A DNA stretch of 64,000 bases from contig OZ245056.1 in assembly GCA_965224705.1 (NCBI GenBank), positions 2,912,001 through 2,976,000 on the forward strand. The letters are read 5' to 3'. Origin of the DNA: Spirochaetaceae bacterium (GTDB lineage Bacteria > Spirochaetota > Spirochaetia > DSM-2461). The notes beneath the pieces were generated by a model. That model worked only from the letters and a program-made list of their open reading frames with translations. It ran no database searches and was not told the origin of the DNA. The position numbers were made by a program, and so were the translations under genes. Of the stretch, positions 1 to 64,000 are shown in pieces (positions within the stretch are counted from its first letter, which is position 1; each line of letters starts with the position of its first letter).

Positions 1-102
1 ACCGATATCAGGATCTTCTTCTTCATTTTTTTTAAAATCTTGTGATGAAGCCATTGAAACAATCAGAAATAAATAAATTGAAAACGACCATATTTTTTTC
101 AT
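1..102 (-). CDS. 5' part of an NTF2-fold (YbbC/YhhH-like) immunity protein, runs off the window; near-identical copy of 9467-9838
   Basis: Bases 1-132 match about 9737-9868; translates MKKIWSFSIYLFLIVSMASSQDFKKNEEEDPDIG. Confidence 0.8.
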   Translation of the reverse strand, partial: MKKIWSFSIYLFLIVSMASSQDFKKNEEEDPDIG

Positions 103-136
103 GTTTACCTCAATCAATTATTTTCCTTATATAGGT

Positions 137-292
137 TTTCAGTGTAACTTCGCCGGGGTCGGAGTTCAAGAGGTATTGGATAAAAGAATCCCCTCCCGGG
201 GAACGATGCTGCGGGAAAAGCCCTGCGTCCAGACGATCTCTGCAGCTTTTTAAGAGAATCTCATCCGAAAAGGGGTAGCTGACACGGGCCAG
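137..292 (-). pseudogene. RHS-core fragment
   Basis: Near-identical to 6128-6282 (LARVSYPF...SDPGEVTLK). Confidence 0.85.
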
Positions 293-448
293 GCGGTTTA
301 TAGAAAATCATAGCGCATGGAACCGGTTTCCCTGTAAGCCGATACCCCGACCGGACGGCCCCAATCATCGTAGATGTAATGGGACCACGGCTTTTCTCCC
401 TGATTACGGGTGAAGATAGATATGGTAGCGCACCCGGTGTTGATTTGT

Positions 449-1402
449 TTAATGATATTCCATTATGCAGAGCAGCAGCCAATTGTCATCCGAGCGAGTT
501 AAAAAGCTGTAGTGCGTTTCATCCACTTTTTGTGGGAAAAATAATTCTCTGGGGAAAGATTCAAGAGCTACAACCTTTTGTGTTCCGGCTTCAAGATCGA
601 GCTCCACTACTTCGTATTCATTCTTTTGCCCACTCAGGTTTAGAAACCGTTGTCCGTCAATGTGAATGAAAGATCTAAGTCCAATTCCTTCTGATGCAAA
701 TTCTACATTCGGGAATGCCTGCCCGGTTCGAGTTTCTGTATCAAAGATATAATATTGGTACTCACCTTCATTTCGGGTGCGGCAAAGTACCTGTAGTGGA
801 TTTCCATACATGGCGTAAATCTGCATCGCTTCACCGAGTAAATCAATCCGCTCAATAAACTCCCGGATTTCCATATTGAAAACGAGAATATCCTTATCAT
901 AAAATGGATGTATATATACAAACTTTTTTTCCGGGTTGTATGTATACCGATAAACGATTCCCCGCAACTCTGGGACTTCCTCCCATGCGTCGTCATCAAG
1001 ATGCAACAAGTAGTATAAGGGAACAGTGGTGTTTTCTTCTGGTCGGTGTTCACTTACAACGACATGAAGAACATTGGTGGTATGGTCATGATATAAGTTC
1101 CTGATATTCCTAATCCGTCTTTCATCCCATTCCGCCGGAGAGGAAATAGAGCGGGTTTCCTGTGTCCTCAGATTGTATACAGTAAAATTGATTCCCGGTT
1201 CCCGCATTGGCAGGATGATAGTGTCCTCTCCCATAAAAGCATATTCAACAGATGCCCCCGTTTGGGCTATCGGGAAGGCTATAATATTGTGCTCTTCCCG
1301 CAATTCTTTCCGAAGTTCTGCTTCCGACTGCCCTCCGGCAAACAGGAATGATGAGGCCATACTGGATAGGAATAGACTGAGACTAATTATTCTTGGATTC
1401 AT
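449..1402 (-). CDS. Exported hypothetical protein, candidate immunity protein
   Basis: ATG at 1402 overlaps the end of the upstream RHS tip; spirochaetal signal peptide ending FLFAGGQSE; beta-rich mature part. Confidence 0.65.
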   Translation of the reverse strand: MNPRIISLSLFLSSMASSFLFAGGQSEAELRKELREEHNIIAFPIAQTGASVEYAFMGEDTIILPMREPGINFTVYNLRTQETRSISSPAEWDERRIRNIRNLYHDHTTNVLHVVVSEHRPEENTTVPLYYLLHLDDDAWEEVPELRGIVYRYTYNPEKKFVYIHPFYDKDILVFNMEIREFIERIDLLGEAMQIYAMYGNPLQVLCRTRNEGEYQYYIFDTETRTGQAFPNVEFASEGIGLRSFIHIDGQRFLNLSGQKNEYEVVELDLEAGTQKVVALESFPRELFFPQKVDETHYSFLTRSDDNWLLLCIMEYH

Positions 1403-2111
1403 CAGTCTTTCCACTACCATCACCAATACCAAGGCCACTACCATCGCCACCACCACTTCCAATGCCCAATAGGGAGGAAAGAAAGGTAGTGATTTTCTCC
1501 GGTCCCACAGAGGGTGTACCTGAAGTATTGGTTCCTGTTGTTATGGATTTAGGTATCTTTTTGTTAAGAGCTTCATTGGTCTGATTCCACCATATCTCCT
1601 TACCTGGCGGGTTATATGATCTGACATCGGCTACACCGGTTTCTGATTTCCATCGGCGGCCTAAAGCATCGTAGGTGTAGGAGGGGGCGTTGGAGCCGCT
1701 TTCAAATCCGGCAAGGCCCACCGTGCCCCGGCGGCTCATCTGGACGCCTCTCATCTGGCTCCTCTGGATCAGCTGATTCTCCCGGACGCAGCGGCTTTCA
1801 ATCATCCCCCAGCCGTTCTGGATGCTCACGCGGTTTCCGGCCCTGTCGTACTGATAGTACTCACTCCACTGGCAGCCGCTAAAATGCACCCTTTGCGTTC
1901 CAGGCGGGGCGATCTCTTTCCAAACCGCCAGAACTTCGGCATCACCGCTGTTCTTCAGGGTGCGGAACTGATTCAAAGCCCCCTCTCCCGGTGAAAAATC
2001 GTAGGCGCTGCTTAAATCGGGGTCAAAAAGTTCAGGATAGACTTTTGATTTATCGCTGACCAGTTTCATGATATCGGCTTTCAGTGTAACTTCGCCGGGG
2101 TCGGAGGTCAA
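1383..2111 (-). pseudogene. Internally deleted RHS-core fragment fused to a Gly/Ser/Thr-rich C-terminal tip
   Basis: About 1650-2130 matches 5610-6180 with an internal deletion; jumps from YDALGRR to unique sequence without the DPxGL motif; a further YD piece (YTYGQRGELLSV) lies at about 2160-2250. Confidence 0.8.
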
Positions 2112-2251
2112 GAGGTATTAGATAAAAGAATCCTCCTCGCTGCGGGAAAAGCCGCGCTGCATTCAGGCTCTCTTTATCCTCTTCGTCACTAACGCTTAAA
2201 AGTTCACCCCTTTGCCCGTAGGTGTAGACCTTGCTGATTATCCCGTCCGCT

Positions 2252-2324
2252 AAAACATGGGTCTTATTGGAGATGTTCCGAATTCTACCGAGAGATTGTG
2301 GTGAACGATTCTTGAGGCAGCACG
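2252..2324. repeat. 73-bp leader repeat in front of RHS orphan modules (copy 1; copy 2 at 6327-6399)
   Basis: aaaacatgggtcttattggagatg...gaggcagcacg is present at both positions with few mismatches. Confidence 0.85.
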
Positions 2325-2377
2325 GGAAAGACCAGAATAATTAGTTGAAAGTAGAATTATCATTTAGGTTAAAATAA

Positions 2378-2932
2378 TCACCAGCCTTTTATATTTAGGG
2401 ATTGATATTTGTCTTTTCGATAATTCAAAAAATATGAAATAGTCTTTTTTTCTTCCTTGCCGTTCTGAACAATACCCAGTTCTACTTGTAATGTAATCGG
2501 TTTTTTATTATCAACAAGAATAGACTTGTCACTAAACAAAGTTATACCTGCATATGGATACTTTATCTTCAAATCCCCCCGATAATTTTCCTTAAAGGGG
2601 ACTTTACTGTTCGGAGTGTCAGAGATTTCTCGTTTGGAACCATTTTCAAAATAAGTGAAATTATATTTATATACTTTCATGTATTCATAACCTTCACTGT
2701 TAGCGAATGCACCTAAATGACCAGAATAAGAATTAGTTTGTAAATCTCGAAAAAAGGGATGAATAATAGAACCGGAAACTATATAATTGTTATCAATAAA
2801 TTCATCAAACTTTAGCTCTTTGATAAAATCTTCTGTTTTTTCATTGTATATACTTTTATATTCACTTATACTACATCCTAACATTATCAAAATTGTTAGT
2901 GAAATTAGAACTAAATTTGATATCTTTTTCAT
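2378..2932 (-). CDS. Lipoprotein, candidate immunity protein for the tip at 2947-3560
   Basis: MKKISNLVLISLTILIMLGC lipobox; very AT-rich; directly downstream of the tip. Confidence 0.7.
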   Translation of the reverse strand: MKKISNLVLISLTILIMLGCSISEYKSIYNEKTEDFIKELKFDEFIDNNYIVSGSIIHPFFRDLQTNSYSGHLGAFANSEGYEYMKVYKYNFTYFENGSKREISDTPNSKVPFKENYRGDLKIKYPYAGITLFSDKSILVDNKKPITLQVELGIVQNGKEEKKTISYFLNYRKDKYQSLNIKGW

Positions 2933-2946
2933 AAATAATCTCACTA

Positions 2947-3560
2947 TTATTTTCTATCAATTCCAAGTATATAACACGGGGCAACATCCATAACACCGTG
3001 ACCTACCATTGTGCCGCCAACTTTCAACCATTCCCCAGCATCGTACCACTTTTTTAGATTTGGAGCAACATTTATATAATTGTATGTACCATGATACTTG
3101 TCAGTTAAAATTTGACCAGTATCTCCATCATAAACAACCTCACGTCCGTCTAAATCATTAACCCATTTTTCATCTCTTGTTTCACCATTTTGATGAAAAG
3201 CACCCTTATACTCATGTCGCCATTCAGGCTGATTACCAATTTCATCTTTTGAAGAAAGATTTATATTATTTGCATCTCGGTTCTCAAAATTAAACTTTGT
3301 TAAGCCTGTGACAAGAGCATCCACTTTGCTTTTCACTTTATCCCAAAGACCAGGTTCGGAATTCGCAGGGGTTCCACCACCCAAAGTCCCCCCCGAGGCA
3401 CCATATAATTCCTCACTGCCGTCTGACGCGGCCCCATCCTCAGCCGCCAGCCCCCCGCAGGGATCCACATAATTCACCGGATCATTCCCCGTGTACACAT
3501 ACCAGTTCTGCCCATCCCGAATTAGGATCCACCGCAGTAAACCGCCCCAATTCAGGCCGT
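2947..3560 (-). pseudogene. Orphan RHS C-terminal toxin tip with a frameshifted core end
   Basis: RPELGRFTAVDP / YTGNDPVNYVDPCG core-end motif followed by a unique AT-rich tip of about 165 aa. Confidence 0.8.
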
Positions 3561-3564
3561 GCTA

Positions 3565-3812
3565 AAGAAATCTTCCGTTCGTTGCTGGAAGACTCAATAC
3601 CCATAACTGATAGAGTACCATTCTTGAGTTTCGCCTTCCACCCGTGGATGGTTGCGACCGAAATCCCATACTCCTCCGACAACTCAGGTGCTGTCCTTTT
3701 CTCCGGACCAATCATCTGCTGCAGGATGGGGTGTTTCGAAACTGAGCGCTGTACCGTTGCATATTGTCACCTCCCAAGCTGATTCAGCTTGTCTGACAAC
3801 TACTTTGGCACA
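3565..3812 (-). mobile_element. IS3-family left-end remnant (orfA HTH)
   Basis: MIGPEKRTAPELSEEYGISVATIHGWK resembles IS3 OrfA; TG-initiated end at 3812. Confidence 0.6.
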
Positions 3813-3862
3813 GCGCGCCCTTCAAAAGAAGAGGGCTGACTGTGATAGGTATGTTTCTCGTT

Positions 3863-4261
3863 TCACCGCTCTGGCCAGAGCGTGTTAATAACATATTTAC
3901 AATTTTCTTTTAAATTAGGGAATTCAGTAATAAAAGTTGTTAAATCAATTTTTATTGTCTCATAATCATCTATTTTTTCTGAATAAATATCCTCTCGATA
4001 AAAATGGGTAAAATAGTACATAACATTATTTCCAGCTGATAAACTTTTCATATCATCTATAAAAACTGAAACTTGGTTATTATTACTTTTTCCCAAAATA
4101 TCAGTTGAGCAACCATTATAGATACAAAAATAAATAAATAACTTTTTCGCACTAAGAAATACACTTTGTGAAATTTTTGAACTATTCGCATCTTTGTAGC
4201 ACAAGTGAAGCGTGCTGATATTCATCTGTGTTGGAATACCAATTGTTATAAAATAACTCAT
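3863..4261 (-). CDS. Hypothetical AT-rich protein, possible second or orphan immunity protein
   Basis: 132-aa ORF abutting 4262-4489. Confidence 0.55.
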   Translation of the reverse strand: MSYFITIGIPTQMNISTLHLCYKDANSSKISQSVFLSAKKLFIYFCIYNGCSTDILGKSNNNQVSVFIDDMKSLSAGNNVMYYFTHFYREDIYSEKIDDYETIKIDLTTFITEFPNLKENCKYVINTLWPER

Positions 4262-4489
4262 CTAAAAATATGATTTCCCATAAACTTTTGTAATAGCTTC
4301 GTTGCCCTGATTTACACCATACTCTTTAACTGAAATTTCCTCAATTCCAAGTATATTTAATCGTTCTTCTTTTGCTTTATCGAATGCCAAATTTATGACA
4401 TTTTGTTCATTCTCCGCTAATACTTCAATTGTAACTAAATACCTTCTATCTAAATCTTCACCTTCAAGCATTACATTAAAACGGTTCAT
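4262..4489 (-). CDS. Small acidic candidate immunity protein for the RHS tip at 4507-6333
   Basis: 75 aa, starts 17 nt after the toxin stop with an AGGA RBS; acidic, opposite a basic tip. Confidence 0.65.
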   Translation of the reverse strand: MNRFNVMLEGEDLDRRYLVTIEVLAENEQNVINLAFDKAKEERLNILGIEEISVKEYGVNQGNEAITKVYGKSYF

Positions 4490-4506
4490 TTAATTTGTCC
4501 TATCCT

Positions 4507-6333
4507 TTACCAAAAAGAGTGACCACCCTTTCTATTCTTTCCATAATAATGCGGCGAGTAACCTTCTCCATGCGGCAAGTTTCTAACGGCACCGCCTGAT
4601 GCCTCTCTTTGTAATTTTTTAGCCATCTTTTTAGACGAAGACACTACATCGCCACCATTTTTTAGTCTCTTAACAGCGTTTGTTTTTGATATCTGCTTTC
4701 CGACATCTAATCCACCTTCAACTCTATTTGCCACTCTAACAGCATCACTAACTTTATCAGCTGCTTTTACTCCATTTTTTACCCACTTCCCACCAGTAGC
4801 AAACTGACCAGCGATAGGTATCATAGCAGCAGCACTTAATCCTGCATCTACCCAATTACCACGTCCAAGCGAGATTAACGTATTAATTGCGTCAGGAATA
4901 ATACCAACAGCAGGAATTAAACCTGCTCCATCTAAGCCTGCCTGTAACCCATCGAGCCACGTAAATCCAGATTTATCCGAACCTCCCCCCGATGTACCAT
5001 ATAATTCCTCACTGCCGTCTGGCGCAGCCCCATCCTCAGCACTCAACCCCCAAAGATCAACATAATTGACCGGATCATTCCCCGTATACACATACCAATT
5101 CATCCCATCCCGAATCGGATCCACCGTCGTAAACCGTCCCAATTCAGGCCGGTAATCTCTGTAACCGTAGTTATACAGCCCCGTAAGCGGATCAAAAGGC
5201 TTCCCAACATACCCCCTCCGGTCGGTTTCAATGCTTGCTTCTAAAGGGGAGCCAAACACATCGTAATCGTATGAATCTTCCAGCTGACCCGAAACGGTAA
5301 AGGCCGTCTGGACCGTCCCATGGAAATCACCAGTGTAATAACTCTGATTCCCCCCGCCGTCTATCTCTGCCAAAGCACGGCTTCCGGCGATCAGAAAACT
5401 CCGGCTCCGGTGGCCGCTGACCGCCGGCCTCACATCCGGTTCGTAGCGACGGTAGCGGGTGGGGGCGGCGTTGTTAAGAGCATCCACCCGAAGATCATTT
5501 TCCAGCTGCATGGGGATGCTGCCGATTTGGGTGCGCTCTTCCATGGGATTCAAGCCGAAATCCCCGTAGCGGTAGAGGGTACGCTCTCCGGCCGATGTCG
5601 TGCGGCTCTGGCGGCGGCCTAAAGCATCGTAGGTGTAGGAGAGGGCGTTGGAGCCGCTTTCAAATCCGGCAAGGCCCACCGTGCCCCGGCGGCTCATCTG
5701 GACGCCGGTCATCCGATTGCGGGCGTTATAGCTGTAATCAGCCGTCGAGCGTTCCACCCGTTCCTGAATCAGATTGCCGTTTCCATCGTAGTCAAAATGC
5801 ATTTGGCCCCTCTGGATCAGCTGATTCTCCCGGACGCAGCGGCTTTCAATCATCCCCCAGCCGTTCTGGATGCTCACGCGGTTTCCGGCCCTGTCGTACT
5901 GATAGTACTCACTCCACTGGCAGCCGCTAAAATGCACCCTTTGCGTTCCAGGCGGGGCTATCTCTTTCCAAACCGCCAGAACTTCGGCATCACCGCTGTT
6001 TTTCAGGGTGCGGAACTGATTCAAAGCCCCCTCATCCGGTGAAAAATAGTAGGCGATGCTTAAAGCGGGGTCGAAAAGTTCAGGATAGACTTTTGATTTA
6101 TCGCTGACCAGCTTCATAATATCGGCTTTCAGTGTAACTTCGCCGGGGTCGGAGTTCAAGAGGTATTGGATAAAAGAATCCCCTCCGGGGGAACGCTGCT
6201 GCGGGAAAAGCCCTGCGTCCAGACGATCTCTGTAGCTTTTTAAGAGAATCTCATCCAAAAAGGGGTAGCTGACACGGGCCAGACGGTCCATATCGTCGTA
6301 CTCGAATTCCCGCACCTTGCCGTAGCAAAACAT
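4507..6333 (-). CDS. N-terminally truncated RHS/YD-repeat protein with RHS core end, pre-toxin helical region and C-terminal toxin tip
   Basis: YD repeats (YDRAGNR, YDGNGNL, YDALGRR); YNYGYRDYRPELGRFTTVDP...NDPVNYVDLWGL; LDGAGLIP...AAMIP pre-toxin region; His-containing tip. Confidence 0.9.
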   Translation of the reverse strand: MFCYGKVREFEYDDMDRLARVSYPFLDEILLKSYRDRLDAGLFPQQRSPGGDSFIQYLLNSDPGEVTLKADIMKLVSDKSKVYPELFDPALSIAYYFSPDEGALNQFRTLKNSGDAEVLAVWKEIAPPGTQRVHFSGCQWSEYYQYDRAGNRVSIQNGWGMIESRCVRENQLIQRGQMHFDYDGNGNLIQERVERSTADYSYNARNRMTGVQMSRRGTVGLAGFESGSNALSYTYDALGRRQSRTTSAGERTLYRYGDFGLNPMEERTQIGSIPMQLENDLRVDALNNAAPTRYRRYEPDVRPAVSGHRSRSFLIAGSRALAEIDGGGNQSYYTGDFHGTVQTAFTVSGQLEDSYDYDVFGSPLEASIETDRRGYVGKPFDPLTGLYNYGYRDYRPELGRFTTVDPIRDGMNWYVYTGNDPVNYVDLWGLSAEDGAAPDGSEELYGTSGGGSDKSGFTWLDGLQAGLDGAGLIPAVGIIPDAINTLISLGRGNWVDAGLSAAAMIPIAGQFATGGKWVKNGVKAADKVSDAVRVANRVEGGLDVGKQISKTNAVKRLKNGGDVVSSSKKMAKKLQREASGGAVRNLPHGEGYSPHYYGKNRKGGHSFW

Positions 6334-6399
6334 GGGTCTTATTGGAGATGTCCCGAATTTTGCCGAGAGATTGTGGTGAACGATTTTTGAGGCAGCACG
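6327..6399. repeat. 73-bp leader repeat (copy 2)
   Basis: Matches 2252-2324. Confidence 0.85.
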
Positions 6400-6447
6400 C
6401 GGGTGCTTTTTAAGAGGCTGGAATTTTCTGACGACATGGATTCACCT

Positions 6448-7218
6448 CTACCATCCACTCAAAAGAAGATAGCTAATACTGGTATCCTGCCACACCGTGC
6501 CAGGGTACACTTCCAGAATCTCCAATTTCACCGGGTAATCCGGGTTGATGGCTATGGGAAACGGGTGGGGAGAATTCGGTATCCCGACATCACTGGATTC
6601 CCCGTTCTGCCATACCCGGATCTTCTTTATACGGGAATTCTTCCTGTAGAGGGACGGATTTGAATAGGAGATGAACCCGTTCATAAAATGAATGCGTATA
6701 GATCCTGGTGCTGTTGTCTTAGGGAATTCAATCCATTCCCCAATGCCCGGCCCGGGTACTCCCTCCACCCACGGGTTCAGATCCAAATCTTCCAAATTGG
6801 ATGCCTTGTAGGCAACTGCAACTTCCGACAGAAAGGACGATGCATGAACAACTTCATAAGGAGTACTAAGAAACTCCAACTTCATGATTCCTGCGGATAT
6901 AGCCCTGTAGCAGAGTTCACCATCGGAATCGAACCAATACATGATGTCGTCGTTGAACAGAACAAGCTTGCGGTTTTCTACATCTCCATCAATGGTGAGA
7001 AAAGGAACTCCATGTTCATAATCCAATCGATACTCGCGACGGACGGCTACATCTTTATGTGAGGGAACTCTATCCCATGTGGTATACAGTAAATAATTAT
7101 CAAAAAATTCGTATTCCGACTCCCATTCACGATACACACGGCCATCCAGGCTTTGAGCGAAGACTGAGGCATTTAACAGAAACGACAGAATTACTAATGC
7201 AAAATTTCTTATTATTAT
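6448..7218 (-). CDS. Exported protein with a discoidin-like (NADase-type glycan-binding) C-terminal domain; start codon reads ATA
   Basis: PWVEGVPGPGIGEWI, NGFIS..LYRKNSRIK and LEILEVYPG..WQDTSIS motifs; in-frame signal peptide extends up to 7218 behind AGGAG. Confidence 0.65.
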   Translation of the reverse strand: MIIRNFALVILSFLLNASVFAQSLDGRVYREWESEYEFFDNYLLYTTWDRVPSHKDVAVRREYRLDYEHGVPFLTIDGDVENRKLVLFNDDIMYWFDSDGELCYRAISAGIMKLEFLSTPYEVVHASSFLSEVAVAYKASNLEDLDLNPWVEGVPGPGIGEWIEFPKTTAPGSIRIHFMNGFISYSNPSLYRKNSRIKKIRVWQNGESSDVGIPNSPHPFPIAINPDYPVKLEILEVYPGTVWQDTSISYLLLSGW

Positions 7219-7415
7219 TGATTCTCCTTCCCCGAAGCGATCGTTACCGGAATACTATCTCCAGGCTTGAACCCCAAGCCGTTCAGTTCATTTTTTCCTT
7301 TATCAAAGTACTCATCGGGAATTACCTGGCATTCGGCAACGATAGAGCCCAATAACGTAAATCGACCGGCACGGTGAATCAGATAGGCATCCATAGGGCC
7401 AACTGGTGTCTTTGG
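7215..7415 (-). pseudogene. 3' remnant of a probable toxin tip, truncated by an IS
   Basis: Open frame ...MDAYLIHRAG...CQVIP...GFKPGDSIPVTIASGKENQ* whose stop overlaps the next start. Confidence 0.45.
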
Positions 7416-7419
7416 ATTA

Positions 7420-8236
7420 ATTAAGTGAATGGCATCGGGAAATCTCTGTCCTTAAGAAGGGAGAGGAGCAGTCCAAAGAGCTTACTGAGATAGAGAAACA
7501 GGTGGACCGGAGCAGCAAAGAATCTCTTGCGGCACTTAATAAGGAGGCGGCCTGGGGTGGAAAGAAGAACTCATCGGGAAATACTTACTATTGGAAGGGA
7601 GGTAAGCTGCATCTTGATGTTACCGACAGCGGACTGCCGGTAACCGTACTCTATACAGGGGCGGATGTTCACGATTCGCAGCTTGCGATTCCGATGGAGC
7701 AGATCACCTTTTCAAAAATAAAGTACTGTTACACGGTGATGGATTCAGCCTATAACTCTTGCGTAATAGAAGAAATTATCAAGAGTCAGGGACACGTGCC
7801 GATCATAGACCAAAAAAACCCAAAGGATGGGTAAAGATTCCTCTTGATCCTGCGAAGAAGGAACGTTACAAAATACGTTCCTCGGCGGAGCGGGCCAACT
7901 CCCATCTGAAGGATTCGTTTTTTCCCAAGCAGCTTTGCGTCAGAGGGAATGAGAAGGTGTTTTTTCAGTTAATGTGTGGAGTTCTTTGTCTTACCGCACA
8001 AAAGATACTTCAATATTTCATTCTTCCAGCTCTGAACAAAGAAGCGGCATAGAAGGAATGGGCCGAGATTCCTGTTTTTGGGGAGAAGTATGCCCGAAAC
8101 ATAGAAAAATGGCTTTTTTCATGTAAAAGGCCTGGCAAAAGCTTCATTTTCAATGAGAATTTGGTCGCAGTAGCATCAGAAGTAGCAACACTCCTCCGCT
8201 GACTGATATTTTCATGGAGAGTTTTTGAATTAGCTC
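7420..8236 (+). mobile_element. DDE transposase 3' remnant (IS5/IS1182-like), frameshifted, with right terminal repeat
   Basis: KLHLDV..G.P, VHDSQ, MDSAY and RSSAERANS motifs; frameshift in an A-run near 7815; end agtttttgaattagctc. Confidence 0.75.
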
Positions 8237-8282
8237 AGAAGCTATGGATTTAGGGGTTAGCTAATTTTTGGGGTAGCACGGC

Positions 8283-8639
8283 TCATATAATTATAAACAC
8301 AAGGAAGCGCAAAAGTATAATGATATAATAAACAATCTCCCAAGCTATCAGTAAGATTTTCGTCACCTGCTTTTTTTTCCAAGTATACAGGGCAACAAAA
8401 AAAAACTGTAAAAACACCCTCACACCCTCACGTATCCAGTCATCGACCATATAGCCATCATCAAATGGAGTGAGATAAGGGTAGTAGGTTGGATAAGTGA
8501 AAAAAAGCTGGGTGTAGAGTTCTATAATTTCGGGATCGAAATCAATAATCCATTCATAAGTAAGAAGCAGGAAAATTAAAAGAAGCGGAGCCTCTAAGAG
8601 AAGAAGGGTTCTAAAATACCTTAGCAGAAATCTCTTCAT
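8283..8639 (-). CDS. Membrane protein, candidate immunity protein for the tip at 8641-9438
   Basis: Three hydrophobic segments; starts 1 nt after the tip stop. Confidence 0.7.
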   Translation of the reverse strand: MKRFLLRYFRTLLLLEAPLLLIFLLLTYEWIIDFDPEIIELYTQLFFTYPTYYPYLTPFDDGYMVDDWIREGVRVFLQFFFVALYTWKKKQVTKILLIAWEIVYYIIILLRFLVFIII

Positions 8640-8640
8640 A

Positions 8641-9438
8641 TCAGAACTCCCTATAGTCGCTATCCTCATTATGGGGATTTATGTCATACTTCTTGTGCGT
8701 TTTGTAAGAATCCCCATAATCATAAGTCCCTTGAAACTCGCCGGTAACACGTTCTTTAGTTTCATTGTCAAAACATATCTGCATGCCTTCGGTCGGAGTG
8801 CCTTTCTTCCCTCTAAATCCTATAGTGCTATCATTATCATGGTGGTTAATTTTGATACCTAATTTTTTGAGGAAGTTTAACACAGTCTTTGGTTGAGCAT
8901 CTGTTGTCCTATCCGCAATGTCTCTTTCCCATAACCCGCCTTGTTCATCCTGGTATTCTTCTTCGCTGGGAATCTGATATGTCATTCCTGCAACAGTGTA
9001 TTTCTGCATCACTGGAGTCAGCATATCCGTTGTTGCGTCCTTTTGGAAATAATTTCTGTCTTTGTGGACATCAAATCCGGGGATTCCTCCTGCAAATGCA
9101 TCATCTATTGGCGTCCTATGGACTGTGCCATTCTTCGGCATCCAATAGAATGCTTTCTCATCTCTGCTATAGCTTAAATTGATCCCACTTAAATACTCTT
9201 CTTTTGTAGCATCCTCAGTAACCAGTCCCCAAAGATCCACATAATTCACCGGATCATTCCCCGTATACACATACCAATTCATCCCATCCCGAATCGGGTC
9301 AACCGTCGTAACCCCCCCAATTCAGGCCGGTAATCTCTGTAACCGTAGTTATACAGCCCCGTAAGCGGATCAAAAGGCTTCCCAACATACCCCCTCCGGT
9401 CGATTTCAATGCTTGCTGCTAAAGGGGAGCCAAACACA
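8641..9438 (-). pseudogene. Orphan RHS toxin tip with a frameshifted core fragment
   Basis: 9225-9438 matches about 5045-5260; MNWYVYTGNDPVNYVDLWGL followed by a unique tip of about 190 aa. Confidence 0.85.
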
Positions 9439-9466
9439 GTTAACAGGGTCATTATTTGGGTGTTTT

Positions 9467-9838
9467 TTATTTTCCATGAATATAGCCAATTATTCTTCCA
9501 TCTGATTTTGATATCTTAATATGTGGTACTCCACCACCCCAATAGCCACTTTCTATAGTATGTGGGAATGTCCCTTTGATATACCAGACAGTTCCATTAT
9601 CTGTCAACGCTGCAATAAATGGCCTTTTCTCCAGAACTTCCTCTCCATAGACATTGACTAGTATTGCCTCTGCTATTTTGATTGCGACTTCTTCATTTGG
9701 GACGAAACCTTCTTTTTTCCATATAACTAGTCTAGCACCGATATCAGGATCTTCTTCTTCACTTTTTTTAAAATCTTGTGATGAAGCCATTGAAACAATT
9801 AGAAATAAATAAATTGAAAACGACCATATTTTCTTCAT
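9467..9838 (-). CDS. NTF2-fold immunity protein (YbbC/YhhH-like) with signal peptide
   Basis: AIKIAEAIL..YG...P......W.IKGT....GG...I.ISK.DG.I....HGK pattern typical of RHS-associated YbbC/YhhH proteins. Confidence 0.8.
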   Translation of the reverse strand: MKKIWSFSIYLFLIVSMASSQDFKKSEEEDPDIGARLVIWKKEGFVPNEEVAIKIAEAILVNVYGEEVLEKRPFIAALTDNGTVWYIKGTFPHTIESGYWGGGVPHIKISKSDGRIIGYIHGK

Positions 9839-9864
9839 GTTTACCTCAATCAATTATTTTCCTT

Positions 9865-9928
9865 ATATCAGCTTTTAGTGTAACCTCACCGGGGTCGGAG
9901 GTCAACAGGTATTGTGGATAAAAGAATC
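9865..9928 (-). pseudogene. RHS-core fragment (SDPGEVTLKADI), cut by an IS256 end
   Basis: Similar to about 6120-6180 and 2070-2130. Confidence 0.75.
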
Positions 9929-10140
9929 GAGATATAATCAAAAGTTGTGGATAGGATGGGGGAAAAAGGGCAAATCCTCTTGTAGAATAAATGCTAATCA
10001 ACCAATACAAGAAGCAGATGCCTATGGGTAAAGAGACTATCACAGAAATGACTTCCCATGAAGAGTGCGAAAGCTGGTCCATATTGAAAAAGGTTCTACG
10101 GGGAGGTGCACGGAGAATGTTGAAACAGGCGCTGGAGGAA
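9929..10140 (+). mobile_element. IS256-family left-end remnant
   Basis: gagatataatcaaaagttgtggataggat is identical to the left end at 57857; MGKETITE...GARRMLKQALE is homologous to the transposase N-terminus. Confidence 0.85.
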
Positions 10141-10367
10141 GAACTTGCCCTCTCAAAAAGTGGGGGTTGATGCCTCTTCTGAACCCTGAAAAGTGTTACC
10201 TATGTCCTGAACCCGTACCGAGCAGTTTATTCATCATGCCCTCCTAAATGACGAAAACATCTCCGTGAATAGAATTACCTGATTGCCTGGGTTAAATCCA
10301 GGACATCGGGGAAAAAGGGGGGGGTGGCAGGGACATATCTGAGACAGATGGCGGGCCTGGTTCTTCC

Positions 10368-10766
10368 CTACTTGATGAAACTTGTGTAAACCTGTAGCGC
10401 GGCGAGCAAGGCGAATCCAAGCATAATCATCCATTTCATGAACCCCACCTGATCTTTGAGCCCTTTGAATTGCTCTTTGAGTCCATCAAATTGCTCTTTG
10501 AGTCCATCAAATTGCTCTTTGAGCCCATTAAATTGCTCCTTGAGCCCGTTAAATTGTTCTTTGAAAGCATTGAATTCGGTTTTGGTAACCATCTGCTCGT
10601 CCAGATGGGCGATGTGGTTGTACTGGGATTTGAGCATCAATGGAATGGCGTTTTCCATAGACAGTTTACCCTCATCCGCTATTTGCTGCCTGGCCTTTTC
10701 TGTCGATTTGGTTAAGAATGCCGATATTAATTCATCTTCAAATGACTGTTTTTTATCTTCAGACAC
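10368..10766 (-). CDS. Coiled-coil protein with heptad tandem repeats and a C-terminal membrane anchor (Bdr/DUF1640-like architecture)
   Basis: Five KEQF[NDK]GL units; hydrophobic C-terminus; probable GTG start. Confidence 0.7.
   Translation of the reverse strand: MSEDKKQSFEDELISAFLTKSTEKARQQIADEGKLSMENAIPLMLKSQYNHIAHLDEQMVTKTEFNAFKEQFNGLKEQFNGLKEQFDGLKEQFDGLKEQFKGLKDQVGFMKWMIMLGFALLAALQVYTSFIK
10452..10563. repeat. 21-bp tandem repeat, about 5 copies
   Basis: tctttgagtccatcaaattgc-like units. Confidence 0.9.
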
Positions 10767-10890
10767 TGGCCCGCCCCCTCGGATGCTAACCATTAAATCG
10801 TATTGCTGAAAACCCGTCAAGGCTTGATAAAAGAGTATTTTCGGCTCTAAATACCAGTATAATGAATCAAAACTGCATTACAAGTGAACC

Positions 10891-11238
10891 AGGAGGAATT
10901 CTATGAATTCTGACGAACATTGAGACATCTTTACAGATGTCACAATCAGACGACTACAAGGCGAGCGATATTAAAAACTTACGTAGTGTCAGCAAGCTTG
11001 TTAAATCTTTATTATTCTCAATTATTACAAGGTTTTAAGCCATTAACAGAGTTGCATTGAAGATGCATTTTTCTGGTTTAACAAGCTTTCTGACACTCCA
11101 TATTTCTTAAATATATGAGCAAAACACCTCTGCAACAGAGGGAAAGGGGATGCCTCCAGAGGGTTGACCGATTTGGGAAAACGTGCAATCTCTATCATGC
11201 AAGAAAAGAAAATGATATTAAATACTTCTCATTTAATG
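10891..11238 (+). pseudogene. Shattered upstream copy of the dipeptidase gene
   Basis: 10903-10982 resembles 11241-11325 (with a TGA); about 11128-11238 resembles 11641-11754. Confidence 0.8.
10985..11097. mobile_element. 113-bp MITE-like element
   Basis: 21-bp terminal inverted repeats agtgtcagcaagcttgttaaa / tttaacaagctttctgacact (1 mismatch). Confidence 0.7.
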
Positions 11239-11240
11239 CC

Positions 11241-12215
11241 ATGAATTTTGACGGACATTGCGACATCTTTACGGATGTCACCATCAGACGACTACAGGGC
11301 GAGCGTCAGATATTAAAAACTTATCATTTAGATCGTCTGCGCAAAGGAGATTTTGCTGGAGGCTGTTTTGTATTTTGGATTGATCCTCCCTATACAGAAA
11401 ATCCAGCGAACCGCTTGAAACAACTCCTTACCTGCGCAAGAGAGGAACTAAATGAATGTGAGGATGTTGTTGCGGTACGCTCCCCTTCGGAAATCGAAAA
11501 AGCCAAAGAAGATGGTAAGTTTTATATTCTTTTAGGTATGGAAGGTCTTTCTGGATTGGGCAGTGATCCAGACTTTTTGTATTCCTTATATGACGATCAT
11601 CATGTTCGTCACACTATGTTGACATGGAATGAGCAAAATGCCTTTGCAACAGGGGTAAAAGGAGATGCCTCCAGGGGGTTGACCGATTTGGGAAAGCGTG
11701 CAATTTCCATCATACAAGAAAAGAAAATGATACTGGATATTTCTCATTTAAATGAAAAATCCTTCTGGGATGTAGTGAACTATTCAACGACCCCACTGGT
11801 TGCCTCTCATTCTAATGCACGAGCGTTGGCATCTACTCCAAGAAATCTAACAGATGATCAACTTTTTGTAATTCGTGATACAGAAGGATTGGTTGGTCTC
11901 AACTCCTTCAATCAATTTGTACACGATGACATCAAGGAACAAACCATTGATAGTTTTATCCGGCATGCAACATATATTGCAGAGAAAATAGGTGTAGAAT
12001 ATCTTGCCTTTGGATTTGATTTCTGTGAATTTCTTTTTGATCAATCTATGGCTGGCTTCAGTAATAAAAGAGAGCCATTTCTCACTGGACTAGAAGATTG
12101 TACAAAAACTCCTGTTTTCTTAAAAGAGATGAGAAAAGCAGGATTTACAGAAAAAGAATTGCAACTGGTTGCAGAAGAAAACTGGTTGCGCATCATCCAG
12201 ACGGTATCGGGTTAA
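11241..12215 (+). CDS. Membrane dipeptidase, peptidase family M19
   Basis: DGHCD, GMEG, LTWN, DISH, ASHSN and GFDF motifs. Confidence 0.9.
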   Translation: MNFDGHCDIFTDVTIRRLQGERQILKTYHLDRLRKGDFAGGCFVFWIDPPYTENPANRLKQLLTCAREELNECEDVVAVRSPSEIEKAKEDGKFYILLGMEGLSGLGSDPDFLYSLYDDHHVRHTMLTWNEQNAFATGVKGDASRGLTDLGKRAISIIQEKKMILDISHLNEKSFWDVVNYSTTPLVASHSNARALASTPRNLTDDQLFVIRDTEGLVGLNSFNQFVHDDIKEQTIDSFIRHATYIAEKIGVEYLAFGFDFCEFLFDQSMAGFSNKREPFLTGLEDCTKTPVFLKEMRKAGFTEKELQLVAEENWLRIIQTVSG

Positions 12216-12277
12216 GCCTCATAGCTGAAATCTACTCGAACGCCCTTTGAAGTAAGAGGTCGAGTTATAAGATTGAC

Positions 12278-12420
12278 ATGAAAACCAGACGGGAATTAAC
12301 AAGAGATGAGGCTGTACAGTATAGAAAAGCCTCACGAAAGGAATGTGATTCTGACTCATTTTGTACGGATAACCAACTATAATCGCTCTTATGCCGCGAC
12401 TCTTCTTCGCAGATATGACA
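12278..12420 (+). mobile_element. Transposase N-terminal remnant
   Basis: MKTRRELT...YRKAS / IL..FV..T.YNRSYA..LL, frameshifted. Confidence 0.55.
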
Positions 12421-12559
12421 CGAGAGTAAGAAAGGCTCCCGCTGCGCGACTACTGGAGAGTCCCTCTGTTGGAGAGGGTATAAAGCGGTCATCAGGGAGC
12501 AGCGTGAAAGAATCGACCCGGTTGCTCTGGCTCTGGAAGCAGCAAATCTTCAGAAGAAG

Positions 12560-13588
12560 CTAATCAGCCAGAACGCATATCTGATTCCTGGGAAAATTAA
12601 TCCCCATGGTATCCCCATGGCCCATGGCCAGATTATCACCCGTATTGACGACAATCACACCCAGTTCGGTTTCCAGTTCGTACTGGTAGGTCTCCCCAAG
12701 GTAGGTCCGCACCCTTACCGTTCCCTCAAGGAGGGCCTGCCCTTCCTTATCAACGGCAATATTCTGAGGCCTGATGGCTATCTTCCTGGCATTCTCCACG
12801 TCTTCAGCCTCAATCTCGCTGCCGTTGCTGAGCCTGTATCGGCCGGGCCCGACCCTTGTGACATCGAGGAGATTCTTGAAGCCCACAAAATCGGCCACAA
12901 AGATGGACCTGGGGTTGCTGTAGATCAGTTCGGGGGTGTCGTACTGCTCAATCTTGCCCTGATTCATGATGGCCACCTTGTCGGAGATGGAGAAGCATTC
13001 CTCCTGATCGTGGGTAATGAGGATGGTGGTAATGCCGAATTGCTGCTGCATGCGCTTAATCTGGGACCTCATCTCAATACGGAGCTTGGCATCGAGATTG
13101 GAGAGGGGTTCGTCCAGGAGGAGCAGCTTAGGAGAGATAACCAGAGCCCGGGCCAAAGCGACCCTCTGCCTCTGACCACCGCTCAGGTTCTCAGGTTTTC
13201 TATCCCTCAGAGGAAGAAGGTCGACTGTCTGGAGCATATCCAGAACCTTCTTCTCAATCTCTTTCCGGGGAACCTTCCTCAGCTTCAGCCCGTAGGCCAC
13301 GTTCTCGAAGACCGTCATATTGGGGAAGAGGGCGTAGGACTGGAACACAATACCGAAATTGCGCTTATTGATGGGAACCCTGGAAAAGTCCTCGCTGTTG
13401 ATGAGAATCTGACCCTCATGGGCCTTTAGAAAACCCGCCACGGCCTTCAGGGTCGTGGTCTTTCCGCAGCCCGAGGGGCCCAGAATGGAAACCAGCTTTC
13501 CCTCCTCAATCTCCAGATTGTAGTCTTCCAGTATATTGGTCTTCCCGTCATAGGAGACCTTAAGGTCTATAAGTTCTAATCGTGCCAT
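12560..13588 (-). CDS. ABC transporter ATP-binding protein, PotA-like
   Basis: GPSGCGKT, LSGGQRQR, LLLDEP and a TOBE-like tail. Confidence 0.95.
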   Translation of the reverse strand: MARLELIDLKVSYDGKTNILEDYNLEIEEGKLVSILGPSGCGKTTTLKAVAGFLKAHEGQILINSEDFSRVPINKRNFGIVFQSYALFPNMTVFENVAYGLKLRKVPRKEIEKKVLDMLQTVDLLPLRDRKPENLSGGQRQRVALARALVISPKLLLLDEPLSNLDAKLRIEMRSQIKRMQQQFGITTILITHDQEECFSISDKVAIMNQGKIEQYDTPELIYSNPRSIFVADFVGFKNLLDVTRVGPGRYRLSNGSEIEAEDVENARKIAIRPQNIAVDKEGQALLEGTVRVRTYLGETYQYELETELGVIVVNTGDNLAMGHGDTMGINFPRNQICVLAD

Positions 13589-13590
13589 CT

Positions 13591-14385
13591 TTACCTTCCG
13601 TAATTACTCAGGCCCAGAGTCTTTTCTATTAAAAATGTTATGCCTATTGTCAAAAACAGCAGTAAAACAGACACCGCCGCCACCGCGGGATTACCATACT
13701 TCTCCACATCCTGCATCATGATAATGGGCAGGGGGGTGGCCCCTCTTCCATAGAGGAAGATGGATATGGGAATATTGTTGAACGATGTGATGAAGGAGAG
13801 TACCGAAGCCGATACTATGGCCGGTGTAATACTGGGCAGCAGTATCTGCAGCACAAAGTCCCTCTTCGACGCCCCCAGGCTCGTCGCGGCATCCTCTACG
13901 ATAAAGTCAAACTTATCGAAGGCCCCGCCCAGTACCCTGATGGTATAGGGGAAGAGAATAATAATGTGGGCCAGCATGAGAACCAGCAGCTTGGGCAGCT
14001 TCGTATCAAACTCCTTTGCTATGAAGACCCACCCCAGAAAGAGGGAGTAACTCAGGACAATTCCGGGAATAAGCACGGGCGAGAAGAACACATTCTTGAT
14101 GGCCCTGGTGAATCTGTCATCGTACTTAGCCAGACCATAGGCCGCGGGTACTCCGAAGCACAGGGATATCAGGGTGGCCAGGATTCCTACCTGGAAACTT
14201 ATGATAAACCCCGATATATAGCTGCTGCTGAAGGCGGCACTGTACCACTTCATGGAAAAGCCCTCTATGGGGAAGGTGAGGATGTCATTGCTGTTGAATG
14301 AGGCCGCCACCGTGATAAAGAGGGGATAGATGAGATAGAAAAATACAAGACAGACGAAGATGGTCAGAATTTTACTTTTTTTCAT
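13591..14385 (-). CDS. ABC permease, PotC-like
   Basis: EDAATSLGA EAA loop; multiple TM segments. Confidence 0.9.
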   Translation of the reverse strand: MKKSKILTIFVCLVFFYLIYPLFITVAASFNSNDILTFPIEGFSMKWYSAAFSSSYISGFIISFQVGILATLISLCFGVPAAYGLAKYDDRFTRAIKNVFFSPVLIPGIVLSYSLFLGWVFIAKEFDTKLPKLLVLMLAHIIILFPYTIRVLGGAFDKFDFIVEDAATSLGASKRDFVLQILLPSITPAIVSASVLSFITSFNNIPISIFLYGRGATPLPIIMMQDVEKYGNPAVAAVSVLLLFLTIGITFLIEKTLGLSNYGR

Positions 14386-15235
14386 TATACCTCCCGTTCT
14401 TATTAGCTCCCGTTCTTGAGACACCGCCGGCCAGGTCGGCAGCCTTGTTAATCACAGTAATCACCATAACGGTCAGCACAAAGAGGAAGATGGAAATAGA
14501 GGAGACCAGCTCCCATTTTCCCAGAGTGCTGCCGTACTGCTGCACCAGAGTCGCCAGGACCACCGTGCGAGTGCCCCCCAGAATGTTGGGGGTGGTGTAG
14601 GCCGTCAGGGTCGCCGTGAAGACCAGGACCATGCCCACTATAATCCCGCTTACCGAGTTGGGGATAATAACGGTGAAGAAGGTCTTCAGCCGGGAAGCCC
14701 CCAGGCTAATAGAGGCATTCTCAACCTCCTCGGAGATATTATCCATCACACCAATCAGGGAGACGATCATCAGAGGCAGAAAGATATAGGTGGAACCTAT
14801 AATGACGGCCGCCCTGGAGTACATGAAACTGATGGGCTCGCTCAAAAGGCCCACATTGTTCAGGAACCGGCTCAGGACACCGTCATGGCCCAGGATAATC
14901 ATCCAGGAGATACTCCGCACCACGGCGTTGGTCAGAAGGGGAAAGAGAACCAGCAGGAGGTAGACATTCTTCATCCTTCCCCTGGTTCTTGAAATAAAGT
15001 AGGCCGTAGGCAATCCGATAAGCAGGGTGGCAAAAACCACGTAGAATGAGATCGTAAAGGTATTCCTGATGGCCTTGTGAAAGGTCGTATCCCTGAAGAG
15101 CTTCATATAATTCGCCAGGCTCAGGGAGCCCTCAACCATAAGCGATTTCTGGGCCAGCATAATAAGGGGCATAACGACCAGAACGGCAATCAGACACAAA
15201 CTGGGTATAAAAATTATCCCCTTTTCCTTATTCAT
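14372..15235 (-). CDS. ABC permease, PotB-like
   Basis: ENASISLGA loop; LLTNAVVR; P.ILGG. Confidence 0.9.
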   Translation of the reverse strand: MNKEKGIIFIPSLCLIAVLVVMPLIMLAQKSLMVEGSLSLANYMKLFRDTTFHKAIRNTFTISFYVVFATLLIGLPTAYFISRTRGRMKNVYLLLVLFPLLTNAVVRSISWMIILGHDGVLSRFLNNVGLLSEPISFMYSRAAVIIGSTYIFLPLMIVSLIGVMDNISEEVENASISLGASRLKTFFTVIIPNSVSGIIVGMVLVFTATLTAYTTPNILGGTRTVVLATLVQQYGSTLGKWELVSSISIFLFVLTVMVITVINKAADLAGGVSRTGANKNGRYNEKK

Positions 15236-16583
15236 CTTCTCCTTCTTTATTCACCCGTTCCATGAGCTCCTGAGATTCGGACTTCACGGCCTCGTAGGCC
15301 CGCCCGAACTTCTCCATAACCTCACTCTCGGTGGTACTCACCAAGCTTGAATCCCTCACCACAAGAGTGCCGTTAACCAGGACATGCTCAACATTACGGG
15401 GTTCCATGGCGTAGACAATGGCCGCGTAGTAGTCGTAAAGGGGCAGCATGTTGATGGTGTTGGGATTTATAATGACCAGATCGGCCTTCTTGCCCACCTC
15501 AACGCTGCCCACCAGATGGTCGATGTTCAGGGCCTTCGCCCCGCCCATAGTGGCCATCCTTACTATGTCCTTCGCCGGAAAGAGGGAGCGGTCTTTGTAG
15601 CGGACCTTCTGCATCTTTGGGGTCATGTTCATGACGCTCATCATGTCCATATGGTTCCCGCTCATGGGTCCATCGGTGGCCAGGCTGACATTGACCCCCG
15701 CCCGGACATAGTCACGAACCGGGGCTATGGCACGGCCGCTCTTGCTGTTACCCGCGGGGCAGTGGGAAATGGAAGCAGCATTGCGGGCCATAATCTCTAT
15801 GTCCTCATCATCCACCAGGATACCGTGGGCACCCACAAAGCGCTTGCCGAGTACCCCTATGTTCTCCAGGTACTTTGCCACCGAACCGTGGTTCTTAAGG
15901 AAGGGCTCGGCCTCCCACAGCTGCTCCGCCATGTGGATAAGAAGGGGTACCCTGTGGCTGTCCGACAGCTCACGGCACCGCTTCAGCAGTCCCTCGGAAG
16001 CCATATAGACCGAATGGGGCGCCAGGGCCCCGCAGATGAGGGGGTGAGCTTTGTAAGCCCCCATAAACTCCTCAAAAAGGGCAAAGCCGTGGTCGGCATC
16101 CCGCTGCTCACCGCTCCTCAGATCTGTAATCCCCTGACCGATAAAGGCCCGGATTCCAAGCTCTGAAGAAGCCTGGGCCGTGGCCCTGGTAAAGGTATAC
16201 ATGTCGGCATAGCAGGTCGTCCCGCTCAGGAGCATCTCCGACAGGCTCAGCAGAGAAGAGCCGTAGACGATATCTCCATTGAGGCAGTTGTTCTCCAGGG
16301 GAAGGAGCAGCCGGATCAGGCGGTCCTTCATGTCATCGCCCAGGCCCCGGAACACCGTCATGGGCACATGGGTGTGGGTGTTAATAAACCCCGGAAGCAA
16401 TAGCCGGCCCGTACCGTCTATCACCAGGTCGTAAGCCTCAGATATATCGTGGCTGCCGCCCGTCTCAATATCAAAAAAAATGCGACATATCTCATCATTT
16501 TCGATAGAGATATTCGCATTTTCCAGGATATCAAGATCATCGTTAACCGTAATAACGGTAATGTTCTTGATTAGGGTTTTCAC
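15228..16583 (-). CDS. Metal-dependent amidohydrolase (MTA/SAH deaminase, Atz/Trz family)
   Basis: PGFINTHTH, APHS, HMAE, ATDG and GKKADLV motifs. Confidence 0.9.
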   Translation of the reverse strand: MKTLIKNITVITVNDDLDILENANISIENDEICRIFFDIETGGSHDISEAYDLVIDGTGRLLLPGFINTHTHVPMTVFRGLGDDMKDRLIRLLLPLENNCLNGDIVYGSSLLSLSEMLLSGTTCYADMYTFTRATAQASSELGIRAFIGQGITDLRSGEQRDADHGFALFEEFMGAYKAHPLICGALAPHSVYMASEGLLKRCRELSDSHRVPLLIHMAEQLWEAEPFLKNHGSVAKYLENIGVLGKRFVGAHGILVDDEDIEIMARNAASISHCPAGNSKSGRAIAPVRDYVRAGVNVSLATDGPMSGNHMDMMSVMNMTPKMQKVRYKDRSLFPAKDIVRMATMGGAKALNIDHLVGSVEVGKKADLVIINPNTINMLPLYDYYAAIVYAMEPRNVEHVLVNGTLVVRDSSLVSTTESEVMEKFGRAYEAVKSESQELMERVNKEGEDE

Positions 16584-17575
16584 TATTTTGTAAACAGTTC
16601 ATTCCATTTGGCAATCCAGGCCGCCCTGTTCTGATTAACCAGATAGATGTCGGTCAGGATGGCATTGGGGAAGGCAGCCAGGTTGGTCTTGGCATTCTCC
16701 TGATCCCCCTCAAAGGCGACCTTCTTATTGACAGGTGAATCGATACCGCGGTCGAGAGACTCATTCTGTACCGCCTCAGAGAGGAGGAAGTCAATGAACT
16801 TCATGGCCAGGTCCTTGTTCCTGGTGCCCTTAACAATGTTCACCGTGTTCCCGTTCAACAGAACCCTGTCCAAATCGCCCCAGGTCAGGTCGGGGGTGTA
16901 ACCGAAGTCAGCCAGCAGGGCGTAGTCGAATTCACCATTGATGACGGCCTTTCTTGTGCTGAAGGTACTGGTGTAAGCATCAACCTTGCCCCTGGCGGCC
17001 CAGTCTTCGATGACAGCAATGTTGGCAGCCGCGTCACCCTGAACCTCACCGACACCATAGAGAACCATGGGGCCGTATGTTGCCGTCATGTGGGGAATGG
17101 CAACCTTGCTGGTGGTATCGGCAAAAATCTCTTCCCAGGTGGCGGGAATCTTATCGGAGTTACCGGCCACTCTCAGTCTGTTCACGGTATAGCAGGTACC
17201 GTAGTCAGCGCCATTGGGGTTCTTCGCCAATTCATAGAGGCTATCAAAGTTTTTCAGCCTGGACTTGTCCATTTTTTCAAACAGACCAGCCTCAATCGCC
17301 TTCTGCGCCGTAGCCTGGGTAGCCAGAAAAACATCAATCTCTGTAATATCAATCTCGTTGACCAGCTTGGTAAAGCGGTCTCCGTCCCGTCCCAGATCCA
17401 GCTCGATCTTGACGTTGTGTGCCTCTTCAAAGGGGGTAAACACGAACTCTGTAAAGGCGTCAATGTCGAAGTCCCAGGTAGATACAACCATGGTTGTGGG
17501 GCCTTCTTCCTTTACCCCGTTGGCAAATGCTGCAAATGCACACATGGTTAACAGCAATACTGTTAGTTTCCTCAT
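16583..17575 (-). CDS. ABC substrate-binding protein, PotD/F-like
   Basis: Signal peptide; PFEEAHNVKI; A.KFIDFLLS..VQ; first gene of the operon. Confidence 0.85.
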   Translation of the reverse strand: MRKLTVLLLTMCAFAAFANGVKEEGPTTMVVSTWDFDIDAFTEFVFTPFEEAHNVKIELDLGRDGDRFTKLVNEIDITEIDVFLATQATAQKAIEAGLFEKMDKSRLKNFDSLYELAKNPNGADYGTCYTVNRLRVAGNSDKIPATWEEIFADTTSKVAIPHMTATYGPMVLYGVGEVQGDAAANIAVIEDWAARGKVDAYTSTFSTRKAVINGEFDYALLADFGYTPDLTWGDLDRVLLNGNTVNIVKGTRNKDLAMKFIDFLLSEAVQNESLDRGIDSPVNKKVAFEGDQENAKTNLAAFPNAILTDIYLVNQNRAAWIAKWNELFTK

Positions 17576-17827
17576 CGCTTTCTCTCCTTGCCCCCTTAGA
17601 AAGGGGTCTTCAGCAATTATTTAATAAATCGGGATTAAAAACAATCTGTAATCTGCATATTTTAGAAATTCCCCAACCGCCTCCGACATTCCCCTACTCC
17701 AGCAGAGATGCATCCTCTTCTCCCAAAGCATAAAAGGTGGACCGAGTTGTCCCGACAAGGAGACACAGGAGTTTTCAATGAATTCAATGACCGGCTTAAA
17801 ACGGTCCCTGCTTCAACCGATATCCGC

Positions 17828-18240
17828 TTAAGTTAGATCAACACCGTATGCCTCAGGACCTTTTCCCAGAATATTGATTGAAGATTCTTCATCCAGATCA
17901 CTGCAAACGGCAAAAAAGCTCTCATCTCTTCGACCTTCAGCCCGTTTGCCATAGTGCTCATCAACTCTACGGCTTTTTACGATGAAATGAGCCCCCAATC
18001 CGTTAACGATCTTCTCAAAGATCCCCTGATTAAAGTACAATGAATCCATCAGAAACAGTTCAGGAGAGCTTTTCTGTAGGATTTGGGGGATCTGGTCGAG
18101 AATCTTGTGAGAAGCAGCGAGTTCCTTGCCTCTCTTAAGGTAAGGTTCGACCAGAATGGGAAGGTTGATTTTGTCGGCAAGACTTAAGAACACTCACCCA
18201 ATGTCCTCCCATAAAAGAGCCGTCGATGATGCCAGAGCAA
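17828..18240 (-). mobile_element. Probable DDE transposase remnant
   Basis: KELAAS...LMDSLY...HFIVK resembles the IS4-superfamily catalytic region; fragmentary. Confidence 0.4.
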
Positions 18241-18375
18241 CGGCTCCTGCCCTTTTGTGTGAGCTTGATTTTCAAGGCATCATACTCTTCAAAGAGATAG
18301 GGTGGATGATTTTTTTTAGCCTGGGGAATTTCTGTTTCCTATGCCTTTTGTTTGAGCCATGCTACACTCAACACC

Positions 18376-20142
18376 ATGAAGAAACGCTTGTCCCAGGGTA
18401 TCTCTGATTTCAAGGAATTCATCGACGAAAACTGCTATTTTGTCGATAAAACCCATCTCATCAAGTATCTTATCGACAATCCCAGCAAAGTACACCTGAT
18501 TACCCGCCCCCGGCGTTTCGGCAAAACCCTGAATCTGAGCATGATCCGCTATTTCTTTGAGGCTCCCTGTCCGGGGAGTTCCGAACCCGCCAACAGCTAC
18601 CTCTTCGAGACTATGTCCATAAGCGAGCATCCCCGGTGTTTCCAGTACCAGGGGCAGTATCCGGTGATACATTTAAGTTTCAAGGATGCCAAGGGGGCTT
18701 CGTTTGATGAATGTATGGATCCTGTTCGGAAGATGATCTCATCGGAGTATCGACGGCATGAATATTTACAGAATTGCGGTATTCTGCGTGGTTCCGAACA
18801 GGAATTGTTCGACAGAATAGTCGATAAAACCGGCACCGTTCAAGATTATCCCCAATCCATTGAGTATCTCTCATCCTGGTTAAAGCGAGCCTACGGCAAA
18901 CCAGCTTACATTCTGCTGGACGAGTACGACACTCCCATGATGGCCGCCTACCTTGGGGGGTATTACAGCCAGATGACATCCTTCATCCGCAGCTTCATGG
19001 TGCAGAGCTTCAAAGACAACCCCAACCTGAAGCAGGGGGTGGTCATCGGCATACTCAAGGCGGCCCAGGAGAGCATCTTCAGCGACTTTAACAATCCGGC
19101 GGTGTCCACCATCCTGGACCCGGATATGGAGGACTGTTTTGGATTCACCGATAGCGAAGTGGTGCAAATGGCATCGTATTACGGCCTGAAAGACAGAATG
19201 GAGGAGATACGGCAGTGGTACAACGGCTATGTTTTCGGCAGCGACACCGTTATCTACAACCCCTGGAGCATTGTCAGTTTTCTTAACAAGCCTGCAGCGG
19301 GTCTACGCCCCTACTGGGTAAACACCAGCGACAACAGGCTGGTGCGGGAGGCCCTGCAGTTGGAAAGAAACGAATCCATCGAAATTGTCTCCCGCCTGCT
19401 GGGGGGAAGGGAGGTGAGAAAAGAGGTCTACCACCACATCGTCTACCCGGAGATAGCGAAAAGCCCTGACGCGGTGTGGAGTTTTCTTCTCCACGGCGGC
19501 TATCTGAAGGCCACCGACCGGCAGCAGCATGAATACGGCCAGGATTATCGTCTGTCGATTCCGAACAAAGAAGTGCATTATGTTTATAACAAGATCATCA
19601 AATCCTGGCTGGATGACGAGTTTCAGGCCAGGGAAGATTTTTTAGCCTTCATCCGGGGGGTGAGGGAGATAAATCCCCGCCTGATTGAGCTTAGCCTGGC
19701 TGCGATGCTGCGGGTGCTGGCCAGCTTTCACGACATGGCCCCCACCGGGCGGCCGAAGTCGGATAAGAAGGATAAGAAAAGCGGAGAGATGTTCTACCAC
19801 GGCCTTCTTCTGGGGCTTCTGGCCTATCTTGGCGGAGAGTACATGGTGGACAGCAACCGGGAATACGGCACTGGCCGGGCGGACATAGTGCTGGCCAAGC
19901 GCGCCGCCCGGGGGTGTAGCTGGAGCGATGAGGCCCTGCTCTTTGAACTGAAGCAGGAGGACAGCGGCGGCGAAACTCCGCTAAAACAACTGGCCGCCGA
20001 TGCCTTAAGTCAGGCCATGGAAAAGTACACGGCTGGTGCAATGGCCAGGTGGCAGCCCAAACGCTCGCTGGTGCTGGGGGTGGGTTTTCGCGGGAAGGAT
20101 CTGGCACTGGTCTACGAAAGCCTGCCGCATGCTGAGCGTTAA
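18376..20142 (+). CDS. AAA-ATPase-like protein with a C-terminal PD-(D/E)XK nuclease domain
   Basis: YFVDKT, RPRRFGKT, LDEYDTP, WYNGY, YNPWS, YWVNT; EMFYHG...SNRE.G.GRADI...FELK. Confidence 0.9.
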   Translation: MKKRLSQGISDFKEFIDENCYFVDKTHLIKYLIDNPSKVHLITRPRRFGKTLNLSMIRYFFEAPCPGSSEPANSYLFETMSISEHPRCFQYQGQYPVIHLSFKDAKGASFDECMDPVRKMISSEYRRHEYLQNCGILRGSEQELFDRIVDKTGTVQDYPQSIEYLSSWLKRAYGKPAYILLDEYDTPMMAAYLGGYYSQMTSFIRSFMVQSFKDNPNLKQGVVIGILKAAQESIFSDFNNPAVSTILDPDMEDCFGFTDSEVVQMASYYGLKDRMEEIRQWYNGYVFGSDTVIYNPWSIVSFLNKPAAGLRPYWVNTSDNRLVREALQLERNESIEIVSRLLGGREVRKEVYHHIVYPEIAKSPDAVWSFLLHGGYLKATDRQQHEYGQDYRLSIPNKEVHYVYNKIIKSWLDDEFQAREDFLAFIRGVREINPRLIELSLAAMLRVLASFHDMAPTGRPKSDKKDKKSGEMFYHGLLLGLLAYLGGEYMVDSNREYGTGRADIVLAKRAARGCSWSDEALLFELKQEDSGGETPLKQLAADALSQAMEKYTAGAMARWQPKRSLVLGVGFRGKDLALVYESLPHAER

Positions 20143-20199
20143 GGGATGGTGTTCCTCATCGTTCATCTGTGTAATCAGGTACAGGGCGGACCGGGGACT

Positions 20200-20328
20200 T
20201 TTCCTATGCTTTTTATTGAGCCATGCTACACTCAACATTATGAAGAAACGCTTGTCTCAGGGTATCTCTGAATTCAGGAAATTCATCGGCGAAAACTGCT
20301 ATTTTGTCGATAAAACCCCCATCTCATC
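20200..20328 (+). repeat. Direct repeat of the leader and first ~29 codons of the AAA-nuclease gene (paralogue stub)
   Basis: Matches about 18335-18462. Confidence 0.85.
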
Positions 20329-20485
20329 GTAGGGATTACAAGAGTGGGTTGTGGGGTTCACCAAGTAGGTATAACCTGGTTCCACGCTCCCTGGGGGATT
20401 GGTTGAAAAAGGATGGGGCCATCCTCGAGGGCTTCAAGAAATACCTTGAGGAAAGGGCATTGGATGTCCTCGGTTGAGAGCCCGG

Positions 20486-21469
20486 TTATGGCTGTCTGTT
20501 GAGAACAGCATCGATATCGGACATCTGGGACTCTGTCAGCGGGCCGAACTCCAAAGCGCCGGTTAAGTCCTCCACCTGCGATACATTCCGGAACCCAGGA
20601 ATAGGAATTGTTTGGGTGCTTCGCGCCCAGAGCCATGCGATGGCCCCCTGCGCCACGGTGCGGCCCCTGCTCCTTAGGATATCCTGGACCGCTTCCGCCT
20701 TCTCCAACCACTCGGGGGCTGGACGACCGTCACTGAAAAATCGCATCCACTGCGGCGCCTTCTTTCCGCGGACATCAGAATCCGCTGGGCGGGAGGCGGC
20801 GCTATACTTTCCTGTCAGCAACCCCATAGCCAGCGGCCCCCTGTTGATGCTGGCAATCCCGTGCCGCTCAACAAGGGAAATCATCTCGGCGTTATCACTA
20901 ATGACATTGATCTCATGCTGTATAGCCCCGCAATGTCCGCCCTGGGCAAAGATCTCCGCCCGATCGACATCGTCAGTGCTCCAGGCGTAGGCGCGGATTT
21001 TTCCTTCTCTCACCAGAGCTTCCAGAGTATCCCGTACCTCCACGGCTTTTTCCGTATCGTATTCATTGATGTGAAACTGATACAGATCAACGTAATCCGT
21101 CTGAAGACGCCGCAGGGATGCTTCGCAGGCTTGGCGGATGTATGCCGGCTCCGCGCTTGATCCCGTTATTTGCCGACTTGTTTCATTGAAGCAGTTCCCA
21201 AACTTGGTGGCAATAACTACCTTGTCACGTAGAGATTTTAGTTCCCTTCCCAGGACACGCTCACTATGTCCGGCGCCGTAGACGTCGGCTGTGTCAAAGA
21301 ATGTAATGCCCGCATCCAACCCCTTGCGTATGGCCCGGGCAGATTCCGCATCATCGACTTCTCCCCAGCCGCATGGTATCTCATTGTCCCAGAAGGGTCC
21401 GCCAATAGCCCAGCACCCCAACCCCATTGCGCTGATGCTTATATCCGATTTTCCTAATGTCCGTTTCAT
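20486..21469 (-). CDS. Aldo/keto reductase
   Basis: GLGCWAIGG, FDTADVYG.GHSE, ATKFG, SLRRLQTDYVDLYQ.H and PIPG motifs. Confidence 0.95.
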   Translation of the reverse strand: MKRTLGKSDISISAMGLGCWAIGGPFWDNEIPCGWGEVDDAESARAIRKGLDAGITFFDTADVYGAGHSERVLGRELKSLRDKVVIATKFGNCFNETSRQITGSSAEPAYIRQACEASLRRLQTDYVDLYQFHINEYDTEKAVEVRDTLEALVREGKIRAYAWSTDDVDRAEIFAQGGHCGAIQHEINVISDNAEMISLVERHGIASINRGPLAMGLLTGKYSAASRPADSDVRGKKAPQWMRFFSDGRPAPEWLEKAEAVQDILRSRGRTVAQGAIAWLWARSTQTIPIPGFRNVSQVEDLTGALEFGPLTESQMSDIDAVLNRQP

Positions 21470-22031
21470 AAAAACTATTATACCACATTCGGCAATAAGC
21501 TTCTACCTTAGGGCTTGCTGAACAAGTCTTTCAGGCAGCCTTCCTACTGATTTTTCACGGTTCAGCATAATGACTGAAAGATGTATTTTACACGCACTTT
21601 TTTCTTTCAAGGGACCTCTAAGAAATCCCTCCGTGGATTTTTCAGAGGTGTAAAAAACCTGACTAAATCCGGCTTTTTTAGTGCCGTATGCGGGCCAAAG
21701 ACGAGTTCTGACACAGCCCCTATAGAAGACCATTTATCAGCTCATCTCAATGAATCTCCTCTCTTACCCTGTATCGCGAGCGTTTCTCGATATGTGCTGA
21801 TTATCTCCAGGATGTTACTCGGATACGTTGCACGAAACCCAAATGCGGACACGACTACTTCCGGCCGTTTTCCTGCAAGGGCTTTTACCTATGCCCGTCC
21901 TGCAGCCGAAAAGACACTCCTCTCCGGATGGTTATTGCTCATCAAACGTTTGGGGGCAGGTATGGTGGAATCCGCACTTTCACCCATCGTGCTGGAAGGA
22001 GGATTTGATAACGAGAGGACATTCTTTTATG

Positions 22032-22790
22032 TCAGCGGATGCGTTCCCAGTTCTTCAGGTCAAAGAGATTGTCAGTTACATAATAGTACTCTTCTATGAT
22101 GTATTCCTGTGAGTGCTGCAGCATCCGGGTTTCCCAATGCCTGGTAGTGTAGCAGGGCAAGGTCCTACCATCAATTACTGCATCAAAATCCTTTAGATCT
22201 TCTCCATAGACCAGGCTCATGGTGTCCCCATTGCTCATAAATTGGTTTGATACCTGTAGGGGGCCTTCGCTGTCAAAATCCTTCATCATTAGAAGAACAT
22301 TCAATCTATTTCTGGTCCCGCTGTTAATATTGAGTTTTGAGGCCTCTTCCAGAGACTGATAAGGCACATCAAAGGCGTTGGGATAATAATGATTCCCATG
22401 GTCTGAAACCAGAATTATTCTGCTGTTATCATATACTTCAGCCTCCTTCATCCAGTCCATAAAATCCGCCACATAATTAAGCGCCCAATAGGCACTGTAG
22501 TAGGCATTCAGACCTCCTGTTTCTGTAGGATGTGACGGGTCCGGTACCCCGCTGGTCAGCACTTTTCCTTCTTTATCAATGGCAAAGGGAGAATGGGTTA
22601 TTTCACTTATAAAAAATTTGAAGGTTGCGCTTTGACTTTGATTATTGGCCAGTAGAGGCATGGACCGCAGAAAAGATACTTTCTTAATCGTTTGGGTGTA
22701 ATTGGATTGCTCAATGGTGAACCAGGTACCCTTGTTATACACCGGTGCCTTGAAGGCGTAGGGAAGCACTCTGAACAGAGAAATAGCTGT
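22032..22790 (-). pseudogene. 5'-truncated alkaline-phosphatase/sulfatase-like domain, as found at the C-terminus of large spirochaetal membrane proteins
   Basis: THSP, VYDNSRIILVSDHG and LLMMKDF motifs; no credible start; abuts the yefM promoter. Confidence 0.6.
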
Positions 22791-22809
22791 CAATAACCCT
22801 CTTCGTAAC

Positions 22810-22842
22810 TTGACAAAAACGTACAGAATACTGTACGTTTTT
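22810..22842 (+). promoter_or_regulatory. yefM-yoeB promoter with autoregulatory palindrome
   Basis: TTGACA at 22810; perfect 12-bp inverted arms aaaaacgtacag-aata-ctgtacgttttt (TGTAC core). Confidence 0.8.
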
Positions 22843-22857
22843 AAGAGGAGGTTTACC

Positions 22858-23112
22858 ATGGATGCTGTAAACTATTCAGATCTTCGTCAGAATCTAAAAA
22901 AATATCTCGATTCTGTATATAGGGATCATGAACCTTTGATTGTTACCAGAAAGAACAATGAAAATGTTGTGATTCTGTCTGTAGATGATTATAATTCACT
23001 AAACGAGACACAATACCTTATGTCCTCTAAAGCCAATGTGGAACATCTTCAAAAATCGTTAGCACAACTGCGTGAAGGAAAAGGGGAAGAGAAAGAGTTA
23101 ATCGAATCATGA
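22858..23112 (+). CDS. yefM: YefM/Axe antitoxin
   Basis: NYSDLRQNLK..LD.V..DHEP.IVTR...VVILS.DDYNSL.ET.YL. Confidence 0.92.
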   Translation: MDAVNYSDLRQNLKKYLDSVYRDHEPLIVTRKNNENVVILSVDDYNSLNETQYLMSSKANVEHLQKSLAQLREGKGEEKELIES

Positions 23113-23366
23113 GAAAACTTGTTTTTTCAAATGAATCGTGGAGTGACTATTTATATTGGCAAAAAACCGATAAGAAAAATTTTGAAAGAATTAATTCATT
23201 GATAAAAGAGATTGAACGAAAACCCTCTGAAGGGATAGGAAAACCTGAACCGTTAGAACATCAATTGCAGGGGTGTTGGTCAAGAAGAATAAACAAGGAA
23301 CATCGCCTGGTATATGAAATAACTGATTCAGCAATATGGATTATTTCCTGCAGATTCCACTATTGA
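23109..23366 (+). CDS. yoeB: YoeB/Txe toxin
   Basis: DYLYWQ..DKK, GIGKPEPL, WSRRI..EHRLVY, CRFHY; ATGA overlap with yefM. Confidence 0.95.
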   Translation: MRKLVFSNESWSDYLYWQKTDKKNFERINSLIKEIERKPSEGIGKPEPLEHQLQGCWSRRINKEHRLVYEITDSAIWIISCRFHY

Positions 23367-24289
23367 AAAAGTCATTCAGATTAAAACTATTTCATTAGTA
23401 AGGTCATTAAGATGAAAAAAATTTTCCTAATTTCTCTCTATATGAATATATACTGGAGAAATGTAAACCTCCAGGAACTATTGATGGTGATTTCAGCTAT
23501 TCCCTCGACTTCATCGCCAGGCTTACTCAACACATCCTGTCGAAGGGTCTTCAGTGTATCCGACGATACGGTTTGTATGCATCGCGCACAAAGGGGCGGT
23601 GGGAGGAATACCCTTTTCCCGGTAAATTATACCGCCTTCATCCTTAGATTGTAAGGGAAGATGCCGTGTCAATTCACCGTCTTGCAAGCCCAACTTCCTT
23701 AAGTTCTTATCCCGGATTACCGTTTGATTCTGTGTCGGAAGTTAACTTTTCCTATTACTAACCTTATTAGTTATATGGCAAGACTATGTATGCAGAAAAA
23801 TATAGAGATCATCTAAACACCGATGAGCATAAGGCCTATAAACATCTTAAAAAAACTTGATTCCGGGGATCCGGAGATTCAACATCAGAAGACAGCCTCA
23901 AAGAAGGACAGGAGGCGATCCATTATTTGTGGGCAACTATGTTGATCGGCAAATAAGAAAGGGTCAGATCATGTCCGGGAGACCATTCAATTTATCAGGT
24001 GTCCCAGCGCAATGATGAGCCGGAGGCAATCTATCGGTAGGGGTATTGAAGCCAGGAAAGGCAGCCCGGAAACCCACGCAGAGTATGCAGGACTTAAGCG
24101 GTAGATTGGGGCCAAAGGTTCCGGTTAAGGCGAATGTTCCAGATCAAGCTACCCCTGAGTAAGGAGGAAAGAAAAACCTGGCTTCGTCAGTGGCGCAATC
24201 CGGGGGTAAATACAGGCCGACATTTGTTCAGGTACATCCGGACATAAATGGGGTAGACATTACACAATCTTTTGATCACTATCAGATGC

Positions 24290-25621
24290 ATGAGTAATAT
24301 TTTTATTGGAGACCATGAATACTTCCCTGGGATTTGTGAAATTGCCTATGAGGGCCCGAAATCGGATAACCCCCTTGCATTTAAGTTCTATAACGCCGAT
24401 TGCCTGGTGGCAGGCAAATCCATGCGGGAGCATTTGCGCTTTTCCATCGCGTACTGGCACTCCTTCTGTGCCGACGGCACAGATCCTTTTGGTAGTGCTA
24501 CAATAGTTCATCCCTGGTGGGATAAGGATCCACTTACTGCGGCACGTAAAAAGCTGGATGCGGCCTTTGAATTTATTACCAAGATTGGAGCTCCTTTTTA
24601 TGCCTTTCATGATGTGGATATGGCCCCTCCCGGTGCCAATCAGGTTGAATTTGAGAAAAATCTTATCGCCATGACCAGAATTGCCAAAGAACGGCAGGAC
24701 GCAACCGGAGTCAGGCTGCTATGGGGTACATCTAACATCTTTACCCACCCTCGCTACATGAATGGTGCTGCCAGCAACCCGGATTTTGCTGTTCTTGGCC
24801 ATGCGGCGCATCAGGTAAAAGCTGCTCTGGATGCTACCATCAGTCTTGGCGGTGCAGGCTATACTTTCTGGGGTGGTCGAGAAGGGTATATGACTCTCTG
24901 GAATACGGACATGAAGCGGGAGCAGGATCATATTGCTACATTCCTTATTATGGCAAGAGATTATGCCCGGAGTGCCGGCTTTAAAGGAACCTTTTATATC
25001 GAACCCAAGGCCATGGAACCGGCCAAACATCAGTACGATTTTGATGCTGCTGCGGTGATTGGATTTTTACGTCGTTACGGTCTGGAGCAGGATTTTAAGT
25101 GCAATATTGAAGCTAATCACGCTACCCTGGCGGGACATGATTTTGTTCACGAACTACGGGTGTGCCGGGATGCTGGGTTACTGGGCAGTATTGATGCCAA
25201 CCGCGGCGATCTTATGAATGGATGGGATACTGATGAGTTTCCTACCGATGTCTATCAGACTACCATGGCCATGTTGGAAGTACTTTCCATGGGTGGTTTT
25301 AGCTCTGGGGGGCTTAATTTTGATGCCAAACGCCGCCGGAACTCCACGGATGTGCGGGATTTGTTTTATGCCCACATTGCCGGTATGGATGCCTTTGCCT
25401 TAGGGCTTACTGCTGCCCAGCGCATTATGGAAGATGGCAAACTTGCTAAAATGCGCAAAATCCGCTATGAAAGTTGGGATTGTGCTGAGGCGGCCAGATT
25501 TGAATCCGGTAAGATGACTTTGCCGGAATTGGCAAAACTGGGGGAAAAAGGTGAACCAGATATTGTCAGTGGTAAGCAGGAATACATTGAAGGTTTGATT
25601 AACGGTTATCTTTTTGGATGA
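24290..25621 (+). CDS. xylA: Xylose isomerase (class II)
   Basis: [45 protein letters not shown] and GGLNFDAK motifs. Confidence 0.97.
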
Positions 25622-25674
25622 TTTTTTATTGGATGCGGCAGAAATAAATAAAAAACTACAAGAAATAATATTGA

Positions 25675-26175
25675 CCTGAATCCGTATTCCACTCCCCAAA
25701 AAGTTAAACCACCAGATCTCTGCCCAGAGATTTCATGGGTATAGCCCAAGCATTGCCATACCAGAAGCAAGTCTCCTGCTTGCTTCTTCCGAGCCGCCTT
25801 CGTTCGCTTTTGCCGCCTTGTATCGGAAAAAAATCATCAAAAATCGCATCGAAGCCTTAAAGTCCGACAGACTCCTTGATATAGGTGTTTTTTTAAGGTG
25901 CCCAATGTATGATCTTTGGCATTTCTGCTTATCCGCTCCATATAGAGCCGCAGGGTTTCCCGAGCATATACATATTTTAACGAGAGCTTTTTGAGAAAAA
26001 TGAGCAGTTCCGAAGAAGATTGAGCTTTTATTTTTTATGTTGTGTCTCGAAGAATGTGGAAGCGTATTATTCTGCTCTAAAATCCTCTCAAAAGTGGGAA
26101 AAACCTGCGATTTAGTGCCGATTTTAGGAAATTCCACATTTTTCGAGACACGATGTATTTTTATACGGATTCAGG
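25675..26175. mobile_element. 501-bp non-autonomous IS1380-like derivative with a 5-bp target duplication, containing a partial hairpin MITE
   Basis: Ends cctgaatccgtat / atacggattcagg; flanked by attga on both sides; 25763-25876 resembles the MITE at 48474-48764. Confidence 0.8.
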
Positions 26176-26273
26176 ATTGACTATACAATGATGTTCGCAT
26201 ATAGTCATTAAAAAGATGACTTCGGTCAAATATTACAATTAAAAGGAGAATTGTATGAAATAGATGTATTTAA

Positions 26274-26695
26274 CCCCTATTTCTCACCAGCATAAAACGG
26301 CATAAAAAATCCTGGAAAATTTCTGTTCTCTCCGGCAATATATCAAGCAAAAAGTCTCCAGTTAACTGATCCGTGTTATTTTCGTGTTATTTCCGTCCAA
26401 AGCAAGTCGGTTTTTTCTGATTTTTTTTCATTTTTTCAACCCTCGGCGCACAACTTTCCCAGGGAATCCAGATGAGAACTATCAACTGTTTTTATTACCG
26501 CTCATATGGCCCGGGATATTCGTATCCAGATGTCCCACCAGGGAAAACTCTCCGGCAAACTGATCCAGATTCGGCGAACCGTAATCTTTACAGCGGCCGA
26601 AACTTTAAGCATCCTTAATCGGATTGTAGAGGACATGCTTCGGGTTTCATCAACGCTGACCTGCTGAATTATTCTTCGAAGATGGACAAAGAAAA
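26274..26695 (-). mobile_element. IS1380 right-end remnant
   Basis: Reverse complement of about 57270-57679, including the IR cccctatttctcacca. Confidence 0.9.
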
Positions 26696-26697
26696 GA

Positions 26698-28002
26698 GGC
26701 TCTTCAGACTGTTGTGTGGAATCCATAAAAGTGTAAAGCTGTCACCATGGAAGAAACAGTAGAAGATTTTTACAAATATTTATTGAAGATAGACGGCCCC
26801 TGGAAAGTACTGACAATCACGCGCAAAGACGAAACAGAAGAAGTAATCGTCGAAGTCGGCATCAACAGCAAAGAGGGTCTTCAATGTCCGGTTTGCGGGA
26901 TCAAAGCGAAACGCTATGATTTTCGAATTCGTCGCTGGAGACATCTGGATTCATGTGAGTACCATACCTTGATTGAGGCAAAAGTCCCAGGAGTGGAATG
27001 TACGGAACATGGCATCAAACAAGTGAAAGTTCCATGGGCTGAGGACAGGTCTCGATTCACGGCAAAATTTGAGTCCCGGATTATAGAGTGGCTGGAGGAG
27101 GCATCGATTTCCAAAGTGGCCAGACGTTTTGAATTGAGCTGGGACGAGGTGGACGGCATACAATGCAGAGCCGTGAAAAGAGGGCTTGCAAGACGAAAAA
27201 AAGTCAATGTGAGAGACATGGGAATTGATGAGACTTCGTTTCAAAAACGGCATGAATATGTCACGGTCCTTCTGGACAAAGAGAAGGACTGTGTTATGGA
27301 TATTCTTGATGACAGAAAGGCATCAACATTGAATAAGTGGTTTATTGAACAAGAAATATTTGATCTAGAAACCGTAAGAAGTATTTCCATGGATATGTGG
27401 GAGCCTTTCATCAGTGCGGTGAAAAAGTACTTCGCCAATGGAGCCGAAATAATCGCTTTCGACAGGTTTCATGTCTCAATGCATCTGGGCAAAGCCCTTG
27501 ACAGGGTACGATTACAGGAGAATAGGCAATTAATGAATGAAGGCATCCGCACACTGATTCGCTCAAAACATCAATGGCTGAGAAGTTCTTCAAAAACCGA
27601 CAATAGAAGCTCCCGGCGGAAAGATTTTATGGCACTGACAAAGATGAATCTTAAGACGGCAAGAGCCTGGCGAATTAAAGAAGCCGCTTCACTTCTCTGG
27701 GATTATACATATATGGGAGTTGCTGAAAAACAATGGAAAAAACTGCTGTATTGGATGAGCCATTCCAGACTGAAGCCCATCATTGCGGTTTATAAAACTA
27801 TTAAGAAGAATTTGTGGGGTATTCTTAATGCGATTCGTTTAAAAGCGAATAACAGCATGGTGGAAGCCAAAAATGCGCGTATTCAGAGAATCAAAAAAAT
27901 AGCTTGTGGATATCGCAATAAAGAGCGGTTCAAAACTGCCATTCTCTTCCATTTGGGAGGACTGGATTTGATGCCTTGTTCCACATGATACCCGGAAGAG
28001 CC
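26698..28002 (+). mobile_element. ISL3-family insertion sequence
   Basis: GGCTCTTC...tgtgga terminal IRs; no matching target duplication. Confidence 0.9.
26747..27988 (+). CDS. ISL3 transposase
   Basis: CPVCG Zn finger, GIDETS, SMDMW, FDRFHV, E..N..I..IK..A.GYRN. Confidence 0.95.
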   Translation: MEETVEDFYKYLLKIDGPWKVLTITRKDETEEVIVEVGINSKEGLQCPVCGIKAKRYDFRIRRWRHLDSCEYHTLIEAKVPGVECTEHGIKQVKVPWAEDRSRFTAKFESRIIEWLEEASISKVARRFELSWDEVDGIQCRAVKRGLARRKKVNVRDMGIDETSFQKRHEYVTVLLDKEKDCVMDILDDRKASTLNKWFIEQEIFDLETVRSISMDMWEPFISAVKKYFANGAEIIAFDRFHVSMHLGKALDRVRLQENRQLMNEGIRTLIRSKHQWLRSSSKTDNRSSRRKDFMALTKMNLKTARAWRIKEAASLLWDYTYMGVAEKQWKKLLYWMSHSRLKPIIAVYKTIKKNLWGILNAIRLKANNSMVEAKNARIQRIKKIACGYRNKERFKTAILFHLGGLDLMPCST

Positions 28003-28336
28003 AAAAAAATCATCCACCCTGCACCAGCAATTCAGAAATATCCCTCAGTCCAGATTAAAATCTATGAGTAAAACGACTTGGCGGGTGTATAAAGAATATA
28101 ATCAGACTACTCAAAAGCAAGGTTGATCTGCCCGGAAGAATCGGCTCCTGCTTCACCGATACCCGCCGCAAGCCTCAGATCCCCTTTGAGAAGATCGTTA
28201 AAGGATTGGGGGTTCATTCTATCATAAAAAGCCGTGATGCAGGCTTTAGATGAGAAGAAGATGCATCTCTGCTGGATTAAGGGGGATCTCCAGAACATGT
28301 TTGCAATCGAATCCCCATAGAGATAGAATGGGAGCG

Positions 28337-29050
28337 ATGAAAACCTGGGTCAGAATAGCCCATCGCGGCGGCAGGTCGGATTTCCCGGAAAACACCATTG
28401 CGGCAATCAATGCATCACTCAGACTCGGCGCCGATCTTGTCGAGATTGATATCCGCGGCAGTCGTGACAATGTTCCTGTTGTTGTACATGACGAAACTCT
28501 TCATCGTCTGTTCGGGTTGAATCGAAGAATTGACGAGATGGATGCCCTTGACCTGTTTGCACTGCGGCATGAAAGCGGAAGTCCGCCGGATTCACATCGA
28601 GTATTCAGTTTTGAAGAAACACTGGCGGCTCTGGATGCTCCGAAACTGCTTCTCCATATCAAAGAACCTTCGGATGGGTTGGAGGAAACGATTGAGATTC
28701 TGATGGACGGTACGACAGATATGAGCGGTATTGTTTTCGGGGCGGTTACTCTGGATGCCTATTCGGTTATTCGATCCGCCAATCCCGACTGGGCTATACT
28801 TGGATTTGTCCCGAAACCGGAAGACATCCCGGGATTTATCCGGGCCGGTGTGGACATCGTTCGTCTCTGGGACGAATGGGTGACACCGGAACTTATTGAG
28901 GGCATTCACCGGGAGGGGGCGGCTGTCTGGGTGATGGTTGGCAGACCCTTTGACGGGGAAGTGGGAGAGACCACTCCTGCAAGGATCGCACAGCTCTGGG
29001 AAATGGAGATTGACGGAATCCTGATCAACGATATCCGATTGCTTCCCTAA
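28337..29050 (+). CDS. Glycerophosphodiester phosphodiesterase family protein
   Basis: IAHRGG...PENT, EIDI, VVVHD and DGILIND motifs. Confidence 0.85.
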   Translation: MKTWVRIAHRGGRSDFPENTIAAINASLRLGADLVEIDIRGSRDNVPVVVHDETLHRLFGLNRRIDEMDALDLFALRHESGSPPDSHRVFSFEETLAALDAPKLLLHIKEPSDGLEETIEILMDGTTDMSGIVFGAVTLDAYSVIRSANPDWAILGFVPKPEDIPGFIRAGVDIVRLWDEWVTPELIEGIHREGAAVWVMVGRPFDGEVGETTPARIAQLWEMEIDGILINDIRLLP

Positions 29051-30207
29051 TCAGAAGGAAGATTAAAAATATCCATTCTCTTGAATGCTTCCATCGCCTC
29101 ATACTCGGCCAGTCCCAGGGCATCGTAACGTTCTGCCAGTTCCCGGTTTCGATCCTCGGCCCGCTGCCAGAATTCCCTGTTGTCATCACCGGGAAACCGG
29201 GCGGTATCTTTCTGGGACTGATGCCTGAAGATGGCCTGCCGCTTTCGCTTCACCTCATCCGGACTCATGGGCACAACCATATCGATCTCATCAATCGGCC
29301 ACTCATGCCAGGCTCCGCGATAGAGCCAGAATCGGCAGTCCTCCAGCCAGGAGGAATTCGGCATTTTGTTCAATGCTTTATAGATGGCCCTCAGACAGAT
29401 TTTATGGGTACCATGGGGATCGGCCAGATCACCGGCTGCATAAATCTGATGGGGACGCAGCCGATCCAGAAGATCTATAATCAGCTCAATATCCCGGTCC
29501 CCCAAAGGCAGTTTCTCCGGCGCACCGGAATGGTAGAACGGCATGTTAAGGAAATGGGCGCGGTCATCGGGAATGCCGATCATACGGCATGCCGCCAAAG
29601 CTTCACTGACCCGTATGATGGATTTCGTCCTCTTCACCGAATCTCCGTCGGGCATCCCTTCCGCCCTGGCATCCATCTCTCTCTTAACCTGGCCGAAAAA
29701 GTCCGCAGCAGGAGTATTTCCGCTGTTGAGCTCTTTCAGGAGGAGACGAAAAAAATCCCCGATCTGGACAACATCTTCATCAAAAACCGCTAAGTCCCCG
29801 GAAGTCTGGTAGGCCACATGGACTTCATGTTCCTGGTCAACCAGCCGGATGAAAGTCCCTCCCATTGAAATGACATCGTCATCCGGATGGGGACTGAAAA
29901 TCAGCACCCGCTTTTGGGGAGGGTTGGCCCGCTCCGGCCGGTTGGTGTCATCGGCACCGGGTTTTCCCCCAGGCCAACCGGTGATAGTATGCTGGAGTTC
30001 ATTGAATATCCGGATATTGATCCGATACGCCGAACCGAAGGTGTTCCGAAGGTTTTCCAGACCATGTTCTCGATAGTCGGAATCCGTCAGTTTCAGTATG
30101 GGTTTTCCAACCGTCGAACAGAGTTCCACCACAGCTTTACGAACCGAAGCATCGTCATCAGGGCAGGCCGAAAGCCGATTCCCGGGAGTGCTGCCGTCGA
30201 AGGTCAC
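29047..30207 (-). CDS. PIG-L/LmbE-type deacetylase equal to the C-terminal half of long-form NagB (deaminase domain absent)
   Basis: KPILKLT..DY, HTITGWPGGKP, SPHPDDDVISMGGT, DPHGTH and HQSQKD motifs; GTG overlaps the permease TGA. Confidence 0.8.
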   Translation of the reverse strand: MTFDGSTPGNRLSACPDDDASVRKAVVELCSTVGKPILKLTDSDYREHGLENLRNTFGSAYRINIRIFNELQHTITGWPGGKPGADDTNRPERANPPQKRVLIFSPHPDDDVISMGGTFIRLVDQEHEVHVAYQTSGDLAVFDEDVVQIGDFFRLLLKELNSGNTPAADFFGQVKREMDARAEGMPDGDSVKRTKSIIRVSEALAACRMIGIPDDRAHFLNMPFYHSGAPEKLPLGDRDIELIIDLLDRLRPHQIYAAGDLADPHGTHKICLRAIYKALNKMPNSSWLEDCRFWLYRGAWHEWPIDEIDMVVPMSPDEVKRKRQAIFRHQSQKDTARFPGDDNREFWQRAEDRNRELAERYDALGLAEYEAMEAFKRMDIFNLPSD

Positions 30208-31025
30208 CCTTTCACGCCCGTCGAAGTGATGCCCTCGATAAACTGCTTCTGCATGATGAGGTAAACCGTAAATATCGGAATCACGGAAATAACGGCACCG
30301 GCAAGAAGATAGTTCCACAGAGCAGAAAACTCGCCGATGAAGCTCACCAGTCCAAGGGTCAGTGTATAAAGCTTCTTGCTGTTGAGGTACACAAGGGGAC
30401 GCAGGAAGGCGTTCCAGTTTATCAGGAAAGAGATGATGAAAAGTGCCGAAAGGGATGCTTTGGAAACCGGAAGGAAAATCCTGCGGTAAATAGCGAATGG
30501 TTTTGCGCCGTCAACTACAGCCGCTTCCTCCAGTTCCTTCGGGACATTCTCATAGAAACTGCGCATGAGAAATACACCTGTGGTTCCGATAAGGAATGAG
30601 GGAACGATCAGCGGCAAATAGGTATCAATCCATCCCAGCTTCGCCATTAGAAGGAACTCGGGGATGATAACAACCTCTATGGGGACCATTATTGTTGCGA
30701 GAATGAGACCGAACAGCAGTTCCCGTCCCGGAAATTTCATTCGGGCAAAAGCAAATCCGGCGAGGCTGCAGGTGAAGAGCTGCCCCACCGCAGCCGTGGT
30801 TGCTATGAAAAGACTGTTGATCGTGAATCTCAGGAAGTTGTACTTGGAGAAAATCTCCCTGTAGTTATCCAGCGTTGGATTTTTGGCCAGGAATTCCGGA
30901 GGATCCGCATAGACGGCTTCCAGCGGCTGAAGCGATACATTCAGCATCCAGTAAAACGGAAATACGGCGACAACGGCAAAAAGTATCAGTATGCAGTACA
31001 GAATGATTTTGTGGGAGATTGTCAT
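30204..31025 (-). CDS. Carbohydrate ABC permease
   Basis: ELEEAAVVDGA; FARMKFPGR. Confidence 0.93.
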   Translation of the reverse strand: MTISHKIILYCILILFAVVAVFPFYWMLNVSLQPLEAVYADPPEFLAKNPTLDNYREIFSKYNFLRFTINSLFIATTAAVGQLFTCSLAGFAFARMKFPGRELLFGLILATIMVPIEVVIIPEFLLMAKLGWIDTYLPLIVPSFLIGTTGVFLMRSFYENVPKELEEAAVVDGAKPFAIYRRIFLPVSKASLSALFIISFLINWNAFLRPLVYLNSKKLYTLTLGLVSFIGEFSALWNYLLAGAVISVIPIFTVYLIMQKQFIEGITSTGVKG

Positions 31026-31034
31026 TTCGCCCGC

Positions 31035-31907
31035 CTAGCCCTGAGTCTGAACCCATCGGCTCTTGTAATAGAAATTGATGAAGGCAATACCGCCGACCAT
31101 GAGCATAAGCGTCATGGAAAGACTGGCCGCCTGGCCCATCTGAAACAGTTCAAAAGCATGCTGATAGATATAGTAGGCCATTGTCGTTGAAGAGGTCCCC
31201 GGCCCTCCCCGGGTCATCGCATAAATGATGTCAAAGTTCTTGAATGAATCGATCAGCGCCATGATCATCACAAAAAACATCGATGGTGTGATGAGGGGCA
31301 CTGTAATACGCCGAAAGAGGGCAAAAGGACCGGCACCGTCAATGCGTGCCGCTTCGTAGAGAGTTTTGGGGATATCCTGTAGGCCGGCAAGGTAGATAAC
31401 CATGTAATAGCCGACACGCTTCCAGGCGAATACGAAAGAGACGACAAGCAGCGAGTATTGCCGGTCGGAAATCCAGGACGGCGGCGATTCGACACCAAGA
31501 GATCTGAGAAGGAAATTGATCATTCCAACATCGGCTCCAAATATCCATCGCCAGACGATACCCACCGCTACGGTGGATGTGATGACCGGAGCAAAGTACA
31601 TCGCACGGAAAGCGGTCGTGCCTTTTACACCCTGATTGAGCAGTACAGCCAGAATGAGGGAACCGAAGACGATGGAAGGAACGAAAATCAAACTGAAACG
31701 AAGCGTGTTCCAAACAATCTTCCAGAATGTCGAGTCCCTGACGAATTCGGAATAATTCTCCAGACCCACCCAACTCGGATTGCCGAACATACTCCAATCG
31801 GTCAATGAAATCCCTCCGGCAAATCCAAGGGGACCGAGGCGGAACACGAACAGTCCTATCATGGCCAGGAGTATGAAGAGATAGGGGACGTAAAGTTTGT
31901 ATCTCAT
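31035..31907 (-). CDS. Carbohydrate ABC permease
   Basis: LYEAARIDGA; MTRGGP. Confidence 0.93.
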   Translation of the reverse strand: MRYKLYVPYLFILLAMIGLFVFRLGPLGFAGGISLTDWSMFGNPSWVGLENYSEFVRDSTFWKIVWNTLRFSLIFVPSIVFGSLILAVLLNQGVKGTTAFRAMYFAPVITSTVAVGIVWRWIFGADVGMINFLLRSLGVESPPSWISDRQYSLLVVSFVFAWKRVGYYMVIYLAGLQDIPKTLYEAARIDGAGPFALFRRITVPLITPSMFFVMIMALIDSFKNFDIIYAMTRGGPGTSSTTMAYYIYQHAFELFQMGQAASLSMTLMLMVGGIAFINFYYKSRWVQTQG

Positions 31908-31971
31908 GGATCCATCCTGTCGACATTGCCGCGGAACCGGAAACAGCCCCGGTGCCGCAGCAATTCAAATA

Positions 31972-33294
31972 TCAGCGATACGCCTTGTCCAGCATTTTAT
32001 TTATTTCAGCATCCGCCTCAGCATAGAATTCGTCGAGGGTTATATCACCGTTGAGTGATGCATCAATGAACTCACTGAGACCAGCTCCTTCCGCACTGGC
32101 ATATCCGCGCCAGAACTTCCAGTACTTCGTATAGAAATGATCGGCGTTTTCACCGTAGCTCAGGATTATCGGTTTGTTCTCAGGGGGCAGTCCCCGTGAT
32201 TTGAATACATTCCATTCATCGGAATAGGCCTCTTCCTTGAAGAACGGCACTTTGCCGGGATAGTAATCAGCCGCCGGCCGCTGAAGAACATATTTGACGA
32301 AATCCCAGGCGGCATCCGGATTTTTAGAACTCGCAGGAATGGCGATGCCGTCTGCCCAGGCGTGCATGGTATCCGCCTTCCAGCGAGGTCCTCTCGGATA
32401 ATAAGCAACATCCCAGTCAAACTCGGCTTCCATATCTTCCCGCATGAATTTGATATTCCAGCTTCCCTCTGAAATCATAGCGGCTTCTTCCTGCTGGAAG
32501 AGAAGCTTGATCTTCTTCTTGTCGAGATCGTAATCCTTCGGGGGCGGGATGACTTTGTGGGTGTTGGCCAGGTCATAGATGAATTCGATGGCTTCCCGGG
32601 CATTGCTGTCCGGATCCCATGTCAATGCGGAACGATTCAGATAGTCGCCGTCATTCTGGAGTATCCATCCGTCATACACCGCATACCGTGAGAATACTCC
32701 GTATCCCCATTGATCGGTAGCACCATCGCCGTCGGTATCCTGAGTCAGAGCCCTGGCTTTCTCCAGGAACTCATCCCAGTCCCAGCCTTCGGTGGGATAT
32801 TCGACACCGTTGGCATCAAACATGTCCTTGTTGTAGAAGATCAGAGAACCGACCCATGCGAAAGGAACACTGTAATAACGGCCGTCAATCGCGAAGCTGG
32901 ATTCAAGAACACTCCAGAAGTAATCATCTTCGGCGAAATCCGCTTTTATCCTGTCGGTGAGGTCCAGCAAGGCCCCCTGGTCAACGAAATCCTCAACGGA
33001 ATTCGGATGCATGTTGAACACATCCGGCATCTGTTTGGATGCCGCCATCGCGGCAAGTTTGGTCCAGTAGCTCTTGGGATCCAGAGCTGTCAGGTTGATG
33101 GTTACATTGGGATTCTCAGCCTCATAGCGGTCGATCATTCCCTGTTCCTGAGCCTCAAAGTTCGGATCCCACATCCAATACTCAAGGGTTATCGGTTCTC
33201 CAGTCTCCGGAGCATCACCATCATCATCACCACTGGCGAACAATAATCCTATACTCAGCACGAGTAGGATCATCACGAAAAACAAGCGTTTCAT
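31972..33294 (-). CDS. Carbohydrate ABC substrate-binding protein
   Basis: Signal peptide; PDVF; YNKDMFD..GV.YP..WDWDEF. Confidence 0.9.
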   Translation of the reverse strand: MKRLFFVMILLVLSIGLLFASGDDDGDAPETGEPITLEYWMWDPNFEAQEQGMIDRYEAENPNVTINLTALDPKSYWTKLAAMAASKQMPDVFNMHPNSVEDFVDQGALLDLTDRIKADFAEDDYFWSVLESSFAIDGRYYSVPFAWVGSLIFYNKDMFDANGVEYPTEGWDWDEFLEKARALTQDTDGDGATDQWGYGVFSRYAVYDGWILQNDGDYLNRSALTWDPDSNAREAIEFIYDLANTHKVIPPPKDYDLDKKKIKLLFQQEEAAMISEGSWNIKFMREDMEAEFDWDVAYYPRGPRWKADTMHAWADGIAIPASSKNPDAAWDFVKYVLQRPAADYYPGKVPFFKEEAYSDEWNVFKSRGLPPENKPIILSYGENADHFYTKYWKFWRGYASAEGAGLSEFIDASLNGDITLDEFYAEADAEINKMLDKAYR

Positions 33295-33468
33295 AGACAC
33301 CTCCATTTAAACCTTTTCCGATTCAACAAATCGGTTTTTGTCACTGAGAAGCAGTCCCGGTCGACCGGTTGGCGCACTGTCCACCCCTGTCTCCGGAAGA
33401 AATCGAAAAGCCTTCTCCACACCATCTCGTTCCGGCATCCGGGTGAATATCGACAACACCGAGCAAAG

Positions 33469-33890
33469 TGAGGTGGACCCCAAATGTTAGACAGCAACGC
33501 TGTCCTTTTTTGGTGGATAATCAGGCTTTGATTCCTGCTCATCCTGTGATTGTTTAACCTTATCGTAAAGCATGATGGGAGTCAACCCACCCAGAGATTC
33601 ATGGGATCCCTCCTCCATGTTCACGTAATCCTTATCTACTGGAAAGACCTTTTACTGGAAAGACCTTTGAACCCGGCTCCAGGCGGCCTGGATTGGGCTT
33701 CTGGTCAATTGTCTGCCATTCCATCATCCCTATCAGCCGCTGGATATGCTTACGGTTGACCTTGTATCCCTCAAGGCGCAGTTTGTCTCTTAGCTTACAC
33801 GAACCCCAGGTGGGATTATCCGCATGAAGCTCATCCATTTTACAGTGAACCACCTTAATACAAACACTGAGTGTCCGATTCAAGGGGCTC
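33469..33890. mobile_element. IS3-family debris that truncates the gene upstream of the ABC operon
   Basis: tgaggtggaccccaaatgttagaca IS3-type end; MDELH..NPTWGS.KL...LR.EGYKVNRKHIQRL OrfB piece on the minus strand. Confidence 0.65.
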
Positions 33891-33974
33891 ACCTCACCCT
33901 GCTCTGGCTGAGGCTAATCTTTAAGAATAAGATGTTATGCGTGCTTCGGCGGCAGTTTGAACATTTAGGAATAC

Positions 33975-34694
33975 CTAATAATCTTCAAGGTTTCCAAATT
34001 GATTTTCAATACCTTTTCCCCAGAATTTTTCGATAACTTCGTGATGTTTTATTTTTGCAATGTATTCTGCGGCATATAGATGGTGCTGGGTCATCAGGTT
34101 TCTTGCAAATTCTGCCTTTCCTGATTTTATTGCTTTTAGCAATACCCGATGTTCTGACAGTGATTCATTCGGTTCCCGGGTTAATCCGTGTTGGTAGCTG
34201 TTTATTAAATGGTGATGGTTGTTGCCTATCTGGAGCAGCATTGTATTGCCGCATTTATTCAGAATTTCCATGTGAAATGTCTGGTCAAGGCTTAGATATT
34301 CCCTGGCTTCTCCGGGTCTTACACCGCATTTAAAGCGGTCAAAGAGGGACAGAAATTTATCTTCCGGATTGTAGTGGTCCCTGGTATAGATGTAGACGGC
34401 CATCCCTTCAATGGCCGCTCTTGTGTAGTAGGCTTCTTCAATATCCTGCCATGTAACTTTTCTGAGAAAATAACCGTAATTCTTCTGGTGCTCAATTACC
34501 CCCGTCCCGGTTAGACGATTAATGGCCTCATTGACGGGGGTCATACTTACATTCAGTTTTTCCGCCAATTCGTTTTTATTAATCTTTTCTCCATAGGGGA
34601 TGTCTCCATAGAGGATCATTCTAACGATTTGGTTGTAAACCAACTGTACTCTATTGCTTTTTTTCTCAGGCATGCTCTTATCCAGGATACTCAA
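33975..34694 (-). CDS. GntR/FadR-family regulator
   Basis: LAEKLNVSMTPVNEA HTH; FCD domain motifs (FH..I, EH..LL). Confidence 0.9.
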   Translation of the reverse strand: MSILDKSMPEKKSNRVQLVYNQIVRMILYGDIPYGEKINKNELAEKLNVSMTPVNEAINRLTGTGVIEHQKNYGYFLRKVTWQDIEEAYYTRAAIEGMAVYIYTRDHYNPEDKFLSLFDRFKCGVRPGEAREYLSLDQTFHMEILNKCGNTMLLQIGNNHHHLINSYQHGLTREPNESLSEHRVLLKAIKSGKAEFARNLMTQHHLYAAEYIAKIKHHEVIEKFWGKGIENQFGNLEDY

Positions 34695-34726
34695 TTTGCT
34701 TGATTTTTATCTCTCCTTTAACAAAG

Positions 34727-35169
34727 GAGCCTCTTCAAAAACTTATCTAATTGAATTATCTTGTAATCCGCATTTGAAATCGTTATGAAAAAGGGCCACA
34801 TCCACTACGCTACTCTCAACATAGAAAAGACCGGGGGCCATGAAGACCATATCAGAAATCTCAGGCGGAGCGCAAGGAGTCTGTCGGACTTCAAGGCTTT
34901 GAGGCGATATCTGATTATTTTTCCGGTACAAGGTGGTAAAAGCGGAGCGCAGCTTAAGCTGCGTGAGCATTTTGCAGCACGGTAGGGGAAAAACTTGAAT
35001 ACGAACTACAGGGTTGTTTTGGCTGAGCTGTGAACACCGCTCCTTTCTCCATCATCGTAAAAGGTTTGGCAAAAGCTTCATTTTCAATGAGGATTTGGCC
35101 GAGGAAGCATCAGGGACATCGGCATTTCTTCTCTAACTGATGCCTGATAGAGAGTTTTCGAATTAGCTC
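34727..35169. mobile_element. 443-bp MITE-like element with a nested partial hairpin MITE; supplies the stop codon of transketolase C
   Basis: Ends gagcctcttcaaaaact / agttttcgaattagctc; right 110 bp resembles 8125-8236; left part resembles 51226-51360; aggagtctgtcggactt at 34875. Confidence 0.75.
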
Positions 35170-36101
35170 TCCTGTATCTGCATTTCCATAGCTGAATTCA
35201 CGATATTCTCAATGGTGATATCATTTTTTCTCAGCAGAACGCTGTAAGGCGCAGATTCACCGAATGTATCCTGAATTCCCACTCTTTTTACAATACCCTT
35301 TCCCAATTCCGCCGCTACCTCACAGACCGCGGAGCCAAGACCGTTGATGATATTGTGATCTTCTACGCTAATAATCCGGCCAATATCTTTCACAGCTTTT
35401 TTTACGGCTTCAACATCCAGGGGCTTTATTGTATGCATGTCCAGGAGTCGAACGGAAAGTCCTTTCTTCTCCAGTGCTTCGGCGGCTGATACTGCCAGTG
35501 ACATAATGTCTCCATTGGCAATAATGGCTATATCCTTACCTTCTTTAAGAAGATGAGCTTTGCCGATGGTAAAATCCTGATTCTCATTATAGATGTAGGG
35601 GATGGGGTCGCGAGTGAACCGCAGATAAACCGGGCCCTTATATTCCGCAGCGGCTCTGACCAGTTTCCTGGCGGAATAGTAATCCGCCGGCATGATAACC
35701 GTCATATTGGGGATGCTTCGGTAAATACCCATATCCTCGACGCCCTGGTGACTGGCACCGTCATTGGCCGGGGTAAAGCCGCCGTGGGAACAGGCTATTT
35801 TCGCGTTTTGTTTTGGGTAGCAAATTTCCTGTCGAATCTGTTCGCACATCCTCATACTTCCGAAAACAGCATAAGTTGTGATAAAAGGGATTTTACCGCA
35901 TGAGGCCAGACCGGCGGCTACGCCTGCGGCATTCTGTTCAGCGATACCTACATGTACATGCTGATTCGGAAGCTCCTGGAAAAAAGGAACAGTTCTACAT
36001 GATTTTCCGATGTCGGCATCGATCACATAGATATCCGGGTTCTCTCTTCCCAATTCCAGTATTTCATCTCCGTAGGCATCTCTTGTTGCTTTTCCTTCCA
36101 T
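35163..36101 (-). CDS. Transketolase C-terminal subunit
   Basis: GIAEQN, DGASHQ, GPVYLR, HTIKPLD and EDH..INGLG motifs. Confidence 0.93.
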   Translation of the reverse strand: MEGKATRDAYGDEILELGRENPDIYVIDADIGKSCRTVPFFQELPNQHVHVGIAEQNAAGVAAGLASCGKIPFITTYAVFGSMRMCEQIRQEICYPKQNAKIACSHGGFTPANDGASHQGVEDMGIYRSIPNMTVIMPADYYSARKLVRAAAEYKGPVYLRFTRDPIPYIYNENQDFTIGKAHLLKEGKDIAIIANGDIMSLAVSAAEALEKKGLSVRLLDMHTIKPLDVEAVKKAVKDIGRIISVEDHNIINGLGSAVCEVAAELGKGIVKRVGIQDTFGESAPYSVLLRKNDITIENIVNSAMEMQIQES

Positions 36102-36104
36102 CTG

Positions 36105-36938
36105 TTATACCGCCTCCTCAATCTCTTTCATGGCCTGGGCGAATTGTTCATCATCCGGGGCCATTCCGTGCCACATCACAACATTTTCCATGAATGACAC
36201 ACCTTTGCCTTTTACGGTTTTTCCTACAATCACCTTCGGTTTTCCATTTTTCCTGTCCCGGATGGTATCAAGGGTATGGACAATCTCTTCCATGCTGTGG
36301 CCGTCGATTCCATGGGCTTCACAGCCAAAGGCTTCAAATTTGGCTCTCAGGTCGCCGTTGGGCATTACCACATCACAGGTGTCATCATTCTGAAGGTTGT
36401 TGTTGTCCACAATAACCACAAGGTTGTCCAGCCGATATTTAACTGCCGTCATGACAGCTTCCCAAATTTGTCCTTCCTGGCTTTCTCCGTCACCGATAAC
36501 GCAGAATACTCTGTAGGAGAGTTTGTCCCGCTTTGCTGCCAGGGCCATTCCTACCGCCGTAGATAGGCCCTGTCCAAGAGAACCGGTGCTAATATCGATA
36601 CCGGGGCATACTTTCATATCAGGATGCCCCTGTAATATGGAACCTTCTTTTCGCAGTGTGTAGATCGTTTCATAGGGAAAGTATTCACGCAATGCCAGGG
36701 CTGAATACAGAATGGGGCAGACATGTCCCTTGGAAAGTACGAAACGGTCTCTGTTTTCCCATTCAGGTTCTTCGGGACGGATATTCAGCTCGCTGAAATA
36801 CAGCGCCGCCATAAAATCCGCCGCAGAGAGGCTCCCTCCGGGATGGCCGGATTGGGCCGCATGTATCATCGTTAATGTCGTTTTACGAAGTTCCCTGGCC
36901 TTCATTTTCAACATTGAAATTTTCTCAGTTTTATCCAT
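36105..36938 (-). CDS. Transketolase N-terminal subunit
   Basis: SGHPGGSLS, DRFVLSKGH, LQGHP, TGSLGQG and the ThDP motif GDGE...N. Confidence 0.95.
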   Translation of the reverse strand: MDKTEKISMLKMKARELRKTTLTMIHAAQSGHPGGSLSAADFMAALYFSELNIRPEEPEWENRDRFVLSKGHVCPILYSALALREYFPYETIYTLRKEGSILQGHPDMKVCPGIDISTGSLGQGLSTAVGMALAAKRDKLSYRVFCVIGDGESQEGQIWEAVMTAVKYRLDNLVVIVDNNNLQNDDTCDVVMPNGDLRAKFEAFGCEAHGIDGHSMEEIVHTLDTIRDRKNGKPKVIVGKTVKGKGVSFMENVVMWHGMAPDDEQFAQAMKEIEEAV

Positions 36939-36957
36939 ATCACATCTCCTACAATGG

Positions 36958-38238
36958 TCAATTCAATAATCCCGGTAGGAAAAGCACTACCGGAGGAACA
37001 TAGGTCATAAGAAGCAAAATTACGAATCCTACGATGAAGAAAGGTTTTGAGGCTCCTACTGATTCCTGCAGTGAGCAGTTGGCAATTTTGCTTGCCAGAT
37101 TTAAACAGAGTCCCACCGGTGGTGTAACGACTCCGAGACAAAGGTTGAAAACCAGTATGATTCCCAGGTGGACCGGATCGATTCCCAGATCGACGCAGAG
37201 GGGGAATAAAATCGGGACAAAAATCAAAAGTGCTGCATTGGCTTCAACGAACATGCCGATGACGAGCATGAAAAGGTTAATCAGTAAAAGGACAATCCAT
37301 TTGTTACTGGTGAGGCTGAAGATCATATTGCTGACGATCATGGGCACCTGAGCCACTATCAGCATGTATGAAAAGAGTTTGGCTGCTCCTATTAGAATCA
37401 TTACGGAGGATATTAAAATAAGGGAATCTTTGAGGATGTTATAAACATCCTCAATGGATTTGATTCCCTTGTAAATGAAGATTCCCACGAAAAGCGAATA
37501 GACCGCCGCTATGGCCGCTGCTTCGGTTACGGTGCTAATGCCGAAAAGAATAGAGCCGACAACTACGACGGGCATAAGGATGGCCCATCCCACATCCTTG
37601 AGACTGATCAATTTCTGTTTCCAGGTGGATTTTTCATGGCGGGGATAGTTCTTTTTCGAGGCGATGATCGATACTGCAATCATTAGGCCGAAGCCGAAAA
37701 GCAAGCCCGGAACGGCTCCCCCCACAAAGAGTTTGGTAATGGAAACTCCGGTAATAATGCCATAGACCACCATGGTTATGCTCGGAGGAATAATCGGTCC
37801 CAAACCGCTGGAGAATGCCGTAATCGATGCTGAAAACCCCGCTTCATACCCCTCCTTCTTCATGGACGGAATCAATATTCCTCCGATTGAAGAGGTGTCG
37901 GCTACGGCAGAACCGGACATCCCGCCGAAGAGCATGCTGGATAATACATTGATCTGCGCCAGACCGCCTTTGTAGGAACCGACAAAGCAGTTGGCAAAAT
38001 CTACTATTTTTTTGGTAATTCCACCGTAATTCATGGCATTTCCGGCCACAACGAAGAGGGGAATGGCCATCAGAGAAAACGAATCAATTCCGGAAAATAT
38101 CCGCTGGGCAATCATGGAAAGGGGAATATCCATCACGAAGACGGCGGAGAAAATGCTGGATAATCCCAGGGCCGCTGCAATAGGGACTCCCAGGAACGCG
38201 AGGCCCACAAATACAATCATCAAGGATAGAATTAACAT
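36958..38238 (-). CDS. dctM: TRAP transporter large permease
   Basis: SGSAVAD, PIIPPS, TVTEAA and TPPVG motifs. Confidence 0.93.
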   Translation of the reverse strand: MLILSLMIVFVGLAFLGVPIAAALGLSSIFSAVFVMDIPLSMIAQRIFSGIDSFSLMAIPLFVVAGNAMNYGGITKKIVDFANCFVGSYKGGLAQINVLSSMLFGGMSGSAVADTSSIGGILIPSMKKEGYEAGFSASITAFSSGLGPIIPPSITMVVYGIITGVSITKLFVGGAVPGLLFGFGLMIAVSIIASKKNYPRHEKSTWKQKLISLKDVGWAILMPVVVVGSILFGISTVTEAAAIAAVYSLFVGIFIYKGIKSIEDVYNILKDSLILISSVMILIGAAKLFSYMLIVAQVPMIVSNMIFSLTSNKWIVLLLINLFMLVIGMFVEANAALLIFVPILFPLCVDLGIDPVHLGIILVFNLCLGVVTPPVGLCLNLASKIANCSLQESVGASKPFFIVGFVILLLMTYVPPVVLFLPGLLN

Positions 38239-38741
38239 TATTTAGCCTCCGATTCAGACTGATCCGGGCTGCTGTTATTGATGATCATGAGGATTGTTTT
38301 TTCCAGGATATAGATGATAGACAGGACCGATCCTATGACAAAAGAGAGATAAACATAGTACATGGGAAAGCCCAGTCCTGGAATTATTCTGTTTTTTGCC
38401 GCAGGAAGCAGTTCCAGAATGGAAATAAGCAGTACGACAGAAAATGTCAGCTCCATAAGCTTAATAAAAAAAGCGTTTACCTTTAGGAACACCGGTTTTC
38501 TTTTTAGAAGAACATCCAGAATGTCGACACGAATATTTTCATCTTTCCGAATCACCACTCCGAAAAGAATTATGGTGATCCAGACATTTCCGTAGCGGGC
38601 AAATTCTTCAATCCAGATGGATGAACTGCTGAACAGGTACCGGCTGATTACCTGGTAAAAGAGAACAGCAATTACCGCTGCAAGCAGTATTGACATGACA
38701 ATAAGGCATACTTTTTCGATGCCGTTTAAAATCTTTTTCAT
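38238..38741 (-). CDS. dctQ: TRAP transporter small permease
   Basis: QVISRY...WIEEFARY...IRVD; four TM segments. Confidence 0.9.
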   Translation of the reverse strand: MKKILNGIEKVCLIVMSILLAAVIAVLFYQVISRYLFSSSSIWIEEFARYGNVWITIILFGVVIRKDENIRVDILDVLLKRKPVFLKVNAFFIKLMELTFSVVLLISILELLPAAKNRIIPGLGFPMYYVYLSFVIGSVLSIIYILEKTILMIINNSSPDQSESEAK

Positions 38742-38748
38742 AGAAATT

Positions 38749-39792
38749 TTACTCCCCGAAAATGACGATGTTTTTTATATCATCGTTTCTCTTTCCTTCT
38801 GCCATTTCGCGGACGACCCTGCCGGCATCTGCAAAGGGAACTATATTGGAAATGAGTTCACCTGGGAAATTGACTCGTTTGTACCTGTACTGTTCAATGG
38901 CCATTTCATAGTCATCTCTATTGTACATGGCTGTACCCATCAGATTTCTTTCAAATTGCTGTATCTGGAAGCTGTCAATGGGGACTTTTTCGCCATATAC
39001 CGCAATCAAAATGATTTTTCCCCGGGGTTTTGTCATTTTCAATGCCTGTTCCATGGCTTTTTCCGAAGGAACGGCCAGAAATACAGCATCCAGTCCGTTG
39101 GGTTCTATTTCAAGAACCGATTGAACCGGATCGGTCCTGCCTGAATTGACGGCGTAAGAAGCACCGAGCTTTTCGGCCATCTCAAGTTTGGATCGGCTTA
39201 AATCGAAAACGAAACATGATTTACGCCCCGAAGTTTCGGCGGCGATCAATGTCATCAATCCGATTGTTCCGGCTCCGATTATACCGATAGTTTGATTGAG
39301 TTCTATTTTAGCTTGCCGGACAGCGTGGAGCCCTACGCAGTAAGGCTCCAGCAGTGCTCCGACAGAGTAGGACATGCTATCAGGAATGGGATAACACATG
39401 GATTCCCTGACGATGATTTTCTCAGCGAATGAACCTGTCCAGTCACCCACTCCAAGGACTTCCTTGGATGTGCATTCCTGATACTCTCCGTGAAGACAGA
39501 AGTGGCAAACTCCGCATCCTACATGCGGCTCAATGGCCACACGGTCACCAATTTTCAAGCTTTTGACGCCGCTGCCTACTTCGCATACCACACCGGCACA
39601 CTCGTGTCCTGTTATAACCGGAGGTACACGGTAGGGGTGGGTTCCTTTGAAAGCCATAATATCACTGGCGCAGATACCTGCGGCTTTTAATTCGACCACA
39701 ACACCGTTTCCTTCCGAAACTACAGGTTGTTCAACATCGACTATTTCTGCTTGATAAGGTTCGGTAAACTTCCATGCCTTCATATTTGCCAC
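38749..39792 (-). CDS. Zn-dependent sugar/polyol dehydrogenase (MDR family)
   Basis: GICASD, GHE, CGVCHFC...C and GAGTIG motifs. Confidence 0.93.
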   Translation of the reverse strand: MANMKAWKFTEPYQAEIVDVEQPVVSEGNGVVVELKAAGICASDIMAFKGTHPYRVPPVITGHECAGVVCEVGSGVKSLKIGDRVAIEPHVGCGVCHFCLHGEYQECTSKEVLGVGDWTGSFAEKIIVRESMCYPIPDSMSYSVGALLEPYCVGLHAVRQAKIELNQTIGIIGAGTIGLMTLIAAETSGRKSCFVFDLSRSKLEMAEKLGASYAVNSGRTDPVQSVLEIEPNGLDAVFLAVPSEKAMEQALKMTKPRGKIILIAVYGEKVPIDSFQIQQFERNLMGTAMYNRDDYEMAIEQYRYKRVNFPGELISNIVPFADAGRVVREMAEGKRNDDIKNIVIFGE

Positions 39793-39818
39793 TCCTATCC
39801 TGTCATTCTCCTTATGCC

Positions 39819-40820
39819 TTATCGAGCGGAATCAATGAGGCTGTAAACCCTGTCAAGATCTGTTCGTTTGGAGAGAACTTCGTCTTTGATAATGGCTGCC
39901 CACCGGGCTTTTTCGGCAGGATCCATCTGTGTCAGGGTAACATCGGGTTTGGCACGCATGGCATCGACCATTTCCTGTTCCGATGCTGCGATATTGGCAT
40001 TGTATTCAGCCGAGGCGGCATCGATGGCTTTTTTCATGACTTCCTGAACATTGGCGGGGTAGGAATCGAAGGTTTCGCCCCAGAATATGAAGTTGAAGGC
40101 ACCGTAAACATGTTCACTAAACAGGACATAGGGGGCTACTTCATAGATACTGTTGGTATAGATAACATCCACAGGGTTTTCCTGAGCATCAATGACCTTC
40201 TGCTGAATAGCACCGAATACTTCGGGGAAGGCCATGGCCTGGGGACTTGCGCCCAGGGCCGTAAAGCAGTCGCCCATGGTCTTTGATCCGGGAACACGAA
40301 TTTTCAATCCTTCCAGGTCGGCCAAAGTGCTGACAGGGACATTGGAGTTGATATTTCGGGGACCCCGCCGCATAAATCCGAAAAACTTGTATCCGGTTTC
40401 AGCTTCCAGAATAGATTTGATCTCCTCTCCTGTTCCGGATGTCCAGACCCTTTCAAAGTGGTCTTTGTCATCATAGAGAAAAGGTGTGAAGCCGATGGAG
40501 CAATAGGGGGAGTAGGTTTCAAGAGTTCCGATATCCTCAATAAGGATGTCCATGGTTTTTAACTGCATGCCTTCCAGCATTTCTGACCAGTTCCCCAATT
40601 GACTTGAGGGGTAGATTTGAACTTCCACCTGACCGTCTGTTTCTTCTTCAACGATTTTCTTGAAGGTTTCACTGGCGATGTGCCGACCGTCGGTGGTGGG
40701 GGCACCATGACCGAGTTTGATCACAATTTTTTCAGTTCCCGCTTCCTGCTCTCCTCCTGCGAATAAAGGGAGGCTGACAACGCAGAACAGCACCAAGAGT
40801 GATACAACGACTTTCTTCAT
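39819..40820 (-). CDS. dctP: TRAP substrate-binding protein, copy 1
   Basis: YPSSQLG, GLKIRVP, QQKVIDAQENP. Confidence 0.93.
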   Translation of the reverse strand: MKKVVVSLLVLFCVVSLPLFAGGEQEAGTEKIVIKLGHGAPTTDGRHIASETFKKIVEEETDGQVEVQIYPSSQLGNWSEMLEGMQLKTMDILIEDIGTLETYSPYCSIGFTPFLYDDKDHFERVWTSGTGEEIKSILEAETGYKFFGFMRRGPRNINSNVPVSTLADLEGLKIRVPGSKTMGDCFTALGASPQAMAFPEVFGAIQQKVIDAQENPVDVIYTNSIYEVAPYVLFSEHVYGAFNFIFWGETFDSYPANVQEVMKKAIDAASAEYNANIAASEQEMVDAMRAKPDVTLTQMDPAEKARWAAIIKDEVLSKRTDLDRVYSLIDSAR

Positions 40821-41003
40821 ACAAAACTCCTTTCCTATTATGAGTGGTATTGCTTTGATGCGCTCATAATATATTCTTGATAACAATCATATCATGAAAA
40901 AATATTTTGTCAAGGGAAAAGTGTTGGAAATGTCAAAAAATCAAAATCTCCAGAATATGCGATATCCCGGCCGTGAACTCCCCGGCCAGACAGGGAACAG
41001 CAA

Positions 41004-41258
41004 TTATCTCTGTAAGCAGTATTGACTTGTTCCGGCTTCGATTATACCGATGGTTTGATTGAGTTTTATTTTAGCTTGCCGGACAGCGTGGAGCCCTACG
41101 CAGTAAGGCTCCAGCAGTGCTCCGACAGAGTAGGACATGCTATAGGAATGAGATAACATGGATTCCTTATCGTTTCCTTCCGAAACTACAGGTTGTTCAA
41201 CATCGACTATTTCTGCTTGATAAGGTTCGGTAAACTTCCATGCCTTCATATTTGCCAC
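41004..41258 (-). pseudogene. Internally deleted copy of the Zn-dehydrogenase
   Basis: First 29 aa identical to 38749-39792, then jumps to ESM...SMSYSVGALLEPY. Confidence 0.9.
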
Positions 41259-41284
41259 TCCTATCCTGTCATTCTCCTTATGCC

Positions 41285-42286
41285 TTATCGGGCGGAATCA
41301 ATGAGGCTGTAAACCCTGTCAAGGTCTGTGCGTTTGGAGAGAACTTCGTCTTTGATAATGGCTGCCCACCGGGCTTTTTCGGCAGGATCCATCTGTGTCA
41401 GGGTAACATCGGGCTTGGCGCGCATGGCGTCGACCATTTCCTGTTCCGATGCTGCGATATTGGCATTGTATTCAGCCGAGGCTGCGTCGATGGCTTTTTT
41501 CATGACTTCCTGAACATTGGCGGGGTAGGAATTGAAGGTTTCGCCCCAGAATATGAAGTTGAAGGCACCGTAAACATGTTCACTAAACAGGACATAGGGG
41601 GCTACTTCATAGATACTGTTGGTGTAGATAACATCCACAGGGTTTTCCTGAGCATCAATGACCTTCTGCTGAATAGCACCGAATACTTCGGGGAAAGCCA
41701 TGGCCTGGGGACTTGCGCCCAGGGCCGTAAAGCAGTCGCCCATGGTCTTTGATCCGGGAACACGAATTTTCAATCCTTCCAGGTCGGCCAAAGTGCTTAC
41801 AGGGACATTGGAGTTGATATTTCTGGGACCCCGCCGCATAAATCCGAAAAACTTGTATCCGGTTTCGGCTTCCAGAATAGATTTGATCTCCTCTCCTGTT
41901 CCGGATGTCCAGACCCTTTCAAAGTGGTCTTTGTCATCATAGAGGAAAGGTGTGAAGCCGATGGAGCAATAGGGGGAGTAGGTTTCAAGAGTTCCGATAT
42001 CCTCAATAAGGATGTCCATGGTTTTTAACTGCATGCCTTCCAGCATTTCTGACCAGTTCCCCAATTGACTTGAGGGGTAGATTTGAACTTCCACCTGACC
42101 GTCTGTTTCTTCTTCAACGATTTTCTTGAAGGTTTCACTGGCGATGTGCCGACCGTCGGTGGTGGGGGCACCATGACCGAGTTTGATCACAATTTTTTCA
42201 GTTCCCGCTTCCTGCTCTCCTCCTGCGAATAGAGGGAGGCTGACAACGCAGAACAGCACCAAGAGTGATACGACGACTTTCTTCAT
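41285..42286 (-). CDS. dctP: TRAP substrate-binding protein, copy 2
   Basis: Protein identical to copy 1 except D/N in GETF[DN]SYP; upstream region is also duplicated. Confidence 0.93.
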   Translation of the reverse strand: MKKVVVSLLVLFCVVSLPLFAGGEQEAGTEKIVIKLGHGAPTTDGRHIASETFKKIVEEETDGQVEVQIYPSSQLGNWSEMLEGMQLKTMDILIEDIGTLETYSPYCSIGFTPFLYDDKDHFERVWTSGTGEEIKSILEAETGYKFFGFMRRGPRNINSNVPVSTLADLEGLKIRVPGSKTMGDCFTALGASPQAMAFPEVFGAIQQKVIDAQENPVDVIYTNSIYEVAPYVLFSEHVYGAFNFIFWGETFNSYPANVQEVMKKAIDAASAEYNANIAASEQEMVDAMRAKPDVTLTQMDPAEKARWAAIIKDEVLSKRTDLDRVYSLIDSAR

Positions 42287-42660
42287 AAAAAGCTCCTTCC
42301 TATTATGAGTAGTATTGCTTTGAAGCACTCATAATATATTCTCAAAAGAAATCATATCATGAAAAAATATTATGTCAAGGGAAAGTGTTTGAAATGTCAA
42401 AAAATCGAAATCTCCAGAATATGAGATATTCCGACCGTGAGTTCCCGGATTAATGGATAAGGCAAGTGAGGCCCACCGACAGGTTATTTGGGGAACTCAC
42501 GTGAGGAATCTGGTGATAGATCTCGGGCAGGAGTCTGCGCCTACCCCATCGGCATTTCGTCTTCACCGGGACTGTGTCAGGAAGAAGGATTTGGAAATCA
42601 TGGCTCCAGCCACTGCCCGGTGATCATGCTCTTGCAGACTAAGGTCTAAAACTGTTTTTG

Positions 42661-43140
42661 CTATGTCTCGACTACATTCAATTGAGGCTCGCATACTACT
42701 TCGGTCTTCACTGAATTGGCAATAAAGCACTCGGCATGGGCTGCGTGGTGCAGACTGTGGATGTCGTCGGCGGAAGGACGTTTCTCTCCGGAGAAAACGA
42801 CGTAGGGCCGAAGTGTCACCCGTGTGATGGCCAGGCGGTCATCTTTGTCCTTTGACAAGGTGCCCCTGGCCTGGTCGGTGTAGGCATCAATACAGTATCC
42901 CTGATCGGCTGCCAGACTGAGAAACCAGAGCATATGGCAGCTAGCCAACGAAGCCGTAAAAGCCTCTTCTGGATCAATCGCAGAGGCATCGGTGTAGGCC
43001 GGAGGAACTACCAGAGGGGAGGCGGCTGCGGGAATCTCAGTGGTGTTGTTGATGATCCAGGTGTGTTGACGGGGGTAGCGCTTATCTAAGAAGGCGGCTT
43101 CGTTTCTTTTCCAGGTTACGTGGATGTGGTGTTCGGCCAT
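42661..43140 (-). CDS. OsmC/Ohr family protein
   Basis: DPEEAF.ASLASCHMLWFL; AH.ECFIANSV. Confidence 0.9.
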   Translation of the reverse strand: MAEHHIHVTWKRNEAAFLDKRYPRQHTWIINNTTEIPAAASPLVVPPAYTDASAIDPEEAFTASLASCHMLWFLSLAADQGYCIDAYTDQARGTLSKDKDDRLAITRVTLRPYVVFSGEKRPSADDIHSLHHAAHAECFIANSVKTEVVCEPQLNVVET

Positions 43141-43554
43141 AATTGTGCTCCTATAGGGTTTTAAGTTGTGATTTTACACATCTAAACACGGGGATTGGAT
43201 TGAGTCTCGCCATGGTTGATAGCCATCCTCCCATCGTGTGTACTCTCTTGATAAATCAGAGTAAGGGTATCATTGACAGGGAGTATTGCCAATGAGCTTT
43301 TTGGGGGGTGTCTCTCACGGAAGCACAGAATTCACGGAGGTGGGGAGCTAAAATGTAGGGGGGCCTTTGTCTCCACCGGTTTCATACTGAGTGCCGCTGC
43401 GTGGTGCCGCGGATATCCTGAAAGGCGGGCCTCGAGAAGGCTCCCAGGCCGGTTATAGCCAGTCTGGACGATAAGTTCCAGAAGCTGGGGACACAGGCAG
43501 CACCTGAAAAACTGCGGTTTCAACGCCGAGGACCTCGCTGGTTTGGCTGCGGGA

Positions 43555-43705
43555 TTTTCCGATTTCCAGCCCTTGTAATTCGGGCTGATTGACTTTACAC
43601 TCTGTATGAGCAAAGCGGGCTTTTTTTGTTTGGTATTTCTTTTCATGTAAATATTTTAACATGGGAAACCTGCTTTGTGTCAAGGTCTTTGGTGAGAAAT
43701 AGGGG
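43555..43705 (-). mobile_element. IS1380 left-end remnant
   Basis: tggtgagaaatagggg IR; similar to about 56283-56435. Confidence 0.8.
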
Positions 43706-43824
43706 CTAAGTAAAAAAGAGTCATGCTGGACATGGGTTATCGATTAAATCGCAGCATTCCGTCCTGGAAACCTATCGAGTTTTGGCCAACTTTTACGCAG
43801 ATCACAACGAGGTTTCAGAGAGCT

Positions 43825-44990
43825 ATGAAAGGTCTGCCCTTTGTTCATTGATTTTATGCTTGACGGGGTGCACCGTGTTCATTAAACCCATTCGCCATAC
43901 TGGTGAACGTTCTGACTTCGACCAATTAGATGACTGGTTGGAAGCACAGCACAAAGCAGGAAAATTAAATGGCAGTGTCTTAGTAAGCAAACAAGGGGCA
44001 GTGATTTATAAACGGCATTTTGGCTACCGGGACATAGAGCAGATTCATAAGATCGATGATGCCACGCAATTCAATCTGGCTTCCGTCTCCAAACAGTTTA
44101 CTGCGTTTGGAATTTTATTGTTAGCACATCAAGGCGAAATTAATCTTGATGCACCCATCTCGGAATACTTACCGGAATTCCAATTGGAACAGGTACCCAC
44201 CGTTCGGAACTTACTTCATCATCAAGGCGGCTTCAAGGAGTATTTTCTCATTACACAATCAACACCTTCGCTAAGAGCCTGTCGGACTTACGTCTCACGG
44301 CTCGATTTATTAAAGTCCGACAGATTCCTGGAGCGTCCCTTAACAAATAAACAAGCCGTCGCGGCTATCCTTCATTATCACACAACTAAAAAGCCTCCCA
44401 AATACACCACATATAAGTACTCCAATTCGGGATACATAGTATTGGCACACATCATCGAGCGCATCAGCGGCCAGAGTTTCGAGCAGTTCATGGGCGAGCA
44501 GGTATTCAAAACAGCCGGGCTCAATAATACACGTGTATACAATTTGTTATCTGAGGAGTCTTGTGATAATCGGGCCATCGGCTTTAAGCGAACTCTATTA
44601 AACAAACTCAAACAAAAGGATTTAAACCAGTGGGACGGTGTTGCAGGCGACGGCGGCGTTTACAGCAGTACCGGCGATTTATTGAGGTGGCACTATTCGC
44701 TTATGCAGGGAAATCTTGTGCCAGTTGAATTCTATCGTCAGGCCATGCAGCCGAGTAGGGACGATCATTCCAAAAGAACACCTTATGGATTTGGATGGAT
44801 TGTGCTGGGGAAAGGAGAAGTCGAACATGCTGGCGGTTGGCAGGGGTTTTCCAGTTATTTCTACAGAAACGAAGAAACAGACAGTACGATCATTATATTG
44901 GATAACGCCAATCATGGATTTCAAATGGCCCCCCTGGGTTATCGTTGGAACTCCCTCTCTCTCAATCTAAGAGACTGGCTAAAAAAGTGA
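43825..44990 (+). CDS. Serine hydrolase (beta-lactamase class C-like); probable lipoprotein whose ATG is 1 nt out of frame
   Basis: ASVSKQF (SxxK), YSN, GDGGVYS, YGFGW and HAGG motifs; LCLTGC lipobox. Confidence 0.8.
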
Positions 44991-45179
44991 ACTGGAGTAA
45001 AACGGCCGGAGGGGGGACCAGATTTTTAAGTGCATTTCTGGCAAAACGCTAAGGTTCTTCTCCTTCCTGAATCCGTATAAAAAATCTTCCCTGTCAGAAT
45101 GTGTGGGTGATCTAAAGCTCCGAGACAAAATGCAAGAAAACAAAAAGCACCGAAATCTGTTAAACTAAATCTCGCAAAA

Positions 45180-45582
45180 CAAAAAAAGATTGGGCTCATT
45201 TCATGAAAAAGGTTTCAAAATCTTATCCCGATGCGGATAGAATCTGTATAGTAATGGATAATTTAAAAACCCACAACGCATCGGCTTTTTATGAGACTTT
45301 GACCCCGAAGAAGCACGAATACGACGAGAACGTTTTGATTTTGTATACACTCCCAAACATGGTTCCTGGTTGAATATGGCAGAAATTGAATTACATGTAT
45401 TAAACCATCAATGCCTGAATAGGCATATACCTGAGCAAAGCAAGGTTGAAAGTGAAGTAAAAGCATGGGAGCAGACAAGAAACGCAAAAGTGGCAGCGAT
45501 AAACTGGCAACTTACAAATGAAAAGGCAAGGGTAAAACTAAATCGTTTGTATCCGTCATGACATGATTAACATAGCATTAGT
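45180..45582 (+). mobile_element. IS630-family 3' remnant, preceded by an IS1380-like end at 45066
   Basis: VMDNLKTH; YTPKHGSWLNMAEIE; ARVKL.RLYP. Confidence 0.85.
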
Positions 45583-45756
45583 ATAATTTAAAATCTCCAC
45601 TTTCTGCTATTAAATATGAATGGATTCGATTTTTATGTGATCGGTATTGTATCTTCCTGTATGTTAGTGACATAATACCCGGGTATTTGCGAAGGATGGC
45701 ATCCTCGTCAAAAAGGAACATTAACTAAAAATTCGTATAGATTTGGAAGGTGACTC

Positions 45757-47496
45757 ATGCAAAAATTTGGTTTTACGATACTTGTTCTATCTGCTTCGAC
45801 AGTAATACTTGCAGCTCAAGTGGATCTGAGATCAAACATCGCAATTGTGCAATCATCGCCTGACGAGGCATTGGTGCAGACATACAATGATATAGCCGAC
45901 TGGCTGGAGAATCTGCGCGAATCCAAATTGGCCGAAGATTTCCGTAGCCAGGAAAACGGAGTTCATGGGACAGGGTTCTTACTGCGGTTTGAAGAACAGA
46001 TGTTTCTTCTGACGAATTACCATGTCATCAAGGGCTACGCCGAAATCAATGTCACCTTCCGTCCCCGGGAAAGTGACGAGTTTGAATTCTCTCAGGTCAG
46101 GGTTGTCTATGCGGATCCGGCAAAGGATTTGGCCCTTATGGAAGTACCCGACTCCTGGGAACTGTCCGTCCCCGGCCTGCGGCTGTCCGCCGAGGCAGTT
46201 GTGGAAGATGGGGATGAGGTTTGGGCAGCAGGGTATCCCGGCCTTATCGCATCCGCATCATGGCAGCTTTCTCTGGGCAACGTAACCAATGAAAAAGTTA
46301 TTCTCGATGAAGTCGGATTGGTGGGTGTTGATTACCTCATCCAGCATTCTGCTCTGATTGATCCGGGAAGCAGCGGCGGTCCCCTTCTCCTTGCCGAAGA
46401 CAGGCAAACCGTTGTCGGGGTGAACACACTCAGTGTTCCGAGCCGGAACAATACCTTCTTTGCCATTCCCGCACAGACCGTGGAAGCCTTCCTCCAGGAC
46501 TACAGTACCGTGGAATCATCGGATCCCGCCGAAAGACTGGAACAGCGTGTCGATGAGTTTGTTCAACAACTCGCGGAGGAGGAACTCCTTTACGCCGCGA
46601 TGAGATCGTATCTCGCCGACGATTTCGGAGCACGGTATGGGTGGAGCACCTACAAAAGAATCTACAAGACTATGGACAGTGAACCTCGGAAGGAGTTGGA
46701 CGGAAAGCTCTTTCTATCGGGCCGTCCCCTTGAGGCACTGAAAGAAATTCTCGCAATGGTGGTGCATTCCGAATACGGCGGGCAAAAAAATATCGAATAC
46801 AGCATTGAATCCGTATTCGCGGACCGTGCAGAAGTCGAAATCGGTACCCCGGATAACAACTCCACTATGGCAACAACCTGGGTACTGGACCAGGGTGATT
46901 GGCGGCTGGCCGAGATGGATGATGCCGAGAAGATGACCATCCGAAGTCAGGACGATGAGGAAAAATCAATCTATCGGACAAAGTACGACAGCTTTGGTGC
47001 CATCATCGGTGTTGCCGTTCTGGGATCCCCGGCTTATTCCACACAAGGTGCAGGAGGCTCCAGAATTGGCGTCGGCCTCAACCTGAGCTATCGGTTTCCG
47101 GGGAAATACTTCAACTACGCCATTGGAGCGGAGTTTGATCACTACAGTGATTTGACAGTCCCTCCGGACACATCCAAAGGCAGCATTTCCTCCTTTTCCA
47201 TCACTCCCGTAGACCTCTGGTTGAAATATCCGATATTTTTGCAGAGCAACAATGTCCTCATTCCATTCGTCAATGCCGGTTTGTCCGTCGGCTTTGCGTT
47301 CAACGGAGATGCCAACTCTTCCGCCCCCTTAATTCTATACAAAATATCGTACTCCATGGGATTGGAATGGTCGCCTGACAGCACAAAACTCGGTAGTTTC
47401 GGTCTCGCATTCACATATGTCGGTGAAGGCTACGCATTGAGCGAAATGTTTTCTCCATTTCATTCCTTCGGTGCGAGTGTGTTCTATCTTTTCTAG
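45757..47496 (+). CDS. Exported trypsin-like (S1C) serine protease with a possible C-terminal beta-barrel
   Basis: TNYHVI, KDLAL and PGSSGGP triad; amphipathic beta C-terminus ending in YLF. Confidence 0.8.
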   Translation: MQKFGFTILVLSASTVILAAQVDLRSNIAIVQSSPDEALVQTYNDIADWLENLRESKLAEDFRSQENGVHGTGFLLRFEEQMFLLTNYHVIKGYAEINVTFRPRESDEFEFSQVRVVYADPAKDLALMEVPDSWELSVPGLRLSAEAVVEDGDEVWAAGYPGLIASASWQLSLGNVTNEKVILDEVGLVGVDYLIQHSALIDPGSSGGPLLLAEDRQTVVGVNTLSVPSRNNTFFAIPAQTVEAFLQDYSTVESSDPAERLEQRVDEFVQQLAEEELLYAAMRSYLADDFGARYGWSTYKRIYKTMDSEPRKELDGKLFLSGRPLEALKEILAMVVHSEYGGQKNIEYSIESVFADRAEVEIGTPDNNSTMATTWVLDQGDWRLAEMDDAEKMTIRSQDDEEKSIYRTKYDSFGAIIGVAVLGSPAYSTQGAGGSRIGVGLNLSYRFPGKYFNYAIGAEFDHYSDLTVPPDTSKGSISSFSITPVDLWLKYPIFLQSNNVLIPFVNAGLSVGFAFNGDANSSAPLILYKISYSMGLEWSPDSTKLGSFGLAFTYVGEGYALSEMFSPFHSFGASVFYLF

Positions 47497-48474
47497 CACT
47501 TTTTCAAGTCTTAAATTGCGGATAGAGGTGTTTCAACTTCATCCGTGCTTTCATCAGCAGTAAACTGTCAGTCAACTTTGTTTGCCGTGCGGTTTCTTTC
47601 TCTATTCCATGCTGTGACTTCTTTTATCAAAGCTCCGAGATCAGGGATTCTTCTTGATAGGCACTGGCCGATTAATGTGCTAGTTCAATCTCAACCATAT
47701 TGAGCCAACTGCCATGTTTCGGGATGTAGTGAATCTCTAATTTATCCGCCAGCCTTTTGCTTCCCTGGAATCAAATCTTTCATGAAGAGAGCCCGTGGAA
47801 TGGGTGTTGAGGTTATTTATAACAGGGATAATTTCTTCAGCATCGGGAAAATCACAATCAACAAGCTTCTTTATCTCTTCCGCCCATTCATTTCTTGCTT
47901 TCTTCATTGGCAACAAACTCTCCGTCCCGGGAGGAATTATCCAATATTTTTGAGATGCGGTTTAAGTTCGTTTTTTTAGCGTCTTTCTAACCGTCTCATA
48001 GGATATGCTTGACACAATCTTGAGTTCAACAAGTTTGTCCGCCAACAAGCAAAGTGTCCATCTGTCTCTGCCTTCAGGGGGCTGGCTGTCGGCAAGGCGA
48101 ATCAAATGCCCCTCTGCCTCTCCATCCAGTTTAGGGGCTGTTGGCGGAGTTTCCCGTTTTTTTCTCTTTAATGCCGCATCAAGACCCTCTTCCACAAAGC
48201 GTTTTCGCAACTTATAGACGGTTTTTCTGTGGCATCTAAAAATCCTTCTGACATCATCAATGCTCATATTACTGCCATTTCTATCCAGGCTTAAGAGCAT
48301 ATTGGCGTTTTTTATCTCTCTAGCCGCCGACTTCCCTTTACTGACGAAGTCACTCAGGTACTCTTGCTCTTCTTTGTTCAAACGCACAACATAAACTGCT
48401 TCGCGCATTATTTCCCCTCCCATTATCGAATGATCGGCATATCCAATGTAGACATTTAGTCTTGAGAAGTACCA
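47494..48474 (-). mobile_element. Degenerate IS630-family element
   Basis: OrfA HTH at 47962-48408 (P.GR.RWTL.LLA...SYETVR..LKK); decayed OrfB; imperfect IRs at both ends. Confidence 0.85.
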
Positions 48475-48764
48475 GGAGTCTGTCGGACTTTAAGACTTCA
48501 AGGCGATTTTTGATGATTTTTGCCTGATGCAAGGCGACAAAAACGGAGCGTAGCTGGGCTACGTGAGTATTTTGGCAACGCAGCAGCGGGGTATGCGAGT
48601 CTAAGGACTCGCATACCGAAGAGAGCGCTGAGCGATAGCGAAGAAAAGCCGCCACGGATGGCGGCGAAAGCGAACGAAGGCGGCTCTTCAGAAGCAAGCA
48701 GGAGGCTTGCTTCTGAAGAGAAGGGCAAAAATCGAGCCGTGAGGCGTAAGTCCGACAGACTCCT
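48474..48764. mobile_element. 291-bp hairpin-rich MITE with IS1182-type ends
   Basis: Perfect 17-bp IR aggagtctgtcggactt / aagtccgacagactcct; several internal palindromes. Confidence 0.85.
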
Positions 48765-49446
48765 AGCGCAGTGTCTCCCGTTCCCGCTCTATCCAGGCAT
48801 CCCAGCCGTAGCCGGTTATTATCTCCTCCGCAGCGTCCAGAGCATCCTCGCGGTTGCTATCGGAATGGGGGAGGAATCCGATTTCAAAGTCTCTGACAAT
48901 GATATTGCTCTTCTCCGTTTCCCGTATGTACACTTCCAGGGCCCCGAAATAGGTCATCTCACCAGGGCGCACTATCAGACCCGCACTCTCCTCCGGATAG
49001 CCGAACAAAGAAGATGCTTCAATTGACTGCGCTGTGTTGTGTTCGACGAATTTTGATGAATCATACGTGTATGTTGCTTCATATCTAAAAAGGTAGTACT
49101 CCCCCGGGGTTGGGATTTGACAGGCAAAATATCCATCGGAATCAACTTTGATTAACCCCCGTGTATCTGAAGTTGTTGATTCCACTGCGGCGAGTGATGC
49201 CTTGAACTTTTTCCCCATGGCTAAATCTGCTACGGCCTCATCGGTAAATTCACGTTCCACCCCAACCTCACGGGGAATAAACATAATGCGCACACTCGGG
49301 GTTTTGGGAAATGGATGGCCTTTTAGTTCCAGGCGACCGTAGATTAAACCGGATTCGGTACTCTTTGGCTCGGTGATCTTGTAAGTTTGACAGCCCACCG
49401 AAAGAAAGACAGATAACACACCGAGAAACGGAATGATGCGTTTCAT
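48763..49446 (-). CDS. Hypothetical lipoprotein
   Basis: MKRIIPFLGVLSVFLSVGC lipobox; AGGAG RBS. Confidence 0.75.
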   Translation of the reverse strand: MKRIIPFLGVLSVFLSVGCQTYKITEPKSTESGLIYGRLELKGHPFPKTPSVRIMFIPREVGVEREFTDEAVADLAMGKKFKASLAAVESTTSDTRGLIKVDSDGYFACQIPTPGEYYLFRYEATYTYDSSKFVEHNTAQSIEASSLFGYPEESAGLIVRPGEMTYFGALEVYIRETEKSNIIVRDFEIGFLPHSDSNREDALDAAEEIITGYGWDAWIERERETLR

Positions 49447-49499
49447 TTAAGTCTCCTTTTATGCTAATTCAAAAAACTCTCTCTAAGATATCAGTTAGA

Positions 49500-49830
49500 C
49501 CTGAATCCGTATAAAAAATTTAAACCAAAGCCTCAATCTTCTGTGATATAATGAATTAAGACTAAATACCCAATTGACCCAGAAGGTGAGCCTTATGAAG
49601 ATAGATACTACCACAGAAGCTTTGACCCGTACAGGGGGAATCGCACTGGCAGGAAAAATATTTAAAGAGATTGAACTGGATTTCACATCCGATACCATAC
49701 TCTCGGGAGCAGACAAACAAATCATAAAAACAATGACCGGACTGTTTCTACAGGGCAGAAACAGTTTTAAGAAGTCAACATGGTTCGGAACTGACCATTC
49801 TTCACAAAAGCTCTGGATGGCATTAACCTG
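49500..49830 (+). mobile_element. IS1380-like left end and transposase N-terminus
   Basis: cctgaatccgtat end; MKIDTTTEALT..GGIALAG. Confidence 0.65.
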
Positions 49831-50206
49831 ACACCGCATTCAAAGCGGTTAAAAAAGGGACAGAAATTCATCTTCCGGATTGTAGTGGTCCCTGGTGTAG
49901 ATGTAGACTGCCATCCCTTCAATGGCCGCTCTTGTGTAGTAGGCTTCTTCAATATCCTGCCATGTAACTTTTCGGATAAAATAGCCGTAATTCTTCTGGT
50001 GCTCAATTACCCCCCGTCCCGGTTAGACGATTAATGGCCTCATTGACGGGGGTCATACTTACATTCAGCTTTTCCGTTAATTCGTTTTTATTAATTTTTT
50101 CTCCATAGGGGATGTCTCCATAGAGAATCATTTTAACACTTTAGTTGTAAACCAACTGTACTCGGTTGCTTTTCTTCTCAGCCACGCTTTTGTCCAGGAT
50201 ACTCAA
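49831..50206 (-). pseudogene. GntR pseudogene, paralogue of 33975-34694
   Basis: Similar to about 34321-34694, with a nonsense codon, a frameshift and 3' truncation. Confidence 0.9.
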
Positions 50207-50213
50207 GGCGCCC

Positions 50214-51170
50214 TCAATTTACTTTGTTTTTTATCTCTCCTTTAATAAAGGATGACAAATTATCAACAGCGATATCCATCAATCGGCGTCTGGCTTCCAG
50301 GGGAGCCCATGCAATATGCGGTGTAATGAAGCAGTTTTTGGCCGTCAATAATACATTGTCCTTATCAATCGGCTCGGTTGATGCCACGTCCAGCCCTGCG
50401 GCTCTGATCTTCCCGGCGTTTAAAGCGTCCGCCAAATCCTGCTCGACAATTAACGGCCCCCGGGCTGTGTTAATCAGAATGACGTGATTTCTCATTTTTG
50501 CCAGGCTCTCTGCGTTGATCATCCCTTCGGTTGATTCAAAAAGCGGGCAGTGAAGGGAAATAACATCCGATGACGCATATAACTCATCCAGGGAAACATA
50601 TCTCATCGATTCATCTTCCAGGGCTTCGTTTTTATACACATCGTAGGCATAAACGGTCATTCCGAAAGCTTTCGCAATTTCACCGACGGCCTGGCCGATT
50701 TTTCCGTAGCCGACAATTCCAATTATTTTTTCTGCCAGTTCGGTAGGGGGGAAGAGCCAGTAGCAGAAATCGGGTTTATCTGACCAGTCACCCCTTTTTA
50801 CCGAGTTGTTGTGATCCTGTACATGGTGACAGATATTCAAAATATGGGCAAAAGCGAATTGGGCGACGGAGGTGGTTCCGTAGGCGGGGATATTGCAAAC
50901 GGGTATTCCCTTTTTCGATGCGGCTTTCACGTCGACCACGTTGTAACCTGTTGCCAGAACACCGATGTACTTTATATTGGAGCAAGTCTCAAGGGTCTCC
51001 TTCGTTACGGGTGTTTTGTTTGTTATGACCACATCAGCATTCCCAATTCTTTCAGCCGCATCGGTGTCAGTTGTTCTGTCGTAGTATCTGACTGTTCCCA
51101 GTTTTTCAAATTCTTCCCAGGATAAATCACCGGGATTCAAGGTGTAACCGTCAAGGATTACAATTTCCAT
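50214..51170 (-). CDS. D-2-hydroxyacid dehydrogenase (glycerate dehydrogenase / hydroxypyruvate reductase-like)
   Basis: ATGYNVVD, GYGKIG, SLHCP, INTARG and TPHIAWA motifs. Confidence 0.93.
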   Translation of the reverse strand: MEIVILDGYTLNPGDLSWEEFEKLGTVRYYDRTTDTDAAERIGNADVVITNKTPVTKETLETCSNIKYIGVLATGYNVVDVKAASKKGIPVCNIPAYGTTSVAQFAFAHILNICHHVQDHNNSVKRGDWSDKPDFCYWLFPPTELAEKIIGIVGYGKIGQAVGEIAKAFGMTVYAYDVYKNEALEDESMRYVSLDELYASSDVISLHCPLFESTEGMINAESLAKMRNHVILINTARGPLIVEQDLADALNAGKIRAAGLDVASTEPIDKDNVLLTAKNCFITPHIAWAPLEARRRLMDIAVDNLSSFIKGEIKNKVN

Positions 51171-51173
51171 AAT

Positions 51174-51224
51174 TTACTCCTGTATATGCATTTTTATAGC
51201 TGAATTCACGATATTCTCAATGGT
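51174..51224 (-). pseudogene. Last 16 codons of a second transketolase C gene
   Basis: Matches about 35168-35215; ends ...KMHIQE*. Confidence 0.8.
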
Positions 51225-51225
51225 A

Positions 51226-51744
51226 GAGACTCTTCAAAAACTCTTCAAATTGAATTAGGGGACCATGAAGACCATACCAGAAATCAGAGGCGGAGTGCAA
51301 GCCCTGCTGCCGCTTGAATACGAACTGCTGAATTGCAGCACCGCCCCTTTCTCCGTCATCTTCGGGTCAAAATCTTTCTGCTTTCTGAAACTCGATAACG
51401 GATGATGGTCTCCCCCGCATATAGAGCGTGCGGCCACATCATTGTAGGTGGCGTCCTCTATCATGCGCGATGAGAATCGCCCGGCGGCATAACAATAAAT
51501 GAGCAGGCACAGCATCATTCGTGGTGAATACTGGGCATGGGCCTCTCTGGTTAATAGCGAAACTATGGATGTCTATGGTATCCACGGCATCTATTATGTA
51601 ATGGGCCAGACTGTCTTTCTTTACCCAATCCCGGAGATCCGGAGGAAACAGCATGGGCGTTTCCCTGTCTACAGTTACAAATTTTGATGATATGGCTTTG
51701 AGGGTAACAGTTTTGCGCATTCTCTCAAAGTCCGACAGGCTCCT
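51226..51744 (-). mobile_element. MITE piece plus IS1182-family left-end remnant
   Basis: MLFPPDLRDWV...LIYCYA.GRFSSR.IE (DUF772-like); IR aagtccgacaggctcct at 51728-51744. Confidence 0.85.
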
Positions 51745-51842
51745 GGGAAAGTACAGGTAAAGGAGCAAGACGAATCCTTGTGGTAGAGATTGAGCTATTT
51801 AAAAGGTCGATAAATGAAAAGATACAAGGAGATATATCAAGA

Positions 51843-52787
51843 ATGACGTTTGAACAAGCCAAGATAAGCTATTTCGAGTACTGCCGAAACGAACGGCGGC
51901 TGACAGATTTGACCCTAAAAGCCTATACATTAGATTTTAGACAATTTGAAAAATTCCTGGATAATAGAAATCTGAGCAAAACAGATCCTATCAAAAAGCT
52001 GGACCGAGACTTTGTAAAAACATATATACAAAAACTCAACAGTCAGTACAGCATCAGATCCGTAAAACGAAAAATCGCTTCCTTAAAGGCATTCTTTAAC
52101 TATTTGGAATATGAAGACCATATCCCCATCAACCCCTTTAGAAAAATCAAGGTTTCATTGCCCACCCCCAAAGACCTCCCTAAAACTCTCAACCTGAAAG
52201 AAATCTCAAAAATACTGGATGAAGCCTACAGGGAACTAAACAACGCCAAAACAGATTACCAACTTTTTACAGCAACCAGAAATATTGCCATAATCGAACT
52301 GCTCTTTGCCACAGGAGCCCGTGTCTCCGAAATAGCATCGCTCAAAACCGGAGATATTGACATCGACAATGGAAGCATAAAAATCCTGGGAAAAGGCAAA
52401 AAAGAAAGAATACTCTGCATCGGAAACAAATCAGTTCTCCTAGCCTTAAGAAAATACAACGCCCTCAAAAACCCCACCCAAAGCGGGAAAGCCTTCTTCA
52501 TCAACAGAAGAGGTCTGTCATATTCTACGCAATCAATACGCTTTCTTCTCAAGCACCTCACAGCCAACGTCCTTCCCGAAAAACGTGTAACTCCTCATAT
52601 GTTCCGGCATAGCTTTGCAACACTTCTTCTGGAGGAAGGGGTGGACATAAAATACATCCAATCATTTCTTGGGCATAGTTCCATTGTAACAACTCAAATA
52701 TACACGCATGTTTGCCAAAATAAGCAACGGTATATTCTGAAGATGCACCATCCAAGGGAACGAGCCTTGCTTGTGAATGAAGGATAA
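51843..52787 (+). CDS. XerC/D-like tyrosine recombinase
   Basis: N-terminal SAM-like domain; TGARVSE, GKG.KER, HMFRHSFAT, LGHS and TQIY motifs all intact. Confidence 0.95.
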   Translation: MTFEQAKISYFEYCRNERRLTDLTLKAYTLDFRQFEKFLDNRNLSKTDPIKKLDRDFVKTYIQKLNSQYSIRSVKRKIASLKAFFNYLEYEDHIPINPFRKIKVSLPTPKDLPKTLNLKEISKILDEAYRELNNAKTDYQLFTATRNIAIIELLFATGARVSEIASLKTGDIDIDNGSIKILGKGKKERILCIGNKSVLLALRKYNALKNPTQSGKAFFINRRGLSYSTQSIRFLLKHLTANVLPEKRVTPHMFRHSFATLLLEEGVDIKYIQSFLGHSSIVTTQIYTHVCQNKQRYILKMHHPRERALLVNEG

Positions 52788-52805
52788 CTACAAATCATAA
52801 AAGAA
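52777..52805 (+). other. dif-like recombination site, left copy
   Basis: ATGAAGGATAA-CTACAAA-TCATAAAAGAA; 19 bp identical to the reverse complement of 56213-56231. Confidence 0.7.
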
Positions 52806-53853
52806 TCCCCAAAAAACCAAATTGAATTAAAGTTAGTATGTGATACTCGGGAACAACTCGTAAAACAAGGATATGAGTACAAAAAAATCTATGATCATGA
52901 TTCAGATGCTGCTCTGAAATCCTTTCTTAATAACTATGATAAGGAAAAATACAAAATAGAATATCTAGGTGGAGTTCAAAATCTTATTGATCTACTTAAA
53001 TCTGACGATAAGTATCTATATGGAAGCAAAATAATCAATCTGTCAGAAGGACTAGTGGAGTCAAGCCGCAGACAACAGGTGCCTGTTATATTGGATTTGT
53101 TAGGAGTTAAATTTTCTGGTTCTCCAATTACTGCCATAGCATTAGCAGAAAACAAGTATTTTACATCGCTAGCTGTTTCAGCTATGGGATTTGATACCCC
53201 TGATAATTTTTTTCTTAATACCCTATACACAAAAAAATATTCCAGCTATATAGATGACACTCTAAAAAAGATTGAGAAAAAATAGGTTTCCGTATATAGT
53301 AAAGGGAAATAGAGAAGATTCATCGATAGGACTTAATCAAAATAATATTTGTTCAACAATTAGTGACATAAAAAAAACTATTCGTATAATGCAAAAGGAG
53401 TTTAAAATCAATGAGTTTTTAATTGAAGAATATACTTTTGGCTATGAGATAAGTCATTATATCATTGGAGATATAAACAATATTAAAGTTAGCGAAATAT
53501 TTTCAATCGCTTACAATGGTGTCTATTGCTTTCAACAACCATTTATTTTTGGATATGAAGAGAAAAAAGGTAAAAATAGAACCCGAATCCTAATCAAAGA
53601 AATTTCTGATTTAAAAAATTCAGCTGATAGTATAGAAAAGACTTCATTAAAAATCATGGAAAATATATGCGCATATGACTTTCTTCGAATTGACTACCGG
53701 GTCAATAATGGAAAACTTTATTTTATAGAATTAAATGTGGCGCCAGCAATCAGTGAATCAAGTGAACTAGGTTTCATTGGCAAGGTTCGAGGTAAAAAGT
53801 ACTCATGCTACATTAATTATATCATTGAATCATTTATAGAAAGAGTAAATTAG
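52797..53853 (+). pseudogene. ATP-grasp protein (D-Ala-D-Ala ligase-like), with an ATA start and one frameshift
   Basis: Open frame from 52797; NLSEG...R..QVP.ILD.LG..FSGS; FPYIVK...EDSSIGL; RIDYR...YFIELN..P; frameshift in the A-run near 53280. Confidence 0.8.
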
Positions 53854-53938
53854 GGTGCAAAAATAATACCCCATCCACTAAGTGGAATAAGAGGTTTTAT
53901 ATTCCATGTCGGCAAGGGGTTTATTAGGACTGATATTT

Positions 53939-54652
53939 TTATTTCATTTTTTTGTACTTGTTGTATTCATTCAAATAGTAATTAAATTTCTTCAAGTCAT
54001 TGTTCAATAAGTAATAATAATAGTGTGTTGAATATATTTTTCTGTAAAATCGTGAGTCTGTAACATTCTTAACCCTCAAATAGCCAAGTAATTTATGACT
54101 AATAGTTTTATTCTCTTCATTTTCGCTATCAAAATTAATATATAACTTAGATATAAACTTGTTCACCAGTAATACAACTTTTAAATACTCTTCAATATCT
54201 AACAAGGAGGCAGCCTGCAATTTTTTAAAAGCTTCTTCGGCATTACCTTTTACTAAGAAATATAACGCTATATTATTTAAGGCATATGCTCTGTTATTAG
54301 GGTTTATGAACTTAAATAGCATATTTGACTTGCAAATTGATTGGTAAGCTTTTTCATGTTCTCCTATTCGTAAATACTCATATCCTATGTTGTTAAGTAG
54401 TTTTGCCACTAAAGATTTTGAATCCATTTTTTTTGCAATTTCATAAGATTCATAAAGATATTCCAAAGATTTTTTGCCTTCGAAAAAATCAGGGCATATC
54501 ATCAGTAGACCAACCAAAGATTCTGATTTTTCTTCAAAATAAGTTTTATATGTATCAAGAAATAATGGTTCAGCTTCATTTTCTCGACTTGCAACTAATG
54601 AAAGGGAAATGATTTTATATGTAATTAATAACATTTTATCATCTATTGGCAA
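53939..54652 (-). CDS. TPR-repeat region, probably the frameshifted C-terminus of the upstream ATPase
   Basis: LLNNIGYEYLRIG and ALNNIALYFL..G TPR-like units; only 8 nt from the upstream stop, across an A9 run. Confidence 0.65.
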   Translation of the reverse strand: MPIDDKMLLITYKIISLSLVASRENEAEPLFLDTYKTYFEEKSESLVGLLMICPDFFEGKKSLEYLYESYEIAKKMDSKSLVAKLLNNIGYEYLRIGEHEKAYQSICKSNMLFKFINPNNRAYALNNIALYFLVKGNAEEAFKKLQAASLLDIEEYLKVVLLVNKFISKLYINFDSENEENKTISHKLLGYLRVKNVTDSRFYRKIYSTHYYYYLLNNDLKKFNYYLNEYNKYKKMK

Positions 54653-54660
54653 GTTTTTTT

Positions 54661-56211
54661 TTATAATCTGTCAACAAGCATGATGCATTCTTCAGTATAT
54701 AACAAACATGAAAATAATTTAACTTTAAGTATATAATACTCACTAAAAATTGCTTTACTTATTTTTGATCCTGTAACTTTTTCTAGGATTTCATAAGATT
54801 CTTTAAATTTATTTATTTCAAATAATACTGTTGAATAATTAATCAAAATATTTGTGGAGATACTTTTGGAATGATTAATCAAATTAGAATAAACATCTCT
54901 TGCTTCATAAAATCTCTTATTGACAAACAGTATTTGTGCATATTCTTTATTTTCGTATTCCCATATCTCAGGGATCATAGCTGAATAAGAATGATGTGCA
55001 CGCAGTTTTGCCAGTAAAATATGATCCTTTTTAGTATGGTACTCCTCATGAATAATGAAGTTATAGATTTCAGAATGGATCCTTGGCAAATCCATTTGAT
55101 GCTTTTTGTAATATTCATATAGAAGTTCAAAAATTTTATCATGCCGAAATCCAATCAGCTGTGATTCTTGATCCACATCCAATATATCACTATCCGACAA
55201 TTTAAAAACCAAATTCTCAAGTAAATCCCTATGGAATTCTGATGGTCCGTATATTTTGGTATATAAATTTTTTAGTTTCGATACAGATATTCTTGAAGAA
55301 TATATTGTCAATATTTTTAGTACATTATTTTCGCTTGTCGAAAGATCACTAAAATCAATGCCTAATTTTTTTAATAAAGTACTTTTGATTTTTTCTAGGT
55401 CGAAAGAGTCATTTTCTAAGACAACTGAGTTATTACGATACAATTTGCTAAGTAGGGATCTTAATTCAAAAAGCGAACCTTTGCAATAATCAAAAATTAG
55501 AGAAAAATAATCACCAAGGCTTTCAAACTCAGAAAATCTACTGAATTTATCTTTTAAAATTTCATCAAAGAATTCTTTGTCAATGAACTTGTCTAGTCTA
55601 ATTATGATGTGAGGAATATTATCTTCAAGATAGAATCTCATAGTATTGTTTAAATATTCTTCTGTTGTAATGAAGATCAGTTTTAGCCATTTTTTATCAT
55701 ATGATAATGCAAAAAAATCTTTCATCTTTTGAAATGAGTCATTATCACAATTGGAAAAATTGTCGAGCACGATTGTAATTGGCTTGCGGATCTTATTATG
55801 TATCATATTTAATGCATCAAAGATTACTTTTCCAATACTATGATTACTTTTTAAAAATGCTGAAATTAAATTGTCAATGCTGTCAGAATCAACTTTGATG
55901 GCTAAACTAGCAAATGTTGTAGCAACAGCTTTAAACTTTTCAATAAGTGCTTCTTTTTGTTTGCGCTCTTTACTGATTTCTTTTGTCAAAATCTCTAAAT
56001 AACTTTGAGTCATTTCTTCTCTTGGTTTATTAGCATAAATTATGATTGTTTTCTTTTGATCCTTGAGTCCTTCTTTTGTAAATTTTGTTTTTCCAACACC
56101 GCTTTCTCCGTGAATCCAAATAGCATTTGTTTTATTTAGTGCATTCTTAAATTTTTGCATTTCATTTTTTCGATCGACAAATTTAAGATCGAAAAAATCA
56201 CTGCTTAGCAT
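54661..56211 (-). CDS. STAND-like P-loop ATPase with winged helix and TPR-like region
   Basis: FVDR..E, GESGVGKT (Walker A), IVLDNF (Walker B), FRHDKIFE..Y; very AT-rich. Confidence 0.8.
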   Translation of the reverse strand: MLSSDFFDLKFVDRKNEMQKFKNALNKTNAIWIHGESGVGKTKFTKEGLKDQKKTIIIYANKPREEMTQSYLEILTKEISKERKQKEALIEKFKAVATTFASLAIKVDSDSIDNLISAFLKSNHSIGKVIFDALNMIHNKIRKPITIVLDNFSNCDNDSFQKMKDFFALSYDKKWLKLIFITTEEYLNNTMRFYLEDNIPHIIIRLDKFIDKEFFDEILKDKFSRFSEFESLGDYFSLIFDYCKGSLFELRSLLSKLYRNNSVVLENDSFDLEKIKSTLLKKLGIDFSDLSTSENNVLKILTIYSSRISVSKLKNLYTKIYGPSEFHRDLLENLVFKLSDSDILDVDQESQLIGFRHDKIFELLYEYYKKHQMDLPRIHSEIYNFIIHEEYHTKKDHILLAKLRAHHSYSAMIPEIWEYENKEYAQILFVNKRFYEARDVYSNLINHSKSISTNILINYSTVLFEINKFKESYEILEKVTGSKISKAIFSEYYILKVKLFSCLLYTEECIMLVDRL

Positions 56212-56231
56212 AATTTGTAGTTATCCTTCAT
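56203..56231 (-). other. dif-like recombination site, right (inverted) copy
   Basis: ATGAAGGATAA-CTACAAA-TTATGCTAAGC; contains the ATG of the ATPase gene. Confidence 0.7.
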
Positions 56232-56282
56232 CAACATCATTCTAACCTAGTTTACTATAATCTGCAACAGTCAGAATCCTAT

Positions 56283-57679
56283 CCCCTATTTCTCACCAAA
56301 ACCTTGACACAAATCAGACTTTCTATCTTAAGATATTTATATGAAAAGAAATATTAAACGAAAAGAAGCCCGCTTTGATCATACAAAGTGTGAAGTCAAT
56401 CAGCTCGAATTGCAAAGACTGGAAATCAGAAAATCATTGTAAAGAATGACGGCAGGTCAACAATTTCGATGCCGGATTTCTTTTGCTCCAGCAGGTTGAG
56501 CAGAAGCACAGGATCATTGAAGAACTGTCAGATTCTTTCACCGATAAAAGAGATCAGGATAAATTACACATAACCTGGGTGCTCTTCTGAAACAGAGAAT
56601 CTTCGGAATCTGTCAGGGCTATGAAGATCTCAATGATCATGAACGATTGCGCGATGATCCACTGCTTCAATATATATGTCTCTGTGTTCTGTGATGATTT
56701 TCCCCTGATCGCCCGGCTGCGGCCGTCCAGCGTGGATGCCTGTGAGGGTACCGAAGAGATTCTGGTCAAGCTGGTTGGCGCGATCAGGGCCAGATTTCCT
56801 GATGTCCGTATCATTTTCCGTGGAGACTCGGGCTTCTGCCGTGAGAGTATCCTGAAGCAGTGTGAGATATTGAAAATCAGATATATCACCGGTATGGCAG
56901 GAAATACACGGCTGCTGAAGAAAATTGATCCGCAGATGGTTGAGGCTGAAAAGCTCTTCGGTAAAAGCAAAGAAGCCGAACGTGTTTACACCCGTTTTTC
57001 CTGGAAGACCGAAAGCAGCTGGAGTCGAAATCGGGATGTCATTGCCAGGGTGGAACATCTGCCGGGCAAGAAAAATCCCCGCTTTATTGTGACGGACATT
57101 TCTGCTGAAGAAGGGGATGCCCAATCGCTGTATGAAGATGTCTACTGTGCACGCGGCGATATGGAGAATCGCATCAAAGAGCAGCAGCTTTATCTGTTTG
57201 CCGACCGCACCTCCTCCTGGTGGATGAGTTCGAATCAGCTCCGATTGTACTTTTCGACAATCGCCTATATTTTCTTTGTCCATCTTCGAAGAATAATTCA
57301 GCAGGTCAGCGTTGATGAAACTCGAAGCATGTCCTCTACAATCCGATTAAGGATGCTTAAAGTTTCGGCCGCTGTAAAGATTACGGTTCGCCGAATCTGG
57401 ATCAGTCTGCCGGAGAGTTTTCCCTGGTGGGACATCTGGATACGAATATCCCGGGCCATCTGAGCGGTAATAAAAATAGTGGATAGTTCTCATCTGGATT
57501 CCCCGGGAAAGGTGTGCACCGAGGGTTGAAAAAACGGAAGAAAATCAGAAGAAATCGACTTAAATTGGACGGAAATAACAAGGATCAATCAACTGGAAAC
57601 TTTTTGCTTGATATATTGCCGGAGAGAACAGAAATTTTTCAGGATTTTTATGCCGTTTTATGCTGGTGAGAAATAGGGG
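56283..57679 (+). mobile_element. IS1380-family element, internally deleted and frameshifted
   Basis: Perfect 16-bp IR cccctatttctcacca; GYEDLND, RGDSGFCR and RGDMENRIKE motifs. Confidence 0.92.
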
Positions 57680-57856
57680 ATATAGCGTGCGGCCACATCA
57701 TTGTAGGTGGCGTCCTCTATCATGCGCGATGAGAATCGCCCGGCGGCATAACAATAAATGAGCAGGCACAGCATCATTTGCGGTGAATACTGGGCCATGG
57801 GCCTCTCTGGTTAATAGCGAATCTATGGATGTTTATGGCATCCACGGCATCTATTA

Positions 57857-59248
57857 GAGATATAATCAAAAGTTGTGGATAGGATAAAAAAGAGCAAATC
57901 TTCTTGTAGGATAGTTGGTGTGAAAACCATTACAAAAAGGAGATGCTCTATGAGTAAAGAAACTATCACAGAAGATGTTTTTCAGGAAGAGGCTGATCAC
58001 CAGTCTGTACTGGAAAAAGTATTACGGGAAGGAGCAAGACGGATGCTGCAGCAGGCACTAGAAAATGAGATTGAGGACTACCTCTCGAAGCATACTCAAA
58101 CTGATGAGAATGACCACCGTCTTGTTGTCCGAAACGGCTATCATCCACAGAGAGAGATTCTGACCGGGATAGGACCGATGAAAGTCAAAGCACCGCGAAT
58201 TGATGATCGGAAAATGACCCCTGAAAGAACTCAGCGGTTTATCAGTTCAATCCTGCCTCGTTATCTGAAAAAGATCCCCAGTGTGGATAACCTGCTCCCG
58301 GCTTTGTACCTGAAAGGGGTCTCGACAAATGATTTTCAAGACGCTTTAGCCTCTATCCCTGGAGAAGGAGCCAGAGGACTCTCGGCAACCAATATCGTCC
58401 GTTTGAAGAAATGCTGGGAGGATGAATTTAAGGCTTGGAATACCCGTGATTTGAGTGATAAGGAATACGCTTATATCTGGGTAGACGGCATTCACTTCAA
58501 TGTACGGCTGGATGATGACCGATGTTGTATTCTGGTCATCATAGGTGCCGATGAGCAGGGAAATAAGGAGTTGATCGCTGTTGATTCTGGGTATAGAGAA
58601 TCGGCTCTGGGCTGGAAAGAGATGTTATTGTCTCTTCGCAATAGGGGCTTGCAAGAGGCTCCCAAACTGGCTGTAGGAGATGGTGCTCCTGGTTTCTGGA
58701 AAGCCCTGGATGAGGTGTTCCCTCAGACAAAAAGGCAGCGTTGCTGGGTGCATAAAACGGCGAACATTCTGGATAAAATATCCAGGTCTGTTCAACCTAA
58801 GGCTAAGTCACTCATCCATGAAATGTACATGGCTGATACCGAGAAAAACGCACGAAAGGCGTATGATCGTTTCATCTCAGTGTATGAGAGTAAATACCCC
58901 AAAGCCACCGACTGCCTGAGGAAGGATCAGGATGATTTATTCACATTCTATTGCTTTCCGGGTATTCATTGGATGCATATCAGAACAACAAACCCGATTG
59001 AATCGACCTTTGCTGCTGTTCGGTTGAGAACCAGGCGCACCAGGGGTTGCGGCAGTCAGGTCGCCACCCTCACAATGGCCTGGAAATTATGTCTTGAGGC
59101 GCAAAAGAGGTGGAAGAGGCTCAGGGGATATAAGTTGATTCCAAAGGTCATCCAGGGAGCCTTCTGTAAAGATGGTGATTTTGTGGAATTAGTTGCGTAG
59201 GATGAAGATTTTGTTCTTTTTTTCATCCACAACAATTGACAGTATCTC
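57857..59248 (+). mobile_element. IS256-family element with a 9-bp target duplication
   Basis: Imperfect IRs gagata...gttgtggat; catctatta at 57848-57856 and 59249-59257. Confidence 0.95.
57950..59200 (+). CDS. IS256 transposase
   Basis: RNGY, WVDG, VGDG, QRCWVHK and RTTNPIES motifs. Confidence 0.95.
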   Translation: MSKETITEDVFQEEADHQSVLEKVLREGARRMLQQALENEIEDYLSKHTQTDENDHRLVVRNGYHPQREILTGIGPMKVKAPRIDDRKMTPERTQRFISSILPRYLKKIPSVDNLLPALYLKGVSTNDFQDALASIPGEGARGLSATNIVRLKKCWEDEFKAWNTRDLSDKEYAYIWVDGIHFNVRLDDDRCCILVIIGADEQGNKELIAVDSGYRESALGWKEMLLSLRNRGLQEAPKLAVGDGAPGFWKALDEVFPQTKRQRCWVHKTANILDKISRSVQPKAKSLIHEMYMADTEKNARKAYDRFISVYESKYPKATDCLRKDQDDLFTFYCFPGIHWMHIRTTNPIESTFAAVRLRTRRTRGCGSQVATLTMAWKLCLEAQKRWKRLRGYKLIPKVIQGAFCKDGDFVELVA

Positions 59249-59462
59249 CATCTATTATGTAATGGGCCAGACTGTCTTTTCTTTACCCAATCCCGGAGAT
59301 CCGGAGGAAACAGCATGGGCGTTTCCCTGTCTACAGTTACAAATTTTATGACATGGCTTTGAGGGTAACAGCTTTACGCATTCTTCAAAGTCCGACAGGC
59401 TCCTGGGAAAGTATCTGAGGATTTCAAGGAGGCGCAGAGAAGGATGCGATTTCGTTCATTAT

Positions 59463-60875
59463 CTAATAAAAGTAAAGATTGTCAATGAAATACTGGGTTT
59501 GTCGACTCACTGTACTTGCTTTACCATATGTAATAAATACTATCTGGATTAATTCTGAATAATCAGCAGGACCTAAAGCTCCAGGAGCTGTAGGGATGTC
59601 CGCCAAAGCCAAATCAATGGAAATCCATGTATCATATCCACCATTTTTTTCAATAAAATAATTATCTAACATGGAGGCATAACCAGCACCACCTCCTGGA
59701 CTTATTAGCTTCATTTTAAATATCTCCACGTCACCTTGTACAAATATATCAAAATGAATACGAGCTTTACCAGAAACATCAGTGCCTGTTGGGACATAAG
59801 ACTCATCATCAGGATTAGGATTTGTATACAACTCAATTCCTGCTGTAGGGCCTCCGTGACCAAGCGCAATTTTATATTTCATTGCTTTATTTCCAGAAAT
59901 TATTTCAACTTCTTCTTTGCTTACATCTTCGGTAGACCATTCAGCCAGAAAATTCACATCAGCAACATCAGGGTCTTTGCCATCACTATAAATAACAATT
60001 GCTGAATTCATATCCTCGGCAGGGGTAGGAGCTGCTGTAGGAGGATTTCCTAGTAGAGCTACAATCTTTACGGTTCTGGTGATTTCGGCAGCAGCATTTC
60101 CATCAGAATCAGTAAAATTATAGGTGAGGGTATATACTGTTTCAGCAGAAGCATTAACATCAACATCTCCAGCATTGTCACTGAAGATAGTTTCAGATTT
60201 ATCTTTATCATCCACCATTGCAGCCCCTTGATCAGTAAAAACTGAACCTTGCACCACTTCCATGGAACTTGTTCCTATTAAAGAGAGGATTGGTCCTTTG
60301 ATAATATCCTTTTCAAATTGTGCAGTTGCCGCTTCTAAATCTTTAATTGCCTGAGCGATTGTTTCCTCTGTTTTATTTAGATCGTTACTGGCATTTCGCG
60401 CGCTATCTATTGCAACCTGGTATGTAGCAAAATCCTCAGATGAAACCATTCCAATATGTATTCCAATACCAGTTCTACCAGCTCTAAATGCTGCAGCCTC
60501 AATATCACTGTCTAATTCAGAAGTATCAACTGTATTACTATCAGCAATAATGGCCTCCTTAAATGCTTTCTCAGCAACTAACAAATCAGCATACGCTTTA
60601 TTTAACGCATCCTGAGTACTATCTGGGTTATCTCTTACAGTTTCAGCCTTACCTATTGCGTCACTAAAGGCACTAGAAGTTTCCGCTGAGACCTGCCCTG
60701 CTGCGGTTCCTACTGCAGTGTTTTCTTTTAAGAAAGCTGCAGCCTCAATTGCACCCTTCAATTGAGCAGCATCAATGTCTTCAACATCTGTACCTGCTGG
60801 ATCTTCACAAGACACCAGGAGAGCAAAAAATGCGAATGAAAGAAGCAATAGAAGCTTTGTAGTATTTTTTTTCAT
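59463..60875 (-). CDS. Lipoprotein with FIVAR-like helical repeats, an Ig-like domain and a probable carbohydrate-binding C-terminal domain
   Basis: LLVSC lipobox; two helical repeats; F.DQGA...YTLTYN.TD.DGNAA..ITRTV; PTAAPTP; YFIDNLYF. Confidence 0.7.
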   Translation of the reverse strand: MKKNTTKLLLLLSFAFFALLVSCEDPAGTDVEDIDAAQLKGAIEAAAFLKENTAVGTAAGQVSAETSSAFSDAIGKAETVRDNPDSTQDALNKAYADLLVAEKAFKEAIIADSNTVDTSELDSDIEAAAFRAGRTGIGIHIGMVSSEDFATYQVAIDSARNASNDLNKTEETIAQAIKDLEAATAQFEKDIIKGPILSLIGTSSMEVVQGSVFTDQGAAMVDDKDKSETIFSDNAGDVDVNASAETVYTLTYNFTDSDGNAAAEITRTVKIVALLGNPPTAAPTPAEDMNSAIVIYSDGKDPDVADVNFLAEWSTEDVSKEEVEIISGNKAMKYKIALGHGGPTAGIELYTNPNPDDESYVPTGTDVSGKARIHFDIFVQGDVEIFKMKLISPGGGAGYASMLDNYFIEKNGGYDTWISIDLALADIPTAPGALGPADYSELIQIVFITYGKASTVSRQTQYFIDNLYFY

Positions 60876-60941
60876 TTTCCCTACCTTTGTTAAGTTATCC
60901 CTTTCAACTTACACAAGAAAACCAGACAGGGACTCAAGGAA

Positions 60942-60971
60942 AGTATACGTATACATATAAATCGTTGTCAA
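60942..60971 (-). promoter_or_regulatory. Sigma70 promoter with the palindrome GTATACGTATAC over the -10
   Basis: TTGACA-18-TATACT; same motif at 62483-62511. Confidence 0.75.
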
Positions 60972-61048
60972 TAGAAAAAAGCCGCCTTTTATGTGCATAC
61001 CATTATTTCACATACAAAAAGAGGCTTAAATCCTTTGTCTAAAGTTAA

Positions 61049-62431
61049 TTATATTGAATTATCAATAAGTTCAATATTATCTAAAACAACAGAAGGTTTA
61101 TGCAACCCAACTAAGAAACTCACCATTCCATTATAGATAGTCTCCTTAGCTATAAAATCATACTCAAACGGCTCCATCCAACTCGTAATAATAATCTTCT
61201 CCTCCTTCAAATAGAAACCGCCTGAATAATTCCTTTCAGAAGGACCAACTTCTACATCAATTTCTCGAGCGCCTCCAATTGACTTGGCATCAAACTTTAA
61301 TGTGTATTCATGATCTTTAAAAAGGGTTAAGCCTATCTGTCTAACATAAGGATTCCAAACTTCTGCAGGAGTGAGTAATTTACAAACATATTTCCCATCT
61401 ACAACATCATAACTGGAACGGGTCTCATCCCATCCTCCAGGCCAGCCAAATTCCCAATTAAAACCTGTTGTTTGCCAAAATTCGGCTGTTTTGTCAAACG
61501 TTCCATTACGGAGATTTACAATTGGTCTCGCTGGCGGATTAACTGGGTCCTTTTTAAAAACTCTAACCCAATCGACATACATATGCACATCCTGAGTCAA
61601 TGTTGGATCTCCTGGCCACTCACCGCCACAGGCAATATTGAACAATAAAAAGAAGTTTTCATGAAATTCACTCTTATTTTTATCTTCAATTGATGCAATA
61701 AAAAAGATTTTCCCATCGAGTGATACTGTTATATACTCCTCATCCCAAGTCATCTCGTAAAGATGATACTCATCTCCCCAAATCACATCCTCTAAAACCA
61801 ACATTGAGTTTTCATATTTCCTTCCAACATGTTGATTGGACGTATCTGGTCCTGGAGGGACACACCAATGGATAGTGGAAAAAGCTTCTTTTTCTCTATT
61901 TTTCTCTGAAACTGGGTCTGTACCACCTATAACTTCCATAATATCTATTTCTCCACTCTCTGGCCAGGGAATATTTCCCCCGTATTCATCAATAGATGAA
62001 CCAAGCATCCAGAACGCAGGCCAAACACCTTGCTCCATATAGTCGATCCGGATTCTTGCCTGCACTTTACCATAAGTGAAATCAAATTTTCCCGCAGAAT
62101 TTATTCTTGCAGAAGTATAATTTCCTTCTTCGACAGTTGGCCCATCATATGATAGTTTAAGAACCATATTTCCATCTTTTTCCCAGGAATGTGATGAGTC
62201 ACTTGTGTATCTCTGCCACTCTTTATTGACAGTGCCAGGCTCCATCGCTTCTCTTGTCCACTTTGCCGTGTCAAATACTCCGTCATTAAATTCATCTGAC
62301 CAATGTAAATTCCATCCGGCCCCTGGAGCATCATTATCATCCAAAGGATCAATATTCACAGTAGGATCATCACAAGAAACCAATAACGCAATAATCATGA
62401 ATAAAGAAAAGGGCTTATGTACTTTTCCCAT
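61049..62431 (-). CDS. GH16 beta-1,3-glucanase lipoprotein with a C-terminal CBM4/9-like domain
   Basis: WSDEF, YTSARI, WPAFWMLG, GEIDIME (ExDxxE) and VDWVRV motifs; LLVSC lipobox. Confidence 0.9.
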   Translation of the reverse strand: MGKVHKPFSLFMIIALLVSCDDPTVNIDPLDDNDAPGAGWNLHWSDEFNDGVFDTAKWTREAMEPGTVNKEWQRYTSDSSHSWEKDGNMVLKLSYDGPTVEEGNYTSARINSAGKFDFTYGKVQARIRIDYMEQGVWPAFWMLGSSIDEYGGNIPWPESGEIDIMEVIGGTDPVSEKNREKEAFSTIHWCVPPGPDTSNQHVGRKYENSMLVLEDVIWGDEYHLYEMTWDEEYITVSLDGKIFFIASIEDKNKSEFHENFFLLFNIACGGEWPGDPTLTQDVHMYVDWVRVFKKDPVNPPARPIVNLRNGTFDKTAEFWQTTGFNWEFGWPGGWDETRSSYDVVDGKYVCKLLTPAEVWNPYVRQIGLTLFKDHEYTLKFDAKSIGGAREIDVEVGPSERNYSGGFYLKEEKIIITSWMEPFEYDFIAKETIYNGMVSFLVGLHKPSVVLDNIELIDNSI

Positions 62432-62482
62432 TTTCCATCCTTAACAAAATTTTCTTATTTTGAATTGAACACTCAATAAGAA

Positions 62483-62511
62483 AGTATACGTATACATTTT
62501 TTCATTGTCAA
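62483..62511 (-). promoter_or_regulatory. Sigma70 promoter with the palindrome GTATACGTATAC over the -10
   Basis: TTGACA-17-TATACT. Confidence 0.8.
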
Positions 62512-62775
62512 GATCCTTTAAATGACATTTTAACCCAATCTTAATCACTTTGAAGCCGCTGGCAGGACGCTTTTTTCCGGGATGCTTATTGCTCAACAGT
62601 CCGCAGATGCGCTCCCTGAGTTCCCTGCTTACGGATGATAGCGGATAGTTGGACATTGGCAATAGTATTGGAGTTTGAGAAATGTTCTACAGCAGGGCAA
62701 ATTGTGATATTCATTGGCGCAGCCTGTGTAACCTTTGAAAAGAAACTGAAAGAAGAAACTGGAGAAGCGTGAGAA

Positions 62776-63300
62776 CTATCTCATCTTTGCGAGCAGTTTT
62801 GCAGCCCGTTTGGCGACAGACTTCCGATGGTTGCTGCTCAACCGCTCCAGATTGGGTTTTAGCCAGGCGGCTAACGCTGGATCATCTTTCGACCAATCGC
62901 CCAAAACCTGCATGCTGTTGTTCAGCACAATCCAGTCGTTATGGGCGGCCAGGTTGTGCTGCATAATCGCTTGAGCTTTTTCTTTTTGTCCAGCCGACAT
63001 ACGGTTTTCAAGCAGGTCAAATAGATTGGCCAATGTCCATTGGGTAGAGGCCTGATCAATCTGAGAGATTTCATCGGTGAATCGATCTATGTAGGGGATC
63101 AGCCAATCGGGATGCTCTTTGCACACCCGTTTAATGCCGTTTGAGGTACGCAGACGCACAACTTCGTCGTTGCTGAAATAACATCGATAAAGATCTTCAA
63201 GCCGCTCAGGATTGGCCAGGACGATATCAACCACTTCCAGCGTTCGGCCCAGTGAATTTGGATGGCCCCCTGTTAACATCGATTCAAATGATTCTTCCAT
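62776..63300 (-). CDS. HEAT/ARM-like hypothetical protein
   Basis: Helical repeats (DEVVRLR, DWIVLNN, KSVAKRA); start uncertain. Confidence 0.65.
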   Translation of the reverse strand: MEESFESMLTGGHPNSLGRTLEVVDIVLANPERLEDLYRCYFSNDEVVRLRTSNGIKRVCKEHPDWLIPYIDRFTDEISQIDQASTQWTLANLFDLLENRMSAGQKEKAQAIMQHNLAAHNDWIVLNNSMQVLGDWSKDDPALAAWLKPNLERLSSNHRKSVAKRAAKLLAKMR

Positions 63301-63449
63301 AGCCCCAATCATAGACAGCCAGCTAATTTGTAACAACCAGGGCTTTTTCTTCATTTCTGAGCATTTCGCCCAAAATGCGGGTGCGGCCATGTACCCACGG
63401 GCAACCCTATAGAAGGTCATTTATCAGTTTATCTCAATGAATCTCGTTA

Positions 63450-64000
63450 CTAATCCCAATACAGCAGGATCTTCCCGGACTGACGGGAATGCATAATCTC
63501 AAAACCCCTTTGGAAGTCCTCCACCGGCATTCTGTGGGTGATAATCCGGGTAATATCCAGCCCCGAGCGGATCATGGCGGCCATTTTATACCAGGTTTCA
63601 AACATTTCCCGACCGTAAATTCCCTTGAGGAGGAGGCCCTTGAAAATGATCTGGCTCCAGTTCACCGAGGATTCTTCGGGAGGAATTCCCAATAGAGCAA
63701 CTTTTCCACCGTTGTTCATTTTCTCAAAGAGCTGGTGCTGGGCCAGAGCGTTTCCCGACATTTCCATTCCCACATCGAAGCCCTCCAGCATGTGGAGTTC
63801 CGTCATAATGTCTTCCAGCTTGTCATTTTTAATGTTCACCGCTCGGGTTACCCCCATCTGCCGGGCCAGGTTAAGTCGGTATTCGTTTTCGTCCGTTATG
63901 ATTACATAGCGGGCTCCCGCATGTTTGGCTACCGCCCCGGCCATGATGCCTATGGGCCCCGCGCCGGTTATTAGAACATCCTCGCCCACCAGATCAAAGG
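63450..64000 (-). CDS. tdh: L-threonine 3-dehydrogenase, 3' part (runs off the window)
   Basis: [39 protein letters not shown]. Confidence 0.92.

Follow-up and report, generated by a model that had tools for sequence, protein, structure and literature searches.

A probable, apparently decayed two-gene flip cassette, one of a widespread family, beside an Xer-like recombinase in a Spirochaetaceae genome

What does a tyrosine recombinase do when the site at the end of its own gene recurs, inverted, beyond two unrelated genes? The question is raised by a locus in the window, the 64,000-nt stretch analysed here of a 3,005,944-bp (~3.0 Mb) Spirochaetaceae genome. There, an intact 314-aa Xer-like tyrosine recombinase (51843..52787, + strand; Phage_integrase and SAM_1 domains) is followed by a Ddl-like ATP-grasp gene (52797..53853, +) and, convergent with it, the gene for a STAND-like P-loop ATPase with C-terminal TPR (53939..56211, −). 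We consider it about 75% probable that this locus belongs, in decayed form, to a widespread family, the "flip cassettes", of which we found no published description in the literature.

As originally predicted, the 19-bp sequence ATGAAGGATAACTACAAAT is present in two exact, inverted copies 3.4 kb apart (52777-52795, +, and 56213-56231, −), and the recombinase stop codon (TAA, 52785-52787) lies inside the left one. No third copy was found in the window at up to 3 mismatches, and a genome scan with a 17-base part of the sequence at up to 2 mismatches returned only these two places in 3,005,944 bp. The inverted repeat reaches 27 nt at 89% (repeat I2). The proposed 11-7-11 parse agrees with the consensus of the homologous loci described below, in which the outer arm, AAnnAAGGATAA, is conserved and a 7-bp spacer separates it from a short inner arm, TTAT(C/G), the TTAT of the relatives' inner arms being imposed in part by the search pattern. 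The left core site (52776..52799, +) has the outer arm AATGAAGGATAA, containing the stop TAA and an AAGGA Shine-Dalgarno sequence, the spacer CTACAAA and, as its inner arm, a degenerate TCATA. The right core site (56209..56232, −) has the outer arm GATGAAGGATAA, the same spacer and the inner arm TTATG, within which lies the ATPase start codon (ATG, 56211-56209). A start codon had been proposed at each site; the cargo start does fall at the same position in both copies, in frame with the recombinase TAA (left TAA CTA CAA ATC ATA vs. right TAA CTA CAA ATT ATG), but the left ATA is unusable as a start. Relatives read TTAT(C/G) at the left-site position. Two of them, L099 and L103, share the site and spacer of the window and have the inner arm TTATG including the ATG, and L024 also has TTATG; the left inner arm therefore appears to bear two substitutions. 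The repeat is short, the one point in favour of its being a functionless chance match, a notion already refuted and of negligible probability: its chance expectation is 0.05, none of 100 shuffles contained two or more copies, and the repeats coincide with composition boundaries, both gene starts and the family motif.

The six catalytic residues (R, K, H, R, H, Y) are all in place in the recombinase, and the motifs ARVSE, GKGKKER, HMFRH, LGHS and IYTH are conserved in its alignment with XerD (1a0p). Among PDB entries it matches XerD (1a0p, 8.9e-33) and XerA best, and its top NCBIfam models are XerC (247 bits, cut-off 335) and XerD (238 bits, cut-off 330); integron-integrase models reach 103 bits vs. 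a cut-off of 265, and FimB/E-type models 54-59 bits vs. 221-222. It groups with 74 homologues in one clade, apart from the genome's own Xer paralogues (45-49% identity to family members, 28-34% to the paralogues), the genome's own Xer pair being located at 2.41 Mb. A search of 40 related genomes found no orthologue (best identity 38%). By these comparisons, the recombinase is to be regarded as foreign to this genome. Could the locus then be an integrative element at a dif-like site (IMEX-like), or an Xer/dif chromosome-dimer resolution module, its AT-rich DNA being an integrated element? The Xer-like recombinase, the ATAA-N-TTAT core of the site and the foreign composition of the segment (24-34% GC between the sites vs. 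41-49% outside the locus) are in keeping with this. However, integration yields direct repeats, whereas the spacers are inverted here and in at least 26 relatives, with a direct site pair in only 1 of 80 loci. As the recombinase also scores under both Xer equivalog cut-offs and is absent from the 40 related genomes, while this genome has a separate Xer pair, we consider this explanation very unlikely.

The locus lies among insertion sequences. Its left boundary is an IS5/IS1182-like element fragment (51421..51753, −; DUF772 transposase N-terminus, PF05598 on ORF 51258-51518; direct repeats D1, D2, D4, D6, D8 and D9), a second copy of which (57680-57856 plus 59249-59413) is interrupted by an IS256/Mutator-family element (57857..59248, +; Transposase_mut at 1.3e-64; inverted repeat I1), whose 9-bp target duplication shows as an overlap of that length between D4 and D8. 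An IS1380-family element (56280..57682, +; inverted repeat I6; DDE_Tnp_1_4 at 9e-71; high multi-copy depth) has perfect 19-bp terminal inverted repeats, one of them at 56280-56298. Such neighbours might suggest that the paired sites are a transposon's terminal inverted repeats or a local by-product of IS activity, with the recombinase a bystander. This is extremely improbable: a domain search found no transposase inside the segment, the IS1380 ends are distinct repeats, the paired repeat is built as a tyrosine-recombinase core site that overlaps the recombinase stop, and loci of this arrangement, with homologous recombinases, lie in IS-free surroundings in several phyla.

Among homologues, the core site GGATAA-N7-TTAT adjoins the recombinase in 50 of 80 loci, 11 times within 400 bp upstream and 40 times within −30 to +250 of the recombinase 3′ end, one locus having both; conservation of the site at the 3′ ends of homologues, as anticipated, was thus seen in 40 of the 80. 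In 24 loci the sites form inverted pairs, 1.7-7 kb apart, whose spacers are identical, and L080, together with L024 by a relaxed search, brings the total to at least 26 of 80. Among loci with a 3′ site and 2 kb or more of sequence downstream, 18 of 23 have the inverted partner. Assemblies also break at these places: within 130 bp of the recombinase in 13 of the 40 contigs that have a 3′ site, and at an upstream site in six others, which begin there. The relatives' cassettes are AT-rich compared to their flanks, their cargo is defence-like and their genes are convergent, with overlapping 3′ ends in 14 of 25. Several pairings recur: STAND-like ATPase with Ddl-like ATP-grasp, SIR2-STALD with TIR, ATP-grasp/radical-SAM with a pentapeptide-repeat protein, large AAA ATPase with GT2, and methyltransferase with an unknown protein of ~335 aa. 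With the ATP-grasp protein of L035 as query, 162 genomes gave two matches, the new one lying directly behind GGATAA-TAAGTAA-TTATCC at a contig start.

Two closed Aliarcobacter plasmids, pM830MA and pACRY43158, provide a natural inversion. Their cassettes are 99.9% identical over 3458 bp but inverted relative to each other, between a recombinase flank that is 100% identical (985 bp) and a far flank that is 99.8% identical (3513 bp); the overlaps between these blocks, 17 and 20 nt, are the sites. As in the window, a Ddl-like ATP-grasp faces a large protein (823 aa), on a platform whose site sequence, ATAATAATAGGATATTAT, is unlike that of the window and whose recombinase is just 45% identical to the window's. 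The original proposal that the recombinase flips the segment agrees with the inverted pairs and the two plasmid orientations at the level of the family, where the adjacent recombinase would be the catalyst, but is not supported by the data for this copy, given below.

Cassettes are also replaced, or absent, exactly at the sites. The plasmid pAFAEC shares its platform with pM830MA (recombinases 98% identical) and has another cassette between identical sites; L087 and L089 have near-identical platforms with unrelated cassettes bounded exactly by the sites; L032 and L038 have 91% identical recombinases and unrelated cargo; and L097 corresponds to L086 minus its 5.0-kb cassette, the homology blocks overlapping by 17 nt at the single site. 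The earlier suggestion of exchangeable cassettes is thus borne out in the family. These loci also argue for the most serious alternative, a landing platform where acquisition and exchange of cassettes is primary and inversion a by-product, akin to recombinase-mediated cassette exchange or to an integron lacking attC hairpins; two-faced cassettes with no promoter of their own would be swapped and expressed from platform promoters in either orientation. Consistent with this are the single perfect palindromic sites of L021, L022 and L028, the AT-richness of the cargo relative to the host and the different spacers of recombinases that are 94.6-97.7% identical. However, L032 and L038 also have different spacers, as have L086 and L097, so these cases involve no simple double crossover at identical sites and may reflect homologous recombination in the flanks. 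Moreover, one conservative crossover at inverted sites can neither remove nor add a cassette, circular or donor forms were not seen, and the promoter-like box lies on one flank only. We regard exchange as the primary function as possible but the less likely reading; it is compatible with the flip cassette rather than exclusive of it.

In the window, the box in question is a promoter-like TTGCAG-N17-TAGAAT reading into the segment (56239..56267, −), the best match in the flank at 8/12, which scores too low to be listed by the consensus scan tool. Its -10 box ends 6 nt short of the outer arm, the position that relatives' -10 boxes also occupy, and the IS1380 element is inserted 12 nt upstream of its -35-like hexamer. 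The original prediction had placed a short frame beyond the right site; just 48 bp separate the site from the IS1380 terminal inverted repeat, and the promoter-like stretch fits them better than a gene end does. The promoter evidence in the family comes from consensus matching; the promoter side is the outer flank whose reading direction runs against that of the recombinase gene. An exact TATAAT occurs within the 80-nt outer flank in 11 of 25 loci on that side vs. 0 of 25 on the other (shuffled flanks: mean 3.9 loci, maximum 9, in 500 shuffles), and promoter scores of at least 9/12 in 14 loci vs. 0. In 8 of the 14 loci tested, strong, terminator-like hairpins (z −5 to −9) separate the near site from the recombinase stop. 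Expression had been proposed to occur behind the recombinase; with -10 boxes on the far flank only and these hairpins after the recombinase, the promoter that drives expression most likely sits on the flank distant from it. In 7 of 25 loci the inverted repeat runs 20-64 nt inward, and would therefore give both faces a shared leader. It should be noted that where the site overlaps the recombinase stop, as in the window, read-through could express the near face as well, so that expression might not be strictly either/or.

The expectation that either window gene could be expressed behind a site is not supported for this copy, whose left inner arm is mutated. The ATP-grasp gene (PF07478 on its second piece) has ATA instead of ATG and a frameshift between 53144 and 53287, giving ORF pieces 52788-53285 and 53272-53853; by tblastn the L094 ATP-grasp matches two frames of it at 31-32% identity, and a contig of the independent run X7 spans 53208-53939 with 0 differences. 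The ATPase gene is broken at a nine-T run (54654-54662) into ORFs 54661-56211 (516 aa; AAA_16, AAA_22, NPHP3_N and nSTAND6) and 53939-54652 (237 aa; TPR_12), whereas its relatives are single proteins of ~800 aa. With its left inner arm and start codon mutated, both cargo genes frameshifted and an IS on both sides, the window copy looks decayed, and the switch in this genome is probably no longer working. The assembled orientation has the ATPase face behind the promoter-like stretch; in X5, X6 and X7 the contigs that span the junctions do so solely in this orientation, and no flipped junction was found in the Logan contigs of four public runs, which is weak evidence against inversion at this copy because contigs drop rare variants.

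How does the flip cassette compare with known systems? The discussion of PMC3047005 describes XerC/D-like recombinases, encoded at the vsp (M. bovis), vpma (M. agalactiae), vsa (M. pulmonis) and Ureaplasma mba/UU172 loci, that invert DNA at short sites in gene 5′ regions and so bring a silent ORF under the control of the unique active promoter. The logic of the flip cassettes resembles that of the vsp/vpma switches. However, those loci hold paralogous surface lipoproteins for antigenic variation, whereas flip cassettes hold two unrelated cytoplasmic genes or gene sets, an enzyme against an NTPase, NADase or TIR protein, convergent and often with overlapping 3′ ends; they are AT-rich, replaced between strains and found in several phyla. 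The R64 shufflon (Rci, sfx sites) is also among the closest known systems. Unlike the shufflon, which rearranges C-terminal pilV exons in several segments, a flip cassette usually has two sites and whole genes and swaps them at a promoter. The sfx sites are asymmetric, with a 7-bp spacer and one conserved and one poorly conserved arm; by description, the two systems share a tyrosine recombinase, asymmetric 7-bp-spacer sites and inversion as the result. The G segment of phage Mu (Gin), the C segment of P1 (Cin) and the Moraxella pilin segment (Piv) are likewise invertible, kb-sized segments with two opposed alternative gene sets and a fixed outside promoter, but these use serine invertases (or Piv) and an enhancer rather than a tyrosine recombinase, and switch variants of one function sharing a constant 5′ coding part, whereas flip-cassette genes are whole, unrelated and lack such a part. 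The recombinase fold, catalytic residues and ATAA-spacer-TTAT core are those of XerC/XerD-dif systems (also XerH, XerS, XerA), which have a single terminus site instead of sites paired and inverted around cargo; the window's recombinase is not conserved in the related genomes. Integrons (IntI, attI/attC, Pc) similarly combine a recombinase on the platform with a fixed promoter and with exchangeable cargo that lacks promoters and is sharply bounded by sites, but use attC hairpins and a co-directional array, in contrast to simple inverted core sites around one two-faced cassette. Finally, fimS (FimB/FimE), the Bacteroides and C. difficile switches and the hsdS invertons (PsrA/CreX) also rely on tyrosine-recombinase inversion at short inverted repeats, generating population heterogeneity; in these systems it is the promoter, or segments of one coding sequence, that invert, whereas here the promoter is fixed outside and whole genes swap.

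Our preferred reading, the flip cassette, would work as follows. A platform consists of a dedicated Xer-like recombinase, a core site at or just past its stop codon and a second, inverted site backed by a probable outward-lying promoter; between them an AT-rich cassette carries two converging genes or gene sets, each starting right behind a site. Strand exchange in the identical spacers would invert the cassette, placing one or other face behind the fixed promoter while the remaining face would abut the recombinase stop codon or a terminator. Cassettes are also exchanged or lost exactly at these sites. If the flank promoter is the sole driver, as we infer, expression would be either/or. The cargo of L040 and L078 is Thoeris-like, with ThsA facing ThsB; since Thoeris requires both proteins, these two loci fit such expression poorly. 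Across the family, the cargo may act in phage defence or conflict.

The 19-bp sequence ATGAAGGATAACTACAAAT occurs at 52777-52795 (+) and, inverted, at 56213-56231 (-) of the window, and its left copy includes the stop codon TAA (52785-52787) of a 314-aa recombinase ORF, exactly as the original prediction had described. No further copy with up to 3 mismatches was found in the window (chance expectation 0.05), and two matches were obtained in 0 of 100 shuffles. The genome-wide scan that had been proposed, run with a 17-base part of the site and allowing up to 2 mismatches, returned only these two places in the 3,005,944-bp single-contig genome. The two sites share the spacer CTACAAA, and with its flanks the inverted repeat extends to 27 nt (89%). 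GC content is 24-34% between the sites vs. 41-49% outside the locus. From the left site reads a Ddl-like ATP-grasp gene (+ strand, in two frames, 52788-53285 and 53272-53853), and from the right site a STAND-like P-loop ATPase (54661-56211, -), parted by a run of nine T from a TPR piece (53939-54652, -). Both cargo frames begin at an equal distance from the repeat, in the reading frame of its TAA. We refer to such a recombinase-linked, AT-rich segment with convergent genes starting at inverted core sites as a flip cassette, to each of its genes or gene sets as a face, and to the recombinase with its sites and outer-flank promoter candidate as the platform.

The locus is set among insertion sequences. 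An IS1380-family element with perfect 19-bp ends (56280-57682, +) starts 48 bp beyond the right site; to the left of the recombinase is an IS5-like fragment (51421-51753), whose second copy (57680-57856 and 59249-59413) is split by an IS256-family element with a 9-bp duplication. The IS1380 copy is short, its transposase frame spanning only profile positions 173-426; other IS1380 copies in the public sequencing runs have an additional A after 56453 and after 56560, so the window copy is probably frameshifted.

The recombinase has SAM-like and catalytic domains, and keeps all catalytic residues in an alignment to XerD (1a0p, 8.9e-33). It scores 247 and 238 bits against the XerC and XerD equivalog models, under their cut-offs of 335.15 and 329.6, and falls short of the integron-integrase models as well (TIGR02249, 103 bits vs. 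a cut-off of 265; NF011946, 67 vs. 435); FimB/E-type models score far below the XerC/XerD values. No resolvase or invertase domain was detected in the 13 ORFs scanned, the adjoining enzyme being a tyrosine recombinase. Nor does the gene behave like a conserved core gene acting on a single dif site: its site is an inverted pair around cargo, and no orthologue was found in 40 related genomes, where the best match is 38% identical. The genome's own Xer-like pair is encoded separately, at 2.41 Mb. The window recombinase is 45-49% identical to members of its family vs. 28-34% to these paralogues, and clusters with 74 homologues apart from them, as a long branch, in a quick IQ-TREE analysis (SH-aLRT 96) made without seven rows having internal stops or N (L027, L028, L053, L066, L072, L074 and L096). 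Close homologous proteins (P0002-P0004) are 80-91% identical. Two decayed fragments of its relatives lie elsewhere in the genome. A second, decayed copy of the element, L017 (G000:C1:1643284-1643475, -), consists of the last 63 recombinase residues, 79% identical to those of the window, and ends in ATGGAGGATAGCTAATTATAC; its likeness to the window stops inside the spacer, and it has an IS256-family transposase gene on one side and an IS630-like fragment on the other. A further recombinase fragment, 55% identical, is found at G000:C1:1067635-1067799.

To describe the family we used the best 80 of 496 homologues in species-representative genomes, to which all counts refer. The 80 loci are mostly from Clostridia, with single Treponema, Cryomorphaceae and Paenibacillus loci and two from one Fibrimonadales genome. 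The prediction that homologue 3′ ends would conserve GGATAA-N7-TTAT was borne out: the motif lies within -30 to +250 of the recombinase 3′ end, often across the stop codon, in 40 of the 80 loci. Eleven have a site at most 400 bp upstream of the gene, one locus having both, so that the site accompanies this recombinase clade in 50/80 cases. An inverted partner with an identical 7-bp spacer was found 1.7-7 kb away in 24 loci, and in 26 once L080 and, by a relaxed search, L024 were added; only L043 has a direct pair. A 3′ site followed by 2 kb or more of DNA is available in 23 loci, of which 18 show the inverted partner, four carry single perfect palindromes (L021, L022, L028 and L097) and one a direct duplication. 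In the family consensus the outer arm, AAnnAAGGATAA, is conserved, the spacer varies and the inner arm is short (TTATC), its TTAT being part of the search pattern. The window has the family form AAnnAAGGATAA-N7-TTAT(C/G) with its inverted same-spacer partner; the right site fits the consensus fully, while the left inner arm reads TCATA. The repeat is 20-64 nt longer inward in 7 of 25 pairs, so that the two faces share a leader.

Of the 40 contigs that have the site at the recombinase 3′ end, 13 stop at most 130 bp from the recombinase; 6 further contigs start at an upstream site, and several viral-collection contigs likewise break at the site. Contig breaks at so short a repeat would be expected from mixed orientations in the sequenced population. 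Among G042:C1:855619-859665, G043:C174:17621-19855, L063 and L076 are genomes with more than one module and modules with two nested site pairs on each side (e.g. L063, 8892/14166 and 8926/14132), which could allow more than two states. In L043 (8942-10180), a block with two sites, whose spacers are TACTTGA and TCCAAAA, occurs again 1187 bp downstream as a duplicate.

One natural difference in orientation was found, between closed Aliarcobacter plasmids of cultured isolates whose recombinases are 45% identical to that of the window. Plasmids pM830MA and pACRY43158 share the recombinase and, on the far flank, DUF4172-Fic and AAA ATPase proteins with identical accessions. By BLAST, their recombinase flanks are 100% identical over 985 bp and their far flanks 99.8% over 3513 bp, both on the same strand, whereas the cassette between them is 99.9% identical over 3458 bp on the opposite strand; neighbouring blocks have 17 and 20 nt in common, at the inverted sites ATAATAATAGGATATTAT. 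To judge from these alignments, the cassette was either cleanly inverted at the sites or re-inserted there the other way round. The inverted cassette has the same type of cargo as that of the window. The pM830MA record has the recombinase as its first gene, and in both this plasmid and pAFAEC the platform adjoins a DUF4172-Fic gene and an AAA_14 ATPase gene. pACRY43158 has two platforms, with recombinases 61% identical to each other; the sites of its second module are TGATAA-TAGGTAA-TTATG.

Cassettes are also replaced or absent exactly at the sites. pAFAEC has the same platform (recombinase 98% identical) with a different cassette, homology ending at the inner edge of identical sites. L032 and L038, with recombinases 91% identical, show homology on either side as far as the sites but differ in their spacers and have unrelated cargo; L087 and L089 (91%) differ in the same way. 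These differing cargo pairs agree with the predicted variability of the downstream genes. L097 corresponds to L086 (94.6%) minus its 5.0-kb cassette, the homology falling into two blocks that share 17 nt at a single palindromic site. Because a single conservative crossover between inverted sites cannot yield an empty site, L097 is not accounted for by inversion. Single perfect palindromes (outer arm, spacer, outer arm) with no cassette are located at L097 5565-5599, L022 8898, L021 8953 and L028 7289.

Returning to the window, the prediction of a start codon at each site held at the right site (ATG); at the left site, which reads ATA, both the start codon and the inner-arm TTAT have been lost in the sequence TCATA. 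A metagenome scan with the 19-mer gave 7 matches. Two of these, L099 and L103, on two contigs of one metagenome, have the exact site of the window and the same spacer followed by TTATG, whose ATG is the start of both opposed genes; L024 is similar, and the right site of the window fits this pattern. L099 and L103, which overlap only in the 32-nt site repeat, may be the two ends of one cassette. The other five matches (L100, L101, L102, L104 and L105), with neither inner arm nor recombinase nearby, were discounted as chance or unrelated sequences. Both cargo genes of the window are frameshifted. The ATP-grasp gene is in two frames by tblastn too, and a contig from an independent study covers its region with 0 differences. 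In tblastn searches of the window cassette with the cargo proteins of ten relatives, only the ATP-grasp proteins of L094 (31-32%) and L026 (36% over 59 residues) matched; no match to the ATPase was obtained, so that its assignment as a homologue is by domain content, and in PADLOC it gave only a weak PDC-S59 match (6.3e-06).

The two orientations that the proposal of a flipping recombinase calls for occur in the homologous plasmid module. In the window, no strand-changing joint was present at either site in contigs of four public sequencing runs, among which X5, X6 and X7 span the window junctions in the assembled orientation only. All four runs were contigs, from which rare orientation forms could escape. 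In run X1, which belongs to a separate study, contigs with 90-95% similarity to the cassette end at 52800 and 56227, i.e. at both sites, in contrast to the runs nearest the window, which span them; flanks of another kind, or a mixture of orientations in that sample, may account for this. Given the lost left arm and start, the ATP-grasp gene in two frames and the bridging in the assembled orientation only, we take the window copy for a relic that keeps its recombinase gene intact and may still flip on rare occasions.

The cassettes of the family are AT-rich relative to their flanks, and their gene sets always converge from the two sites, with overlapping 3′ ends in 14/25 cassettes and in all three annotated Aliarcobacter cassettes. 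By Pfam, a STAND-like ATPase is paired with a Ddl-like ATP-grasp in the window and in L035, L032, L094, L026, L122 and L125, the last two being Aliarcobacter plasmid loci. Other pairings are SIR2-STALD with TIR (L040, L078), TIR with a small nSTAND3-like kinase (L084, L019), an ATP-grasp/radical-SAM fusion with a pentapeptide-repeat protein (L092, L050, L072, L080), a large AAA or Mrr ATPase with GT2 (L096, L083, L038, L063 and possibly L099/L103), STAND with SHMT (L085, L055), SIR2 with an aminotransferase (L086), and a methyltransferase with a protein some 335 aa long (L076, L090, L059, L124). Members of the same pairing are only 22-34% identical, indicating that the pairings are old. PADLOC recognised 5 of 25 cargo proteins, including ThsA (1.1e-60) and ThsB, and gave no match for the other 20. 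A search of 162 genomes of its class with the L035 ATP-grasp returned itself and one other gene, which lies directly behind GGATAA-TAAGTAA-TTATCC at a contig start. Thoeris-like tail-to-tail pairs (ThsA SIR2-STALD and ThsB TIR) are enclosed in the flip cassettes L040 (8916-11260) and L078 (187-2443).

The original prediction had the expressed gene lying behind the recombinase, but the promoter-like box is on the opposite outer flank. An exact TATAAT, reading inward within 80 nt of the outer flank, is present on one side in 11/25 loci and on the other in 0/25 (shuffled flanks: mean 3.9, maximum 9 in 500 shuffles), and mostly ends 6-16 nt ahead of the arm. The promoter side is away from the recombinase for downstream cassettes and beside the recombinase start for upstream cassettes. 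A promoter score of at least 9/12 was reached at 14 loci vs. 0 on the other flank. Where the near site is 30-60 bp past the recombinase stop, a strong hairpin lies between the two in 8 of the 14 loci tested (z -5 to -9). On this flank of the window locus the best match is TTGCAG-N17-TAGAAT (56267-56239, -; 8/12), at the position conserved in relatives; it stops 6 nt ahead of the arm, with IS1380 inserted 12 nt upstream. A consensus promoter and terminator scan of 51400-56700 did not list this candidate; with 28 promoter-like sites vs. 24.5 expected, that scan was uninformative. Since the match lies outside the right site, the ATPase face is, as assembled, at the candidate promoter and the ATP-grasp face abuts the recombinase. 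Of the homologous cassettes that combine an ATP-grasp with a large protein, those of the window, L035 and pM830MA have the large protein on the promoter side, and those of L032, L026, L094, L122 and L125 the ATP-grasp.

Taken as a mechanism, the adjoining recombinase would catalyse inversion, with strand exchange in the 7-bp spacer, and one flank promoter would give either/or expression of the faces. Two points argue against strict exclusivity. In loci whose site spans the stop codon, the near face could be expressed by read-through from the recombinase gene. Thoeris, moreover, needs both ThsA and ThsB, which counts against either/or expression in L040 and L078.

Integration of an IMEX or at dif, transposon ends and chance were each rejected as readings of the arrangement. 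The closest parallel is with the mycoplasma vsp/vpma loci, where, according to PMC3047005, Xer-like recombinases encoded at the locus connect silent ORFs to one promoter through sites in the 5′ regions of the switched genes, as in flip cassettes. The switched genes there are paralogous variable surface lipoproteins, in contrast to the ATP-grasp and STAND-like ATPase of the window and the enzyme/NTPase pairs of its relatives. The Mu G segment follows the same fixed-promoter inversion logic, but serine invertases (Gin, Cin, Hin, Pin) use a serine catalyst. Shufflon sfx sites also have a 7-bp spacer and one conserved arm; likeness to the R64 shufflon is limited to this anatomy, and no pilV-like gene was found among the window ORFs scanned. 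The cassette boundaries differ from integron attC in being 17-30-bp core sites, inverted rather than direct. Unlike vsp/vpma, Mu G and sfx, flip cassettes swap whole unrelated genes lying tail-to-tail in one cassette, their cassettes turn over, and the family occurs in several phyla. We found no published description of this arrangement in the openly available full-text literature searched, nor in passages of PMC9881135, PMC13552941 and PMC9535334.

The cargo may have a role in conflict with phages. A bolder reading, to which we would give about one chance in five, is that the faces form a functionally incompatible pair, of which a single cell must never produce both. An enzyme that modifies small molecules or macromolecules (ATP-grasp, glycosyltransferase, methyltransferase, aminotransferase, SHMT or radical SAM) would make up one face, and an effector that senses modification (STAND, AAA or Mrr ATPase, SIR2 or TIR) the other. 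Inversion, a single fixed promoter and overlapping tail-to-tail genes would enforce exclusivity, and a clone would split into 'markers' and 'restrictors', giving population-level immunity of the type represented by Pgl. The platform would double as an integron-like acquisition site, where such pairs are exchanged or lost with site precision.

Antigenic variation of paralogous surface proteins is a known use of programmed inversion by Xer-like recombinases; here, the same logic concerns whole unrelated gene pairs, many of which resemble immune sensors or effectors with modifying enzymes, on a platform spread over Bacillota, Campylobacterota, Bacteroidota, Fibrobacterota and Spirochaetota. As only 5/25 cargo proteins match known defence models, the recombinase and its site could be a search handle for unknown conflict systems, one with built-in evidence on which genes form a unit. 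Cassettes that are sharply bounded by the sites, replaced, or missing from an empty platform point to a cassette economy other than that of integrons, and the recombinases with their short asymmetric sites could serve as inversion or exchange tools. For the window itself, the AT-rich island between insertion sequences is explained as the relic of such a switch.
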